Assembly (NCBI GenBank): GCA_963674745.2
Contig: CAXXDV010000003.1
Coordinates: 2,272,001-2,336,000, forward strand
Source of the DNA: Desulfosudaceae bacterium
Lineage (GTDB): Bacteria > Desulfobacterota > Desulfobacteria > Desulfobacterales > Desulfosudaceae
Length of the DNA: 64,000 nt
Direction of reading: 5' to 3'
The position numbers and the translations under genes were made by a program. A model generated the notes under the pieces. That model did not search any database. It saw only the letters and a list, made by a program, of their open reading frames with translations, and was not told where the DNA came from. This document shows positions 1-64,000 of the stretch, piece after piece; within the stretch, counting starts at the first letter, position 1, and each line of letters starts with the position of its first letter.

Positions 1-287
1 CCGGTGCTGATGGATTTAATCACTCCTTCTAAAACCGCATCCGCTTTCTCCTTCTCCACAAGACTGCCGGCGCGGCGCCGGGTAAACTCCTGAACCATGC
101 TGTTGGTAAAATCGTTTTCAATACCCAGCAGAGAAGACCTGTTTTCAAACACCGACACAAAAACCGTATCAACTTCTTCGGGCAGATCCCCCTTCTGCGC
201 AAACCGGTATCCGCAAGCGGATATGGCGCAAGAGATAAAGAGGCTCAGGGAAATTATCCCCCAAATTTTAGTTGTTCGCATTCGCAT
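1..287 (-). CDS. lptE: LPS assembly lipoprotein LptE (3' end outside window)
   Basis: Manual translation from ATG at 287: MRMRTTKIWGIISLSLFISCAISACGYRFAQKGDLP...VFENRS...; lipobox SAC-GY(R)F; lies directly downstream of leuS, the usual position. Confidence 0.8.
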   Translation of the reverse strand, partial: MRMRTTKIWGIISLSLFISCAISACGYRFAQKGDLPEEVDTVFVSVFENRSSLLGIENDFTNSMVQEFTRRRAGSLVEKEKADAVLEGVIKSIST

Positions 288-323
288 ATTTGGTTTTATC
301 CATGCTGCACCTGCAAGAATCAC

Positions 324-453
324 GTAGGGGCAACCCCCTGTGGTTGCCCTTTGCCGGGCAGGCACGGGGGCCTGCCCCTACATTATACATGAGCACCCAC
401 CCCGGTCCGTAGGGGTGCCCTTTTACCGGGCGGCCACAGGGGGCAGCCCCTGC
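324..453. repeat. GTAG-family REP doublet(s)
   Basis: GTAGGGGCAACCCCCTGTGGTTGCCC...GGGCAGGCACGGGGGCCTGCCCCTAC plus a degenerate second unit; same units recur at 19.4, 35.3 and 42.6 kb. Confidence 0.85.
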
Positions 454-455
454 AA

Positions 456-3047
456 CTATGCCTGGACAACGATGTTGACCAGCTTCTCGGGCACCACAAT
501 CACCTTTCTGACAGCCTTATCCCCGATGAATTTCTGGACCGGCTCACAGGCCAGGGCCAACTTTTCAAGCGTCTGTTTGTCGGTATCCGGAGCGGCCATA
601 AATTTCCCCCGCAGTTTGCCGTTGACCTGGACCACGATCAACTTTTCGTCCAGGGCCAGGGCGGCTTCCTGATGTTCCGGCCAGGGAGAGCGGAGAATAC
701 TCTCCTGGTTACCGAAAAAGGCCCATATCTCCTCGGCAAAATGAGGTGTAATGGGTGAAAGCAGCATGGCCAGGGTCTGGATTACCAATTTCATTACCTG
801 ACGGGTTTCGGGTATGCCGTCATCCTCGATACCGTAGGCTTCGTTCACCAGCTCCATCACAGCACTGATGGCGGTATTGAAATGGAACCGCTGGTCAAAC
901 TCCACCGACACTTTTTTGATGGTCTGATGCATCTTGCGGTAAAGGCTATGCAGCCGGGGTGACAGGTCCTCTTTTTCCCCTTTAAAAACGTCCGCGGATT
1001 TGATCGTTTCCATCCAGATGGACGAAAGCCGCCAGACCCGGTTCATGAAGCGATAGGCACCCTCCACCCCCTGGTCGCTCCACTGCAGCGCCTCTTCAGG
1101 AGGAGAAACAAACAGGCAGAACAGCCGGGTAACATCAGCCCCGTACCGGTCCAGCAGAAAATTCGGATCCACCACGTTTTTCTTGGACTTGGACATTTTC
1201 TCCACCCGCCCGAAAACCACCGGCTGACCGCAGTGAGCGCACACACTTTGTTCGTCTTCACCGGTCGCTTCTTCGGGGTAAAGAAAACCATGTTCCGGAC
1301 AGGAGGCCGTTTCCTTGCACACCATTCCCTGCGTCAGCAGATGGGTAAACGGCTCTTTGAAATCAACCAGCCCCAGCGCATTCAGCACGCGTGTAAAATA
1401 CCTGGAATACAACAAATGCAGTACCGCGTGTTCGACCCCGCCGATATACTGATCCGCGGGCATCCAGTAGTCCACGGCATCTTTCTCAAACATGGCCTCC
1501 GTGCAGTCCGGACTGCAATACCGCAGGTAATACCAGGAGGAATCGACAAAAGTGTCCATGGTATCGGTTTCCCGCCGGGCCTGGCCGCCGCACCCGGGGC
1601 AGGTCGTCCGGACAAAGCTGTCCAGCACCGGCAGCGGTGATTTACCGCCTTCCAGCAGGTCGGCGTCTTCAGGCAGCACCACCGGCAAATCCTTGTCCGG
1701 GACCGGAACAATACCGCATGTTGGGCAATGGATCATGGGAATCGGGGCGCCCCAGTAACGCTGCCGGGAAATCCCCCAGTCACGCAACCGGTAACTGACC
1801 GTCTTTTTGCCGATGCCCTTTTCTTCCAGGCGGGCGGCAATGTCATCCAGGGCCTGCCGGTTGTCTAAACCATCGAATTCACCTGAATTGACCAGCCGGC
1901 CCGGTCCGGTATAGGCCTCGGTCATTTCCCCGGCCGTCAATGATTCGTCTTCGGGATTAATGACCACGATCACGTCCAGCCCGTATTTTTTGGCAAATTC
2001 GAAATCGCGCTGGTCATGAGCCGGCACACTCATAACCGCACCGGTACCGTACTCCATCAGGGCAAAATTGGCCGTGTAGACCGGCATGCGCCGGCCGGTG
2101 AAAGGGTTGAGACACCAGGCGCCGGTAAAGACGCCTTCTTTCTCGTACGACTCTATGGTCTTGCTGGTGCGATCGGTGGCCGCCATTTTCTCTACGAACA
2201 GGCGCACCGCCTCTTCCTGATCGGTCCCGGCGGCCAGTTGCTCCACCATGGGATGTTCCGGGGCCAGGCACATAAAGGTCGCCCCGAAAACCGTATCCTG
2301 GCGGGTCGTAAAAACAGGCAGAACCTCATCGCTGCCCTCTACGGGAAAACGAATTTCCGCGCCCATGCTTTTACCGATCCAGTTTTTCTGCATGGTCAAC
2401 ACTTTTTCGGGCCAGCCGGGCATTCGCTCACAATAGGTCAGCAGGTCTTCGGCAAAGTCTGTTATCCTGAAAAACCACTGGGGCAATTTCTTCTGCTGTA
2501 CCGGTTTGCCGCAACGCCAGCAGGCACCGGCCTCCACCTGCTCATTGGCCAGCACGGTGGCACATTTATCGCACCAGTTAACATAGGATTCCTTGCGATA
2601 GACCATGCCCTTTTCATACATCCTGACAAACAGCCACTGCTCCCAGCGGTAGTATTCAGGATCGCAGGTGGCGATTTCCCGGCGCCAGTCATAGCTGAGC
2701 CCCATGCGCTTGAGCTGGGAACGCATGTAGTCGATGTTCTCCCGGGTCCACTGTGACGGATGGGTATTATTGGCAATGGCCGCGTTTTCCGCGGGCATGC
2801 CGAAAGCATCCCAGCCCATGGGATGAAGCACGTTGTATCCCCGCATTCTTTTAAAGCGGGCGATTACATCGCCGATGGTATAGTTACGGACATGCCCCAT
2901 ATGTATTTTGCCGGAAGGATAGGGGAACATTTCAAAAAGATAATACTTTTTACGGCCCTGTTCCTCGGCAACGGAAAAAAGACCTTTTTCCTCCCAGAAA
3001 GACTGCCACTTTTCTTCAATCGCCTTGAAGGGATATTTGTCCTCCAT
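456..3047 (-). CDS. leuS: Leucine--tRNA ligase
   Basis: [13 protein letters not shown] (HIGH) and KMSKS motifs, 863 aa. Confidence 0.98.
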
Positions 3048-3127
3048 TTATGTACTGCCCTCCACATTCAACTCAATCATTATTAAGGGTTCAAGGATTC
3101 AAGAGAACATCGCTTTTCATCAACGAC

Positions 3128-4585
3128 TCAACTTTTATCCCCATGTTCCTCTTTTACGGCATTGATGATCCCGGTCGTACTGACCCCTTCCTTGAGCGGC
3201 ACCAGGCAGACTTTTCCGCCATACTGTTCCACCTCGTCCCGACCGACCACCGTCTCCAGGCTGTAATCGCCGCCCTTGACCAGGACATCGGGTTTAAACG
3301 CCTCGATCAACGCCAGCGGCGTATCCTCGGAAAAAATCACCACCATATCCACGCAACCGATGGCCGTCAACAATGCGGCGCGTTCCTTTTCAGGAAGTAC
3401 CGGGCGGGACACGCCCTTCAGTTGCCTTACCGAATCATCGGAATTGATGCCGACGATCAGGCGTTCTCCCTGGGCAGCCGCGGCATGAAGCAACCTGACG
3501 TGTCCGGTATGCAGCAAGTCAAAGCAACCGTTGGTAAACACAACCCGCTTGCCTTCCCGGCGCCAGAGGGTGACCATCTTTTCCGCGTCATCCCGGGAGA
3601 ATATCTTCCCGTCCGAGGCCCGGCCCCTCCCCCGGATGGCCGCCTCAAGCTCGACAATGGTCACCGGGCTGGTACCCACTTTCTGGACCACCACACCGGC
3701 CGCGCAGTTGGCCAGAACGGCCGCCTCGCTGATAGGCATACCACAGCCGAAAGCCGCGGCCACAACGCTGACCACCGTATCTCCGGCGCCTGACACATCA
3801 AACACATCCCTGGCTTCGGTGGGAATATGCAGGGGTTCGGAGTCCCGGCCAAAAAGCGACATCCCCCGGTCGCCCCTGGTAACCAGCAGGTTGTCGAGAT
3901 GATACTGTTTGATGACCGCCTCAGCCTGTGCCGAAAAACGGTTTTCGTCATCCACCGATGCGGCACTGATAGCCGTGAATTCGGCGGCATTGGGGGTAAT
4001 ACAGGTGGCCCGTGCATACCGTGACCAGTCTTTTCCCTTGGGATCTACAAAAACGGGCACACCGGCGGCCGTGCAACGCGAGATAAAAACTTCGGCCAGG
4101 CCGTCTGTTAACAGTCCCTTGCCGTAATCCGAGAGAATGACCACATCCACCCGTGAAACAAGACGCTCAAAATCGGCCAGCAACCGGTCACTGCCCGGCG
4201 CTTCCGCCGGCCACCGACGTTCTTCATCAAGACGGACCAGTTGCTGCTTTTGTCCCAGGACACGGGTTTTGGTCGTCGTGATATGCGCCCCGTCCACCAT
4301 CAGGTGCTCATCAATATTGTTTTCCGCCAGCATCCGGACAACATGCTCACCGGCTGAATCATCTCCCCGCACACCGATCAGAGAAACACGGCATCCCAGG
4401 CCGGCCAGGTTTAAAGCCACGTTGCCCGCCCCGCCCAGAAGGTATGTCTTCTTTTTTACATTAACCACCGGCACCGGTGCTTCCGGTGAAATCCGGCCGA
4501 CTTCACCCCAGTAATAAACATCCAGCATGACATCACCGGCCACCAGAACCCGACAGGATGAAAAATCCGGACAATAAACCGTCAT
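3128..4585 (-). CDS. hldE: Bifunctional heptose-7-phosphate kinase / heptose-1-phosphate adenylyltransferase
   Basis: GDVMLD..RISPEAPVP, DVSGAGDTV kinase motifs; FTNGCFDLLHTGH nucleotidyltransferase motif. Confidence 0.95.
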   Translation of the reverse strand: MTVYCPDFSSCRVLVAGDVMLDVYYWGEVGRISPEAPVPVVNVKKKTYLLGGAGNVALNLAGLGCRVSLIGVRGDDSAGEHVVRMLAENNIDEHLMVDGAHITTTKTRVLGQKQQLVRLDEERRWPAEAPGSDRLLADFERLVSRVDVVILSDYGKGLLTDGLAEVFISRCTAAGVPVFVDPKGKDWSRYARATCITPNAAEFTAISAASVDDENRFSAQAEAVIKQYHLDNLLVTRGDRGMSLFGRDSEPLHIPTEARDVFDVSGAGDTVVSVVAAAFGCGMPISEAAVLANCAAGVVVQKVGTSPVTIVELEAAIRGRGRASDGKIFSRDDAEKMVTLWRREGKRVVFTNGCFDLLHTGHVRLLHAAAAQGERLIVGINSDDSVRQLKGVSRPVLPEKERAALLTAIGCVDMVVIFSEDTPLALIEAFKPDVLVKGGDYSLETVVGRDEVEQYGGKVCLVPLKEGVSTTGIINAVKEEHGDKS

Positions 4586-5160
4586 GGCGTCGTCCCCTTT
4601 TCCCGGTTCATTTCCTCAATAACCCCCGCAAAATAATGAAGAATCAGTATATGCGCTTCCTGGATCCGGGCCGTATTGTCGGACGGCACGATAATGACAT
4701 GCTCGGCGCGGTCCTTCATCCGTCCGCCATCGCGGCCGCAGAGGGCGATCCTTTCCAGGCCGAGCTGCCGGGCAAGATCCAGGGCGCTGATGATATTGGC
4801 GGAGTTTCCGGAAGTCGATATGCCCACCAGTGCGTCTCCGGGACCGGCCAGTGCGCCCAGTTGCCGTGTAAACACACTGTCATAGGCGTAATCATTGGTC
4901 ACGGCTGTCAGGATCGAAGTGTCGGTGGTCAGGGCAACGGCCGGGAACGGACGCCGCTCTGCTTCAAAACGACCGATCAGTTCCGCCGCAAAATGCTGGG
5001 CATCGGCTGCCGAACCGCCGTTGCCGCAGACGAATATACGACCACCACCGGCGATGATCCCTGCCAGTGAGCGGGCGGCACCGTCGACAGCGTCATTTAT
5101 TCCGGCCAGACGGTCAATACAGGCCTGGTGATCTTTGATGATATTTTTAAAACTTGGCAT
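4582..5160 (-). CDS. gmhA: D-sedoheptulose-7-phosphate isomerase
   Basis: CGNGGSAADAQHFAAEL, STSGNS, RIQEAH motifs. Confidence 0.95.
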   Translation of the reverse strand: MPSFKNIIKDHQACIDRLAGINDAVDGAARSLAGIIAGGGRIFVCGNGGSAADAQHFAAELIGRFEAERRPFPAVALTTDTSILTAVTNDYAYDSVFTRQLGALAGPGDALVGISTSGNSANIISALDLARQLGLERIALCGRDGGRMKDRAEHVIIVPSDNTARIQEAHILILHYFAGVIEEMNREKGTTP

Positions 5161-5170
5161 CTTTTTTTTC

Positions 5171-6139
5171 CTAAAGATAGGGATCCGTTGCCTGCAGATA
5201 ATTTTTTACGTAATCGGCCACCGCATCTTCAAGGCCCGTAAACGCGACCGGACAACCCCGGCCGGACAGGCGTTTCATTTCCGCCTCGGTGAAATACTGA
5301 TAACGATCCCGAAGTATTTCCGGCATATCAATATACTCGATCCGCGGTGACATATCCATGGCCGAAAAAACCGCTTTGGCCAGATCGTTCCAGGTCCTGG
5401 CCCGGCCTGTGCCGATGTTATAAAGCCCGGTTACGTCCTGATTCTCCAGCAACCAGCTGATGATACCGGCGCAGTCTTTGACATACACAAAATCCCTTTG
5501 CTGTCCACCGTCCTCGTATTCCGGGCGGTAAGACTTGAACAGCCGGATGGTGCCTTCCGCGCCCACCTGAGCGAAGGCTTTGACCACAACACTGCGCATA
5601 TCGCCTTTATGATACTCATTGGGACCGAAAACATTAAAGAATTTAAGACTCACCAGCCGGTCAAGGAAATTGTGGCGACGCGCCCAGACATCAAACAGCT
5701 GTTTGGAATAACCGTACATGTTCAAGGGGACCAGTTGGTCAAGCGATTCCGCGTCATCGGAAAAACCCCGACTGCCGTCTCCATAGGTGGCGGCACTGGA
5801 CGCGTTGATAAACCGGATATTCCGGTAGACCGCGTACTGGGCCAGACGCCGGGAATAGTGGTAATTGTTTTCCATCAGATAATCGGCGTCATTTTCGGTG
5901 GTGGAAGAGCAGGCGCCCATATGAATGATGGCCTCGATATTATCGATTTCGCCGTTCAGTAATCTATCTAAAAATACTTTTTTATGCATATAGTCCAGAT
6001 AGCGCCGGTTGACCAGGTTCTTCCACTTGTCCGATGTGCCCAGATGGTCGACCACCAGGATATCCTCCCGGCCGGCCTCATTCAATTTCCAGATGACGGC
6101 ACTGCCGATGAAACCGGCGCCGCCTGTTACGATTATCAT
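5171..6139 (-). CDS. hldD: ADP-L-glycero-D-manno-heptose 6-epimerase
   Basis: VTGGAGFIGS, HMGACSSTTE, YGYSK, FNVFGPNEYHKG. Confidence 0.95.
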   Translation of the reverse strand: MIIVTGGAGFIGSAVIWKLNEAGREDILVVDHLGTSDKWKNLVNRRYLDYMHKKVFLDRLLNGEIDNIEAIIHMGACSSTTENDADYLMENNYHYSRRLAQYAVYRNIRFINASSAATYGDGSRGFSDDAESLDQLVPLNMYGYSKQLFDVWARRHNFLDRLVSLKFFNVFGPNEYHKGDMRSVVVKAFAQVGAEGTIRLFKSYRPEYEDGGQQRDFVYVKDCAGIISWLLENQDVTGLYNIGTGRARTWNDLAKAVFSAMDMSPRIEYIDMPEILRDRYQYFTEAEMKRLSGRGCPVAFTGLEDAVADYVKNYLQATDPYL

Positions 6140-6416
6140 CTATCTCTCCGAAATTTTGATTCAATATACCCACTCCGGTCCGGTTCTCACTAAAAAAAAC
6201 CGTTCAAGAGGTGGATTGGACGCAAAACCCCTGCATTGCTTTTGGTGATTGTTGCCATAAACACCTGAAAAAGGCAATACCGGCCGTTATTTTTCCGCAT
6301 TCGACAAGACTGTTTGAAAAAGCAATTGACTTGCCTCGACAAATCTCATATTTATTCTCTAAAGTTACAATCTAATGTTTTTATGGAATAATCAGGCTGA
6401 AACACAGGACATATAA

Positions 6417-7877
6417 ATGAGCGCCAAAATTCTGATTAATGCTGTTGATACGGAAGAATGTCGAATCGCCCGGGTTAAAGACAACCGCCTGGACGAATTC
6501 CATCTGGAAACAGCCGCCCGGGCAACAACAAAAAGCAATATTTACAAAGGGATCATTGCCAGGGTGGAGCCGTCCCTCCAGGCCGCGTTTGTCGATTATG
6601 GTGAGGACCGGCACGGATTTCTCCAGAAACAGGAAATCCACAGCGATTATTTCCAACACGGTGATATCGGTGCGCCCATACAGAACCTGATCAAAACCGG
6701 CCAGGAAATGCTGGTTCAGGTCACCCGTGACCCGCTGATGAATAAAGGTGCCGCCATTACGACCTTTCTGTCCATCCCCGGCAGATACTGCGTGCTGATG
6801 CCGGGCAGCAACACCATCGGTGTTTCCAAGCAGATCAACGATGATGACGAGCGCAAACGGCTCAAAGAAATCCTGGGAAAGATATCGATACCCGACAATA
6901 TCGGTGTCATCATGCGTACCGCTGCAAAAGAGGCCACCAAAACGGTTATATCAAATGATATCCGTTATCTCCTCCGGCTCTGGAAAAACATCAAAAAAAA
7001 GGGCATCGACACCCCTGCACCGGCCCCCCTGCATAAAGAACGCAACCTGGCGGTACGGGTCATCCGCGACTACCTGACCGCCGACATCACGGAAATCCTG
7101 ATCGACGAACCGTCTGTTTTCCAGGAAGTCAAAGATTTTGTTAACATTGTTTCACCCAAACACGCCAAGATCGTCAAGTTTTACAACGGCAGTCGACCGC
7201 TGTTCACCAAGCACCAGCTTGAAGAACAAATTGAATCCATTTTTAACAAATCCGTCAAACTGCCCTCAGGCGGTTCTATTGTTCTGGACCAGACGGAAGC
7301 CATGGTGGCGATTGATGTCAATTCAGGAAAATCAAAACAGGGGGCTTCCATTGAAGAGACAGCCGTCCAGACCAACCTGGAAGCCGCTGAAGAGATTGCC
7401 CGGCAATTGCGTTTAAGAGATCTGGGCGGGCTGGTCGTCATTGATTTTATAGACATGAAAACACGCGCCCATAACTCGTCCGTTGAAAAATGCCTTAAAG
7501 CCAACCTTAAAAACGATAAGGCCAGAACCCGGGTCGGCTCTATTTCACGGTTCGGCCTGCTGGAAATGTCGCGGCAGCGAATAAGACAGTCCCTGGAGAC
7601 GTCCACGTTTGTCAGTTGTAACCAATGCAGGGGCAAAGGATACGTGTTGGCGGCCGACAAACTGGGAATTCGTTTTATGCGAAAGCTTCAATTGGAAACC
7701 CTCAAAAAAAGCGGTTCCCATATCACCGGCCTGGTCCCCATGGAAGTGGCGGAATATATTTTAAACCGCAAAAAAAGCGAGCTTCTGGAACTGGAAACCC
7801 GGCGCGGCCTGACCATCACCATCAAAGGGGACGCGTCCATACCCCGGGATGAGAGCAAAATCCACTGGCAGACATAA
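6417..7877 (+). CDS. Rne/Rng family ribonuclease
   Basis: S1 domain, AIDVNSG, LRLRDLGGLVVIDFIDM, CxxC Zn-link; lacks a long C-terminal scaffold. Confidence 0.9.
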   Translation: MSAKILINAVDTEECRIARVKDNRLDEFHLETAARATTKSNIYKGIIARVEPSLQAAFVDYGEDRHGFLQKQEIHSDYFQHGDIGAPIQNLIKTGQEMLVQVTRDPLMNKGAAITTFLSIPGRYCVLMPGSNTIGVSKQINDDDERKRLKEILGKISIPDNIGVIMRTAAKEATKTVISNDIRYLLRLWKNIKKKGIDTPAPAPLHKERNLAVRVIRDYLTADITEILIDEPSVFQEVKDFVNIVSPKHAKIVKFYNGSRPLFTKHQLEEQIESIFNKSVKLPSGGSIVLDQTEAMVAIDVNSGKSKQGASIEETAVQTNLEAAEEIARQLRLRDLGGLVVIDFIDMKTRAHNSSVEKCLKANLKNDKARTRVGSISRFGLLEMSRQRIRQSLETSTFVSCNQCRGKGYVLAADKLGIRFMRKLQLETLKKSGSHITGLVPMEVAEYILNRKKSELLELETRRGLTITIKGDASIPRDESKIHWQT

Positions 7878-7937
7878 CCTGCTGGAACGACCATTTTTGC
7901 TTCAAAACGACCATCAATACAAAAAAAGGGAAAAGCC

Positions 7938-8753
7938 ATGTCTGAGCAATCGACGGAAAACAGTATTGGCCGTTCACCCTGGGCGGCTGCCGTGGTGGTC
8001 GGCATTCTGGCCGTTGCCGCTGTATTTGCCCTGTTTTTCTTTTTTTCAGGTCGCGAGCAGCCGGAGACACAGACACTGTTAAAAGAAACCAAACCGGCCG
8101 CCTCTCCGGCCGAAAAACCCGGGCAAACACCTGTTGTTGATTTCAACCACCTGGATGAGGATATGACGCTTCGGCAGGAAATGGACAAAAGAAAAGAAAA
8201 ATACGGTATCAATGAAGCGCTTGATCTGGTGGTCCGGGAGGACGAAGCCGTTAAAGTAGGCGATGCCACCATTTCCATGGAAACCATCCGGGAGAAATCA
8301 GACCTTAAAAAAGGTTGGGTTGTTGAAAAAGACTTGCAAAATAACCGTTCAGTCAATAAAGAAAGTGTGGCGGAGTACGGCATACATGTGGTACAACCCG
8401 GTGAAAATATCTGGGACATTCATTTCGCTTTGTTGAAGGACTATTTTGCGGGAAAAGGAATTGACCTTTCACCGCTGGCTGATGAGCCGCAGAAAAACGG
8501 TACCAGTTCGGGTGTGGGGAAAATTCTCAAGTTTTCCGAAAACATTGTTACGATTTATAACCTTAAAGAAAACAAATTGGAGATTGACTTGAACAACATT
8601 CAACCATTAGAACGGATTGTCGTTTACCGTATGGATGGTGTTTTCAGTCTCCTGGATCAAATCGACTATAAAGACATAAAAAAACTGGCCTTTGACGGCC
8701 GAACGCTGTGGGTTCCGGCGGAAACTCCGGCATTACCGGCATTAAACGAATAG
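7938..8753 (+). CDS. Membrane-anchored hypothetical protein with LysM-like segment
   Basis: N-terminal TM helix; YGIHVVQPGENIWDI resembles a LysM start. Confidence 0.6.
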   Translation: MSEQSTENSIGRSPWAAAVVVGILAVAAVFALFFFFSGREQPETQTLLKETKPAASPAEKPGQTPVVDFNHLDEDMTLRQEMDKRKEKYGINEALDLVVREDEAVKVGDATISMETIREKSDLKKGWVVEKDLQNNRSVNKESVAEYGIHVVQPGENIWDIHFALLKDYFAGKGIDLSPLADEPQKNGTSSGVGKILKFSENIVTIYNLKENKLEIDLNNIQPLERIVVYRMDGVFSLLDQIDYKDIKKLAFDGRTLWVPAETPALPALNE

Positions 8754-8811
8754 GGTATCTCTAAAAAAGCAATTTTTAGAGGTGCCCGATAGAAACCGAG
8801 GGAGGGAAACA

Positions 8812-9195
8812 GTGTTTGTAGACATTGCACACGCCATGGGGCAGGCACCGGCCGGGGCTCAGGCGCCGGAAGGCAGCGGGTTGGCACTCTTTTTACAAAG
8901 CCCGTTGTCCATGATGATTCTCATCTTTGTCATCTTTTACTTTTTATTGATCAGGCCGCAAAACAAGAAAAACAAAGCCCATCAGGACATGCTCAACGCA
9001 TTGAAAAACGGTGACCGGGTGATTACCAACGGCGGTATTTACGGACGGGTCACCAAGGTTGAAGATGCCGTTGTTACGGTTGAAGTGGCCGACAGGGTAA
9101 GGATCAAGCTCTCCCGCCAGGCCATTGCCAGTCTTCAGGCCGGGGGGGCATCCGGCCAGGACGAATCAAAAAACACATCCGGCAAAAAGGAATAA
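8812..9195 (+). CDS. yajC: Preprotein translocase subunit YajC
   Basis: FYFLLIRPQ, LKNGDRVITNGGIYG; GTG start at 8812 after GGAGG. Confidence 0.92.
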   Translation: MFVDIAHAMGQAPAGAQAPEGSGLALFLQSPLSMMILIFVIFYFLLIRPQNKKNKAHQDMLNALKNGDRVITNGGIYGRVTKVEDAVVTVEVADRVRIKLSRQAIASLQAGGASGQDESKNTSGKKE

Positions 9196-9207
9196 GGATA
9201 AAAAGAC

Positions 9208-10782
9208 GTGAAAGACTCTCTGTGGAAACAATTATTGGTCGCAGGCGTACTGATTTGGGCCGTTATTATGGTGCTGCCCACGATAAATTCCGAGTGGTGG
9301 CCCCACAAAATCATCAATCTGGGGCTTGACCTTCAGGGCGGCATGCACCTGGTGCTGGAAGTACAGACTGAAAAGGCTGTCGAAGCGCAGATCACCGGCC
9401 ATGCCCAGTCGCTTAAAAGCGCGCTCAGGGAAAAACGTATCCGGCACACGGATGTTAACGCTCTGGGGGATAAAATCAAGATCACCGTCAGAGGGCAGGA
9501 GAATGTTGATGTCTTAAATGCCATACTGAAAAAGGATTTCAATGACCTCAAAACGGTATCGGCCAAACAACAGGATAACAAGCAGGAAATCATCCTGAGC
9601 CTGCCCGAGGACCGTGTCAAGGATATCAAGAAAATGGCCACCAGCCAGGCGCTGGAAACGATTCGCAACCGTATTGACGAATTCGGCGTCAGTGAACCAA
9701 GCATCCGCATCCAGGGCAAACGCCAGATCCTGATTCAACTGCCCGGGGTTACGGACACGGCCCGTGCCAAGGACCTGATCGGCAAGACAGCGCTGCTTGA
9801 ATTCAGGCTGGTGGATGAAGCGCATGACGTATCAAAAGCCCTTAAAGGCGATGTGCCGGCGGGTAGTGAGCTTCTGTACGAGATCAACCGGGATCCGGAA
9901 ACCGGCCTGTCGAAACGAATCCCCTACCTGATTAAAAAAGGCACCCCCCTGACGGGTGCGGACCTGGCCGACGCCCAGGTACGTATCGACGGCCGTTACA
10001 ACGAACCTTATGTGGGGCTGGAGTTTAACCGGAAAGGCGCCATTATTTTTGAAAAAATAACCGAAGAAAACCTGAAAAAACGGCTGGCCATCGTCCTTGA
10101 CAACCATGTCTATTCGGCACCGGTGATCCAGGACCGGATCAGCGGCGGGTCTGCCCAGATCACAGGCAGTTTTACGGATCAGGAAGCCCATGATCTGGCC
10201 ATTGTTTTGCGGGCCGGTTCTCTACCGGCGCCGGTGACCATTCTGGAAGAAAGGACCGTGGGGCCATCCCTGGGGCATGAATCAATCCGTAAGGGGCTGA
10301 TCTCAATGATCGTGGGCGGCATCATCGTGATTCTTTTCATGGCCGTATATTACAAAGGCGCCGGTTTGATCGCCGATTTCGCGCTGCTGGCCAACATTCT
10401 GCTCATCGCTGCCGGGCTGGCGGCCCTTCAGGCGACCCTGACCCTGCCGGGCATTGCCGGTATTATTCTGACCATCGGCATGGCGGTGGACGCCAACGTC
10501 ATTATCTTTGAACGCATCCGGGAAGAACTGCGCCTGGGGAAACCCGCGTATGCCGCCATGTCGGCTGGGTTTGACAGGGCCGCCCTGACGATTCTGGACG
10601 CCAATGTCACCACCCTGATCGCGGCCCTGGTGTTGATCCAGTTCGGCACCGGTCCGGTCCGGGGATTCGCGGTCACATTAAGTCTGGGGGTTGTGGCCAG
10701 TATGTTTACGGCACTGATCCTGTCCCGACTGGTTTTCGACTACATACTGATCAACCGGAAAATTAAAACATTAAGCATTTAA
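9208..10782 (+). CDS. secD: Protein translocase subunit SecD
   Basis: LGLDLQGG, RIDEFGVSEP, GMAVDANV. Confidence 0.97.
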   Translation: MKDSLWKQLLVAGVLIWAVIMVLPTINSEWWPHKIINLGLDLQGGMHLVLEVQTEKAVEAQITGHAQSLKSALREKRIRHTDVNALGDKIKITVRGQENVDVLNAILKKDFNDLKTVSAKQQDNKQEIILSLPEDRVKDIKKMATSQALETIRNRIDEFGVSEPSIRIQGKRQILIQLPGVTDTARAKDLIGKTALLEFRLVDEAHDVSKALKGDVPAGSELLYEINRDPETGLSKRIPYLIKKGTPLTGADLADAQVRIDGRYNEPYVGLEFNRKGAIIFEKITEENLKKRLAIVLDNHVYSAPVIQDRISGGSAQITGSFTDQEAHDLAIVLRAGSLPAPVTILEERTVGPSLGHESIRKGLISMIVGGIIVILFMAVYYKGAGLIADFALLANILLIAAGLAALQATLTLPGIAGIILTIGMAVDANVIIFERIREELRLGKPAYAAMSAGFDRAALTILDANVTTLIAALVLIQFGTGPVRGFAVTLSLGVVASMFTALILSRLVFDYILINRKIKTLSI

Positions 10783-10812
10783 TTACAATCCAGGGTTAAC
10801 AGGAAACGATCA

Positions 10813-11850
10813 ATGGAAATAATCAAACCGGGAACGAATTATAATATTGTCGGCAAACAAAAAGCCGCATTCACCATGTCAGCTGTATTAATTATATTGA
10901 CGATTTTATCGCTGTTCTTCCATAAAGGACCGAAATTCGGCATTGATTTTTCAGGTGGCACCCTTATCCAGCTTCAATTTGATGCCCCCGTAGGCGTTGA
11001 CGCCATCAAATCCGGGTTTGACGATATCGGCATCGACGTTAGCATGGTACAAAAGTACGGAGAACACGAAGAGGGAAACTGCCAGTACCTTGTCAATACA
11101 GGCATGACAGGCATTACCGAGCAGGATTTTTCCAACCGGGTCCATCAGACATTAAAAGCCGCCACCGGCCATTCGGCTGAGATTTTAAGGGTGGAAATGG
11201 TCGGTCCCCAGGTGGGTAAGGAATTGCGGGGCAAAGCCCTGATGGCCATCTTTTTTGCGCTGCTCTTTATCAATATCTACATCTCCGGCCGTTTCGAACT
11301 CAAATGGCTGGAAAGCGCTATCGTCGCCGGGGGTCTGATCGGCGCCGTCAAGCTGTTTTCGATGTTTCACGTCAGCCTGCCGGTGCTTATTATTATCGCC
11401 CTGGGGGTTTCCCTGCTGCTTTTCTGGCTACTGAATTTAAAATACGCCATGGGCGCCATCGTGGCCCTCATTCACGACGTGACCATCACGGTGGGTATCT
11501 TTTCCATTATGGAAAAAGAATTTACGCTGCCCATTATCGCGGCCCTGTTGACAATTGTCGGTTATTCCCTGAACGATACGATTATTGTTTTTGACCGGAT
11601 TCGGGAAAACCTGAAAAAACATTCCAAAAAAACACAGGCGGAAAACATCAATGCCAGCATCAATGAAACCCTGAGCCGGACCCTGCTGACGTCACTAACG
11701 ACTTTGGTTGTGGTAGTGGCCTTGTTCCTCTTCGGCGGGAGCATTATCCATGATTTTGCCTTTGCCATGATCGTCGGGATCGTAACCGGAACCTACTCCT
11801 CTATTTTCGTCGCCAGTCCGATTCTGCTGTGGTGGCAGTATAAGAAATAG
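10813..11850 (+). CDS. secF: Protein translocase subunit SecF
   Basis: GIDFSGG, VGPQVG, GYSLNDTIIVFDRIRE. Confidence 0.97.
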   Translation: MEIIKPGTNYNIVGKQKAAFTMSAVLIILTILSLFFHKGPKFGIDFSGGTLIQLQFDAPVGVDAIKSGFDDIGIDVSMVQKYGEHEEGNCQYLVNTGMTGITEQDFSNRVHQTLKAATGHSAEILRVEMVGPQVGKELRGKALMAIFFALLFINIYISGRFELKWLESAIVAGGLIGAVKLFSMFHVSLPVLIIIALGVSLLLFWLLNLKYAMGAIVALIHDVTITVGIFSIMEKEFTLPIIAALLTIVGYSLNDTIIVFDRIRENLKKHSKKTQAENINASINETLSRTLLTSLTTLVVVVALFLFGGSIIHDFAFAMIVGIVTGTYSSIFVASPILLWWQYKK

Positions 11851-12021
11851 GGTTCGAGGATTCGAGGGGTCGAGGGAACGGCCCCGCAATATAATTTAAA
11901 AAGAAAAGTTATATAAACAATTTTGAGCTCAGGATGATGCTCTCTTCAACAAATAATTCGTTAAGCGCTCTTGCAAGATTTTGTTCTTTCAGTCCCTTGA
12001 CCCCTTGGGTCCTTGAACCCT
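11851..12021. repeat. Inverted 8-mer tandem arrays flanking an AT-rich core
   Basis: Left GGTTCGAG-GATTCGAG-GGGTCGAG; right CCCTTGAC-CCCTTGGG-TCCTTGAA-CCCT. Confidence 0.6.
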
Positions 12022-12084
12022 TGGCCCCTATTTCTTTCCCGGCAAGTCCGGGAAAAACCCAACAGCAACTTTATTCCTGCCGTT

Positions 12085-13212
12085 ATGGACGACCTTACTC
12101 CCTGGTTCAGCTTAAAAAGCATTCCAGGCGTCGGAAACTATACTTATAAACGGTTAATCACCGCCTTTGGGTCAGCCGCCCGGGTTTTTGCCGCCGCCCG
12201 GACGCAGCTCCTGGCCGTCGAAGGGGTAACCGAAGCAATAGCCGGACATATCACGGGCTATCAGGTCCCGGATACGGTTTATAAAAATATTGATCTCTGC
12301 CGCCAGAAGAATATCCGGGTCGTCACCCTGACCGATCCGGTTTATCCACGCCTGTTAAGCGAGTTACCCGACCCGCCGCCTTATTTATACGTGCTGGGGG
12401 CCCTGGAACCGGACGCCGCCTGCATATCCATCGTAGGGTCCAGAAACCCCACCGGCTACGGTCGATCCATGGCCCGTCGACTGGGCCGGGAACTGGCTGA
12501 ATATGGCCTGCTGATTGTCAGCGGCATGGCTAGAGGTATTGATACCGAGGCCCATCAGGGCGCACTGGAAGCCGGTGGAAAAACGGTTGCCGTTCTGGGC
12601 AGTGGCCTGGCCCGGATTTACCCCCGGGAAAACAAGGCCCTGGCTGAAAATATCGTCGATAACGGCGCGGTTGTTTCAGAATTTCCCATCTTTGCCGAGC
12701 CCCAGGCCCACCATTTTCCCATGCGCAACCGCATTATCAGCGGTATGGCGGTCGGTACCATTGTCGTCGAAGCCGCCAGGAAAAGCGGTTCCCTGATAAC
12801 CGCCCGCCTGGCGGCCGAACAGGGCCGGGAAGTGTTCGCCGTACCGGGCAGCATCCAGTCTTTCAAAAGCACTGGCACCCACGGTTTGCTAAAACAAGGC
12901 GCCCGGCTGATCGAAAACGCCGCAGATGTGCTGCCTGAAATCGCCCATATGGTTGATATACAAACTTTTTCCATGAAAAAAGAACAGGCTTCATGCGACC
13001 CGTCGATCATAAATTCCACCCGGGGGGTTGACACCGATGAGACTCTGGTGTTAAGAACCCTTGAATGTTACCCGATCCATATTGACGATATTGTCCGCAA
13101 AACAGGACTGGAACCGGGAAAAACAGCGGGAATCCTGATTCGCCTCGAACTTGCGGGACGGATCCGGCAGGAACCCGGCAACTATTTTTTATTAAAAGAG
13201 GACGATAAGTGA
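12085..13212 (+). CDS. dprA: DNA-processing protein DprA
   Basis: IVGSR, VSGMARGID, HFPMRNRIISG, SGSLITA; ATG at 12085 preferred over the longer ORF that starts inside a repeat. Confidence 0.95.
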   Translation: MDDLTPWFSLKSIPGVGNYTYKRLITAFGSAARVFAAARTQLLAVEGVTEAIAGHITGYQVPDTVYKNIDLCRQKNIRVVTLTDPVYPRLLSELPDPPPYLYVLGALEPDAACISIVGSRNPTGYGRSMARRLGRELAEYGLLIVSGMARGIDTEAHQGALEAGGKTVAVLGSGLARIYPRENKALAENIVDNGAVVSEFPIFAEPQAHHFPMRNRIISGMAVGTIVVEAARKSGSLITARLAAEQGREVFAVPGSIQSFKSTGTHGLLKQGARLIENAADVLPEIAHMVDIQTFSMKKEQASCDPSIINSTRGVDTDETLVLRTLECYPIHIDDIVRKTGLEPGKTAGILIRLELAGRIRQEPGNYFLLKEDDK

Positions 13213-15479
13213 GCAAACCGGTTATCATTGTCGAATCACCGACCAAGGTGAAGACCATCAAAAAACATACCGGTAATAAATATGCCGTCACCGCCACGTC
13301 GGGCCATTTAATGGACCTGCCGCCCAGTGAACTGGGCATTGATATTGAACACGATTTTAAGCCCAAGTATGTCAACATCAAAGGCAAACAGAAGGTCATC
13401 AAGGCCCTCAAAAGCGCGGTCGGAGACGCCACGGACGTATATCTCGCCCCCGACCCGGATCGCGAAGGAGAGGCCATTGCTTTTCATACGGCGGAAATTC
13501 TGAAAAAAAAGGATCGGCGGTTTTACCGGGTCTTGTTTCATGAGCTGACCAAAAACGGTATTCAAAAAGGCCTTGAGTCCCCCCATGAACTTAACAGCCA
13601 TAAATACGATTCTCAGCAGGCCCGCCGGATACTTGACCGGCTGGTGGGGTACCAGATATCACCCCTGTTGTGGAAAAAAGTCCGTAACGGACTCAGTGCC
13701 GGTCGCGTGCAATCGGTGGCGGTCAGGATTATTTGCGACCGGGAGCGGGAGATCTTTGCCTTTGAGCCGGAAGAGTACTGGTCGATAACCGCCGCTGTTG
13801 AAGGCGGCAATCCGCCTCAATTCTCCGCCAAACTGGCCCGGCACAAAGATAAAAAAATAGCCATTCACAATGAAACGGCGGCGAAAAAAGCAACAGAAGA
13901 AATTTCCCGGCAGGAGCTGATAGTTGAAAAGATCATCAAAAAAACGGTTAAACGCAACCCCCTGCCCCCTTTTATTACCAGCACGCTTCAACAGGAAGCC
14001 ATCAAGAAGCTCGGCTTTTCAGCCAAAAAGGCCATGGCCGTCGCCCAGCAACTTTACGAAGGTATTAACCTGGGTCCGGAACCGGTCGGCCTGATCACCT
14101 ATATGCGTACGGATTCCACCAGAATCGCGCCGGAAGCCGCGCACGAGGCAATGGCCCTGATCAAAGAAAAATTCGGCATCCAGTATGCAGTGGAGCGGCC
14201 ACGCTTTTTTGCCAATAAAAATAAAGCCCAGGACGCCCATGAAGCGATCAGACCGACCTCCGTGGCGCTGGAACCGGAAAAGATCAGTTCCCACCTGTCA
14301 GCGGAACAAATGAAGCTTTATGCACTGATCTGGAAACGATTTGTCGCCTCCCAGATGCACCACGCCCTGATCGATCAGAAATCCATCAGTATCAAAGCCG
14401 GGGATTACCTTTTCCGGGCCAGCGGTTCCACCGTCAACTTTCCGGGATTCATGGTGCTTTACCAGGTCACGGAAGAAAAGAACAACTCCCCGGGTGCCAA
14501 AGATGAGCTTCCTGAATTATCTGAAAACGAGCCGTTGAAACTGATCAAGCTCGATCCCAAACAACATTTTACGGCACCCCCGCCACGCTTTTCAGAAGCG
14601 TCCCTGGTCAAGGAACTGGAAGAAAACGGCATCGGGCGGCCCAGCACATACGCCACCATCCTGTCGACCATCCGTGATAAAGGGTATGTGGACCTGGTCA
14701 ACAAATACTTTCGGCCGACAGAGCTGGGATTGATTGTCAATGATCTGCTGACCGACAATTTTCCCGATATCCTGGATATTGAATTCACAGCCAGACTCGA
14801 AGACGATCTGGACCGGATTGAATCCGCCCAGAAACAGTCTTCCGTCCTTCTAAAAGAGTTTTATGAACCATTTGCCCAAAAACTCGAAACCGCCCAGGAC
14901 GAAATGCTTAGCATCAAAGGCGTAGGCGCGACCACCAATTTATCCTGCCCGGAATGCGGCAAGGAACTGCGCATCAAAATCGGTAAGAACGGCCCGTTTC
15001 TGGCCTGCACGGGCTACCCGGAGTGCACTTTTTCCAGCAACTACATCCGTTCTGAAAAAGGCGTCGTTGAGCCGTCGATCCCTGATCAATCCATGGCCGA
15101 GGGCCTGATGTGTGACAAATGCGGTCACCCCATGATTGTCAAGCAGGGCAAATACGGCGATTTTCTGGCCTGCTCGGCCTACCCGGAATGCAAGAACGCC
15201 CAATCGCTTAATTCCGGTCATAACGCCGTCCCTGTCGGCGTTAAATGCCCGGAAAAAGGCTGTGATGGAGAGGTCGTCGAAAAGAAATCAAAACGTGGAA
15301 AGATCTTTTACGGGTGCAGTCGTTTTCCGAATTGCCAGTTCGCCACCTGGGATAAGCCGATCAACAAGACCTGCCCGCAATGCAACGCGCCCGTCATGGT
15401 TGAAAAAACAACTAAAAAAGAGGGCACCATCCTTCAATGCCTGGACAAAAGTTGCGGGTACCGGCAAAAAAACGGATAA
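13209..15479 (+). CDS. topA: DNA topoisomerase I
   Basis: IVESPTK, DPDREGE, SAGRVQS, LITYMRTDS, C-terminal Zn ribbons. Confidence 0.97.
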   Translation: MSKPVIIVESPTKVKTIKKHTGNKYAVTATSGHLMDLPPSELGIDIEHDFKPKYVNIKGKQKVIKALKSAVGDATDVYLAPDPDREGEAIAFHTAEILKKKDRRFYRVLFHELTKNGIQKGLESPHELNSHKYDSQQARRILDRLVGYQISPLLWKKVRNGLSAGRVQSVAVRIICDREREIFAFEPEEYWSITAAVEGGNPPQFSAKLARHKDKKIAIHNETAAKKATEEISRQELIVEKIIKKTVKRNPLPPFITSTLQQEAIKKLGFSAKKAMAVAQQLYEGINLGPEPVGLITYMRTDSTRIAPEAAHEAMALIKEKFGIQYAVERPRFFANKNKAQDAHEAIRPTSVALEPEKISSHLSAEQMKLYALIWKRFVASQMHHALIDQKSISIKAGDYLFRASGSTVNFPGFMVLYQVTEEKNNSPGAKDELPELSENEPLKLIKLDPKQHFTAPPPRFSEASLVKELEENGIGRPSTYATILSTIRDKGYVDLVNKYFRPTELGLIVNDLLTDNFPDILDIEFTARLEDDLDRIESAQKQSSVLLKEFYEPFAQKLETAQDEMLSIKGVGATTNLSCPECGKELRIKIGKNGPFLACTGYPECTFSSNYIRSEKGVVEPSIPDQSMAEGLMCDKCGHPMIVKQGKYGDFLACSAYPECKNAQSLNSGHNAVPVGVKCPEKGCDGEVVEKKSKRGKIFYGCSRFPNCQFATWDKPINKTCPQCNAPVMVEKTTKKEGTILQCLDKSCGYRQKNG

Positions 15480-15490
15480 CAGGTTAATTA

Positions 15491-15937
15491 ATGGAATTAA
15501 TCGATTACACGGGCCGACGCTTTGTCAAACATCTTGAATCCACGGACAAATATGCGGCCATTGAGGAACTGGCCGGTCTTTTTCGTAACAGCGGTATCTG
15601 CCCGGACATCGACAGCCTCATCGCCGCGCTCAAGGAGCGTGAGCAGATCATGTCAACAGGCATCGGTTTTGGAATCGCGGTTCCTCACGCCAGAATTAAA
15701 GAGGTCAAACGGATCGCCTTTGCCATCGGCATATCCAGGAACGGCATTGATTTTGATGCCATGGACAGGGAGCCGGCCAACCTGATCATACTGGTCGCCG
15801 CCGGTGATTTGCAGCATATGGAATATTTAAGATTGTTGTCCCGCATTATGAATCTTTTAAAACAAGAGCATGCACAGGAACGAATCATCTCCGCCACTGA
15901 CCTTGATCAGGTCATCGATATTATAAAAAACGCATAA
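15491..15937 (+). CDS. PTS EIIA (fructose/Ntr-type) domain protein
   Basis: RE..MSTGIGFGIAVPHA with phospho-His. Confidence 0.88.
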   Translation: MELIDYTGRRFVKHLESTDKYAAIEELAGLFRNSGICPDIDSLIAALKEREQIMSTGIGFGIAVPHARIKEVKRIAFAIGISRNGIDFDAMDREPANLIILVAAGDLQHMEYLRLLSRIMNLLKQEHAQERIISATDLDQVIDIIKNA

Positions 15938-15958
15938 TTTTTTTAACAGTACAACCCC

Positions 15959-17776
15959 ATGACACAACCCCTGCCGCAGAAACACCGCTTTTTTTCTCTG
16001 CCTTTTATAAAGGACTCCATTGCCGGTATTTACCGGGGTTCAGACATATCCCGGTATGTGGGACAAATCTTTTTCGCGATTTTGATCGGTGCCCTGGCTG
16101 GTCTGGGTGCCATGCTTTTCCATCACGCGGTTGAGGCCATGCGGGTTCTGTTTACCCGTCCCGGCCTGCCGCACCTGACATTTTACGACATCAGCCTGAT
16201 GGTTGTTATTCCCGTTATCGGCGGCGTGCTGGTCGCATCAGCCACCTGGGCTTTTCCAAAAATAGCCCGGGAAAAAGGCGTCGACAGTGTCATCAAGGCG
16301 CTGATTATTAAAAACGGATATATACCGTTAAAGACGACTGTTTTTCATATGATCGTTTCGATCCTGTCCATCGGCACGGGCGCTCCGCTGGGGCCTGAAG
16401 GCCCGGTGGCAAAAATCGGCAGCGGTATCGGCTCGTTTATGTCCCAACGGTTTCACTTAAACCGGAAAAGCATGAAACTGTTCACGGCAGCCGGTGCCGG
16501 CGCCGCCATATCCGCGGTCTTTAACGCGCCCATAGCCGGTGTTTTTTTCGGGATTGAAGTCGTTCTCCTCAATGACCTGAAGAATGAAGCCTTGAGTTTC
16601 CTGATCATCTCTTCGGTTGTGGCGGATATCCTGTCACGGGCGTTACTGGGGAATGAAACGATTTTCACCATTCCGGACTACCCGCTTATTCTGTTTTCAG
16701 AATATCCCTGGTTTCTTGTATTCGCCCTGTTCTGCGGTCTGCTGTCCCTGCTGTATTTCGGGGCCGGGAATTTTTTCAAACACCTGTTTGATCATATCCT
16801 GGGGCTCAAAAATCCCTATTTGAGACTTTTGCCGGTTTCCCTCCTGTTTGGGGTTGTTCTGCTGAAATACGAGGCCCTGTTCGGCATGGGATACAATACC
16901 ATGAACCAGGTTTTAAACAGTGAATTCGCGCTATCGGCCGTCATCAGCCTGCTGGTATTTAGAATACTGTTCCTGGCGCTGTTTTTAACCGCCGGCGCCT
17001 ACGGGGGAACATACGCCCCCTCCCTGGCGATTGGCGCCATGTTCGGTTTTGTCTTCGCCACCGTGGTCAACCTTCTCTTCGGCCTGACCTTGAATCCGAC
17101 TGCTTTCGCCCTGGTGGGGATGGGGGGTATGCTGGCCGGTATTAACTCCACGCCCCTGACAGCCATGATGCTGGTATTTGAACTGACCCGGGACTACCGC
17201 ATTATCCTGCCGCTGATGCTGGCCTCCATCCTGTCCTACATCGTTGTCCTCTACGTAAACAAACGAACCGTATACGCCCAGGCACTGCTCAAGGAGGGCA
17301 TTGATGTCAGCGCCATGGGTGAAGTGGACATCCTCGGCCGGGTCAAGGTCAAACAACTGATGGTGACCAACGTCGAGACCGTCATTTACCGTATGCCTTT
17401 TCAGGAACTGCTCAGAAAGCTGCTGCATTCAGCTTACGGAGAGGTCTGCGTCGTCAATGACGAAGACGGGCTGATGGGTGTTATTTCCCTCAAAAGCGTC
17501 CGGCAGGCCTTAATTACCCATGAGCTTGTGGATCTGCTCATCGCCGGTGACCTGGTCATCCCCATTCCGGCCGTTACTGAGGAAGACCCGGTCTCCAGCG
17601 CCCTTGAGAACATTAAAAAATTTGATATTGAAAACATACCGGTCATTTCGTCCGGCCGTGAGCCGTTAAAAATTACGGGTATATTGAGACATCAGGATAT
17701 CCTTCAGGCATACAACGCGCTTCGGGAAGGATGGGCGACCAATCGGTTTCTGACCAACTACAACAATCCGGATTAA
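15959..17776 (+). CDS. CLC-family chloride channel/antiporter with CBS pair
   Basis: GPEGP, AVFNAPIAG..F..E, GGTYAPSL, many TM helices, C-terminal CBS domains. Confidence 0.9.
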   Translation: MTQPLPQKHRFFSLPFIKDSIAGIYRGSDISRYVGQIFFAILIGALAGLGAMLFHHAVEAMRVLFTRPGLPHLTFYDISLMVVIPVIGGVLVASATWAFPKIAREKGVDSVIKALIIKNGYIPLKTTVFHMIVSILSIGTGAPLGPEGPVAKIGSGIGSFMSQRFHLNRKSMKLFTAAGAGAAISAVFNAPIAGVFFGIEVVLLNDLKNEALSFLIISSVVADILSRALLGNETIFTIPDYPLILFSEYPWFLVFALFCGLLSLLYFGAGNFFKHLFDHILGLKNPYLRLLPVSLLFGVVLLKYEALFGMGYNTMNQVLNSEFALSAVISLLVFRILFLALFLTAGAYGGTYAPSLAIGAMFGFVFATVVNLLFGLTLNPTAFALVGMGGMLAGINSTPLTAMMLVFELTRDYRIILPLMLASILSYIVVLYVNKRTVYAQALLKEGIDVSAMGEVDILGRVKVKQLMVTNVETVIYRMPFQELLRKLLHSAYGEVCVVNDEDGLMGVISLKSVRQALITHELVDLLIAGDLVIPIPAVTEEDPVSSALENIKKFDIENIPVISSGREPLKITGILRHQDILQAYNALREGWATNRFLTNYNNPD

Positions 17777-17871
17777 ATCCGTTAAATGCATTACTTACGG
17801 TTGCATTGTTAAATTAATCATGGCATAATCCTTTTTTTCTGGGATACGGGTTAACATCTAAGATAAAAGAC

Positions 17872-19197
17872 ATGAACGACGATACGACTTATAAAGAACG
17901 CCGCCGTGAACCCCGGGTAAGTATTGATAACGGCACAGCCGCCGTACTGACCCATAATCAGGTCAGGATCGGAAAAATTATAGATATCGGCATGGGCGGT
18001 ATCGGGTTCAGTTATATCGGTGATAACGATGGCGATTTGACGGGAAAATCCTCCCGTATCGACATGCTGATCCACAACTACAATTTCTACTTTGAAAAAA
18101 TCCCCTGCAGCATTATTACCGATTTTGTTGTCCAGAACAATTTTTCACTGGATGCCAAACCCCTTAAACGATGTGACATCAAGTTTCTGGAGCTCAACCG
18201 GTCGCAAAAAGCCCAGCTGGAATACCTGATTTCCAGCCAGGAGAAACAGCCCCCGGCCAAACACAGCTATCTGGAAAAACAGCTGATCCACAGCGAGGAA
18301 AAATACCGTACCATACTGGAAAGTATCGAAGAAGGGTATTTTGAGGTGGATATCGCCGGGAATGTGACTTTTTTTAACAGTTCCATGCTGAAAATGATCG
18401 GATACACCGAAGAAGAACTGCTGGGACTGAACTACCGCAAATTCATGGACCAGTGGACAAGCCAGAAAGTCTTCCGGGAATATAACAAGGCCTATCGAAC
18501 CGGCGCCCTGCCGACGCCTTTTGACTGGGAACTGGTCAAGAAAAACGGCGAAAAGATTCACGTGGAGACATCGCTTTCCTTTATTAAAAACTCGCGGGAT
18601 GAAGTAATCGGTTTTCGGGGTGTGGCCCGTGACATCAGCGTCCGCAAGAAATTCGAAGAAGAATTATTGTATATGGCCTCACATGATCACCTGACAGGTC
18701 TGTACAATCGCGGGGCACTGTTTGAACGTCTCCGCGAAACACTGGCCTATTCCAGGCGGTTTGATAAAAAATGCGCCCTTCTTTTTCTGGATCTGGACAA
18801 TTTTAAAAACGTCAATGACGCTTTCGGGCATGAAACCGGTGACATGGTTCTCCAGGAAACGGCCAGGCGCCTGGCGTCGATGTTAAGAGAAACAGATTAT
18901 CTGTGCCGCCATGGAGGTGATGAATTTACCATTTTGCTGAACAATCCGGACAACATGAATCCGGAAGAAGTCGCCCGTAAAATCATTGAAAAAATTTCCG
19001 TTCCTTTTCAGATCAAATCGGACAGCATCGATTTTGTTACCACCAGTATCGGTATCAGCATCTATCCGGATGACGGGACGACCATCGACGACCTGGTCAA
19101 GCATGCCGACCAGGCCATGTATAAAGCCAAAGAGCAGCGCAACACCTATATCTGTTATGACAAAGGCGGTTTCTCGCCGACAATGACCCGTTCCTGA
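17872..19197 (+). CDS. PilZ-PAS-GGDEF diguanylate cyclase
   Basis: RRREPR / DIGMGG PilZ-like motifs, PAS, DHLTGLYNR, RETD I-site, GGDEF. Confidence 0.88.
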   Translation: MNDDTTYKERRREPRVSIDNGTAAVLTHNQVRIGKIIDIGMGGIGFSYIGDNDGDLTGKSSRIDMLIHNYNFYFEKIPCSIITDFVVQNNFSLDAKPLKRCDIKFLELNRSQKAQLEYLISSQEKQPPAKHSYLEKQLIHSEEKYRTILESIEEGYFEVDIAGNVTFFNSSMLKMIGYTEEELLGLNYRKFMDQWTSQKVFREYNKAYRTGALPTPFDWELVKKNGEKIHVETSLSFIKNSRDEVIGFRGVARDISVRKKFEEELLYMASHDHLTGLYNRGALFERLRETLAYSRRFDKKCALLFLDLDNFKNVNDAFGHETGDMVLQETARRLASMLRETDYLCRHGGDEFTILLNNPDNMNPEEVARKIIEKISVPFQIKSDSIDFVTTSIGISIYPDDGTTIDDLVKHADQAMYKAKEQRNTYICYDKGGFSPTMTRS

Positions 19198-19258
19198 TCG
19201 CTTTTCCAGAAAGCTTCATTATCCGCAACACAACTGTTTAAAATAATCGGACCGGCCG

Positions 19259-19422
19259 GTTGTGTGGTGAAGTGGTTATGTGATTATGTGTTTAAGTGGT
19301 TAGGTGATCGGGGTTTGAGAAGGGGCGGGTGCCCGCTTTGCGGGGGCAGGGCCCCCAATAAACGCCAGCTTGTTTTTTTAGAATAAACGCTGAACATTGA
19401 ACGGCCAACATCGAACATCCAA
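19259..19422. repeat. Degenerate 8-mer (GTGRTTAW) and 7-mer (AACATCG-like) tandem repeats
   Basis: gtggttat-gtgattat-gtgtttaa-gtggttag; aacgctg-aacattg-aacggcc-aacatcg-aacatcc; inverse of the 8-mer array at ~25001-25035. Confidence 0.6.
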
Positions 19423-19425
19423 TTC

Positions 19426-19543
19426 GGGCAGGCACGGGGGCCTGCCCCTACATTTATTCATGAACGATCGCCACGGTCCGTAGGGGCAACCCCCTGTGGT
19501 TGCCCTATCCGTTTTTCGGGCAGGCACGGGGGCCTGCCCCTAC
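19426..19543. repeat. GTAG-family REP cluster
   Basis: Same two palindromes as 324-381. Confidence 0.85.
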
Positions 19544-19581
19544 CGCCTTTTTTATCGTATGTTAGTCTGGTTTGAAAAATT

Positions 19582-20613
19582 TTATGAAATATCCGGACCA
19601 GTGTCATTTGGTGTGATCAGCAACAGGTTGTTCTCCAGCCGTGTTTTGACCAACTGCTTGTATTCCAGCATCTGGACGTGGGTGTAGACCTCTGATACGG
19701 CCAGAAAAATTTCAAGGGGCAGCCGGGCCGTATTGAGGTTGGTAAAAAGTTTGCGGGCGATTTTGTAAACCACGGATTCGCCTCCGGAAATGATGCCCAT
19801 GATCAGGTCTTCCCGCTGCCTGAAGTTCTCCTTGTACATAGCGGTCACTTCGGCCAGATTTTCAATGGGCCTGCCATGGGCCGGGAAGACCAGCCGCGGC
19901 GCCAGCCGGTTGATCTTATCAACTGATTCATAGAATTCTTTCTGGCTCATACGGCTGGGCAACGTTTTACCTTCTTCCAGCATGACAAAGGCGTTGGGGG
20001 TAATGTGCGGCAGGATATGATCCCCGGAAAAAAGTACATTTTCCTGCTCGGCATGCAGACAGATGGAATCGACTGTATGACCGGGGGTTTCAATGACACG
20101 ACAGGCATAATCACCCAGGGGAATTACCTGTCCCTCGGTAATATGGGTGGTCACCCGGCACTTTTCACCCAGTAAGGCGAAGGCCGAGGAGAGCACACGC
20201 ATGGAATTACGAACCAGCGTGGGAACCCCCATCAGGGTTAAAAAATGGCCCATTGTCTCCCTGGAAACGCCCAGTCCGGTGGCGATACTGGTTGTCCTGA
20301 CAAAATTACCGGCCACGTCAACAGGGGATTCGGCAGCACGCAGAATTTTCTTAACCGCCCCGTAATGATCAATATGGCTGTGGGTCAAAACAATACGATC
20401 AACGTCACTGAAAGACAAGCCGTGTTCGGCCAGGGCTTTGCCGAGAATACTGAACCCCTTTGATGTGCCGCTGTCCAGAAGAGTGACATTATCCCTGCCG
20501 ATAAAAAGGTATACATTGACCGGCCCTGGTTTTTCTCCCGGCAGGGGCAGCGTCACCCGAAAAACGCCGGGCATGACTTGTGCGCTCAATTTTAAATTAT
20601 GTGGTTGAAGCAT
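19582..20613 (-). CDS. Metallo-beta-lactamase-fold hydrolase
   Basis: THSHIDH, TPGHT, FSGDH, PAHG. Confidence 0.9.
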   Translation of the reverse strand: MLQPHNLKLSAQVMPGVFRVTLPLPGEKPGPVNVYLFIGRDNVTLLDSGTSKGFSILGKALAEHGLSFSDVDRIVLTHSHIDHYGAVKKILRAAESPVDVAGNFVRTTSIATGLGVSRETMGHFLTLMGVPTLVRNSMRVLSSAFALLGEKCRVTTHITEGQVIPLGDYACRVIETPGHTVDSICLHAEQENVLFSGDHILPHITPNAFVMLEEGKTLPSRMSQKEFYESVDKINRLAPRLVFPAHGRPIENLAEVTAMYKENFRQREDLIMGIISGGESVVYKIARKLFTNLNTARLPLEIFLAVSEVYTHVQMLEYKQLVKTRLENNLLLITPNDTGPDIS

Positions 20614-20669
20614 GAAGAGATTTCCCGTGCGGCATTTGATACACCCGTAAAAGTCATAATTCGGACTTT

Positions 20670-21005
20670 TTACGAAGCCATCAGCATTTTTCGGATAACA
20701 CTTTTATCCCCCTTGTCGATATCATCCAAGGCCAGTTTTATCGCGGCTTCAACCAGGGTAGATTTATTGTCAATACGAACGTCCCCCTCAAGTTTAAGCG
20801 CGTAAAAGGTCCTGTCAAACCGTTCCAGAAGTTCTGCAGGCAAATAAAAACCGGCTTTTTTTTTGGCTGCCGAAACAGAAGTCTTCTTCTTTTCTTCTAC
20901 AGAAGAAGTCTTCTGTTCATGTTGATGACCGGTCGCCAGGCTTACTGGATCAAACGGCCCGGGGTCGAAAAACTCAGGCGTCTTTTTCTTTTTGTGTGCC
21001 ATCAT
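20670..21005 (-). CDS. Small ParA partner, probable ribbon-helix-helix DNA-binding protein
   Basis: Overlaps parA 3' end; KKAGFYLPAELLERF...KSTLVEAAIKLAL has an RHH-like pattern. Confidence 0.55.
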   Translation of the reverse strand: MMAHKKKKTPEFFDPGPFDPVSLATGHQHEQKTSSVEEKKKTSVSAAKKKAGFYLPAELLERFDRTFYALKLEGDVRIDNKSTLVEAAIKLALDDIDKGDKSVIRKMLMAS

Positions 21006-21759
21006 CCATCACCCTCCTGATAAGTTCTCGATATCCCTCTGCGCCCGTTGATCCCGGACGGTGCTCAAAAATGGTCTTACCGGCAGTGGCGGCCTCTGAA
21101 AGGCTGGTGTTGTAACCCACAGGCTCGCACATCTGTCGGGAAAAATACTTATCCAGAAGCGCCAGGATCGAAAAACTGTGCCTGGTGCGCCGGTCAAACA
21201 TGGTCGGTACCACGTATTTTAACCGCAGATCGGGGTTGAGTTTCTGGGCTGACAGCAGGTAGGTAAAGAACGTCTTCAACCCGGCCAGGGCCGGCCCCTG
21301 CAAAGCCACCGGGCAGATGACCTCGTTCGCCGCCATGAGGATGTTGACACTTAACACATCCCATCCCGGTGAGCAGTCAAAAATCAGGTAATCGACCGAA
21401 CCGCCCCGAGGAATCAGTGCTTCGGCCAGAACGCTGTGCCGCCGATCGGCCGGTTGTTCACCCAGACGGTTTTTCAGTTCGACCAGCAGCATGCCGCCTG
21501 AGATGAGCCATAAATTATCACGCGCCGGATACAGGGCCTGCGACTTGCTGATAGCGGTCCCGTTTTTTTCCTCTCCGGTGACAAATTCATATAAGCCGTA
21601 ATCCGGTTTCACACCCAGAAATTCAGAAGCCTGGGCCTGGGTATCGCAATCCACCAGAACCACGCTGGCACCGTTTAAGGCCAGTCCATGGGCCAGGTTA
21701 ACAGCCGTGGTTGTTTTGCCGACGCCTCCCTTGGCCATGGCCACCGCAATCTTTCGCAT
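20974..21759 (-). CDS. ParA/Soj family ATPase
   Basis: Deviant Walker A KGGVGKTT, VDCDTQA, IFDCSP. Confidence 0.92.
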   Translation of the reverse strand: MRKIAVAMAKGGVGKTTTAVNLAHGLALNGASVVLVDCDTQAQASEFLGVKPDYGLYEFVTGEEKNGTAISKSQALYPARDNLWLISGGMLLVELKNRLGEQPADRRHSVLAEALIPRGGSVDYLIFDCSPGWDVLSVNILMAANEVICPVALQGPALAGLKTFFTYLLSAQKLNPDLRLKYVVPTMFDRRTRHSFSILALLDKYFSRQMCEPVGYNTSLSEAATAGKTIFEHRPGSTGAEGYRELIRRVMDDGTQKEKDA

Positions 21760-21782
21760 GTCCCCCCTCTTCTATTCTAGTA

Positions 21783-21798
21783 TTCTTCTACAGAAGAA
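21783..21798. promoter_or_regulatory. Palindromic putative operator upstream of parA
   Basis: TTCTTCT-AC-AGAAGAA; identical copy at 20892-20907 inside the partner gene. Confidence 0.45.
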
Positions 21799-21931
21799 AT
21801 ACCGGTTTTTGATTCTAAAGTCAATATACGGTATATTATTTTTTAAATTGTCTGTTCGTTGCAGCAAACCAATGACATATTTTTAAGTCGACCCTTTGGT
21901 TTTAGAAGGGGTCGAGGATTCAAGGGGTCAA

Positions 21932-22759
21932 GTGAACGACCATAATATAGAAATTTCCACCACCTTCAAAAAACATTATCCCTTTCGACTGGCCTGCCCT
22001 TCGTTTATTTACCCGGCCGGATATGCGGACAACGTCAGGCGCCTTGGTGCCTGCGTTGATGAAATTGAGCTGCTGCTTCTGGAAAGTGCGCCCGAATGCC
22101 TGCCCTTAAAAAATGAAATCCATGAACTGGCGGCCTTGAAGAACGATTCCGAGATTACGTTCAACATTCATTTACCGACAGACATTCACTTCGAAGACGG
22201 AAAGCCGGCATCCGGGAATACGGCTGTTGATGCCCTTCTGCAGGCCATTGATCTTGCCCGGCCTCTGGAACCCGTGTCCTGGACACTCCATGTTCCGTTC
22301 AACGGTGAGCCCGATAATGAAGACGGCATCATTGCCTGGCAGGAACGCGTCCGGCATAACCTGAAACGACTGCTGTCCGTAAGCGGCCTTCCGGCCAGGA
22401 TTGTCGCGATTGAAAATCTTGATTATCCACTGGAATACCTGGACGCCGTCATCCGGGAACTGGATTTTTCAATTTGCCTGGATACCGGGCATCTTATGGT
22501 TCAGGGAAAAGATTGCGTGGATTTCTACAGGACCTGGCAGGAACGGATCATCATTATCCACACCCACGGTGTGCAGAGCGGACGGGACCATCTGCCCCTG
22601 GACCGTCTTTCAAGAGTTCAGACCGAGCAGATCACCCACATCCTCCAGGCGTTTGAACAGAGCCTGTCATTGGAAGTCTTTTCGCTTCCAGCGCTGACCG
22701 CCTCTCTGGATTATCTTGACAGGATATGTCGAAATTTACCACAATCCCAACATGAATGA
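21932..22759 (+). CDS. AP endonuclease 2 / xylose-isomerase-like TIM barrel, CbiR-like
   Basis: NIHLP, AIEN, CLDTGH, H.HG....DH, LEVF metal ligands; start uncertain (GTG 21932). Confidence 0.7.
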   Translation: MNDHNIEISTTFKKHYPFRLACPSFIYPAGYADNVRRLGACVDEIELLLLESAPECLPLKNEIHELAALKNDSEITFNIHLPTDIHFEDGKPASGNTAVDALLQAIDLARPLEPVSWTLHVPFNGEPDNEDGIIAWQERVRHNLKRLLSVSGLPARIVAIENLDYPLEYLDAVIRELDFSICLDTGHLMVQGKDCVDFYRTWQERIIIIHTHGVQSGRDHLPLDRLSRVQTEQITHILQAFEQSLSLEVFSLPALTASLDYLDRICRNLPQSQHE

Positions 22760-24146
22760 ACCGTTTATAGAAAAGACGTCCAAACGGCGTATTCTACTCG
22801 TCCTTCTGGTTGTCATCAGCATGATGGCCCTGGAGACCGGCCAGTATTTCATATTTTATGATTATTCTCTGGAAAAAATCCAAAAACGCGGCAAACTGGT
22901 CGTTCTGACGGAAAACAACGCCAACTCCTATTACCTGTATCGTGAAGCCCCCATGGGGTTTGAATATGAACTAGCCAAGGCCTTTGCCGATTACCTCGGT
23001 GTGAAACTTGAAATCAGGACCCCGGGCTGGACGCAACTTTTCAAATCACTGCTGGAGGGAAAAGGCGACCTGATCGCAGCCGGCATCAGCATCAACCCGG
23101 AACGGAAGGGATTGTGTTCATTTTCAGAGTCTTATATGACTGTTCAACAGCAGGTCATTTTAAACAAACGCAATAACGTCATCAATAACCTCGAAGATCT
23201 GACCGGTCACATCATCCATGTCAGGCAGGGCACCGCTTATGAAAAACAATTAAAAGTCCTTCAGCACCAGGGGCTTAAGCTGACCTTATTATCTCACACG
23301 GACATCACCACCGAAGAGTTAATCCAGCTGGTGGCCGCCCGGCAGATACCGGTCACCATTGCCAACTCCAACATTGCCCTGCTGAATCGTCGATATTATC
23401 CGGACATCAAAATTGCCTTTCCCATTGGTGAGAAGCAGCACCTGGCCTGGGCCGTGCGTCAAAAAGACAAAAACCTGCTGAACGAAATCAACACCTTTTT
23501 AGATATCATGAAAAAAAACGGTTCACTGAAGAAAATTTTCAACCGTTACTATGCCACCGTCAACGATTTTGACTATGTGGATTTGAAGAAATTTCACCGC
23601 CGTTTGCAAACCCGGCTTCCTGAGTTCAGGGAAGTCATTGAACAACAGGCTGAAAGGTATGGTTTTGACTGGCGATTGATCGCGGCCGTGATTTATCAGG
23701 AATCCCATTTTAATCCATTTGCCACCAGCCATACCGGCGTCAAGGGCATTATGCAGCTAACGGAGATGACGGCGGATGAGCTTGGTGTCAAAGACCGGTT
23801 CGATCCAGTGGAGAGCATTAAGGGTGGTGTGCAATACCTGGCCAAAATGCGTGCCCGGTTCAGCCATATTAAAGACCGCCATACCCGCCTGCAGTTTACC
23901 CTGGCCAGTTACAACATCGGCTACGGCCATGTCCGTGACGCCCAGAAGCTGGCGCGAAAGATGGGGCTGGATGACGCTTCCTGGCAGGATTTAAAAACCG
24001 TCCTGCCGCTGCTGCGAAACAAGACATATTACGCCACAACCGACTACGGTTACGCCCGGGGCAACGAAGCGGTCCGTTATGTCCAACGGGTTCTGCTTTA
24101 TTATGATATTTTAAAAAACAGGGCGCTGGAGCTGAAAAGAATCTAG
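22752..24146 (+). CDS. mltF: Membrane-bound lytic murein transglycosylase MltF
   Basis: SBP_bac_3 domain plus SLT domain (YQESHF, GIMQL, ASYNIG). Confidence 0.88.
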   Translation: MNEPFIEKTSKRRILLVLLVVISMMALETGQYFIFYDYSLEKIQKRGKLVVLTENNANSYYLYREAPMGFEYELAKAFADYLGVKLEIRTPGWTQLFKSLLEGKGDLIAAGISINPERKGLCSFSESYMTVQQQVILNKRNNVINNLEDLTGHIIHVRQGTAYEKQLKVLQHQGLKLTLLSHTDITTEELIQLVAARQIPVTIANSNIALLNRRYYPDIKIAFPIGEKQHLAWAVRQKDKNLLNEINTFLDIMKKNGSLKKIFNRYYATVNDFDYVDLKKFHRRLQTRLPEFREVIEQQAERYGFDWRLIAAVIYQESHFNPFATSHTGVKGIMQLTEMTADELGVKDRFDPVESIKGGVQYLAKMRARFSHIKDRHTRLQFTLASYNIGYGHVRDAQKLARKMGLDDASWQDLKTVLPLLRNKTYYATTDYGYARGNEAVRYVQRVLLYYDILKNRALELKRI

Positions 24147-24417
24147 CCCGATATTTCACGAGTTGTTTTGGACGGTTCAGCAAGGCGCAGGTCGCGAAGC
24201 TGTAGTAAATCTACCGCGAGCGGCCTGCAACACAGCTGAAGCGTTCAAGGTGACTCGCCCGAAGGGTGAATTTTTTCGACATAAAAATGCTGCTTAATTC
24301 CTTAAACCGCTTACGACAGTTTGTCTTTATGAAAAACGCGTAAACATTATTTTAACTAATTGTATTTGGTAGACATCTTTTCCTGTGTCGAAAAAATTCA
24401 TGAAATATTCGGGCTAG
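24143..24417. mobile_element. MITE-like element with terminal inverted repeats bounded by CTAG
   Basis: Left CTAGCCCG-ATATTTCACGA vs reverse complement of right end CTAGCCCGAATATTTCATGA; internal IR GAATTTTTTCGACA/TGTCGAAAAAATTC; no ORF. Confidence 0.7.
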
Positions 24418-24767
24418 CCCGGGGGCCAGCCGAAAGGCCGCCCCGCCAGGACATGCAGGTGAACGTGAAACACGGTCTGCCCCACGGCTTCACCGTTATT
24501 GATCACCATCCGGTAGTCGCTGATATTCTTCTGGCGGCACACCTTTGCGGCCACATGGAACAGGCGGCCGATCAACTCGCTCTGCCCCGCCTCCATTTCC
24601 GCGATCATGGGGATATGCGCCCTGGGAACAACCAGAAAATGGGTCGGGGCCTGGGGGTTAATGTCGTTAAACGCCACCACGGTATCATCTTCATAAACCA
24701 TATCACCCGGGATCTCGCCACTGGCGATTTTACAGAAAAGGCAGTCTGTCATCTCGTCCTCCTTCAT
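24414..24767 (-). CDS. HIT family nucleotide-binding protein
   Basis: CLFCKI, GQTVFHVHLH histidine triad. Confidence 0.93.
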   Translation of the reverse strand: MKEDEMTDCLFCKIASGEIPGDMVYEDDTVVAFNDINPQAPTHFLVVPRAHIPMIAEMEAGQSELIGRLFHVAAKVCRQKNISDYRMVINNGEAVGQTVFHVHLHVLAGRPFGWPPG

Positions 24768-24960
24768 GGTAGGGGCATCATTGATTATGGTGTATACAAA
24801 AAAAAGCCCCGGCCGAAGCAGGAAGAAGCATTGGTTTTTGTTGCGTCAGCAGAGGCCAAACCGGAGAAAACCGTCAAGCCCTCCCCGCGTTTATCTCTGG
24901 TTTTATATCAATAAACGCGTTTAAGGTCAACTTTGATCAAATAAGGGACTGATCTTTTTT

Positions 24961-24989
24961 CTGGATGCCGGATCGGAGTCCGGCATGAC
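24961..24989. repeat. Palindromic repeat of the CTGGATGCCGGA..TCCGGCATGAC type
   Basis: ATGCCGGA-tcggag-TCCGGCAT hairpin in an intergenic region. Confidence 0.5.
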
Positions 24990-25154
24990 GAGGCGAACCC
25001 CATAATCACTTAATCACATAATCACTTAACCACGACCACACACAAAAAAGAGTATTGCAGTTTTTGTTCGTCGACGTTAATATACTCAAAAATAAGGCTA
25101 ATTTTACTCCAAACAAATCCGGCCGGAAGGCCGGGGAAAAAGCATCAGGGAACC

Positions 25155-25838
25155 ATGGAAGAACGGCCGCCCATTATCAGAATATTTCACGTTTACAAAC
25201 GGTTCGGCTCTCACACGGTACTGACTGACATTTCCGTGGATATCGCTGCCAACGATTTCCTGTTTGTTACCGGCCCCAGTGGCGCGGGAAAGACGACGCT
25301 GCTGAAACTGATGTACCTGGGCGAATCCATTTCAGAAGGTCAGATCCTGGTTGACGGCATGAACCTGACCCGCATGAAACGGGACCGGATTGCCTTTCTA
25401 AGACGAAAATTCGGTATTATATTCCAGGATTACAACCTGATCCCGACCAAAAACGTTTTTGATAATATCGCCCTGGTGCTTGAGGTCATGGGGCAGAGCA
25501 AAAGAAGTCAGATTGTCAAAAAAGTAAACAGTGTTCTCCGGGCAGTGGGTATGGAAAAACAGGCGGACGCGTTCCCGCCCAGCCTGTCCGGAGGTGAACA
25601 GCAGAAAGTCACGATCGCCCGGGCAATTGCCGGCGACCCGAAAATCATCCTGGCTGATGAGCCTACCGGAAGCCTGGATGAAGATTCGGCCGAAGATATC
25701 ATCAACCTGTTAAAACTGCTTCACTCACGCGGCGTGACCGTAATCATCGCCACCCATGACAAGGAGTTGATATCCAGCATTAAAAACGCCAGAGAACTCC
25801 GCTTAAGCCATGGGCATGTACTGGAGTTACCCCATTAA
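25155..25838 (+). CDS. ftsE: Cell division ATP-binding protein FtsE
   Basis: [21 protein letters not shown]; precedes ftsX. Confidence 0.92.
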
Positions 25839-25839
25839 C

Positions 25840-26724
25840 ATGATGAACCGTCTTTTTTTAAAACGTGCCGTTGATGACTTAAAGGACAATGTTCTGCTGA
25901 ACATGATCACCTTTATCACCATTGCCATGTCCGTACTGATCATCAGCACATTCGCGCTTTTCATGATCAATGCCGGCAATGTCATCCACTCCTGGGAAAA
26001 AGGCGTTCGCATCATCGTTTATATTAAGAATAACGTGCAGCTGGTGGAAATAGACAACCTGAAAAACGACATTCAACAGATGGAAGGCGTGGCCGATATC
26101 AAATTCGTTTCCAAACAGGACGGCCTTGAACGCCTGAAAAAACAGATGCAGGGCCAGTTGTCGCTGCTGGAAAACCTGGCCGACAACCCCCTGCCGGACA
26201 CCCTTGAAGTGTGGGTCGCGCCGAAATACAAAACCTGGAAACAAATAGAAATGATGGCCATCCATATCGAATCCAGCCATCTGGTGGAGGATGTTGAATA
26301 CGGCCAGAACTGGATGAAACGGTTTACGGGTTTTCTTAATCTGTTCAAGGTCACAGGCGGCCTGATGGGCGCGGTATTTTTTCTGGCGGTTATTTTTATT
26401 ATCGCCAATACCATTCGCCTGCTTTTTTATTCCAAGAGCGATGAAATCAAAATTATGCGACTGGTCGGTGCAACCGACAGTTTTACCACGGCGCCGTTCT
26501 ACATCGAAGGCCTGATAATGGGGGGTGTCGGCGGCATCGCCGGCATCCTGATCCTCTATCTGGCCTACGTGCTGCTTATTACCAATATCGACCTGAATTT
26601 TGTTTCTTTTTATTTTACGATAAAATTTCTTCCTTTTATTATATCGCTGGCAATTATTCTGTTCAGCATGCTGACCGGGTGGATAGGATGTTATATCTCC
26701 TTGAAACAACTTTTAAAAAATTAA
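25840..26724 (+). CDS. ftsX: Cell division permease FtsX
   Basis: NPLP, NTIRL, EIKIMRLVGAT, four TM helices; start approximate. Confidence 0.9.
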   Translation: MMNRLFLKRAVDDLKDNVLLNMITFITIAMSVLIISTFALFMINAGNVIHSWEKGVRIIVYIKNNVQLVEIDNLKNDIQQMEGVADIKFVSKQDGLERLKKQMQGQLSLLENLADNPLPDTLEVWVAPKYKTWKQIEMMAIHIESSHLVEDVEYGQNWMKRFTGFLNLFKVTGGLMGAVFFLAVIFIIANTIRLLFYSKSDEIKIMRLVGATDSFTTAPFYIEGLIMGGVGGIAGILILYLAYVLLITNIDLNFVSFYFTIKFLPFIISLAIILFSMLTGWIGCYISLKQLLKN

Positions 26725-28076
26725 TTATTCCGCTGCTGCTCGTGTCATGGGTAATGGCGTCCATTACCCCGGACGGCAGGTGCCAGACGACCCAAATGGC
26801 CACCATTAAGGCTTCGGCTTTGAATGTGCGTTGCGCTCCCAGTCCAAAGGCAAGCCGGGTCGGTGTGTTGAAAAAAGGCACATTGATCACCATCCACGAG
26901 AATACCGGCGAGTGGCTGAAAGTCGCTTACAAGGATATCAACGGATATATTGTCAATGACGCGCGTTATCTTCATCTGGAAGAAACGGACGAACAAATCC
27001 TGCAACTCAAAGAACAGGCCGAGCAGATAGAAGAAAAAATCAAACGTCACAAGTCCGATCTGAAAGCCTTTGTTCACAAGGAAACCCAAATTTTAGAGCG
27101 GTTGAATGAAATTGAGCTGTCCCGAAACGACCTCGCCCGTCAGGCTACCACCCTGCGGGAAAAAATCGACCGCATCCGTGTCACCATTGACGAGAACCAG
27201 CAGGCGGCAAAAATTCTTGAACAACGCATCAAAGACACCGGTGCTTATGCCAACAAGCGGCTGATCGCGCTCTACAAACTTAACCTTCTGGGAAAACTGA
27301 ATGTTTTCGGCTCAGCGGATTCGGTTTACGAGGTTTTAAGAGCTAAAAAAGATATGGCCATCATCTTACAGCATGACGCGGAGGCCCTGGCCAGTCACCT
27401 GCAGAATAAAGAACGACTGAAATCCATCATGGACCGACTGGCTGTCGAAGAAAAGGAGAAAGCATCACTTGAAAAAGAAATGCAGTGCCGCATTGAAAGC
27501 ATGAGCGTGGAAGCGAATAAGCGGCAAACCATTTTAGAAGATGTCCGCGAAAAGGAATCCGCCAGGAAAGCGGTTCTGGCGTCACTTGAAAAGGCAGCCC
27601 AGGCACTGGACCAGACCATTGTCGATCTGTTTGAAAAAGCCCAGACCCGCAAACGGTTAAAAGGGTCTTTTTCCTCGCTTAAAGGGTTGCTCCCCCTGCC
27701 TGTCAGCGGTAAAATAATTACGGCATTCGGTAAATACAAGGACGAAGATCTGAAAATCGTTAATTTTAGGAGCGGTATCGATATTCAGGCGGAACGCGGA
27801 GAACCGGTACGGGCGGTTTTCCGTGGCGAGGTGCTGTTCGCCCAGTGGTTCAAAGGGTACGGCAACATGATGATTATCGATCACGGTGAAAAATATTATA
27901 CGGTTTACGCTCATGCCCAGGAACTTTTTAAAAAAGCGGGCGATTTTGTCGAAACCAATGAAGTCGTTGCGACTGTCGGCAATACCGCTTCCCTTTCAAA
28001 CGGGACGGCGCTTTACTTTGAACTCCGGCATCAGGGTAAACCGGTGGATCCACTGACCTGGCTTAATACCGGTTGA
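26679..28076 (+). CDS. envC: EnvC-like murein hydrolase activator (SH3, coiled coil, M23)
   Basis: SH3b LNVR, long coiled coil, degenerate M23 (GIDI, YTVYAH, LYFELR); start uncertain. Confidence 0.78.
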   Translation: MDRMLYLLETTFKKLIIPLLLVSWVMASITPDGRCQTTQMATIKASALNVRCAPSPKASRVGVLKKGTLITIHENTGEWLKVAYKDINGYIVNDARYLHLEETDEQILQLKEQAEQIEEKIKRHKSDLKAFVHKETQILERLNEIELSRNDLARQATTLREKIDRIRVTIDENQQAAKILEQRIKDTGAYANKRLIALYKLNLLGKLNVFGSADSVYEVLRAKKDMAIILQHDAEALASHLQNKERLKSIMDRLAVEEKEKASLEKEMQCRIESMSVEANKRQTILEDVREKESARKAVLASLEKAAQALDQTIVDLFEKAQTRKRLKGSFSSLKGLLPLPVSGKIITAFGKYKDEDLKIVNFRSGIDIQAERGEPVRAVFRGEVLFAQWFKGYGNMMIIDHGEKYYTVYAHAQELFKKAGDFVETNEVVATVGNTASLSNGTALYFELRHQGKPVDPLTWLNTG

Positions 28077-28136
28077 ATAAGTCCCTGTAGCATCGTATTT
28101 GGTTAACTGAAACCACCCTACTATAAAGGATTTACC

Positions 28137-29480
28137 ATGAACAAAAGCCTTACCAAAACCCTGAAACTGAGTACCGTTATCCTTGCGACCTCACTGGTCC
28201 TGATTATCATTGCCGGACGTTTCGGCAACATATCCGCAAGCGATTCGGACGTATACAAAGAGTTGAGAATATTCACCGCCGTCATCCAGGAAATGGAAGA
28301 TGAATATGTGGATCCGGTCGACACCAAAGAAATGATTAAAGCAGCCATCCAGGGGATGGTCAGCAGCCTTGATCCCCATTCCGAATATCTCCCGCCTGAT
28401 GCCTTTGAAGACATCCAGACAGACACCAAAGGCGAATTTGAAGGTATCGGTATTGTGATTACCAAATCCAAAGGGTTATTGACGGTTATTTCGCCCATTG
28501 AAGGCACGCCCGCATTCCGCGCCGGTGTAAAGGCCGGAGATATCATTGAAAAAATTGACGGGGAACCCACCGAAAAAATGGATCTCTGGGAAGCGGTCAA
28601 GCACATGCGGGGCGAAAAAGGCACAACAGTGATCATTTCTGTTTTGAGAAAAGGCGAAACCGGGCCACTGGAGTTTGAATTAACCCGCGATGTCATCCCT
28701 ATTAACAGCGTAAAATCAACAACTCTCAAACCGGGTTTCGGTTATGTCCGGGTCACCAATTTTCAGGCCAACACCACCGACGACTTACAAAAGGCGCTTG
28801 ACCAGCTGAGTGCTGAGAGTGATGGAGACCTGAAAGGGTTGATTCTTGACCTTAGAAACAATCCCGGCGGCCTGCTGGATCAGGCCGTTTCAATATCGGA
28901 CATCTTCCTGGATGAGGGTGTCATCCTGTCCGTAAAACACAGGAACGATGAAGAAGTCTACAAGGCGAAAAAAAATCATACGCCCCGGGACTACCCCATT
29001 GTCACCCTTATTAATGGCGGCAGTGCCAGTGCTTCGGAAATTGTTGCCGGCGCACTTCAGGACCATAAACGCGCCCTGCTGCTGGGGACGACCTCCTTCG
29101 GCAAGGGCTCCGTCCAGACGATTAAACCCCTGGGTGACGGTTCCGGCATCAAGTTTACCGTTGCCAGGTACTATACGCCCAGCGGCCGGTCTATTCAAGC
29201 CAAGGGCATCGTGCCGGACATTGAAGTTCCTTTCAAAATCATCAAACCCGAGGAAAACCATCCCAGAAAATTTCTGGCGGAAAAGGACCTGCAAAATCAT
29301 CTCGAAGCGGAACCGCAGAAAACAGAAGACTCAACAGAGCCGGTTGACAGCGACGCCGGGGCTGAAACGCCTGAAACCCGTTATGGCGAAGTAAGTCCCG
29401 AGAAACTGTTAACCGACACCCAGATCATACGGGCTCTTGACGCACTGATCTCTTATGGCATCTTTTCCAGCATAAAATAA
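28137..29480 (+). CDS. ctpA: S41 carboxyl-terminal processing protease
   Basis: PDZ, DLRNNPGG, SASASE, FGKGSVQ. Confidence 0.9.
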   Translation: MNKSLTKTLKLSTVILATSLVLIIIAGRFGNISASDSDVYKELRIFTAVIQEMEDEYVDPVDTKEMIKAAIQGMVSSLDPHSEYLPPDAFEDIQTDTKGEFEGIGIVITKSKGLLTVISPIEGTPAFRAGVKAGDIIEKIDGEPTEKMDLWEAVKHMRGEKGTTVIISVLRKGETGPLEFELTRDVIPINSVKSTTLKPGFGYVRVTNFQANTTDDLQKALDQLSAESDGDLKGLILDLRNNPGGLLDQAVSISDIFLDEGVILSVKHRNDEEVYKAKKNHTPRDYPIVTLINGGSASASEIVAGALQDHKRALLLGTTSFGKGSVQTIKPLGDGSGIKFTVARYYTPSGRSIQAKGIVPDIEVPFKIIKPEENHPRKFLAEKDLQNHLEAEPQKTEDSTEPVDSDAGAETPETRYGEVSPEKLLTDTQIIRALDALISYGIFSSIK

Positions 29481-29506
29481 CAACGGGTAAAAAAGCCGAA
29501 GATCAA

Positions 29507-30475
29507 ATGGCGAAAAAAAGAAAACCCGTTGCAGGAAAACAGGTGCAGCAGGAGAAAAATCTTCTGCTGCACCTGGTCAAGGCAACAGCCGCAACGATCA
29601 TCCTGTTTTTTTTTGTTGTCGTGGCAGGGCTGGTTACGCTTACCCTGTTTCCGGTTTCTGATCCCGATGTAAAGACGACTGCCGTAAAAAAGCCGGCAAC
29701 AGCCTCACAAGGCATTATCTTTGAAGTCTATCCCAAGGAGAAAAAAATACCGCCACCGAACAACGGCAGCGACACTACCGGGCTTTCTGAAATAAAAACC
29801 GGCCCCAAACCGCTGATCGCCATTATTATCGATGATATGGGATATGATAAAAAAATCGCCGCTCGTCTCATCGCACTTGATTCGTCCCTGACGTTGTCTG
29901 TTCTGCCGCACAGCCCGTTTACCCGGGAAATTGCCGTCGCAGCCCACGAGGCCGGTCTCGAAGTCATGCTGCACCTACCCATGGAACCCGTGGAATATCC
30001 TGGGATAGACCCCGGTCCGGGTGTACTGCTTACGGATATGGCGCCGGACGCCCTTCTCCGGCAACTGGAAGAGGACATCGCTGAGGTGCCGCATATCAAG
30101 GGCGTAAACAATCACATGGGATCGAAATTAACCACCCAATCCGTCCAGCTGTACCAGATATTTTCCGTTCTCAAAAAACACGGCCTGTTTTTTATCGACA
30201 GCTGTACCACCAGAGAATCCCTGTGCCGGCCATCTGCCGGGAAGTTGCAGGTCCCCTTTGCCAAACGGGACGTTTTTCTGGACAATTCTTTGTCCCAAAC
30301 GGACATAAAAGGTCAAATGGGATTATTGCTGGATATTGCTTATCGAAAAGGCCGGGCCATCGGCATCGCCCATCCGCACCCGGAAACCTGCAGCGCCCTT
30401 GAGCAATACCTGCCGCTGTTAAAAGAACGAGCCCGGCTGGTACCGGCCTCGATGCTGGTCGAGTCTGCCAATTAA
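29507..30475 (+). CDS. Divergent polysaccharide deacetylase family protein
   Basis: IIIDDMG, HLPMEP, NNHMGS, RDVFLD. Confidence 0.9.
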   Translation: MAKKRKPVAGKQVQQEKNLLLHLVKATAATIILFFFVVVAGLVTLTLFPVSDPDVKTTAVKKPATASQGIIFEVYPKEKKIPPPNNGSDTTGLSEIKTGPKPLIAIIIDDMGYDKKIAARLIALDSSLTLSVLPHSPFTREIAVAAHEAGLEVMLHLPMEPVEYPGIDPGPGVLLTDMAPDALLRQLEEDIAEVPHIKGVNNHMGSKLTTQSVQLYQIFSVLKKHGLFFIDSCTTRESLCRPSAGKLQVPFAKRDVFLDNSLSQTDIKGQMGLLLDIAYRKGRAIGIAHPHPETCSALEQYLPLLKERARLVPASMLVESAN

Positions 30476-30544
30476 AGGGTTCAAGGGGTCCAGGGGTCGA
30501 GGATTCAAGGGTTTGTTATTGATAAGCAGAAAATGAACGTCTTT

Positions 30545-31438
30545 TTACTTTGACACGATACAAACCCATTCTTCTTCTGTCATTTCGTCAACAATCCGGA
30601 ATCCGAACTGTTGAAGTTGATCTTCCACCAGACCGCGCTTTGAGCGGATAATTCCCGAACAGACGAACATACCGCCCGGCGCCAGCACCTGTTTGACCGC
30701 GGGTATCAGTTTCACCACCACTTCGGCCAGGATATTGGCACAGACCATATCAAACGGCCCGCCCACACCGTCAACCAGGTCGGTGACTGACACACCGGAC
30801 CGATCCGAAGGCACCCGGTTCAGAGCCAGGTTGGCCCGTGCAATTTCAACCGCTACCGGATCATTATCGACGCCACAAACGCGGGTCGCACCCATCAGAA
30901 AAGCGCCAACCATCAAAATACCCGATCCGGTACCGACATCAAGAAACGACATACCCTTTTTAAAATACCGCTCCAGCGAGATCAGGCACATCCGGGTGGT
31001 GGCGTGGGTACCTGTACCAAACGCCATGCCGGGATCGATTTCGATAACGATATCGCCCGAAGCGGGTTCGCAGTTCCGCCAGGTCGGCTTGACAACAATA
31101 TGCCGACCGATTTTCTGGGGGTAAAAGTGGTCTTTCCAGGAATCCGCCCAATCCTCTTCATCTATTTCTTCATAAGCAAGAGCGCACCGTGATATAGCAT
31201 CTACGGCCAATGCCCGGACAGACGAGGCCAGAAGCGAACGGTTTTCCGAAAGCGATTCGTTGGAGGGGAAATATCCGGTCACAGAGACACGCACCTGCCC
31301 GGCAGATTTTTCAGGCGTCTCGTTGATCACAACCCCTTTCAACCCAAGGCCGTAAAACAAATCTGCCAGAATTTCCGTAACGCTATCGATTGACTGAAGG
31401 ACTGTTTCTGCACTGACGGTTGCGGCTATCCACTTCAT
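30545..31438 (-). CDS. prmA: Ribosomal protein L11 methyltransferase
   Basis: DPGMAFGTGTHATT, LDVGTGSGIL, ANILA. Confidence 0.95.
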   Translation of the reverse strand: MKWIAATVSAETVLQSIDSVTEILADLFYGLGLKGVVINETPEKSAGQVRVSVTGYFPSNESLSENRSLLASSVRALAVDAISRCALAYEEIDEEDWADSWKDHFYPQKIGRHIVVKPTWRNCEPASGDIVIEIDPGMAFGTGTHATTRMCLISLERYFKKGMSFLDVGTGSGILMVGAFLMGATRVCGVDNDPVAVEIARANLALNRVPSDRSGVSVTDLVDGVGGPFDMVCANILAEVVVKLIPAVKQVLAPGGMFVCSGIIRSKRGLVEDQLQQFGFRIVDEMTEEEWVCIVSK

Positions 31439-31451
31439 CAGAATCCACCTA

Positions 31452-31505
31452 TTTGATGGCTTTGTAAAAAGCCGTCTGAATTTTGACTTTTTACGGGCGC
31501 ATCAC
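31452..31505. repeat. TTGATG..GTAAAAAG / CTTTTTAC..CATCA inverted-repeat element
   Basis: Related hairpins at ~20636-20683 and ~31572-31652. Confidence 0.55.
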
Positions 31506-31690
31506 CTTTTTGTTTCTTTTTCTTTTTGATATATTAAGATGATTGTGTTTACAATATCTATTCAATTAAACAAGACGGCCTTGTAAAAAGCAGCCGGACC
31601 GACCGCCTTACGCCTGGCCCTCGGCCGCAATTGTTTTTTGCGTAGCCGTCAAGCATCGTTATTAAAAATATCAGGGAAAGGAAGCACATT

Positions 31691-32041
31691 ATGGCAGATC
31701 TTTACTTTCACGTATGGGTCACGGTTACCAGCCTGACAATCATCATCCTGGTCGCCGCATACATCATTTACGACAGGATCGCGTTGTCCTACCAGTCCCT
31801 TGAAAAAAACGAAAAAGCCGCCCGCATGCAGCGTCTGAACAGCATCACCATGATCATCCTGGGCAGCCTGGCGTTTGTCGGAAGCGCCTACTGGATTTTT
31901 TACGTCCAGACGCATGAAATATACATTACCAAGGAACTTCGGGGCTTTCACGATATCCTGCCCGGTATCATCATGGGCGGCATCGGCCTGATCGTATTGA
32001 TTCAGGGTATCAGGAAGCGAGCCGCCGGGGGACAACCGTAA
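31691..32041 (+). CDS. Small three-TM membrane protein
   Basis: Three hydrophobic stretches, RBS AAGGAAG. Confidence 0.7.
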   Translation: MADLYFHVWVTVTSLTIIILVAAYIIYDRIALSYQSLEKNEKAARMQRLNSITMIILGSLAFVGSAYWIFYVQTHEIYITKELRGFHDILPGIIMGGIGLIVLIQGIRKRAAGGQP

Positions 32042-32056
32042 CCTGACAAAAAAATA

Positions 32057-32857
32057 ATGACATCAAAAATATATAGAAAAAACAGCCTCTCCTTTATTTT
32101 CATTAACTTCTGCCTTTTATGGCTGGCCGTGCCTTCCACATCAAATGCGCAGGCGGCTGAGACATCCGATCGGATAAAAACCATTTTCGATCAGGGATGG
32201 GCACTGGAAAGCCAAATGCATATTGACCTTAAAAATCTTGACAGGGCCATCGCGCTTTATGAAAAAGCCATCGACATAGCGCCGGAAAATGCCGAAGCCA
32301 GATGGCGCCTGGCCGAAGTCATTTTCAAAAAATCAGAAGAGACAAAAGACGAACAGGAACGGGAAAACATGGTCAACCGTTCCCTGGCCCTTGCCGAACA
32401 GGCCCTGGAACTAAACCCCGAATCCGTGGGCGGCATGTACTGGGCCGGGGTTGCCCTGGCCAGGCTGGCGGATATGTCGGGCATCTTTTCAGCTATGAAG
32501 CAGATCAAACGTTCCAAGGCCTATCTGCACCAGGCCATTAAAACGGATCCGGACCATCGGCTGTCCGTCCTGTCAGGCGTTGTCCTGGCCCTGATTTATT
32601 CCCAATCGCCCTGGCCGTTAAAAGACATGGACCAGGCAACAGACCTGGCCCATTGGGCGGTCAAAAAAGATCCCGATCTTACGATAGCCAGCCTCAGCCT
32701 GGCTAAAGTTTATCTGGCCGAAGGAAATGCCGACCTGGCCGCAAAAATGCTGGGAAAATGCCTGGCCACAAAAGATCCCACCTATGTCTGGGACGCTATT
32801 CTCTATGACTGGCCCGAGGCCAAAACCCTTCTGGCCGGTATCAGACAACAGGAATAA
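32057..32857 (+). CDS. Exported TPR-repeat protein
   Basis: Signal peptide, TPR pattern (AIALYEKAIDIAPENAEA, AEQALELNP). Confidence 0.75.
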   Translation: MTSKIYRKNSLSFIFINFCLLWLAVPSTSNAQAAETSDRIKTIFDQGWALESQMHIDLKNLDRAIALYEKAIDIAPENAEARWRLAEVIFKKSEETKDEQERENMVNRSLALAEQALELNPESVGGMYWAGVALARLADMSGIFSAMKQIKRSKAYLHQAIKTDPDHRLSVLSGVVLALIYSQSPWPLKDMDQATDLAHWAVKKDPDLTIASLSLAKVYLAEGNADLAAKMLGKCLATKDPTYVWDAILYDWPEAKTLLAGIRQQE

Positions 32858-32924
32858 ACGTCTTATCAAATACCTCATATGAATCAAATCTGAAAAAATA
32901 TGATTTGACGCCAAAGGTGATATC

Positions 32925-33809
32925 GTGCGCCAAAAAGAAATAGTGGCACATCATCAGGGCCGGTCGGTGACGATAATCGGTGCGGCTGTCAATACCGTCA
33001 TGATCGGCCTGAAATTGGTCACCGGTATTTTGGGCCAAAGCAGCGCCCTGATCGCCGACGCCGTACACAGCCTCTCCGACCTTGCGACAGATGTGATTGT
33101 GCTGGTCGGGCTGTGGATCGGGCAAAAACCGCCGGATGAAAGGCACCATTTCGGCCACGCCCGAATCGAAACAATCGCTTCAGTCGCGGTCGGTGTTGCC
33201 CTGATCGCAACGGCGGCCTATATCGGGTTGGCGGCATCCCAGGATATTTACTATCACCGGGAACATCATCCCACCGGCCTGGCGCTCGTCGGCGCCGGAT
33301 TGTCAATCGTCTTAAAAGAATTTTTATACCGCTACACGGTCCGTGTGGGACGTTTAATCAAAAGCCGGCTGCTGGAGGCCAATGCCTGGCATCATCGGTC
33401 CGACGCGCTCTCTTCCATAGCCGTTTTTCTGGGTGTCGCCGGTACCATGATTCATCCCTCCTGGCACGTCCTTGATGCCTTTGCCGCACTTCTGGTTTCA
33501 TTTTTTATTGTCAAAGTGGGGCTTGACATAATCGCCGGTTCTTTGGCGGAGCTGACAGATGCCGCACCGGCATCCGAAGTCGTTCAGAAAATCGACGCCT
33601 GCGCCTTGTCGGTTGATCCGGTCCAGGCCACCCATGATCTTCGTGTTCGCAGCTCCGGCGGTCGTTACCAGGTGGAAATTCATATTGTGGTTGACGGCAC
33701 GCTTCCCGTCCATAAGGGTCACGCCATCGCGAAAACAGTGGAAGATTGTATCAAGCGGGATGTTGCAGGTGTTGACCGCATCATCGTGCATGTGGATCCG
33801 GCTGAATAA
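32925..33809 (+). CDS. Cation diffusion facilitator transporter
   Basis: ADAVHSLSD, HHFGHAR, AWHHRSD, IVHVDP. Confidence 0.92.
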   Translation: MRQKEIVAHHQGRSVTIIGAAVNTVMIGLKLVTGILGQSSALIADAVHSLSDLATDVIVLVGLWIGQKPPDERHHFGHARIETIASVAVGVALIATAAYIGLAASQDIYYHREHHPTGLALVGAGLSIVLKEFLYRYTVRVGRLIKSRLLEANAWHHRSDALSSIAVFLGVAGTMIHPSWHVLDAFAALLVSFFIVKVGLDIIAGSLAELTDAAPASEVVQKIDACALSVDPVQATHDLRVRSSGGRYQVEIHIVVDGTLPVHKGHAIAKTVEDCIKRDVAGVDRIIVHVDPAE

Positions 33810-33822
33810 CGGAAGATCGAAT

Positions 33823-33871
33823 AAAAAAGCTTGGGCATATATTTTGACAATATACCCAAGCTTATTTTTTT
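33823..33871. terminator. Probable bidirectional intrinsic terminator
   Basis: A-tract, AAGCTTGGG...CCCAAGCTT stem, T-tract between convergent CDF and tRNA genes. Confidence 0.65.
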
Positions 33872-33872
33872 G

Positions 33873-33949
33873 TGGTGGGCACGGCTGGACTTGAACCAGC
33901 GACTTCTACCGTGTCGAGGTAGCGCTCTAGCCAACTGAGCTACGCGCCC
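33873..33949 (-). tRNA. tRNA-Val (GAC)
   Basis: GGGCGCGTAGCTCAGTTGG...CTACC-TCGACAC-GGTAG...GGTTCAAGTCC...CCCACCA cloverleaf with encoded CCA. Confidence 0.97.
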
Positions 33950-33971
33950 ATCAAAACGCTTCAAGCCCTTA

Positions 33972-34000
33972 TATTTAAACTGAGGGACCGCCGCTGTCAA
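33972..34000 (-). promoter_or_regulatory. Putative sigma70 promoter of tRNA-Val
   Basis: TTGACA-17 bp-TAAATA. Confidence 0.5.
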
Positions 34001-34015
34001 GGAAAAAACAGAAAA

Positions 34016-35122
34016 CTAGATCTTTTCCAGCGTGTATGTCCTGTTCCCCAAACCAAGCTCCTGGCCGTATTCCAGCTGGATTTCCCAGTCGATATAGGGA
34101 TACAGGCCTTTGATCTTATCCTCTCCGGCAGCCCTGTTTTCCTTGAGATGGGAGCCCGGCAGGGCCTGTTCCTGATTGATCAGGTCCATGCAGGCCTGAT
34201 CAAGGGCAATCGGGTCCTTTGAAGCCAGGATGCCGATATCCCTGACAATGGGCGCGTCATTATAGGGGAAACAGTCGCAGGCCGGGGCGACATCCGTAAT
34301 AAAATTAATAAACAGGGCCTTTTCTTTCTTGTCTTTCAGAACCCCTTCCGTGTACTCGACCATGCTTTCCAGAAAAGAGGGCACGGACTGATTCCATTGA
34401 ATCTGGACCGCACCGCTGGGACAGACGACAATACATTCACCACACCCCACACAAACCTCGGGGTTGACCTTGGCTTTCTTCTCCACCAGGGTAATGGCCC
34501 CGGACGCGCAGTGGGCCGCGCATTCTCCGCAGCCGATACACTTTTTCGCTTTAACCTCCGGAGAAACCGTAGAGTGCTGCGCCATTTTCCCACGGCGGGA
34601 AGCGCACCCCATGCCCGTATTCTTAATGGCGCCGCCGAACCCGGCCAGTTCATGGCCCTTGAAATGCGCGACTGAGATATAAGCATCGGCCCGTGCAATC
34701 TCGGAAGCGATATAGACTTCTTTGAACTGTTTCCGATTGATTTCAACACCGACCTCGGATTTGCCTTTCAATCCGTCTGCAATGATCAGGGGCGCGTTAA
34801 CAACCGAATAGGCGAATCCGTTACGGGTGGCTGTTTCAAGGTGGTGAACGGCATCACTGCGTGTGCCGGCGTATAATGTGTTGGCGTCCGTCAAAAAAGG
34901 CACCGCTTTTAATTCCTTGAGGTCATCGACCACTTTGCGCAAAAAATTGGGCCGAATATATGCGGTATTGCCCAGCTCGCCGAAATGCAGCTTGACCGCC
35001 ACCAGGTCTCTGGCCGCGACCACCTCCTCAACACCGGCGGACTTCATCAAGCGGCCCAGCTTGGCCACCAGATTTTCCTTATAAGTCGCCGACAAATCAA
35101 TAAAATAAACGGTGCTTGACAT
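34016..35122 (-). CDS. DUF362 protein with 2[4Fe-4S] ferredoxin domain
   Basis: KLHFGE, HFKGH, two CxxCxxCxxxC motifs, CDC. Confidence 0.85.
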   Translation of the reverse strand: MSSTVYFIDLSATYKENLVAKLGRLMKSAGVEEVVAARDLVAVKLHFGELGNTAYIRPNFLRKVVDDLKELKAVPFLTDANTLYAGTRSDAVHHLETATRNGFAYSVVNAPLIIADGLKGKSEVGVEINRKQFKEVYIASEIARADAYISVAHFKGHELAGFGGAIKNTGMGCASRRGKMAQHSTVSPEVKAKKCIGCGECAAHCASGAITLVEKKAKVNPEVCVGCGECIVVCPSGAVQIQWNQSVPSFLESMVEYTEGVLKDKKEKALFINFITDVAPACDCFPYNDAPIVRDIGILASKDPIALDQACMDLINQEQALPGSHLKENRAAGEDKIKGLYPYIDWEIQLEYGQELGLGNRTYTLEKI

Positions 35123-35203
35123 ATGGAACCTCCTCTTTGCCTATGAAATACTTGATTTTGGATCAGTCTAACAGCAGAAACGGGGGGTGGTCAAGGGGAT
35201 AGC

Positions 35204-35250
35204 TGTTGAGGGGTTGAGGGGTTGATGGGTTGATGGGTTGAGGGGTTGCA
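35204..35250. repeat. 8-mer tandem repeat (GGTTGAKG)
   Basis: gttgaggg/gttgatgg repeated about six times. Confidence 0.65.
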
Positions 35251-35267
35251 GGCTGTTCACAAATGTT

Positions 35268-35325
35268 GTAGGGGCGGCCCCCTGTGGCCGCCCGGTGAAG
35301 GGCACCCACAGGGGGGTGCCCCTAC
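35268..35325. repeat. GTAG-family REP doublet (variant)
   Basis: GTAGGGGCGGCCCCCTGTGGCCGCCC...GGGCACCCACAGGGGGGTGCCCCTAC. Confidence 0.8.
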
Positions 35326-35478
35326 GTGATTATGATTTAAGGTACCGGAGAGGCAATTATCCTAGAAAGACCTGAGAGGAAGTCCTAAAACTTTAACACC
35401 CTAAAACCTTTAACGCTATGTTATTTATAGGACTGGTCCCGGAGAAGGCCGGGTGAGAGCCACTAAACGACTAAACAC

Positions 35479-35844
35479 TTACATCAAAACCGCGTTAAAG
35501 GCGTTTTTGAACAGTTCTACCGATTCGCCTTCGCCCTTGATCACCACCACGTCAAATCTCACTTTGACATCGTAAGTTCTGGTCTGCTTTAAATAGTGCT
35601 GGGCCAGCCGGGTAATCTTCATTTGTTTTGTTTTGGTGATACTTGATTTCACACTGCCGGCACGTTCTGTTTTACGGGCCTTGACTTCCACAAATACAAT
35701 GGCCTGCCCGTCCCGAGCGATAATATCGATTTCGCCCAGCCGGGTGCGGTAATTACGCTGCAGGATCTCATACCCCTTTTTTTTGAGATACCTGGCGGCA
35801 AGGTCTTCGCTTTTCTGTCCGTACTGCTGGTTCTGGTTCAGCAT
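35479..35844 (-). CDS. YraN family (UPF0102) protein
   Basis: RNYRTRLGEIDIIA, FVEVKAR, RFDVV. Confidence 0.93.
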   Translation of the reverse strand: MLNQNQQYGQKSEDLAARYLKKKGYEILQRNYRTRLGEIDIIARDGQAIVFVEVKARKTERAGSVKSSITKTKQMKITRLAQHYLKQTRTYDVKVRFDVVVIKGEGESVELFKNAFNAVLM

Positions 35845-35868
35845 TTAGCCCTCCCTGGCTTTTCTATA

Positions 35869-36456
35869 TTACGCCTTTACCGTAAAAGTGGTGCGGTGAA
35901 TGGGCGTGGGACCGTATTTCAGCACGGCCTCGCGGTGTGCTTTGGTGGGATAGCCCTTATGGCTGGCAAAGCCGTATTCAGGATAATCAAGATGATATTG
36001 GGCCATCATCCGGTCCCGGGTCACTTTGGCAATAATGGAGGCGGCGGCAATGGAGATACTGAGGCTGTCACCCTTAACAATTGGCTGCTGATCGACCGGA
36101 ACGGGGATGCCGAAATTTCCGTCAATCAGGAGATAATCGGCCCGGGGGGAAAGGTTCTGTACCGCCATGGCCATGGCCATTAGCGTCGCCTGCAGAATAT
36201 TAATGCGGTCGATCTCAACCGCGTCGACAATACCGATACCGATGGTTACGGCATTATCATAGATCTGCTCGTATAAGAACGCCCGTTTTTTCGGCGTCAA
36301 CCGTTTCGAATCATTGATCAGAGGATTGGTGTAATCCGCCGGCAGTACTACGGCAGCGGAAACCACCGGTCCTGCCAAAGGGCCCCGGCCGGCTTCGTCT
36401 ATGCCGGCGACAGTGGAAAACCCGTCACCGGCCGCCCTGGTTTCAAACGTTCTCAT
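35869..36456 (-). CDS. rnhB: Ribonuclease HII
   Basis: GIDEAGRGPLAGPV, DSK, AASIIAKVTRD. Confidence 0.96.
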   Translation of the reverse strand: MRTFETRAAGDGFSTVAGIDEAGRGPLAGPVVSAAVVLPADYTNPLINDSKRLTPKKRAFLYEQIYDNAVTIGIGIVDAVEIDRINILQATLMAMAMAVQNLSPRADYLLIDGNFGIPVPVDQQPIVKGDSLSISIAAASIIAKVTRDRMMAQYHLDYPEYGFASHKGYPTKAHREAVLKYGPTPIHRTTFTVKA

Positions 36457-36490
36457 GAATCTATCGCCGGTAAGCCGCGGCCAATCAGAT

Positions 36491-36850
36491 TCAAGCGGTA
36501 CGATCTTCCTGGATTTTAGCCGCCTTGCCCCTGAGTGCGCGGAAATAGTATATGCGGGATCGTCTTACCCGACCCTTTTTCTTGACTTCAATTCGATCAA
36601 TGCTCGGTGAATGTATCGGGAAAACCCGTTCCACGCCGACACCGAAAGAAGTCTTGCGCACGGTGAAAGTCGCATTGGTGGTGCCGTTGTGACGTTTAAT
36701 CACGACCCCTTCAAAAACCTGGATCCGCTCTTTTTCACCTTCCTTGATTTTCACATGCACACGGACGGTATCCCCGGATGAAAAGTCGGGGAGATCAAGC
36801 CGCATCTGCTCCTGTTCCAACTGTTTTAAAACTTGCATATTTTCCTCCAA
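36491..36850 (-). CDS. rplS: 50S ribosomal protein L19
   Basis: [22 protein letters not shown]. Confidence 0.97.
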
Positions 36851-36897
36851 AAAACTGTATTCAGTTTGCTTTCGTTACACACATCCTAAAAAATTTT

Positions 36898-37479
36898 TTA
36901 TACTATAACATCTTTTATCAGTCTGTCCAGCATTATCGACACAGCCGAGCGTACTGAAAGGTGATTATAATCACTTTTTCCCTGCAGGGGCTCAAGGACA
37001 TAATCAGCATCCGCCAGAAAGGTGTCATCAAGGCCCCAGGCAGTCCCAAAAACCAGCAGCACGGCATTTCGGGTCAACAAATCCTGCAAAACGGGGAACC
37101 CTATGGCCCCTTCCCGATAACGGGCACTGGTTACGACCACCAGCGGGCTATCCCCTCCGGACGTGCGGATATCTTCCCTGACGGCGTCCAGATCTGCCTT
37201 TACCGTCGCCAGGCGCAAGGCTTCAGCACGCTGGGGATTATATTCAGCCCCGGCTCCCCGGGTCCAATAATTGACGATCCGTTCCGCCAGGCGGGTCTGG
37301 TCCGTCAAAGGTGTAACAATGTAATACCGCTTAACACCATAAGTTCGTGCCGACCTGGCAATATCATGTATGTCCAGGTTGGTAACCGCCGAGGCAACAA
37401 CCTTCCCTTCTTTATTGAGAACAGGATAATGCAGCAAGGCCACATAAAGCTCAGGTCGCGGTGAGGGCTTCAATTTCAC
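36898..37479 (-). CDS. SPOUT-type RNA methyltransferase (TrmD-associated)
   Basis: TNLDIHDIAR, FGTAWGL, YNHLSVRSA. Confidence 0.85.
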   Translation of the reverse strand: MKLKPSPRPELYVALLHYPVLNKEGKVVASAVTNLDIHDIARSARTYGVKRYYIVTPLTDQTRLAERIVNYWTRGAGAEYNPQRAEALRLATVKADLDAVREDIRTSGGDSPLVVVTSARYREGAIGFPVLQDLLTRNAVLLVFGTAWGLDDTFLADADYVLEPLQGKSDYNHLSVRSAVSIMLDRLIKDVIV

Positions 37480-38206
37480 GACACCACTTTTTTAGAATTT
37501 CCTTCTCCTTCTCGTCCACCGGTTGCCGGCTGAACAAATCCGGCCGTTTCAAAAATGTCCGTTTCAACGAATCCTCCAGCCGCCATTCTTCGATGGCGGC
37601 ATGATTGCCGGACAGCAGTGTTTCCGGCACCGCCTGATCTTCAAAAACCGGCGGGCGGGTATAATGGGCATGCTCCACACGATTGTCTGCGAAGGTCTCT
37701 TTTTCGGCCGACTGTTCTCCGCCCAGGGCACCCGGCAACAGCCGCGTCACAGCGTCAACCACGATCATGGCCGCCACTTCTCCGCCGGTCAGCACATAAT
37801 CTCCGACGGACAACTCTTCGTCAATAAGTGTCCGGCAAACCCGCTCGTCAACGCCTTCATATCGCCCGCAAACCAGTATCAGATCACGCGATGCCCCGGC
37901 CAGCGCTTCGGCCGTTTTCTGCGAAAAAGAACGGCCCTGGGGTGTCATCAGCACCGTCAGGGCGCCGGGATGCTGCTTTCCGGCATGTCGGATCGCGGCG
38001 ACCAAGGGTTCGGGTTTCATGACCATGCCGTTACCGCCGCCATAGGGCCGGTCATCCACCTCACGATGCCTGCCGGCTGCGAAATCCCTGATATCAATGT
38101 TGTCGGCCGTAATGGTGCCCGCCTCAACAGCCCTCCTGACAATGCCGTGCGCGAAAAAAGCCTCCAGCATTTCAGGAAAAATGGTTAAAACGGTAAAATT
38201 CATCAA
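37451..38206 (-). CDS. trmD: tRNA (guanine37-N1) methyltransferase
   Basis: VDDRPYGGG, CGRYEGVDER, SVGDYVLTGGE. Confidence 0.96.
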   Translation of the reverse strand: MMNFTVLTIFPEMLEAFFAHGIVRRAVEAGTITADNIDIRDFAAGRHREVDDRPYGGGNGMVMKPEPLVAAIRHAGKQHPGALTVLMTPQGRSFSQKTAEALAGASRDLILVCGRYEGVDERVCRTLIDEELSVGDYVLTGGEVAAMIVVDAVTRLLPGALGGEQSAEKETFADNRVEHAHYTRPPVFEDQAVPETLLSGNHAAIEEWRLEDSLKRTFLKRPDLFSRQPVDEKEKEILKKWCREIEALTAT

Positions 38207-38733
38207 CCGCCCTCTTCATCCGGCATATCCGTCAGATCAACCCGCATGACACCGGATGTCAGATCGATTTCCCGGACCATGGACCTGATCGCGGGGATAA
38301 GCCTCTCTCTCCCGGTCACCTCATCATAAACCATGTATACATCATTACTGCCGGTGGGTATGATCGCCTTCACCCGGCCGAGGCAAACATCGTCAACTGT
38401 GAATACCGACAGCCCGATAATATCGACCCAGTAATAAGTGCCCTCTTCCGGCTCGGGCAAGTCCGAACGCAAAATAACCAGTTCACAGCCGATTTCATTC
38501 TCTGCTTGGCTGCGACTGGTTATTTCTTTACAGGTCAGAAGAAAGATGCGGCCGTGGGGCCGCCATCCCGTCACCGTTATTCTCCGCTGCTGCTCAGAAG
38601 GCCTTCTGATAAACAGACTTGTTCCGGTGTCTATTCCTGAGAGGTCATCCGCGTAGGGATGAATTTTGAGGTTACCGTTTACGCCGTGTACGCCGCTGAT
38701 CTTTCCGATAGAAAGATAGTCATCAGTTGCCAT
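38203..38733 (-). CDS. rimM: Ribosome maturation factor RimM
   Basis: GKI..VHGV.G, YYWVDIIG, GSNDV. Confidence 0.93.
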   Translation of the reverse strand: MATDDYLSIGKISGVHGVNGNLKIHPYADDLSGIDTGTSLFIRRPSEQQRRITVTGWRPHGRIFLLTCKEITSRSQAENEIGCELVILRSDLPEPEEGTYYWVDIIGLSVFTVDDVCLGRVKAIIPTGSNDVYMVYDEVTGRERLIPAIRSMVREIDLTSGVMRVDLTDMPDEEGG

Positions 38734-38742
38734 TATTGCGTA

Positions 38743-38973
38743 TTATTCAACAATCTCAAGCACTGTCCGTCTCTGCAGCTTGGCGGAGGACGCGCTCAAA
38801 ATGGTTCGCATGGCGCGAGCAGTGCGTCCCTGTTTCCCGATAATCTTCCCCAGATCTTCCTTGGCCACTTTTAATTCCAGTACTGCCGTCTGACTACCGT
38901 CCACCTCATTAACCGATACCTGATCAGGATTGTCAACAAGCGCCTTGGCAATGTACTCAATCAGATCCTTCAT
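38743..38973 (-). CDS. khpA: KH-domain RNA-binding protein KhpA
   Basis: [19 protein letters not shown]; between rpsP and rimM. Confidence 0.9.
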
Positions 38974-39114
38974 AGCCGCATCTCCTTTAATGCCATTTGA
39001 AGTTAAAACATGTGAATCGGCACCCCAAAATCGATAGCCCGAAAATACATCTGATTATTATTATAACCGAAAATAAGGGAAAAAGTCAAAATGCAGCAAT
39101 AAATTTACCGAAAT

Positions 39115-39363
39115 TTATGCGACCGGCACACCTTCTTTGCGCAACAGGCTCTTGACGGTATCCGTCGGCAGCGCTCCCTGCCCCAGCCAATAGGTCACAC
39201 GTTCTTTTTCGACCGACACTTCGGCCGGGTCTGAAAGTGGATTATACGTCCCTACTTTTTCCAGAAAGCGACCGTCCCGGCTGAACCGCTCGTCCGCGAC
39301 AACTATCCGGAAAAAGGGTCGTTTCTTTCTGCCATGTCTTGCCAACCTGATTTTTACAGCCAT
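39115..39363 (-). CDS. rpsP: 30S ribosomal protein S16
   Basis: [24 protein letters not shown]. Confidence 0.97.
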
Positions 39364-39376
39364 CTTTTTACTCTCC

Positions 39377-40708
39377 TTAGAACGGCATCATGCCACGGCC
39401 CAAGCCGCGCATACCGCCTTTATTAATTTTCTTCACCATCTTCATTACCTGGGTATAATTCTTGAGCAACCGATTAATATCCTGAACCGTCGTGCCGCTG
39501 CCGCGGGCAATACGTTTCCGCCGGCTGCCGTTGATAATGCCATGCCGCCTCCGCTCTTCGGCCGTCATGGAATTAATAATCGCCTCAATCTTTACAAATT
39601 CTCTGTCGTCCACCTCAAGGTTCTTGAGTTGTTTCACTTTCCCCATACCGGGGATCATATTTAGCAGATCGCCGATGGATCCCATCTTGCGGATCTGAAC
39701 CAGCTGATCCCGGAAATCATCAAGGGTAAACTCATTCTGTGACAGCTTTTTTTCAAGTTCCGCAGCCTGCTTCTCATCAACAACCTGCTGCGCCTTCTCA
39801 ATAAAAGAAAGCACATCACCCATGCCGAGAATGCTGGACGCGATCCTGTCCGGGTGAAACGCTTCCAAGGCGTTCACCTTCTCACCGACACCGACAAATT
39901 TGATCGGCTTATCGGTTACGGCCTTGATGGACAATGCGGCGCCGCCTCTGGCGTCACCATCCATCTTGGTCAGGACCACACCGCCGATGTCCAGTTGTTC
40001 GTTAAACGACTGGGCGATATTGACCGCGTCCTGCCCGGTCATGGCATCGGCCACCAGCAGGATGTCGGTCGGCGACAAGGCCGTTTTGATATCCGCCAAT
40101 TCCTGCATCAGTTCAGCGTCGACATGCAGTCGTCCGGCGGTATCCAGCAAAAGCGTGTCACACCCTGTCTGATGGGCCGCCACCCGGGCATTCTTGCAGA
40201 TATCAACCGGCTTCATGTCCGTCGAGGACGGGTAGACCGGCACATCGATCTGCTTGCCCAGCTTGACCAACTGATCAATAGCCGCCGGACGGTATACGTC
40301 CGCCGGGACCAGAAAGGGCTTGCGTTTTATGCCCTTTAAAAAAACCGCCAGCTTGGCGGCAGTGGTCGTTTTACCCGAACCCTGCAGCCCGACCAGCATA
40401 ATCGATACCGGCGTCTGGCCGTCAAGCGACAGTTCCTGGCAGGTCTCGCCCAGAAGCCTGGTCAACTCCTCGTTGACAATCTTGATGACCTGTTGGCCGG
40501 GAGTCAGGCTTTCGAGAATATCACTGCCCAGGGCGCGCTGCTTGATATCGGCAATAAAGGATTTAACCACCCGGTAATGGACATCCGCCTCCAGCAAAGC
40601 CAGCCGGATTTCCTTTAAACCCTCCTCGATATGCTTATCGGTGAGTTTTCCCTGTCCTTTCAGCTTCTTAAAAACCGCATCCAGCCGGGCGGATAAATTC
40701 TCAAACAT
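39377..40708 (-). CDS. ffh: Signal recognition particle protein
   Basis: [25 protein letters not shown] domain. Confidence 0.97.
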
Positions 40709-40823
40709 ACTGCCGTGGCATCTCCATGTTTTCTAAAATTTAAAGAAAATAAATTGTTTACACAATAAAGTCAAGCAAATAATATAGCTTTTGTTTTTCT
40801 AAAATTTATTTATTATAAAAAAT

Positions 40824-41918
40824 ATGGAACATGCAATCAAAAGAACCGACAAGCCCGAAACCGGCGCTACCGCCGAATCCCGACCGGACATAAAAGACTG
40901 TTCTAAAGAACAGCTGGTGGAATGGTTGAAAGGTAACGATATCGCTTCCTACCGGGCGGACCAGATTTTCAAATGGCTTTACCAGCACCAGGCCGACTGT
41001 TTCGGCGACATGACCAACATCGCCAAACCGGTTCGGGAACTGCTCGATCAACACTTTGCTATCAACCGGTTATGCATTGAAAAAACACAGGAATCTGCCG
41101 ACGGTACCCGAAAATACCTGTTCCGGCTTGATGATGGTCATCATATCGAAACCGTCCTGATTCCAGAAGACGGCCATGACACCCTGTGTATTTCCACCCA
41201 GGTGGGCTGCGCCCAGAACTGCCGTTTCTGCCTGACCGCCCGCAACGGCTTTGCCAGGAACCTGACCCCGGCGGAAATTACCGGCCAGATCCGTGATGTC
41301 AGTCACACGCTGGGCGGGTCCCGAAAGCTGACCAATATCGTCCTGATGGGTATGGGCGAGCCGCTGGCCAATTTCAAATCCGTAATGACCGCTCTGGAGA
41401 TTATCACTGATGGCGACAACGGCATGAAAATTTCTACCCGGCGGGTGACGCTCTCGACATCCGGACTGGTACCCAAAATGGGCGCCCTGGGCGAGGCGAC
41501 AAAAATCAATCTGGCCGTTTCCCTGAACGCCACGGACAACCGCACCCGGGACTTTCTGATGCCGATCAACAAAACATATCCCATCGAGGCCCTGCTGGCG
41601 GCCTGTGCCGCCTATCCGCTCTCTCACCGGCGAAAAATCACCGTTGAGTATATCCTCATCCGAGATATCAATGACACCGAGGCGGATGCCCGGCGTCTGG
41701 TAAAACTGCTTCACCCCATTAAAGCCAAGGTCAACCTGATTCCCTTCAACGAGCATCCCCAAAGCGAATTCAAACGCCCGGATATGGACGTTGTCGACCG
41801 GTTCAAACAGATACTGCATGATCATCACTACACGGTCATGACACGGCTGAGCAAAGGCGCCGATATTTCAGCCGCCTGCGGCCAGTTGTCGGCTGATGTC
41901 GACCACTACAACCCATAA
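40824..41918 (+). CDS. rlmN: 23S rRNA A2503/tRNA C2-methyltransferase
   Basis: CISTQVGCAQNCRFC, MGMGEP, AACGQL. Confidence 0.96.
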   Translation: MEHAIKRTDKPETGATAESRPDIKDCSKEQLVEWLKGNDIASYRADQIFKWLYQHQADCFGDMTNIAKPVRELLDQHFAINRLCIEKTQESADGTRKYLFRLDDGHHIETVLIPEDGHDTLCISTQVGCAQNCRFCLTARNGFARNLTPAEITGQIRDVSHTLGGSRKLTNIVLMGMGEPLANFKSVMTALEIITDGDNGMKISTRRVTLSTSGLVPKMGALGEATKINLAVSLNATDNRTRDFLMPINKTYPIEALLAACAAYPLSHRRKITVEYILIRDINDTEADARRLVKLLHPIKAKVNLIPFNEHPQSEFKRPDMDVVDRFKQILHDHHYTVMTRLSKGADISAACGQLSADVDHYNP

Positions 41919-41935
41919 CCGCCGGAAGGAATGCC

Positions 41936-42550
41936 ATGGAGCATGATGAAACAGAGGTTAAATTTCATATACCTGATCCGGACCTGCTGAGGCAGCGGGC
42001 CGTCTCCCTCGGCGCCGTTTCCAGCGGTCGGATGTTTGAAAAAAACATCCGCTTCGAAGACGCCACCGACAGCCTTATTGCCGGCAAATCGCTCCTGCGC
42101 CTGCGTCATGACGGCAAAAACACGTTGACCTACAAACAGGCATTGACTTCAGGCGGCAATCAATTCAAGGTCTACCGGGAGATCGAAACCGGGGTCGACG
42201 ATTTTGAGGCCACCCAACGCATCCTGGAAGCATTGGGCTATTTTCCGCGACAGGTTTATCAAAAATACAGGGAGACACTGACGCTCAAGGAAACCATTCT
42301 CTGCCTGGATACCATGCCCTATGGCGATTTTCTGGAGATAGAAGGAAATAAAGACCGGATTCGTCAGTTGGCAGACCGGCTGAATCTGGACTGGGACAAG
42401 CGCATTCTGGCCACCTACCTGGAAATGTTTGCGTTCATCAAAAACGAAGCGGAACTGGGGTTTAATGATCTGACCTTTGAAAATTTCAAACCCCTCGACC
42501 GGGACTTCTCCGCCTGCTGGAAACATTTTGAACAGGGGGCGTCGATTTAA
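41936..42550 (+). CDS. CYTH-domain (class IV adenylate cyclase-like) protein
   Basis: ETEVKF ExExK motif, LRLR, FLEIEG. Confidence 0.88.
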   Translation: MEHDETEVKFHIPDPDLLRQRAVSLGAVSSGRMFEKNIRFEDATDSLIAGKSLLRLRHDGKNTLTYKQALTSGGNQFKVYREIETGVDDFEATQRILEALGYFPRQVYQKYRETLTLKETILCLDTMPYGDFLEIEGNKDRIRQLADRLNLDWDKRILATYLEMFAFIKNEAELGFNDLTFENFKPLDRDFSACWKHFEQGASI

Positions 42551-42609
42551 ACCCGGTTATCTCACGAGTCGCGTTTGCCGCAGATGCGAGGCGCAGGAAG
42601 CACATTCAT

Positions 42610-42815
42610 GTAGGGGCACGGCGTGCCGTGCCCTATCCGTTTTCGGGCAGGCACGGGGGCCTGCCCCTACATTATTCATGAACGCCCTCCACGGCCCGTA
42701 GGGGCAACCCCCTGTGGTTGCCCTATCCCCGTTTTCGGGCAGGCACGGGGGCCTGCCCCTACATTATTCATGAACGCCCTCCACGACCCGTAGGGGCAAC
42801 CCCCTGTGGTTGCCC
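42610..42815. repeat. Tandem GTAG-family REP array (BIME-like, ~92-bp units)
   Basis: Alternating palindromes with near-identical linkers ATTATTCATGAACGCCCTCCACG and TATCC..GTTTTC. Confidence 0.88.
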
Positions 42816-42817
42816 TT

Positions 42818-43246
42818 TTACCGAGCGGCCTCTTCAGCCGGTTTCTCTCCGACTTCCGGCGCTGCATCGCTCGGTTCCTGCTGTTCTTCTTGACTCAGCT
42901 CTTCCGTTTTCGGTTCTTCAGAGTCATCGAGAACGGCCAGGCGAGCCGTCAGGGCGTTGTTTTCATCCATCAAGGAAACGGCTTTATCCTTGATCTGTTC
43001 TAATTCGGTTTGCTGTTCCAGGCGCATTGACTTTTCATGGATATACAAACCGGCAAAACAAAGTGCCGCCAGGAGCAGGATCAACATCCCCACCCCCGTG
43101 GTAATGATATAACGCTGCAGATGATTTATCGTGATGGCCTCACCATATTGATCAAAAATCATCACCTGCCAGCTTCGCTTTAAACGGCTGGATTTGCCAG
43201 GGACCGCTCCCCCCCTCGGTTCTTGAATCGTCGACTGTTTATCCAT
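42818..43246 (-). CDS. Hypothetical single-TM coiled-coil protein
   Basis: RBS GAAGGTGG, TM helix then coiled coil and acidic tail. Confidence 0.6.
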   Translation of the reverse strand: MDKQSTIQEPRGGAVPGKSSRLKRSWQVMIFDQYGEAITINHLQRYIITTGVGMLILLLAALCFAGLYIHEKSMRLEQQTELEQIKDKAVSLMDENNALTARLAVLDDSEEPKTEELSQEEQQEPSDAAPEVGEKPAEEAAR

Positions 43247-43294
43247 TATCCACCTTCGTAAAAGCCTATTGTTTTTTAATGATGCGCCCGGCCA

Positions 43295-44329
43295 TCAATC
43301 AGGCGCCGGGCAACCGAGATGGTCATATGTCAGCGGCGTCACTTTTCTTCCGGAAGATGTTCGCTGCAACAGTCCTTCAGCCAGCAGAAACGGTTCCACG
43401 ACATCCACCAGCGTATCGGTTTCTTCCTGCAAGGTGGCCGCAATGGCTTCAATGCCCACCGGACCGCCGTTGTAATAATTAATGATCGTCGTCAGGTAGG
43501 AACGATCCAGAGGGGTCAGCCCTTTTTCATCCACCCCCTCCAGGGCCAGGGCCGCGTCAACCACGGCCGTGTTCAGGTTTCCGTCGGCACATACCTGGGC
43601 ATAGTCCCTGACACGTTTTAACAGCCGATTGGCAATGCGTGGGGTTCCCCGGGAACGCCTTGCCAGGCTCAGGGCACTTTCGTCATTTATGGCGATATTC
43701 AATAATGACGCGGAACGATGAATGATTTTGACTAGATTGTCGATCGTGTAAAAATCAAACTTGCGGAAAATACCGAACCGGTCTCTTAACGGTGCCGACA
43801 ACAGCCCGACCCTTGTGGTCGCGCCGATAAGAACAAACTGGTTCAAACGAAACCGGTGGCTGCGGGCATGAAGCCCTTTGTCAAAAACAAAATCAATGGC
43901 AAAATCCTCCATGGCCGGATACAGCAATTCTTCTACCACTTTGGGCATGCGATGGATTTCGTCAACAAACAGAATCCCCCCCCGTTCCAGATGGGTCAGC
44001 ATCCCGATCAGATCACCGCCACGTTCCAGGGCGGGCCCGGAAGTAACGGTCAGGTCGGCACCGGTTTCCGCGGCAACAATGTGAGCCAGGGTTGTCTTTC
44101 CCAGCCCCGGAGGGCCGTGAAAAAGAACATGTTCCAGGGGTTCGTCCCGCTGGCCGGCCGCTTTTATGGCGATGCCCAGTGTTTCAACCGTTTCTTCCTG
44201 CCCGACGTACCCGGAAAAATCAGGCGGCCGAAGGGAAAGAATTTCCCTGTCCAGATCAGCTTCGGTATTTTCCCTGGTCAGTTCGCTTTCCCTGCCTGAG
44301 GAAAAAGTCAGAATTCCTTTGGCCATCAC
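43295..44329 (-). CDS. ruvB: Holliday junction helicase RuvB
   Basis: [30 protein letters not shown]. Confidence 0.97.
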
Positions 44330-44338
44330 ATAAACCCG

Positions 44339-44950
44339 TCAGCGTGTTTTAAAAATCTCTTCGAACAGTTCCTCCGGCGTCGTAATGGCGCCGTTGCGCT
44401 GCAAAGCATCAGAAATCATCTGCCTTGCCTCTGTCATTTTATACCCCAACTGTCCGATCAGGACATTCAGCGTCTGTTCCGTAAAAGCCGGGGCACAGGC
44501 ATCGTCTCTGGTGGCAGTCGATTGTGTATCTCCTGCAAACCGGCCGACCTTGCCGTGAAGGGTGGCAATAATCTTCTGGGCGGTCCTGGCGCCGATCCCC
44601 TTAAGCTGTCCCAGGAGGGCGGCATTCTTTGCTTCAATGGCCGTCGCGATTTCACCGACCGGCAGGGTCAGGGCCTGGGCCGCCTTGAGCGGTCCGATCG
44701 CCTCCACGGATATCAGCAGTTTAAAAAAATCTTTTTCATCTTCGGAATTAAAACCGATCAACACCGGCGTCGGCTGTCGATCGGTCTGATGATGATATAC
44801 ATAGAAAAAAGCCGGATCACCTTCCGCCTTCCGGCTGATGGAATCCATAACCATGGCCGGCAGCAGCAACTCATAACCCACGTGACCGGCCAGAAGCAGT
44901 ATCCGGTCGGCCCGTTTTTTTAAAAGCACACCTTCAAGATAACCGATCAT
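44339..44950 (-). CDS. ruvA: Holliday junction binding protein RuvA
   Basis: MIGYLEG, VGYE, HhH motifs IGPLKA / GIGARTA. Confidence 0.93.
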   Translation of the reverse strand: MIGYLEGVLLKKRADRILLLAGHVGYELLLPAMVMDSISRKAEGDPAFFYVYHHQTDRQPTPVLIGFNSEDEKDFFKLLISVEAIGPLKAAQALTLPVGEIATAIEAKNAALLGQLKGIGARTAQKIIATLHGKVGRFAGDTQSTATRDDACAPAFTEQTLNVLIGQLGYKMTEARQMISDALQRNGAITTPEELFEEIFKTR

Positions 44951-45419
44951 ACCTGAATAATCCTATAATCGCCAGTGCCAGGGCGTCTGAAGCGTGATCC
45001 GGGCGGATGGGTTCAGCATGGTTGACGATCCGGCGAACCGCCTCGGCCATCTGTTTTTTGCCGGCACGGCCGCTGCCGGTTATAATCTGTTTGGCCTCAC
45101 GGACCGTGACGCTGATGACATCGACACCCGCCCGGTATCCGGCCAGCAGAATGATACCGGTGACCTGTCCCAGTGTAATACCGGATGCCGGATATTCTTT
45201 TAATGAAAAAACGTCTTCCACGACCATAAGATCCGGACGTTCAGCAGCGACAAGATCGGTCAGACTTGAAAAAATATGGTTCAGCCGATGTGGCAGCGGC
45301 TGTTTGCTGGAAGTTTGAATCGTGCCGAATGAATAATGGCCTATCCCGTTTTTTTCTCCCTCCACGATGCCGACGCCCGTATCCGCCAGTCCGGGATCAA
45401 TGCCGAGTACTTTTAACAT
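44934..45419 (-). CDS. ruvC: Crossover junction endodeoxyribonuclease RuvC
   Basis: LGIDPG, VVEDVF, DHASDALA. Confidence 0.93.
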   Translation of the reverse strand: MLKVLGIDPGLADTGVGIVEGEKNGIGHYSFGTIQTSSKQPLPHRLNHIFSSLTDLVAAERPDLMVVEDVFSLKEYPASGITLGQVTGIILLAGYRAGVDVISVTVREAKQIITGSGRAGKKQMAEAVRRIVNHAEPIRPDHASDALALAIIGLFRYDRLS

Positions 45420-45427
45420 GATATCTT

Positions 45428-46258
45428 TTAAAGTTCTTTAAGCATCTGGTCGGCATTTTTGGCCTCCCGCGAATCGGGGAACGAACTGATCAGGCGTTTG
45501 AATATCAATCGGGCATTGATATCATCATTGATCTTATTAAAAGCCATTCCCTGCTTTAAAAGCGCTGCCGGCACCTTGTTGCCGTCGGGGAATGTATCAA
45601 CAACCTCCTGATATTTTAAAATGGCTTTCTCATACCGACCTTCCCGGTAGTATGTCTCGCCGATCCAGAAATAAGCATTGTCGGATTGACGCGATTCCGG
45701 ATACCGTTTCAGAAACTGCTCAAAGATACCCCGTGCTCCGGAATAATCTCCTTTGTCAAACAACTCACGTCCGGATTCATAAAAAGAGGTTTCATCCACA
45801 GCCGTCTCATCCGATCGCGCTTCTTCGTCCTGGTTTTCAACCGCACCGGTTGTCACCTCCGGTAAAGCAGCATTGACAGGCGCTTCTTTTGTCGCCGGCA
45901 GATCGGTCGTTTGCTTCGGGGCCGCCGCAGCGGCTTTTTCCTGCTGCCGCCGCCAGTTCTCAAATTCCTGAAGATGACATTCCAGGGAATACGCCGTCTG
46001 TTCCTGTTCACCGCGAACAGACTGCACCTCACTTCTGATGCCGTTCAAAACAGATTTTACCTCGGCGTATTCCTTCCTCAGTTCATCATGCCTGTTATCG
46101 GTCTCTTTCTTTAAATTTTCCAGCTCCGCCTCAAGAATATGGCATTGTCTTTCCAGGCGGTCCACAGGTGATTCGCCCGGTCTGACAAAATCCAGAAAAC
46201 GGCAGCCGGACCCGAAAAGAACAGCAACTGTAAGTAATATCAGTAATTGTTTCTTCAT
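45428..46258 (-). CDS. cpoB: Tol-Pal protein YbgF/CpoB
   Basis: Lipobox, coiled coil, TPR NAYFWIGE..ALLK; follows pal. Confidence 0.88.
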   Translation of the reverse strand: MKKQLLILLTVAVLFGSGCRFLDFVRPGESPVDRLERQCHILEAELENLKKETDNRHDELRKEYAEVKSVLNGIRSEVQSVRGEQEQTAYSLECHLQEFENWRRQQEKAAAAAPKQTTDLPATKEAPVNAALPEVTTGAVENQDEEARSDETAVDETSFYESGRELFDKGDYSGARGIFEQFLKRYPESRQSDNAYFWIGETYYREGRYEKAILKYQEVVDTFPDGNKVPAALLKQGMAFNKINDDINARLIFKRLISSFPDSREAKNADQMLKEL

Positions 46259-46466
46259 AGGTATTTACCGAATAACAGATGGGTTACTGTTGAAATCGAA
46301 ATCCATCATCGTAAAAAGCAGGTTATGATGATAGAAACAGCCGCCGCCCGATCAGATGCATTACGCATGACCGGGCAACGGCTGCAACCTTTGATTCGCA
46401 CAAAACGATCAGGCCCGGGGGCTTATTTCCGCTTTGTCTTTATTTATAAACAGGTAAAGTGCCGGA

Positions 46467-47003
46467 CTAGCGGACAACGAAATGCGCCCGTCTGTTCTTT
46501 GCCCAGGCACTTTCATTATGACGCGGATCAAGGGGCTGTTCTTCACCGTAACTGACCGTTCTCAAGCGGGAGCCGCTGATACCCAGGTCAACCAGGAAAT
46601 CCCTGGCGCTGTTGGCACGCCTTTCGCCCAGAGCGATATTGTAATCGGCAGTTCCACGTTCGTCACAATGGCCCTCTATGGTCACCGCTTTTCCGGAATT
46701 ATTTCTCAGCCAGGCGGCTTTCCGCTCAAGGATGCTGCGCGCCGCCGGGGTCAGGACGGATTGATCAAAATCAAAAAGAACATCTTCGTTCACAAACGCA
46801 TCCTCGGCCCTCTGCATTTCATCCTGGATGGCTCTGTCTTCCGTGGTTCCCGTCATCGAGGAGCTGTCCCCTCCGGACGAGCTTACGCCGGTCGTATTCT
46901 GGTCGTCGGTTCCGGGTTTAATTTCCTTGGTGCATGATACCGTGAAAATCAACCCGCACACGACCATCCCCGCGATAAGAACCATCAAACATTTCCTTGC
47001 CAT
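46467..47003 (-). CDS. pal: Peptidoglycan-associated lipoprotein
   Basis: [25 protein letters not shown]. Confidence 0.95.
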
Positions 47004-47047
47004 GTTAGCCTCCTCAATTGTTGTTTACTAAAACTGTTTTTTTGTTT

Positions 47048-48376
47048 TTATTTGCCGGCTGTTATGCCGCGTGACCATTCCGGTGTCGTCTGCTCTCCGG
47101 GAAGCGTCAGTAACCGTTTCTGGTCGGTTCCGGCAACAGTCATCACGAAAATTCTTGCCTTTCCACCGTCACGTGTTGAACTGAATGCAATCAGGCTCCC
47201 GTCTGGGGACCAGGACGGCGACTCACAATCACCCTGTTTTTCAGTCAGTTGAACACATTTTTTTGTATGGACATCAACCACTTTAATTTCAAAACAGCCG
47301 TCTTCCAGGGAGCTGTAGGCGATTTTATCCTCCACCGGGCTCCATTCGGGTGTTGTATTGTATCTACCCTCAAAAGTCAACCTTTCAGTATGTCCGGAAG
47401 CAAGATCCATCATATAAATCTGGGGCGTACCTCCCCGTTTGGATACAAAGGCCATTCTGTTCCCGTCAGACGAAAAGGTCGGGGAAACGTCTATGTCCCA
47501 GGTTTTGGTCAGTTGCCTGATGATTGTTCCTTTTCCCGTCATCAGGTAAATTTCCTGATCACCGGAAAAAGACAGGCTGGCCGCCAGTTCAAAACGGTCG
47601 GGACGCCAGGCAGGAGAAATATTCACACCCTGGCGGTCAAAAACAACACCCTGATTGTCTGAAAGGTTCTGAATATAAAGATCCGGCTTCCCTTTTCGAT
47701 ATGACGTATAGGCCAGCCATTTTCCATCCGAAGACCAGGCCGGAGAAAGATCGATCACCTTGTTATTTGTAATCCGGCTGGGATTATAACCGTCAAACTC
47801 GCAGGTCCAAATTTCCTTGTTGCCGGAACCATTTGAGACAAAAGCGATGCGGCTTTCAAAAATCCCTCTGCTGCCGGTAAGCTGTTCCATGACTTCACTG
47901 CAAAACCGCCGCACTATTTTCCGCAGATCGTCGACTTGTCCTTTGTATCGTTTGCCGATCAACATCTGGTTTTTAAAAACATCGATCAGACGCATCTCAA
48001 AAACAACAACATCCTTGTTCAGGGTGACACCGCCGGTCACCAGGAATTCGGCGCCGATATCCGACCAGTTTTTTAAATTGATATCCGTCAGGCCGATACC
48101 GGTTTCCTTTGGTTGTTCCAGAAACGCGGCCCGATCGATTATTTTGAAATAGCGTGTGAATTCAAGCGTCTCTGCCAAAAGATCGGCCGCTTCCAGGCAG
48201 ATTCCGGCCTCTTTTGATGAGCCGGAAAAAGACTTGAATTCAGGTACGGCCACAGGAATTTTCCGTAAAAACGGGTTGCTGATGGTTATGGTATCATAAT
48301 CCGCTGACGCACCAGTCGGCATCAACAGGCAAAACACAAAAAAAAACAAGATCAGTCGCTGTGACGTATAAGCCAT
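47048..48376 (-). CDS. tolB: Tol-Pal beta-propeller protein TolB
   Basis: RIAFV, PD40 repeats (SPAWSSDG, SPSWSPDG). Confidence 0.93.
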   Translation of the reverse strand: MAYTSQRLILFFFVFCLLMPTGASADYDTITISNPFLRKIPVAVPEFKSFSGSSKEAGICLEAADLLAETLEFTRYFKIIDRAAFLEQPKETGIGLTDINLKNWSDIGAEFLVTGGVTLNKDVVVFEMRLIDVFKNQMLIGKRYKGQVDDLRKIVRRFCSEVMEQLTGSRGIFESRIAFVSNGSGNKEIWTCEFDGYNPSRITNNKVIDLSPAWSSDGKWLAYTSYRKGKPDLYIQNLSDNQGVVFDRQGVNISPAWRPDRFELAASLSFSGDQEIYLMTGKGTIIRQLTKTWDIDVSPTFSSDGNRMAFVSKRGGTPQIYMMDLASGHTERLTFEGRYNTTPEWSPVEDKIAYSSLEDGCFEIKVVDVHTKKCVQLTEKQGDCESPSWSPDGSLIAFSSTRDGGKARIFVMTVAGTDQKRLLTLPGEQTTPEWSRGITAGK

Positions 48377-48415
48377 ACAAAACCTGCCTGACCCGGAAAT
48401 TCCGGGGTAATGTTG

Positions 48416-49306
48416 TCATCTCAAATCTGAAGAGTCAAATTCCAGTTTCACGGTGTATGATTTGTAACCTTCGGGCAGGGCCGGTAACGGATTGGCTTTT
48501 ATTACCGCCTTGTGCGCCGAATTGTCAGCATAATCATTGCCCGACCGCCGGTCAAACCAGGTATCGGTGATGCGTCCGTCAGCGGCAATGGTGATACCGA
48601 TAACCGGCCTTAACGCCGCCTCTGTACCGGCCAGTTGACTGGAAAAAACCCAGTTTCTCAAAACATGATACCGGATTTCAAGCTTATAAATTTCAATCGC
48701 CTCTAATTGCCGCCTGGAGCGGCCGTTGCCCCCTCCCCCACCGCTGCCGGAAACCGTTACCGACTGTTGTTTGGCTGCTTCCGCCTGCCTTAAACGGGAC
48801 AGGGCGTTATCCAGGGAATCATCCGGCGCTTTCCGGTCGACCTTCTTTTCCAGGCGGGCAATGGCATTTTCGACGCTCTGCCCGGGATCAAAGGTTTTCT
48901 TTTTTAAAGACGTTTTTACCTTCTGGCTTATTTTTTTCATCGGGGTAACTTTGCGGGGGGCAACGGCCACGGCTTTTTTGACCGGCGGTGACGGGACGGC
49001 TACCGGTTCGGACCGGTCAATCTTTTCAGGGCGTCCACCAGGGTCTGCGGCATCCGGCAATGAAACAAGATCCACGTCGATCACACGGTCAGACAGCGTC
49101 CGTCGTCCGCAGCCGTTGAACCCGGACACCATTATCAGACAGACCATGATAATGATATGAAACCCGAGGGAAATGCCCATGTAAGCCAGAAAGGAACTGT
49201 TTTCCCGGGGATCCTGTCGTAGCAGAGAATGTTCAAAAACCATAATCGTGTCTTGTCGTATCTTACGGCTGAAACAGATCTTCAGCCGGTAAAACCGATT
49301 TTTCAA
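48416..49306 (-). CDS. tolA: TolA/TonB-like energy transducer
   Basis: S..FH TM motif, Pro/Lys linker, C-terminal RSG...D..A..A...P.P; between tolR and tolB; start probably downstream. Confidence 0.75.
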   Translation of the reverse strand: MKNRFYRLKICFSRKIRQDTIMVFEHSLLRQDPRENSSFLAYMGISLGFHIIIMVCLIMVSGFNGCGRRTLSDRVIDVDLVSLPDAADPGGRPEKIDRSEPVAVPSPPVKKAVAVAPRKVTPMKKISQKVKTSLKKKTFDPGQSVENAIARLEKKVDRKAPDDSLDNALSRLRQAEAAKQQSVTVSGSGGGGGNGRSRRQLEAIEIYKLEIRYHVLRNWVFSSQLAGTEAALRPVIGITIAADGRITDTWFDRRSGNDYADNSAHKAVIKANPLPALPEGYKSYTVKLEFDSSDLR

Positions 49307-49328
49307 CCGGAATTTTCCATAACCGGTA

Positions 49329-49751
49329 TCAATCCTTCCGACTGTTTTCTTCCGGCCGGGTCAGCATGCCCAGTTTTTCCACCCCGGCGCCCTTTATTTC
49401 GGACATCACACTGACGACAAAACCGTAGGAGACATCCTTGTCCGCCTTTAAAAACACCCGGCGATCGGACCGGTTTTCCATAATCGCAGCCAGCTTTTCC
49501 CGTAAAAAAGAGAATTCGACCTTTACGGTATTGATGTAAACCCCGCGGTCCCGGTCCACGGATATGATCAGTCGGTCCTCTTCACCGGTCGGGACGGGGG
49601 CAGCCGCGGTCTCGGGTAATGATACATCCACCCCGTGAATCATCATGGGTGCCGTGACCATGAAAATAATCAGCAGGACAAGCATGACATCCACCAGGGG
49701 CGTCACATTGATTTCCGACATCAAACGGTCATCTCGGGGTTCCGGCGTCAT
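49329..49751 (-). CDS. tolR: TolR
   Basis: EINVTPLVDVMLVLLIIFMVTAP. Confidence 0.92.
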   Translation of the reverse strand: MTPEPRDDRLMSEINVTPLVDVMLVLLIIFMVTAPMMIHGVDVSLPETAAAPVPTGEEDRLIISVDRDRGVYINTVKVEFSFLREKLAAIMENRSDRRVFLKADKDVSYGFVVSVMSEIKGAGVEKLGMLTRPEENSRKD

Positions 49752-50491
49752 TATTCTTCCTCCACCGATCTGGGACGCCGTAATTGCCGTTCGACAATAT
49801 TGAGAAAATCAGCCGAAAAATTCCGCATCTCACTATCTACGATGCGAATTTTCTGGGTGAAATAATTATAAGCCACAACCGCCGGGATAGCTGCCGCCAG
49901 CCCGGCCGCGGTCGCGACCAGCGCCTCGGAGATCCCCGGCGCGACCACCGCCAGGCTGGCGGATCCGCGCGCCCCGATACCGTGAAAGGCGTTCATGATG
50001 CCCCAGACCGTTCCGAACAGCCCGATAAAAGGCGTGGTGTTGCCGGTGGTGGCCAGAAACGGCACCAGCTGATTCAGCTTGTTCACTTCCGCGCTGACGC
50101 TGCGCTGAAGGGTCCGTTCGATACTCTTAATGGCCGGAATTTCAAACCCCTGGGCGTCGCCTTCCGATGTGCTAAACCGTTTAAACTCCACATAACCGGC
50201 CCGGAACACCCTGGCCACCGGCGACGCCCGAAGCGTTTTGGTCTGAGCGAAAGCTTCTGAGAAATCCCGTTTCTTCCAGAAAAAATCGGTAAAAGCCAGC
50301 GATTCGGACAGCGCCCTGCGAATATATCGATACTTGATAAACATGATCGCCCATGATGTCACTGAAAAAAACAGCAGTGTCAGCAGGACAAGCTGAACCA
50401 TGAAACCGGCATTAAAAACCATCTGCATTATATCAACACTTTTGAACACTGTCTTTTCTCCTTGTCGTATATTATGGGGGGACAAGACCAT
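49751..50491 (-). CDS. tolQ: TolQ
   Basis: PFIGLFGTVWGIM, VAPGISEALVATAAGL; start probably downstream. Confidence 0.93.
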   Translation of the reverse strand: MVLSPHNIRQGEKTVFKSVDIMQMVFNAGFMVQLVLLTLLFFSVTSWAIMFIKYRYIRRALSESLAFTDFFWKKRDFSEAFAQTKTLRASPVARVFRAGYVEFKRFSTSEGDAQGFEIPAIKSIERTLQRSVSAEVNKLNQLVPFLATTGNTTPFIGLFGTVWGIMNAFHGIGARGSASLAVVAPGISEALVATAAGLAAAIPAVVAYNYFTQKIRIVDSEMRNFSADFLNIVERQLRRPRSVEEE

Positions 50492-50734
50492 GAGGATCTT
50501 CCGGCCGGATACCGTATGTCTTATCTAATATGGATCCTTAATATCAGCCCTCAATGCTGTCATTACCGGACATTATCATATTTGCTGGGTTTAATCCAGC
50601 CCCGGAAAGTCCATCTGTTTTCGAGATGCTTTTTAGAGTTGACTGTAACTACTGAATTGCATTAAATAATTACGCATATGGATTTCAACACGGAAAGCGG
50701 GAATCAAAATAATATTAGGCCGGTGGGATAAGAT

Positions 50735-51832
50735 ATGCCAGCGTTAAATCACCATCGGAAGTTTAAATTCTGCCACAAAACATTTCTTTTCTTCGGCGCA
50801 GTGGTCTTGACACTTGCTCTTCTGGAAGCTGGTTTTCGGATAGCTCGAATCAACGGTGATTATCACCAGGCACGTGTTGACCGTGTGGTTCCGATTAAGG
50901 AATTGGTCAGACGCGCGCCTTTCGGATTTTATACAAACACAGCTGTTATCAGCCGTTACGATTCCAATCCAAGAGGATACTTTGGGCCTGGCAATACCAT
51001 TATCCACAGGCATAACTCCGTTGGTTGGCGCGATGACGAGCACGCTCTGGACAAACCAGACGGTACATTTCGCATTCTTGGTCTGGGTGATAGCTATCTT
51101 TGGGGCCAGGGTGTCAAATTCGAAGACATCTGCTTGACGAAACTCCGATTTCTTCTTCAGAAAACCATGCCGGACAAAACCATTGAAACGATCAATGCCG
51201 GAATAAGCGGCTTCAATACAGCTGACGAGTTGCAACAGTTAAAAAGGTCAGGGCTTGCTTATTATCCGGACCTGATCATTCTTCATTTTACTTTAAACGA
51301 TGTTGAAGATGATCTTTACCGAGAGGGCCCAAAAGTTGAGTTTTTCAATAACTATACATACATTTATCAATCCCCTGACTGGTTCTCCAGGATCTCTTAT
51401 GTCTGGAGCTGGAGCCGTTATCGCATTCTAAAATACACGCTCGCCGAACGATATATTCAAGAATGTGTTGACAGTTTTAATACAGACAGCATCGGATGGC
51501 GACATTGCCAACAAGCGTTGAACGATTTACGGATGATCTGCAAAGAGAATGATATTCCACTATGTGTAGTTATATTCCCATTTTTCATAGGGCTTGACGG
51601 CGGCTATCCCTTTCAGCCTGTCCATGAAATTGTGGCGGAATACTGTCAGTCACTGGGGATTCCCGTACTTGATCTTCGAAGGTACTATAAAGAATTTCGA
51701 GGGCCGGAATTGTGGGTCCACCCTACTGATCAACATCCAAATGAAATTGCCCATGACATTGCCGCTCATGCGATTGCGGACTATTTGAAGGCGAATGCAA
51801 CCGATCTTTTGATTACCACCAGTAAAAAATGA
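50735..51832 (+). CDS. Membrane-anchored SGNH/GDSL hydrolase
   Basis: LGDS, NAGISG, ND, D.HPN motifs; N-terminal TM. Confidence 0.85.
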   Translation: MPALNHHRKFKFCHKTFLFFGAVVLTLALLEAGFRIARINGDYHQARVDRVVPIKELVRRAPFGFYTNTAVISRYDSNPRGYFGPGNTIIHRHNSVGWRDDEHALDKPDGTFRILGLGDSYLWGQGVKFEDICLTKLRFLLQKTMPDKTIETINAGISGFNTADELQQLKRSGLAYYPDLIILHFTLNDVEDDLYREGPKVEFFNNYTYIYQSPDWFSRISYVWSWSRYRILKYTLAERYIQECVDSFNTDSIGWRHCQQALNDLRMICKENDIPLCVVIFPFFIGLDGGYPFQPVHEIVAEYCQSLGIPVLDLRRYYKEFRGPELWVHPTDQHPNEIAHDIAAHAIADYLKANATDLLITTSKK

Positions 51833-52077
51833 AACAACAACTACGAAGCTGGGCTTTTAAGTGGTTGCAAGCGACAACGGATTCAGACGCCACCCGGAAG
51901 ACCTTCATCAAAACGATCAGCAACCCCCTAACTTTGTGCAGATGGCCGATAGAGAAAACTCAGGAGGAATCACCCGGATTGACAGCCGGGACCGGTACTG
52001 TTATAAATAGTGACAAATAAAATGTTCCTGATTCTTTTTTATCCAAAAATAAACCATATCTAAAAATGAGGTAGACC

Positions 52078-52935
52078 ATGGAAACCCGTCAACTCATCGA
52101 CATGTTAAACAGGGATCTGGCGGATGAACACGCCGCCATTCTGCGTTATCTTATTCACAGCTACCTGGAAGGGGAAGACACGCCCATCGGCGCCAAACTG
52201 CTTTCACGGGCCCGGGAGGAAATGTGGCACATGCACTGGCTGGGGATGATCGTCGGCGCCTTCGGGGGTGAACCGGACATGAATCCGGCCGACTACCCCC
52301 ACGACCCCACCAACCGGAAAACCATTCTGGAATCCTACGTGGCCTACGAAAAGAAACTGGTTCCCCATTATGAAAAAGAAGCCCAAACAGTTGACGATCC
52401 GCACATCAAGCGGGTGCTGCTGCGGGAAGCCTGGGAGTCCGCCATGCACGCCGAAAAATTCCAGAAAATGATCGACAAACTCTCCTCCGAAGAAGCCGCC
52501 GGCCTTCCCGGAGAAGACAACGAGCTGACCGAAGACCTGGCCGGACGGCTGCAGCAGAGCGTGGCCACGAAATACCGGCAGATGCTGCAGACCCTCCGTG
52601 ACGCCTGGGTTTTTCAGGAACAGGGCCTGGGTGCCTGGCAGCGAATGGATTTTTCCATGACCAAAATGAAACAGCTGGCCCACAGTGCCGAGGAAGTGGC
52701 GGAAAACGGCATCGCCCCGGATTTTTCCGGCACCATCGCCGATCTGCCGGATACGTTCAAAGCCGTCCTGGAAAAAGCCGTCAAGGACCTGGAGACCTCT
52801 CTGGCGTTACATAACGACATCCGCAACAATGCCGAGGCGCAGAAGCACGGAGGCTTGATGTCCAACCTGGACCTGACCGTTCGCCAGGAGCAATACGAAA
52901 TAGACGAACTGCGAGACATTCGGAAAAAAGACTAA
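52078..52935 (+). CDS. Ferritin-like (bacterioferritin/rubrerythrin-type) double-domain protein
   Basis: LADEH..ILRY, EEMWH, E..H in first half; degenerate repeat in second half. Confidence 0.75.
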   Translation: METRQLIDMLNRDLADEHAAILRYLIHSYLEGEDTPIGAKLLSRAREEMWHMHWLGMIVGAFGGEPDMNPADYPHDPTNRKTILESYVAYEKKLVPHYEKEAQTVDDPHIKRVLLREAWESAMHAEKFQKMIDKLSSEEAAGLPGEDNELTEDLAGRLQQSVATKYRQMLQTLRDAWVFQEQGLGAWQRMDFSMTKMKQLAHSAEEVAENGIAPDFSGTIADLPDTFKAVLEKAVKDLETSLALHNDIRNNAEAQKHGGLMSNLDLTVRQEQYEIDELRDIRKKD

Positions 52936-52974
52936 AGGGTCATCATAAAGAAGGCTTCGGCCGCTCCCGGAACT

Positions 52975-53553
52975 TCAGGGGCGAACGGATATCCCCATTT
53001 CCTGCCTGATGGATTCGATGTCCAGATCTTCAATCCAGTCGGGAAGATTCCGCCAGATGCCGTGGAAGCCAAAACCGCCTTCAGTCATTTCAGCAATGGC
53101 CGCCTGCTTTGTCCACCCCTGGACGACAACCCGGTAAAGCGCGCACATGGTACCGGTGCGGTCAGCGCCATGCTGACAATGAACGAGTACAGGCCCCCGG
53201 TTCGGATCAGTGGCGATCCTGAGGAACCGTACCGCATCTTCCCGCTCCGGATGCCAGGCGTGCATTGAAATATGCTCGTATGCCAGTCCGGTCCCATCGA
53301 TTTCGTCTTTGTCCGAATGGAATCCGCGAAGATTGACGATTGTTTTAATGCCCATCTGTTTAAGATTTTTCATACCGGTTTCATCGGGCTGGGCACTGCG
53401 GAACAGGTTTTTATCAACCCGGTGCAGATTGGGGACACCTTCGAGGCTGACGGGTTGCGCCCACCCGGCAGGACGGGTTGTAGCCGCATCTTCCGCCACG
53501 GCAAGGCCGGCCATTATGCCGCATATAAAAACAATCGTCAGTATTCTGATCAT
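52975..53553 (-). CDS. Exported dual-specificity/tyrosine phosphatase
   Basis: VHCQHGADRTG CX5R motif, signal peptide. Confidence 0.88.
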   Translation of the reverse strand: MIRILTIVFICGIMAGLAVAEDAATTRPAGWAQPVSLEGVPNLHRVDKNLFRSAQPDETGMKNLKQMGIKTIVNLRGFHSDKDEIDGTGLAYEHISMHAWHPEREDAVRFLRIATDPNRGPVLVHCQHGADRTGTMCALYRVVVQGWTKQAAIAEMTEGGFGFHGIWRNLPDWIEDLDIESIRQEMGISVRP

Positions 53554-53581
53554 CTTTTTGTCTTCCTTTGGGATATCCGGA

Positions 53582-54868
53582 TCAATCTTCTGCCAGATGC
53601 CGGGCCAGCCGTTTTCCCAGGCCCAGCAGCGTCAAGGTGGGCGGCAAACCCCAGGCCTCAGGGATAACCGAGCAGTCGCAAACATAGAGGTTGTCCCGCC
53701 GTGTTTTCAGGTTGGCATCCACCAGGTCATTAATCTTGACCGTGCCCCCCGGATGGGCCGCCAGGCTCCAGCTTTTGAAAACGTCTTTGGCGCCGGCGTG
53801 TTCAAGAATCCTGCGGGCTTCACCGCAGCCCTTGTCGAGCTTGAGTTTATCTTCTCTGGAAAGGGTTTTTCGCACCCCCCCATGCCAGGTAATCCGGCCG
53901 CCAAGGTCGTCCCTGATTTTGACCATGATCATCAGGGTTTTTGAATGGGAAAAAACCTTGTGCGCTCTGAATCTGGGGGAAATCAGCGGCAGATAAATCA
54001 AGGCCGGTGTCTTCAAATCGGTCAGGACGTAGCCTTCTTCGTCCTTATGAATACCGGCCGCCATCTGGGTTTCACCCTTTGACCTGACGCCGTCGACCGT
54101 TCCGAAAACCATGTACAGGGGATCGTAGAAAAAATCATACCCGGAACTGTACAGACCGCTATGGCGCAACAGGACCGGAGAACCGATACCGCCGGCCGAT
54201 ACGATGATCTTATCGGCATATACCGAATGGGTCTTGAAATGCTTTTTGTATTCAACCCCAACGGCCTGGTTGCCTTCAAACAGAATCCGCGTGGCCCGGG
54301 CATTATTGATCAGCTCGGCGCCGCCGGCCGTGGCCTGTTCCACAAAATTTCTGGCCGTCCATTTGGCGCCATGGGGGCACCCGTAACTGCACAGCTCACA
54401 ATCCAGCCGACATTTATCCTGAAAGATGAATTTATTGATTTTCTGCCACTCATATCCCAGGTCCCGGGCACTTTCCATGATTTTGGCCGCGCCCGGCCCG
54501 ATCAGCTCATCTTTCAAAGGCGCGATGGGAATCTCGTTTTTCAGTTCCTTGATTTCTTCCGTAATGTCAATGCCGTAGGACTTCAGCATTTCATAGGGCG
54601 GCTCAAAAGCCGTGGCGCAGTAATACACGGAGCTGCCACCGGTGCCGATGCCCCGGATCATGGTCTGAAATTTATAATCGGTGAACATCAGGCCCTTGCC
54701 GGGTATGCCCACTGCCCGGGCGCATCGGACCAGAGAGCCGTTTACCGGGGCATTGCTTCCCCATTCCAGGATAAGGACTTTTTTACCCTGCCCTGTCAGT
54801 TCCCTGGCCACGGTCGCACCACCCGGACCGGATCCCACCACGATGTAATCATATTGTGGATTGTTCAT
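53582..54868 (-). CDS. GMC family FAD oxidoreductase
   Basis: VGSGPGG, GGSS, CxxCxxGC, HPGGT, P.LT. Confidence 0.85.
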   Translation of the reverse strand: MNNPQYDYIVVGSGPGGATVARELTGQGKKVLILEWGSNAPVNGSLVRCARAVGIPGKGLMFTDYKFQTMIRGIGTGGSSVYYCATAFEPPYEMLKSYGIDITEEIKELKNEIPIAPLKDELIGPGAAKIMESARDLGYEWQKINKFIFQDKCRLDCELCSYGCPHGAKWTARNFVEQATAGGAELINNARATRILFEGNQAVGVEYKKHFKTHSVYADKIIVSAGGIGSPVLLRHSGLYSSGYDFFYDPLYMVFGTVDGVRSKGETQMAAGIHKDEEGYVLTDLKTPALIYLPLISPRFRAHKVFSHSKTLMIMVKIRDDLGGRITWHGGVRKTLSREDKLKLDKGCGEARRILEHAGAKDVFKSWSLAAHPGGTVKINDLVDANLKTRRDNLYVCDCSVIPEAWGLPPTLTLLGLGKRLARHLAED

Positions 54869-54895
54869 GACTTCCTCCCTGTTTTATTGCGCCAA

Positions 54896-55897
54896 TTATA
54901 CTACAACCCGCTTTAAAGACGTCAGTTGATTCTGAACAGACATGCATCCTTTGATAGACGGATGGATTTCAGCCGGATGCACTGTCACGGAAAGCCCCAG
55001 ATGATCGGCCAGCAACTGATCAAACCCGGGAATCGTCATGGCCGCGCCGGTCGTGTGTATTGTGGTCCGATTCAACCGGTACTGCTGCTCTTTCGACAAT
55101 TTCCTGATAACCGTTTTGATCCGTTCGGTCAGCCGCACAAACGAGGGCATCAGCCCGACCGTGATGTCTTCGGTAGAAACATCCTGCTCGACCATGCGCC
55201 CCTGTTCAACTCTTCCCGCCCATGTTTCCCAGCCCGGTATCTTAACCACAGATGTCGGATCGACACCGTGTGACAGTAACTGTTTGGTAAGAGTCGCAAT
55301 ATCCGGACTAAAATGGCGGACAAGTAAAAGGTGGTTCCGGATATCCTCGACAAAGGAACGGATACCGATGGCACCGTTTTCTCCGGACAATACACCGGCC
55401 AGGGAAATGACCGCAAACGCGAACCAGTCATCAGAAACCGACAGCACGGCATTAATCTCCGGTTCCGTCACTTCCAGCTGCATCCCTATGGCGGTCGCCA
55501 TCGCCATATCCAGCAGAAAGACCTCGCGTGCGCCGCCTGCTTCAGCCATATCTTTTACAAACAGCTTCCCCGGTTCATCACTCCTGCAGGCGACCAGCAT
55601 TCTCGGGCGAACCAGAAATTTCTGTTTTTCTATATTTTTTACGCCATAACGAAACAGGGCCTGTGCGGCCTGTTGATCGGAAATGACGCCTTCGGCCATT
55701 ACCCTGCACACGGAAATGCCGTCCGGCTCCCGGTCAAGCATGTCCCGGGCTTCTTCCCCGCAGGCCAGCAGACCTTTGCCGTCTTTCCGGGTGGCGATAT
55801 AAGCGGACAAAACAAGTGGTTCCTGACTGTTCTGAGTACAGAAGATAAAGGCGTCATCTACAAGCGAAACACAAATATCTTTGCCGAATAAATTCAT
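54896..55897 (-). CDS. Highly divergent MreB-like actin-fold protein
   Basis: GEEARDMLDREP, EGVISD, GAREVFL, A.AIG, AVISLAG match MreB; phosphate loops are replaced. Confidence 0.7.
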   Translation of the reverse strand: MNLFGKDICVSLVDDAFIFCTQNSQEPLVLSAYIATRKDGKGLLACGEEARDMLDREPDGISVCRVMAEGVISDQQAAQALFRYGVKNIEKQKFLVRPRMLVACRSDEPGKLFVKDMAEAGGAREVFLLDMAMATAIGMQLEVTEPEINAVLSVSDDWFAFAVISLAGVLSGENGAIGIRSFVEDIRNHLLLVRHFSPDIATLTKQLLSHGVDPTSVVKIPGWETWAGRVEQGRMVEQDVSTEDITVGLMPSFVRLTERIKTVIRKLSKEQQYRLNRTTIHTTGAAMTIPGFDQLLADHLGLSVTVHPAEIHPSIKGCMSVQNQLTSLKRVVV

Positions 55898-55938
55898 ATT
55901 ATCTTCATGTCCGATATATCATTCAACCGCCGAAATGG

Positions 55939-57147
55939 CTATCGGTCTTGAGATATTACCTCTTCGATGGCGTCTTTTAAAACGGCCAGGCCCGCTTCCA
56001 GTTCTTCCGCTTTTATATTCAGGGCCGGGAATATTCTGATACCATTGCCATGGGTCTGCCGGACAAACAATCTCCGGTTAAGACACGCTTCAGATATACG
56101 AGCAGCCGCCTCGTCATTTTTGAACTCAAGGAAAAGTAGCAACCCCGCCCCACGAACATCCGTAATCATGTCGGGGCAGTCCTGCTGCCACTGTTTCATG
56201 ATACCCATGGCCATGCTGTGCATCCGCTGAACATTTTCCGGGATATTCTGTTCAATGAGATGTTGAATAACGGCCGCCGCGACAGCGCACCCCAACGGAT
56301 TACCGCAGTAAGTCCCCCCATGATCTCCGATTTCCAGTCCGTTTGCAACCGTTTCCGATACCGCAAAGGCGCCAAAAGGAAATCCCCCCGCGATTCCCTT
56401 GGCCATGGTAAGAAAGTCGACCTGGACACCATATGCCTCAACAGCGAAAAACGGACCGGTTCTGCAAAATCCCGTCTGGATCTCGTCCGCGATCAGAAGA
56501 CTGCCGTTTTGTTGACACAGGTCTCTCACCGCTGCGAAGTATTGTCCGGGAGGGATCTGCACACCGCCCTCACCCTGGATCGGTTCAAGGATGACGGCAG
56601 CCACGTTTTCGTCCATGTTTTTCGACATGGCGTCATTGTCACCATAAGGTACAAACCGGTAGTTGGGCATCAACGGATTGAATTTTTCCCTGTGTTTTGA
56701 CTGCCCTGTGGCGGACGCGGTGCTGATGGTCCGGCCGTGAAAACTCTGAAAGGTTGAGATGACATCCATTCGACCCGTCACTTTACGGGCCAGTTTGATG
56801 GCGGCGTCATTGGCTTCCGCGCCGCTGTTGGAAAAAAATATGTGCGTGAGATTCGGGGGCAGTATGTCACGCATGCGCGAAAGCAGCCGGGCACGGGCCG
56901 GTGAGTACGTCAGGCCGGAATTCGGGTTCTGCAGAATCTTTGCCCCCTGCTCCTGCAGCGCCCTGACAATGACCGGGTGGCTGTGGCCGATGCATGTCAC
57001 GCCCCAGCCGGACGTAAAATCAATGTACCGGTTGCCTTCTTCGTCCCAGGCATAGATACCCTCTCCCCGTTCGATAGAGATTTTCTGCTTGACGAAGAAA
57101 GGCGCCATGTACTTATCTTCGATATCAAATGTATCTTTACTGGCCAT
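55939..57147 (-). CDS. Class III aminotransferase (ArgD-like)
   Basis: NSGAEAND, FHGRT, EPIQGEGG, DEIQTG, AKG. Confidence 0.9.
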   Translation of the reverse strand: MASKDTFDIEDKYMAPFFVKQKISIERGEGIYAWDEEGNRYIDFTSGWGVTCIGHSHPVIVRALQEQGAKILQNPNSGLTYSPARARLLSRMRDILPPNLTHIFFSNSGAEANDAAIKLARKVTGRMDVISTFQSFHGRTISTASATGQSKHREKFNPLMPNYRFVPYGDNDAMSKNMDENVAAVILEPIQGEGGVQIPPGQYFAAVRDLCQQNGSLLIADEIQTGFCRTGPFFAVEAYGVQVDFLTMAKGIAGGFPFGAFAVSETVANGLEIGDHGGTYCGNPLGCAVAAAVIQHLIEQNIPENVQRMHSMAMGIMKQWQQDCPDMITDVRGAGLLLFLEFKNDEAAARISEACLNRRLFVRQTHGNGIRIFPALNIKAEELEAGLAVLKDAIEEVISQDR

Positions 57148-57261
57148 GATGTAAATCTTCCTTTTGAATATTGCGTAAGGATCGTTGTCATCACCAGATT
57201 ATATCATTATCCGGCAGATTGTCGGCCACCTTCTGAAAATTGCGTGAGGCATTCAGAATCC

Positions 57262-57447
57262 CTGTGCCCGCCGGTTGAAGACCTGGTCGACATGATCCAC
57301 CGGCTACCTGGCCACGTCAGCGGCTGTCCGGGCCGGCTCTCTCCGGTAAGACTCTGAATATATTATTTTCTTTTTAGCCATTGAACACCTCCCTTTAGGC
57401 ATATAAACCTAATTTAGTAGGGTGTCTACTATTCGTGGGTAACTCCG
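57262..57447 (-). pseudogene. IS3-family left end and decayed orfA (copy A)
   Basis: End CGGAGTTACCCACGAATAGTAGACAC resembles the IS3 IRL; MAKKKIIYSESYRRE..RTAADVAR* with internal deletion and stop. Confidence 0.7.
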
Positions 57448-57449
57448 TA

Positions 57450-57510
57450 AGCTAACGGCGGGCATCAGCAGCCGCGGCTTTTTGCGGTCTGCTGAATGCC
57501 CTGGTTGAGC
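57450..57510 (-). other. attC site (short, 61 bp) of the TA cassette
   Basis: GCTCAAC-5-CAT(T)CAGC...GCTGATG-6-GTTAGCT with canonical spacing and extrahelical base. Confidence 0.88.
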
Positions 57511-57515
57511 CTTTT

Positions 57516-57854
57516 TTATCTTATTTCAAGTATTGTAGCGACTGCTTGGCAGATTTCGTCAAGTTCTTCGAGTGATAGTGACTCGATCTTCTTTTTCAGT
57601 CTGTGTTTTGCAACTGCTCGAATCTGATCCACCACGGCCACGGCAGCTCCCCCCTGACAATTAACCGGAACCGTGATTGGTGGATGTGATTTCGCAGCGG
57701 TGGAGAGAGGAACCACAACAACAGTCCGACGAAGACTGTTTATGGTATTGTGTGAAAGGACAACACAGGGACGAGTTTTTTTAATCTCGGAACCCTGCGT
57801 CGGGTCCAAACTCACCCACCAAATGTCACCCCGCGTGATAGTGGGTTCGGTCAT
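57516..57854 (-). CDS. PemK/MazF family toxin
   Basis: RGDIWWVSLDPTQGSEIKKTRPCVVLS, DQIRAV. Confidence 0.93.
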   Translation of the reverse strand: MTEPTITRGDIWWVSLDPTQGSEIKKTRPCVVLSHNTINSLRRTVVVVPLSTAAKSHPPITVPVNCQGGAAVAVVDQIRAVAKHRLKKKIESLSLEELDEICQAVATILEIR

Positions 57855-58069
57855 TCCTCGATTCCGTCCTCAAATGCTTGCCACTCGTCGATCTCTTGCT
57901 CTAAAGCTTTGTCACGATTGGCTGCCCGGCAAGCAGCTGCCAGCGAGCTGTCTCGATCCTTTAACTCCTGTTCCAGCAAACGCGTAACAAGGCGAGATCG
58001 CTGACGGGCAGGTACTGCCGCCTGGAATCGATGAGCCACTTCATCTGGTATGGATAATGTAATTCTCAT
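57851..58069 (-). CDS. Cognate antitoxin (RHH-type)
   Basis: MRITLSIPDEV N-terminus, acidic C-terminus, ATGA overlap with toxin. Confidence 0.8.
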   Translation of the reverse strand: MRITLSIPDEVAHRFQAAVPARQRSRLVTRLLEQELKDRDSSLAAACRAANRDKALEQEIDEWQAFEDGIEE

Positions 58070-58075
58070 AACTAC

Positions 58076-58104
58076 ATATTATGTTTTATGACTTATGATG
58101 TCAA
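58076..58104 (-). promoter_or_regulatory. Sigma70 promoter of TA operon with TCATAA repeats
   Basis: TTGACA-17 bp-TAATAT, 6 nt before ATG. Confidence 0.75.
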
Positions 58105-58112
58105 GCGTTTTT

Positions 58113-58142
58113 TGAGGCACGTCTTCAGCCAAAGGGCGCCAG
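58113..58142 (-). other. Truncated attC (3' half, family B)
   Basis: 58119-58142 identical to 60050-60073; R' degenerate (GTGCC). Confidence 0.7.
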
Positions 58143-58336
58143 TTGTAGATCTGGCCGACATGAATCCCCAGCTCCCTGGCCACGTCCGCAGCCGTCCGGT
58201 CCGGTAAAGATGCTAACCGGCCCGCCTCTCGCCGATAAGACTCTGAATATATTCTTTTCTTCCCAGCCATTTGACACCTCCTTTTAGGTATATAAACCTA
58301 ATTGATTAGGGTGTCTACTTTTCGTGGGTAACTCCG
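58137..58336 (-). pseudogene. IS3-family left end and truncated orfA (copy B)
   Basis: MAGKKRIYSESYRREAGRL...VARELGIHVGQIYNWR HTH, then fused to attC DNA; IRL-like end. Confidence 0.78.
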
Positions 58337-58338
58337 CA

Positions 58339-58463
58339 AGCTAACGTCCGCCACCACCGGCAAGCAGGGCTTGCAGACTTCGCTAAAGTGAGTTTAACAC
58401 CAACCTATGCCTGAACCCAAGGCCGACCGCCCCTGCGAGTCCGTGTGAGTGGCATTGATATGT
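58339..58463 (-). other. attC site, family A copy 1 (125 bp)
   Basis: R'' ACATATC (variant), L'' CAC(T)CACA, L' GGTGGTG, R' GTTAGCT. Confidence 0.85.
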
Positions 58464-58465
58464 TT

Positions 58466-59407
58466 TTATTTTGCCCCAGCCTGTTTAAGTAGTTCAACTA
58501 GTTCTTTATGCACACGGGTTTTTGATGCGAGCGATAAAGCCGTTTCACCGTCATTGTCTTTAGCATTAACCTCTGCCCCGCTTTCCAATAGCGCTTTTAC
58601 GACTTCAGTATGGCCGTTAATGGATGCATTAATTAATGCTGTTGCGCCTCTCTGGTTTTTGGCGTTTATCTCTGCCCCGTTTGCCAACAACGTTTTTATG
58701 ACTTCAACGTTTTCATTAATGGATGCATAGTGCAAAGCTGTCGAGTCTTTATCGTTTTTGGCGTTGACCTTCGCGCCACTTTCCAACAGCGCTTTTACGA
58801 CTTCAATATGGCCAAACCGGGAGGCTAACCTCAAAGCTGTCCAGCCTTCATTGCTTTCGGCGTTTACCTCTGCCCCTCCTGCCAGTAACGTCTTCACGAC
58901 TTCAACATGGCCATCTTGGGATGCCTTCTGCAAAGCTGTAATGCCTTCATTGTTTTTGGCGTTTACGTCTGCCCCGCTTACTAACAACGCTTTTACGACT
59001 TCAATGTGGCCTTCCTGAGATGCTATCTGCAAAGCTGTAAAGTCTTCATTATCTTTAGCATTGACAGTTGCTCCGTTTGCCAGAAGAGTTTTTACAACTT
59101 CAGCATGGCCACACTTGGATGCATTCATCAAAGCCGTTGCGCCTTTTTGGTTTTTGGCGTTGACTTCTGCCCCATTTGCCAACAGCGATTTTATGACTTC
59201 AATGTTTCCACCAATGGATGCATAGTGCAAAGCTGTCGATCCTATATCGTTTTTGGCGTTGACTTCTGATCCACTTTCAAGCAAGGATTTTACGGCCTGA
59301 ATATCACCTTTCTCGGCTACGGTGAATATATCGACATCATCCCTGGTACATGCCGGAATAGTTAATGGCAAGACAAAGAAAACTAGAAGAACAACTAAAT
59401 ATCTCAT
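58466..59407 (-). CDS. Ankyrin-repeat (lipo)protein, gene cassette
   Basis: Eight TAL..AS..G..EVVK.LL..GA.VNA repeats; signal peptide with IPAC lipobox. Confidence 0.93.
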   Translation of the reverse strand: MRYLVVLLVFFVLPLTIPACTRDDVDIFTVAEKGDIQAVKSLLESGSEVNAKNDIGSTALHYASIGGNIEVIKSLLANGAEVNAKNQKGATALMNASKCGHAEVVKTLLANGATVNAKDNEDFTALQIASQEGHIEVVKALLVSGADVNAKNNEGITALQKASQDGHVEVVKTLLAGGAEVNAESNEGWTALRLASRFGHIEVVKALLESGAKVNAKNDKDSTALHYASINENVEVIKTLLANGAEINAKNQRGATALINASINGHTEVVKALLESGAEVNAKDNDGETALSLASKTRVHKELVELLKQAGAK

Positions 59408-59419
59408 GATTGTTTTAAA

Positions 59420-59543
59420 ACATAACGTCCGCCACCACCGGCGAGCAGGGTTTGCGGACTTCTTAAACGTTAGTTCAACACCACACTATGCTAAAACTAA
59501 GGCAGCACGCCCCTGCGAGTCTGTGTGAGTGGTGTTGTTAGGC
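59420..59543 (-). other. attC site, family A copy 2 (124 bp)
   Basis: R'' GCCTAAC overlaps the cassette stop codon; R' GTTATGT; canonical L boxes. Confidence 0.9.
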
Positions 59544-60029
59544 ATTCTCCTCATAACATATTGCTTCGAAGAATGATATTTTGTCCTTTAAAACAACCCT
59601 AAATGTAACTATTTTGTCATTCTTTCTATATTGAATTATATGACCAAAAAAAGAATCTTTAATCGTACAAATTGATTTAACGGGTATAGATACTGGTCGG
59701 AAGAAAATCCCACAGAAAATATTAAATGGAAAATGTAATCCGATTTCTACTCGATCTGATGTTACGTTTATCCAAACACAATTATTGCCACCCAAAACAT
59801 ATAAAATGCCTGCTGATGTCCATGTTTGTTCATATAGATAATCTGTATTTGAATGATAGAATATTGTATTACCAGTTTTTAAGAGCGCTATTGTTGATAA
59901 GCTGAGGTAGCTTACAATAAAAATTATGTTGTAAAAGTCACCTATCCTAAACCAATTGTAAATTCCCCAAAATAGTAAGATTCCGAAAGCAATGAAGCAT
60001 AATATTTCTATCCGACGGTTCTTGTTCAT
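59538..60029 (-). CDS. Hypothetical membrane protein, gene cassette
   Basis: AT-rich ORF filling the space between two attC sites, RBS GGGAG, two N-terminal TM helices. Confidence 0.75.
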   Translation of the reverse strand: MNKNRRIEILCFIAFGILLFWGIYNWFRIGDFYNIIFIVSYLSLSTIALLKTGNTIFYHSNTDYLYEQTWTSAGILYVLGGNNCVWINVTSDRVEIGLHFPFNIFCGIFFRPVSIPVKSICTIKDSFFGHIIQYRKNDKIVTFRVVLKDKISFFEAICYEENA

Positions 60030-60044
60030 GGACTCCCTTTTGAT

Positions 60045-60172
60045 TGCTAACGTCTTCAGCCAAAGGGCGCCAGGGCTTACTCTGACTGACTTAAAGGTGG
60101 TTAAAGTTTAATTCAGCGCGGTTGTTCAAAACCCGAGTGCCCTGGCGATCCTATTGCGCTGAATGGTTGAAC
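60045..60172 (-). other. attC site, family B (128 bp)
   Basis: AAC-5-AGC(G)CAAT...TTTGGCT-6-GTTAGCA; inner stem CGCCAGGGC/GCCCTGGCG. Confidence 0.85.
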
Positions 60173-60259
60173 GAAGCCGCTACGCGGCGGATTAATAAAA
60201 AACAAGGTATACTCCAATACGTGCTCAATTACGGGCACCCCCAATGAAAGGAGTATACC

Positions 60260-61164
60260 ATGAACGATTCGGAAGTAAAACGTTTCAACCGGCTTTATGA
60301 GAGGCACCTGGAGTTGCTCAAGCTTCAGGGTATGAGTCCGAGGACCATTGATCTCTATGCCCGTTCAGTCCGCCGCATTCGTAACCATTTTGATTGTTGT
60401 CCCGACCATTTGCGTCCGGAACAATTGGAAGGTTATTTCTCTCAGCTGGTGGATAGCCATTCCTGGAGCACGGTCAGGGTTGACCGTAACGGCTTGCAGT
60501 TCTTCTGGCGGTATGTGCTCGGAAAGGACTGGGAATGGATCAAGATCGTCAAACCGCCGAAAGTCAAAACCATACCGGACATTCTTACCGTTTCCGAAGT
60601 TGAACGGATCATCGGCAAAACCAAGAAATTGCGTTACCGGGTATTTCTGCTGACAACCTATTCCATGGGATTGCGTCTGGAAGAGACGTTGTCCCTCCAG
60701 ATCGGAGACATTGATGCCGAACGCAAAAAGGTTCATATTCGTCGGGGCAAAGGCCATAAAGATCGAATGCTGCCGTTGCCGGACCTGACGTTGCTGGGCC
60801 TGCGGGAGCTTTGGTGTAAGCATCGTCATCCTAATTTGTTATTTCCCAATTGCAAGGGGTCTTTAGAGACCATCCGGGCGGCCACCAACTTTATGGATAA
60901 AGGCGGCTGCCAGAGGGCCATGAAAGTCGTCGTCGCCGAATGCGGCATTAAAAAAAAGTATCCATCCACTCCTTGCGACACAGTTTTGCCACCCACCTGC
61001 TTGAACGCGGCTTAAGCCTCCGACACATCCAGGCCTTGCTTGGCCATGCCAGTCCCTCCACAACAGCACGTTATACGCATCTAAGCGATATAACGGAGCA
61101 GGACAGCCTGACTGTCTTAAATGAGTTGATAAATACAATCCATGTTGATTTTAGAAAGGTATGA
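60260..61164 (+). CDS. Tyrosine recombinase, split by -1 frameshift at ~60950-60958
   Basis: SAM-like N-domain, [10 protein letters not shown] in frame 0; [18 protein letters not shown] in the -1 frame. Confidence 0.88.
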
Positions 61165-62216
61165 TTATGGAACTGGCATCAATTATTGATCAGTACGCTG
61201 ACAGGTTTATGGAAAAGCACGGCCAAAAAGCCTTGCCGGGGCATCTTAAAGCCTTGCGTGCCATACGCAGGTGCCGCACTCCTGCCTCCGGAGAATTTTA
61301 CGTTCAGTGCCCCGGCTGCCAACATGGACAATGGAAACCAATGTCCTGCGGGCACCGGAGCTGCCCCAAATGCCAGAATCATGAGGCCAGTCAGTGGATC
61401 GACCGGCAGCAGGAGAAACTGCTTCCGGTGCTTTACTTTATGGCGACGTTTACGCTGCCGTTTGAACTCCGTCCGCTGGCCTGGAACAATCAGCGGGATG
61501 TATATTCAATCTTCTTTTCCTGTGTGTCCGAAACACTCAAGGATTTTGGCTTAAACCCGAAGCAAATGGGCGCAGAAATCGGTTTGACCATGGTTCTGCA
61601 TACGAACACCCGAAGTCTGGATTATCATCCTCATATCCATGTGGTGGTGCCCGGCGGCGGGATTGATAAGCGCCGGCGACAATGGAAAAAGAAAAAAGGA
61701 AAATATCTGTTTAATGAGTTTAACCTGGCCACGGTCTTTCGTGCCCGTTTTCTGGCCGCTTTAAGAAAAGCCGGCCTTTATGTGCCTAAAAACACACCTG
61801 CGGAATGGGTCGTGGATTGTGAAAAGGTCGGTAACGGGCTCCCGGTCATAAAGTACCTGTCCCGGTACTTATACCGGGGTGTAATCAGTGAAAAGAATAT
61901 TGTGGCCAATGAAAATGGCCGGGTCACCTTCAGGTACACTGAAAGCGGCACCGGCCATACCCGTTATCGTACGCTTGACGGAGAAGATTTTCTCCAGCTC
62001 ATTCTGCAGCATGTCCTGCCCAAGGGCTTCCGCAGGGTGCGCGATTACGGGTTTCTTCATGGCAACGCCAAAAAGACGCTGCAACTGGTGCAATTGATCC
62101 TGCATGTCCGGCTTGGAATAAAAACCCAACGCCCAAGGCCTGCTGTAAAGTGCCCCCGTTGCCACATCCCGATGGTCATCAAAGGGTTCCGTTACGCGGC
62201 CTGGAAGCCCGGATAA
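61161..62216 (+). CDS. IS91-family Y2 (HUH) transposase
   Basis: N-terminal Zn-binding C..C/SC..RSCPKC, HPHIH HUH motif, YLSRY, C-terminal CPRC. Confidence 0.93.
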
Positions 62217-62409
62217 AACGCTGCCGCGGCTATGACCCGGCGCAAAAAAGAACAGGAGGCAATCACACCCATGAACAAAATTGTCTTTTTAAAACCTGCC
62301 TTCAGGTTAAGGGATCCCTGCGTCCTGCAAAAAAAGTACTATCCAGGTTCACGCCGTTTGCCCACTACCCCAAATTAAATATTTTCTTTATTATAAGACC
62401 GACGGGCTT

Positions 62410-62472
62410 GTTCAACCCCGGATAAGATCGTGGCTCGTTGTCACTCACACGATCTATCCTTGTTCGTTAGAA
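62410..62472 (+). other. attC-like terminal hairpin of the element
   Basis: GTTCAAC-CCC-GGATA(A)GATCGTG...CACGATCTATCC-TTGTTC-GTTAGAA; left spacer shorter than canonical. Confidence 0.65.
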
Positions 62473-62475
62473 AAA

Positions 62476-62922
62476 TTAATTTTTCGGACATTCTCCATAA
62501 AAAGCCATTTCGGGATAATTTGATCTCAAAATATTATAGATAATATTACATTCTTCTGAGAAATGTTTTTCGGGATCAACATTAAAGCAAGCGCTCTGAC
62601 TAAATTGGATAAATATTTCTTTTGACTCTTCTTCGCAAACACGTACTATTGATAATCTCGAAAAAGATTCTTTTTGTGCCTCAAACAATACAGGATATGT
62701 CCCCCCATATCCATCAGATATTGTATTATTCCCATCGTTTTGATTATCTTCAGATATGATGTATTTCTCCCGCTCAAGATCCTTGCTGAACGATGCCATA
62801 AATTCGGCGAGCTGATCTGCTGAGAAGATTTTATGGCCCGCAACATGAAAACTATTCATCTGAACGACACACGAACAACCAGCACAATATAATATTGTCA
62901 TTGTAAGTATGAATGGTCTCAT
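62476..62922 (-). CDS. Hypothetical lipoprotein, gene cassette
   Basis: AT-rich ORF, CAGC lipobox, flanked by complementary GTTAGAAAA / TTTTCTAAC. Confidence 0.75.
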   Translation of the reverse strand: MRPFILTMTILYCAGCSCVVQMNSFHVAGHKIFSADQLAEFMASFSKDLEREKYIISEDNQNDGNNTISDGYGGTYPVLFEAQKESFSRLSIVRVCEEESKEIFIQFSQSACFNVDPEKHFSEECNIIYNILRSNYPEMAFYGECPKN

Positions 62923-62928
62923 TGTGTT

Positions 62929-63052
62929 TTCTAACGTCTGCCACCACCAGCAAGCAGGGTTTGCAGACTTCGCTAAAGTGAGTTTAACTCTAAATTACGC
63001 CAAAACCAAGGCAGCCCGCCCCTGCGAGTCTGTGTGAGTGGCGTTGATAATC
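62929..63052 (-). other. attC site, family A copy 3, interrupted at R'' by IS110
   Basis: Aligns end to end with 58339-58463 and 59420-59543 until GATA. Confidence 0.85.
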
Positions 63053-63134
63053 ATTGAGCCTCCCCCTTCAAACAGCATACCATTATGCTGAGAAATTGGA
63101 GTTGGCAAAAACCAAAAACAAAGGAGGAAGCCCA

Positions 63135-64000
63135 ATGAAATTCTATACCAAACAGCACAAGTATTACTGCGGTATCGACCTTCACGCCAGATCACTGTAT
63201 GTCTGTATTCTGGACAGTGACGGTCAGGTTGTTTATCACAAAAAAATCAAATCAAAACCGGATGCACTCGAACGTGCGATCTCCCCCTTCCTGGACGATC
63301 TTGTCATCGCCGTGGAATGTATGTTCTCCTGGTATTGGGTAGCAGATTTCTGCGAAAACCGCAATATTCCGTTTATCCTCGGACATGCCCTTTACATGAA
63401 AGCCATTCATGGCGGCAAGGCCAAAAACGACAGGATCGACTCATACAAAATTGCCAGCCTGATCAGGGGCGGCAATTTCCCGGTGGCCTTTGTATACCCC
63501 GCCGCGATGCGGGCCACCCGGGACCTGCTGCGAAGAAGAATGCATCTGACGCGCAAACGGGGCGAACTCATCGCGCATATCCAAAACACCAACACCCAGT
63601 ACAACCTGCCGGAGATCGGAAAAAACTTAAAGTACAAAGCCAATCGCAAGCTGGTCGAAGATCGATTTGACGATCCCAGCGCCCAGAAAAGCATTGATCT
63701 GGATGTCCAGCTGATCGGCTTTTATGACCAGCAGCTTTCCAGCGTTGAATATCATATCCTCAAACATGCCAAGGGCCACGATTACCACAGCTATATGCTG
63801 TTGAAATCCGTTCCGGGCATCGGCGACATCATCAGCCTGGTCATCTTGTATGAAATCTACGACATCAGCCGGTTCCCGACCGTCCAGGACTTTGCCTCGT
63901 ATGCCCGGCTGGTCAAATGCAGGGCAGAGTCAGCCGGAAAAATCTACGGCACCTCCGGCGCCAAAATCGGCAACGCCCATTTAAAATGGGCCTTTTCTGA
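63135..64000 (+). CDS. IS110-family transposase (3' end outside window)
   Basis: Manual translation MKFYTKQHKYYCGIDLH..AVEC..KNDRID (DEDD), VPGIG, ESAGK..GNAHLKWAF; RBS AGGAGG. Confidence 0.93.
   Translation, partial: MKFYTKQHKYYCGIDLHARSLYVCILDSDGQVVYHKKIKSKPDALERAISPFLDDLVIAVECMFSWYWVADFCENRNIPFILGHALYMKAIHGGKAKNDRIDSYKIASLIRGGNFPVAFVYPAAMRATRDLLRRRMHLTRKRGELIAHIQNTNTQYNLPEIGKNLKYKANRKLVEDRFDDPSAQKSIDLDVQLIGFYDQQLSSVEYHILKHAKGHDYHSYMLLKSVPGIGDIISLVILYEIYDISRFPTVQDFASYARLVKCRAESAGKIYGTSGAKIGNAHLKWAFS

Follow-up and report, generated by a model that had tools for sequence, protein, structure and literature searches.

The 64,000-nt window (the whole stretch of DNA analysed here) contains a 2300-bp element that looks like a specialised parasite of integrons, since it is inserted backwards at the same base of four integron sites. 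As far as the literature was searched, it is apparently undescribed. The segment 60167–62466 is one of four full copies in the genome, which are 96–100% identical (positions 1–2300 of the query were matched), and its boundaries are exactly those of the other three copies. The four copies occupy four different attC sites, all cut at one bond, G/TT of the R'' complement (a slash within a site marks the bond), and all four are inverted relative to the cassettes. With about 120 such sites available in 5.5 Mb, the agreement of 4/4 copies in bond and orientation cannot be put down to chance. The features of the locus are as follows.

60045–60166, minus strand: interrupted attC body of the cassette of ORF 62476–62922 (aligns with uninterrupted paralogous attC sites)
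60167–62466, plus strand: whole 2300-bp element (four-copy match and junctions; boundary ambiguous within the shared GTT)
60167–60172, plus strand: left terminus TTGAAC (junctions, ends of relatives)
60176–60188, plus strand: small subterminal hairpin GCCGC-TAC-GCGGC, terIS-like (sequence read; kept in relatives)
60260–60958, plus strand: recombinase, frame 0 part, N-terminal SAM-like domain and start of the catalytic domain (PF13495, PF00589)
60952–60958, plus strand: slippery heptamer A_AAA_AAG, putative -1 shift site (sequence; conserved in relatives)
60958–61164, plus strand: recombinase, -1 frame part with GH...ARY (ORF list, Pfam, selection)
61161–62216, plus strand: IS91-family Y2 HUH transposase with N-terminal zinc-binding domain (PF04986, PF14319, NF033538)
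62410–62416, plus strand: GTTCAAC, R''-like box in the attC-like site that the element itself carries (sequence read, covariation with the left terminus)
62420–62459, plus strand: terminal hairpin, 12-bp stem, one bulged A, 15-nt loop (pairing analysis in relatives)
62460–62466, plus strand: spacer TTGTTC (62460–62465) and terminal G (sequence read, junctions, relatives)
62467–62475, minus strand: rest of the host R'', directly after the stop of the cassette ORF (sequence read, paralogue alignment)
62476–62922, minus strand: cassette ORF, 148 aa, severed from its own attC by the insertion (ORF list; no Pfam match)

Insertion sites and element ends

The left junction reads G60166/TT60167–8 GAAC, and the right junction reads G62466/TT62467–8. 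The interrupted attC has R' (GTTAGCA on the minus strand) at 60045–60051 and its stem up to the G of G/TT, and the rest of R'' (TTTTCTAA on the minus strand) lies next to the stop codon at 62476–62478. The preliminary description had proposed that deletion of 60167–62466 restores an attC. When the flanks were joined by a script, the restored attC could be aligned across the junction with paralogous, uninterrupted attC sites of this genome, at least 116 of which are listed. The preliminary description also raised the idea that the element might shuffle neighbouring cassettes; the four copies show no sign of flanking DNA carried along. No solo ends or miniature derivatives were found in the host genome. 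In the assembled contigs of public runs, the loose contig ends at 60168 correspond to paralogous attC sites; neither a circle-junction contig nor an empty-site contig was found among them, which is uninformative either way. The host top strand is the lagging-strand template at 3/4 copies; four copies are too few for a conclusion on replication-strand preference. The next attC in the window is occupied by an IS110-family element, at the same point after TTG.

The cassette-like architecture that had been described before is borne out by direct reading of the ends, the hairpin, the spacer and G/TT. The last G of the element and the left terminus make up GTTGAAC, which is R'-like and complementary to 62410–62416. 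In the terminal hairpin, GGATA(A)GATCGTG (62420–62432) pairs with CACGATCTATCC (62448–62459) with one extra A, and CTTGTTC flanks the hairpin on either side. The hairpin is retained in 60 relatives with compensatory changes, so that, as had been supposed, it travels with the element and does not belong to the neighbouring cassette. Among 47 distinct sequences, 97.3% of the cells are paired, 24 cells are changed on both sides, and two-sided changes occur in 4/12 pairs; 0/500 shuffles were as high as the observed value. The left terminus is complementary to the GTYCAAC box in 41/47 elements (the other 6/47 show an A–C mismatch), and in 23 of the 24 complete elements. A test restricted to phylogenetically independent pairs gave no significant R''/R' covariation (6 pairs, median p 0.25); the partner shifts the same way in about 3.4/6 and never the opposite way. 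Joined as in a circle, the ends are predicted to form an attC-like site, composed of an R box (GTYCAAC with GTTGRAC), unpaired spacers of 3 and 6 nt, the 12-bp stem and a single bulge.

Subterminal hairpins are present, whereas terminal inverted repeats and target duplication are absent. The IS91-type tetranucleotides GTTC and CTTG noted before are indeed present, but only inside the element ends. They are not the target: the flank is TTA or TTC... (TAAC on the other strand), and the IS91-type target tetranucleotide looked for (GTTC, CTTG or GTCC beside the ori end) was not found.

The related loci comprise 439 in genomes, besides the metagenome matches. The ends are conserved in relatives with 62–77% transposase identity. 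The left-flank base at -1 is G in 83/97, the first base of the right flank is T in 28/30, and T occurs at +2 in 30/30. The target logo of the relatives also takes in the L'' box, 6–9 nt away. The expectation that homologues insert at attC R'' held in part: 46/94 sites are attC-like, a count that rests on heuristic tests, whereas most of the others keep just the TTG/TT core. Thus, attC is a preferred but not an obligate target. A global arm-alignment test gave 15/94 at p<=0.01 and 26/94 at p<=0.05, and was superseded by the banded local test; a folding-energy test of the flanks (forced AAC–GTT pairs, shuffles) was too noisy for site classification. In two metagenome loci (L156 and L170), a copy sits in the R''-like box of another copy's hairpin, that is, the element targets itself. 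A relative with 43% transposase identity lies at R'' of attC(aadA1) (GTCTAA/C); this attC is part of a class 1 integron carried by an E. coli conjugative plasmid. The inverted insertion at R'' claimed previously is thus seen at this site in addition to the 4/4 copies here. The DNA of this relative was found as one full record and one 250-bp fragment among the 72,556 plasmids searched; the E. coli genome records searched did not contain it. More remote integrase-bearing IS91 relatives (35–36% identity) are present on Clostridium and Herpetosiphon plasmids; as they are single copies, their ends cannot be defined and nothing is concluded from them.

Recombinase and transposase genes

According to the profile search, the first gene encodes an Xer/IntI-like tyrosine recombinase. 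The cut-off of TIGR02249 (IntI), 265, is not reached by the full-length relatives (144.5 and 154.4 bits) or by the N-terminal part in the window (86.1 bits). About 35 alignment columns of two host-genome IntI proteins, corresponding to the IntI-specific additional domain, are missing from four element recombinases, which agrees with the earlier statement that the recombinase lacks the IntI-specific insertion. The broken frame of this gene at 60952–60958 had been overlooked in the preliminary description. Frame 0 continues past the shift site to a stop at 61013–61015. The catalytic H-x-x-R, H and Y are all in the -1 frame, which covers positions 132–169 of PF00589, and the stop TGA of this frame overlaps the ATG of the transposase gene (ATGA).

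The split gene is new here, and the comparisons indicate that the split is retained in relatives. The -1 arrangement is kept in 57/62 relatives (loci with adjacent halves), and the slippery motif is T-A8-G in 43 and T-A9-T in 11. In two natural variants the gene is in frame, and the protein sequence over the shift site is I-K-K-K-V and I-Q-K-R-V, respectively. Among the copies, the variable sites are 26 synonymous and 3 non-synonymous before the shift, and 7 synonymous and 0 non-synonymous after it. The mean recombinase identity among relatives is 76.3% after the shift versus 70.2% before. Both frames are evidently under purifying selection, and a full-length recombinase of about 301 aa is predicted to need a -1 shift at A_AAA_AAG, by ribosomal frameshifting or transcriptional slippage. 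Phase variation of the A run at the DNA level was rejected, because 57/62 sampled copies share the same shifted state. The frameshift will probably lead annotators to label the recombinase a pseudogene; its conservation argues against this label.

In dnaX and the IS3/IS911-type elements, -1 frameshifting occurs at A_AAA_AAG, giving a truncated upstream product and a catalytic fusion product. The frame-0 slippery heptamer of the element recombinase is identical. Unlike in those genes, the shift falls inside the catalytic domain of a tyrosine recombinase, and no conserved stimulatory structure was found downstream of the slippery site (only 3 trivial pairs in 18 sequences).

The second gene encodes the transposase (PF04986, E 3.9e-48; PF14319, E 1.5e-27; NF033538, 387.9 bits against a cut-off of 125). 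Conservation extends to the histidines of the HUH motif and the catalytic tyrosine pair: H156, H158, H160, Y232, Y236 and Y238 are invariant in 21 sequences. Judging from their sequences, both element genes appear to be intact in function and under purifying selection.

Proposed mechanism and alternatives

We propose that the element is an autonomous insertion sequence of the IS91 family (tyrosine-recombinase subgroup), which mimics a cassette and homes to attC by means of an HUH-made circle and joining by the recombinase. We give this reading an even chance. Through rolling-circle replication, the Y2 HUH transposase would release a single-stranded circle, proceeding from the end with the terminal (ori-like) hairpin to the end with the small (ter-like) hairpin. 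The circle junction would fold, and the Xer/IntI-like recombinase would swap one strand at AA/C with a resident attC R'' box or a looser TTG/TT site. The product would be resolved by replication, as in cassette insertion or the integration of CTX-phage. The frameshift may hold the activity low, perhaps helped by the ATGA overlap, which could make translation of the transposase depend on that of the -1 frame. As the enzyme that makes the joint, the recombinase is favoured, with the HUH enzyme providing the single-stranded circle; the duplex at the crossover point seems to fit a tyrosine recombinase better than an HUH nuclease. Slightly short of an even chance, in our estimate, is the more specific idea of a self-sufficient single-stranded 'cassette', in which the HUH-made circle folds to the attC mimic and the frameshift-throttled recombinase performs an IntI-like one-strand exchange on the opposite (R'', top-strand) side.

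Several observations stand against the proposed mechanism. The recombinase is devoid of the IntI domain that reads extrahelical bases, the R''/R' covariation falls short of significance, attC cannot be recognised at about half of the relatives' sites, and no conserved stimulatory structure follows the slippery site. Moreover, the transposases of the IS91 family alone can excise and insert, and the shared AAC could be a target of the tetranucleotide type. According to the available passages of PMC13181058, they do so as single-stranded circles and recognise a tetranucleotide beside a subterminal hairpin. The Y2 transposase may therefore excise and insert the element as in IS91, using YAAC (TAAC of the target R'' and CAAC at the ter end) and not GTTC or CTTG, while the recombinase is accessory as a regulator, for multimer resolution or as a fidelity factor like Orf121 of IS91. 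The GTTGRAC box by the ori hairpin would then guide by pairing with the cleavage sites, as in IS200/IS605. The anatomy agrees with that of IS91: tnpA has an ori-like hairpin downstream and a small ter-like one upstream, the target is not duplicated, and the ter end and the target have one short motif in common. The relatives at sites with the short core and no attC features, about half of them, agree as well. The same passages describe IS91 as a bottom-strand single-stranded circle modulated by a small upstream ORF. However, we consider this reading rather unlikely. The four IS91-family targets tested in those passages all have T at position 2 of the tetranucleotide, where YAAC has A, and the cleavage bond would fall within a 7-bp duplex. 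Strong purifying selection on a full catalytic recombinase, the conserved recoding signal, and the inclusion of the L'' box in the target logo also speak against it.

If the recombinase alone excised and integrated the element, as a cassette with its own integrase, the transposase would only replicate or amplify the circle, or serve a separate, non-targeted pathway. Insertion leaves hybrid attC-like sites at both junctions, between which a site-specific recombinase could reverse the reaction, and the insertions outside attC could reflect such a second pathway. We regard this as improbable, as the two genes are kept together in the relatives examined, with both recombinase halves present in all but a few of the 80 loci having upstream DNA, and overlap by ATGA. 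The searches, which had other aims, turned up no recombinase-only cassettes. Movement by the host IntI, as an ordinary cassette through the attC-like end, is very improbable. The genome has three intI genes that exceed the NCBIfam cut-off, with scores of 415–429 bits, two of which adjoin arrays containing a copy, and the element end resembles a short attC. However, IntI would insert the element at R' or attI in cassette orientation, and neither the copies (0/4) nor the plasmid relative are so placed; two copies are in arrays with no intI found nearby, and relatives also occur outside attC.

Relation to known systems and implications

Some members of the IS91 family carry an upstream integrase gene (ISfinder listing). 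The integrase-bearing ISShvi3, named in PMC9229058, has an identical two-gene layout; PMC9229058 reports no IS interrupting attC and gives no target rule. In the literature searched (ISfinder and TnPedia were outside its scope), just a passing mention of this kind of element was found; neither its attC-like end and frameshift nor the R'' bond and the rule of orientation were described there. The element resembles the IS91 family (IS91, IS801, IS1294 and the ISCR relatives) in the Y2 HUH transposase with a zinc-binding N-terminus, the subterminal hairpins without inverted repeats or target duplication, the short motif that the ter end has in common with the target, and the small upstream gene overlapping tnpA. 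It differs in that this upstream gene is a complete tyrosine recombinase, the two ends jointly form the attC-like R box and stem, and the target is G/TT (AA/C) of attC R'' and not GTTC or CTTG, the target given in the available passages of PMC13181058.

Integron cassettes likewise have the crossover at G/TT, where the element boundaries lie. The predicted site of the element resembles their folded, imperfectly palindromic attC in its R box, spacers and bulged base, but it has just the one bulge. The element recombinase falls in the Xer/IntI group and has a SAM-like N-domain. Unlike IntI, it scores below the IntI cut-off and has no IntI-specific insertion. The element also differs from cassettes in its inverse orientation at R'' and its two enzymes of its own, and its bond at R'' is the mirror image of the bond cut by IntI at R'. 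In the integration of CTX-phage at dif, XerCD performs a one-strand exchange between a folded single-stranded hairpin and the chromosomal site, which replication resolves. The mechanism proposed here would be alike, with the element's own recombinase and an attC target in place of the host enzymes and dif. The CTX-phage reaction is mentioned in the available part of PMC9345347.

Two kinds of attC parasites are known so far, the IS1111-attC insertion sequences (IS110 family) and the group IIC-attC introns; the latter are ribozymes with a reverse transcriptase and do not mimic cassettes. Both are attC-specialised mobile elements with a single orientation, as is the element. The IS1111-attC group uses an RNA-guided DEDD transposase (PMC11187229) and does not mimic cassettes either. 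The element would add a third kind, and no other kind copies the recombination site of the cassette and supplies a recombinase from the wider family of the integrase.

One IS91 subgroup has an integrase gene that lacked an explanation, and the element suggests a concrete role for it that can be tested. It also shows a recoding signal within a tyrosine recombinase gene, and it may be a natural example of an HUH enzyme and a tyrosine recombinase that work through a common single-stranded intermediate. As each insertion parts a cassette from its R'' box, the element may alter which cassettes the integron can excise, and one distant relative already lies in a class 1 integron of a conjugative plasmid. 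If the more specific idea of a self-sufficient single-stranded 'cassette' is true, a second, IntI-independent recombination system would act on integron arrays, and it could link rolling-circle insertion sequences with the integron cassette system in evolution.

Element boundaries and the attC target in the genome

The element is delimited by the features listed here. The termini, the small hairpin, the box and the right flank were read directly from the sequence, and this reading agrees with the preliminary description of the stretch 60045–62478.

Features of the element and its right flank (window positions)
After G60166, plus strand: left terminus TTGAAC
60176–60188, plus strand: small hairpin GCCGC-TAC-GCGGC
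60260–61015 and 60973–61164 (−1 frame), plus strand: recombinase gene match, split in two frames, with N-terminal SAM-like and phage-type integrase catalytic domains
61161–62216, plus strand: IS91-family transposase gene, with Y2_Tnp and Zn_Tnp_IS91 domains
62410–62416, plus strand: GTTCAAC box
62420–62432 with 62448–62459, plus strand: 12-bp stem with one extra A, then TTGTTC and G62466
Right of G62466: TTAGAAAAA, then the stop codon of the cassette ORF 62476–62922 (minus strand)

The transposase scores 387.9 bits against NCBIfam NF033538 (cut-off 125), and it places the element in the IS91 family. Four full copies are present in this genome, with identities of 100, 97, 97 and 96%, each covering bases 1–2300 of the query. 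The similarity among them ends exactly at the element ends proposed previously, 60167 and 62466. Two further matches are short (80 and 35 bases), and both lie within intI genes. No solo element ends were found in the genome.

To the left of each copy lies an attC-like palindrome body with the final base G, and to the right TTA(G/T) is followed by the end of an opposite-strand gene. When the flanks of the four copies were joined by script, they aligned through the junction with uninterrupted paralogous attC sites of the same genome, in which at least 116 such sites are listed. Three integron integrase genes score above the NCBIfam cut-off (C3:2348261–2349205, C1:2117407–2118342 and C3:27977–28915, on two contigs), and one of them, 12 kb past the window end, is transcribed away from the array. 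It follows that the minus strand carries the cassettes and that the element interrupts R'' in the orientation opposite to that of the array. The restored attC and the strand of the array bear out the proposed inverted insertion in an attC core. The insertion point is G/TT in the complement of R'', and the top strand reads TTCTAA/C (the slash marks the bond; between two single bracketed letters, as in (G/T), it separates alternatives). IntI cuts at R', and the R'' bond used by the element is the mirror image of that bond. Given about 120 sites in a genome of 5.5 Mb, chance cannot explain why four independent insertions share one bond and one orientation.

Integrons and attC clusters are unusually abundant in this genome. 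The uninterrupted attC sites belong to few sequence families and occur in about ten places on contigs C1 and C3, several without a nearby intI. In the array of the window, an IS110-family (DEDD) element (63047–64000, running past the window end) interrupts the next attC (62923–63046) at TTG/ of the R'' complement (...GAGTGGCGTTG/ATAATC...; right end ...ATATGTG/TTAA), so that two unrelated IS types, IS91 and IS110, occupy the same bond there. The IS110-family element has two further occurrences in the genome, a partial one and one within an attC belonging to the same family, and it resembles the IS1111-attC group. Judged by eye, the neighbouring minus-strand cassettes include, at 57516–58069, a small pair of genes resembling a MazF/PemK-type toxin and a short antitoxin and, at 58466–59407, a gene for an apparent ankyrin-repeat protein of 313 aa whose N-terminus is signal-like.

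Ends and targets of related elements

Of 8000 candidates scored in a protein search with the transposase, 7991 had E ≤ 1e-20; the 120 best matches were 72–99% identical. A one-genome-per-species scan gave 439 related stretches, from which 80 loci were kept (62–77% transposase identity, mostly Desulfobacterota and Gammaproteobacteria MAGs). The left terminus G/TTGRACGAAGCCGC-NNN-GCGGC and the complete right end GTYCAAC-N-stem-loop-stem-TTRTTCG/TT were each detected in 31 of the 80 loci, and 18 loci have both. The hairpin alignment comprised 56 loci selected by a looser right-end pattern, together with two copies from this genome and two relatives from plasmids (60 rows, 47 distinct). In the terminal stem, 97.3% of the cells are paired, and two-sided changes occur in 4 of the 12 pairs (24 cells). 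Covariation as high was obtained in 0 of 500 shuffles, and the slid controls were 25–51% paired. These results indicate that the terminal hairpin travels with the element and does not belong to the neighbouring cassette.

GTYCAAC, the heptamer that precedes the stem, is complementary to the terminal G followed by bases 1–6 of the element; this was seen in 23 of 24 complete elements. With looser matching, the box and the left terminus are complementary in 41 of 47 end pairs (26 T/A and 15 C/G), and the other six are all A–C mismatches; three of the 47 have odd end-to-end distances and were kept in the count. The transposase tree requires a minimum of 9 to 14 changes in the state of the box. The independent-pairs test of this covariation is weak, with six pairs, in which the partner follows in about 3.4 and never goes the opposite way (median p 0.25). 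Joined to each other in a circle, the two ends would thus produce a short site resembling attC, and this property is conserved in the family.

An E. coli IncC plasmid carries a relative with 43% transposase identity and a contiguous recombinase gene. It is located in a class 1 integron between aadA1 and qacEdelta1, with the junctions ...GGCTTGAACGAATTG/TTGAAC... and ...CCTTATTTG/TTAGACATTATTTGCC. According to these junctions, the relative lies within GTCTAA/C of the aadA1 attC and is likewise inverted. Its DNA is rare, with one full record and one 250-bp fragment among 72,556 plasmids, and it was found in none of the E. coli genome records. The 250-bp fragment on the Shewanella plasmid NC_008573.1 (42430–42679), 94.8% identical to the right end of this relative, hints at the origin of the E. 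coli plasmid element.

The exact left-end pattern was present in at least 123 stretches of metagenome contigs. Of 80 loci retrieved, 66 had a flank of 150 bases or more, and no two of these flanks were alike. These were pooled with 24 genome-contig flanks and the four copies of this genome, giving 94 flanks. The final base is G in 80 of them. Arm complementarity anchored on AAC...G/TT reached p ≤ 0.01 in 25 flanks (about one expected) and p ≤ 0.05 in 33. The ending A.CG-N2-3-T(T/G)G, which is the L''-spacer-R'' pattern, was present in 23 (background 0.0011 per position), and the target logo is T..A(A/G)CG..TTG/TTA. Either the arm test at p ≤ 0.05 or the motif picks out 46 flanks, and about half of the 94 are not recognisably attC. 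Two of the 14 flanks without the final G have identical eight bases before the match, and in some of the 14 the true boundary may lie elsewhere. In the metagenome loci L156 and L170, the reverse complement of another copy's terminal hairpin lies in the last 60 bases before the left end, and the left end abuts it exactly at GTCCAA/C of that other copy. Thus, the element's own site is targeted like attC. A further locus, L152, has two left ends in facing orientation, separated by 113 bp.

Recombinase and its recoding site

The natural full-length relatives of the recombinase score best against the archaeal XerA, XerD and integron-integrase subfamily models, at 144–170 bits, far under the cut-offs of 220–330. 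In the alignment with two IntI of this genome, the element recombinases lack about 35 columns corresponding to the IntI-specific insertion, whose absence had been suspected, but the catalytic residues R, K, H-x-x-R, H and Y are all retained.

Frame 0 has the codons ATT AAA AAA AAG TAT in each of the four genomic copies and stops 19 codons on, and the −1 frame is open from G60958 and holds ...GH...ARY. The variable sites among the copies are 26 synonymous and 3 non-synonymous in the recombinase before the shift, 7 and 0 after the shift (−1 frame), and 35 and 15 in the transposase. The two recombinase halves are adjacent in 62 of the 80 genome loci. The −1 arrangement on an A8–A9 run is found in 57 of the 62, and the runs are of the types T-A8-G (43), T-A9-T (11) and T-A9-G (4). 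Three loci are one base off in the opposite direction, and two have an in-frame fused recombinase (I-K-K-K-V and I-Q-K-R-V). One fused variant (L042:1951–2853) is probably inactive, because Cys replaces the catalytic Tyr. The mean identity is 76.3% after the shift versus 70.2% before. Decay as the cause of the split is ruled out, since 57 of the 62 loci keep the arrangement and the part after the shift is better conserved.

Judging from the sequence, the split would reflect either −1 ribosomal frameshifting, for which A_AAA_AAG is a classical heptamer, or the gain of one A through transcriptional slippage; the two would yield an identical protein. No conserved structure was found downstream of the slippery site. 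The −1 frame stop overlaps the transposase start (ATGA), and the recombinase match ends where the transposase match starts across the loci, which suggests that the transposase may be translationally coupled to the shifted frame.

In three loci (L035 ~2950–3315, L041 ~2930–3315 and L071 ~430–833), an insert of ~370–400 bp is located in the recombinase gene directly after the HSLRH codons. Short palindromic words flank the insert, which could be a small mobile element directed at the recombinase gene.

Classification and mechanism

The transposase makes this an IS91-family element, although it breaks the target rule of that family. Measured by the defining features of cassettes and of IntI, the element is no integron cassette and its recombinase no IntI. 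The integrase-bearing IS91 subgroup is listed in ISfinder and TnPedia; outside these two, the literature search gave only one relevant remark in print.

The element has a target rule, a cassette-like junction site and two selected enzymes. We infer a division of labour, in which the HUH enzyme would supply the DNA strand and the recombinase would make the joint at the target, and we consider this arrangement about equally likely to hold or to fail. According to the statements on IS91 in PMC13181058, IS91 moves as a bottom-strand single-stranded circle, and the cut is made after a tetranucleotide common to the ter end and the target. An HUH-only mechanism with a YAAC rule would be compatible with the ter-like end, which closes with ...GTTCAAC, and with the target ...TAAC, yet it seems less likely. 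Tyrosine-recombinase sites have the layout seen here, in which a second box flanks a conserved 7-bp duplex containing the bond. In addition, the crossover coincides with the G/TT of integron recombination, and the element maintains a complete recombinase together with a signal dedicated to its expression. On account of this layout, crossover and maintained enzyme, a joint made by the recombinase is preferred. That the recombinase alone moves the element is improbable. Movement by the host IntI is more improbable still, since none of the insertions seen follows its known rule of position and orientation.

The finding is real, and the mechanism of the element is experimentally accessible.
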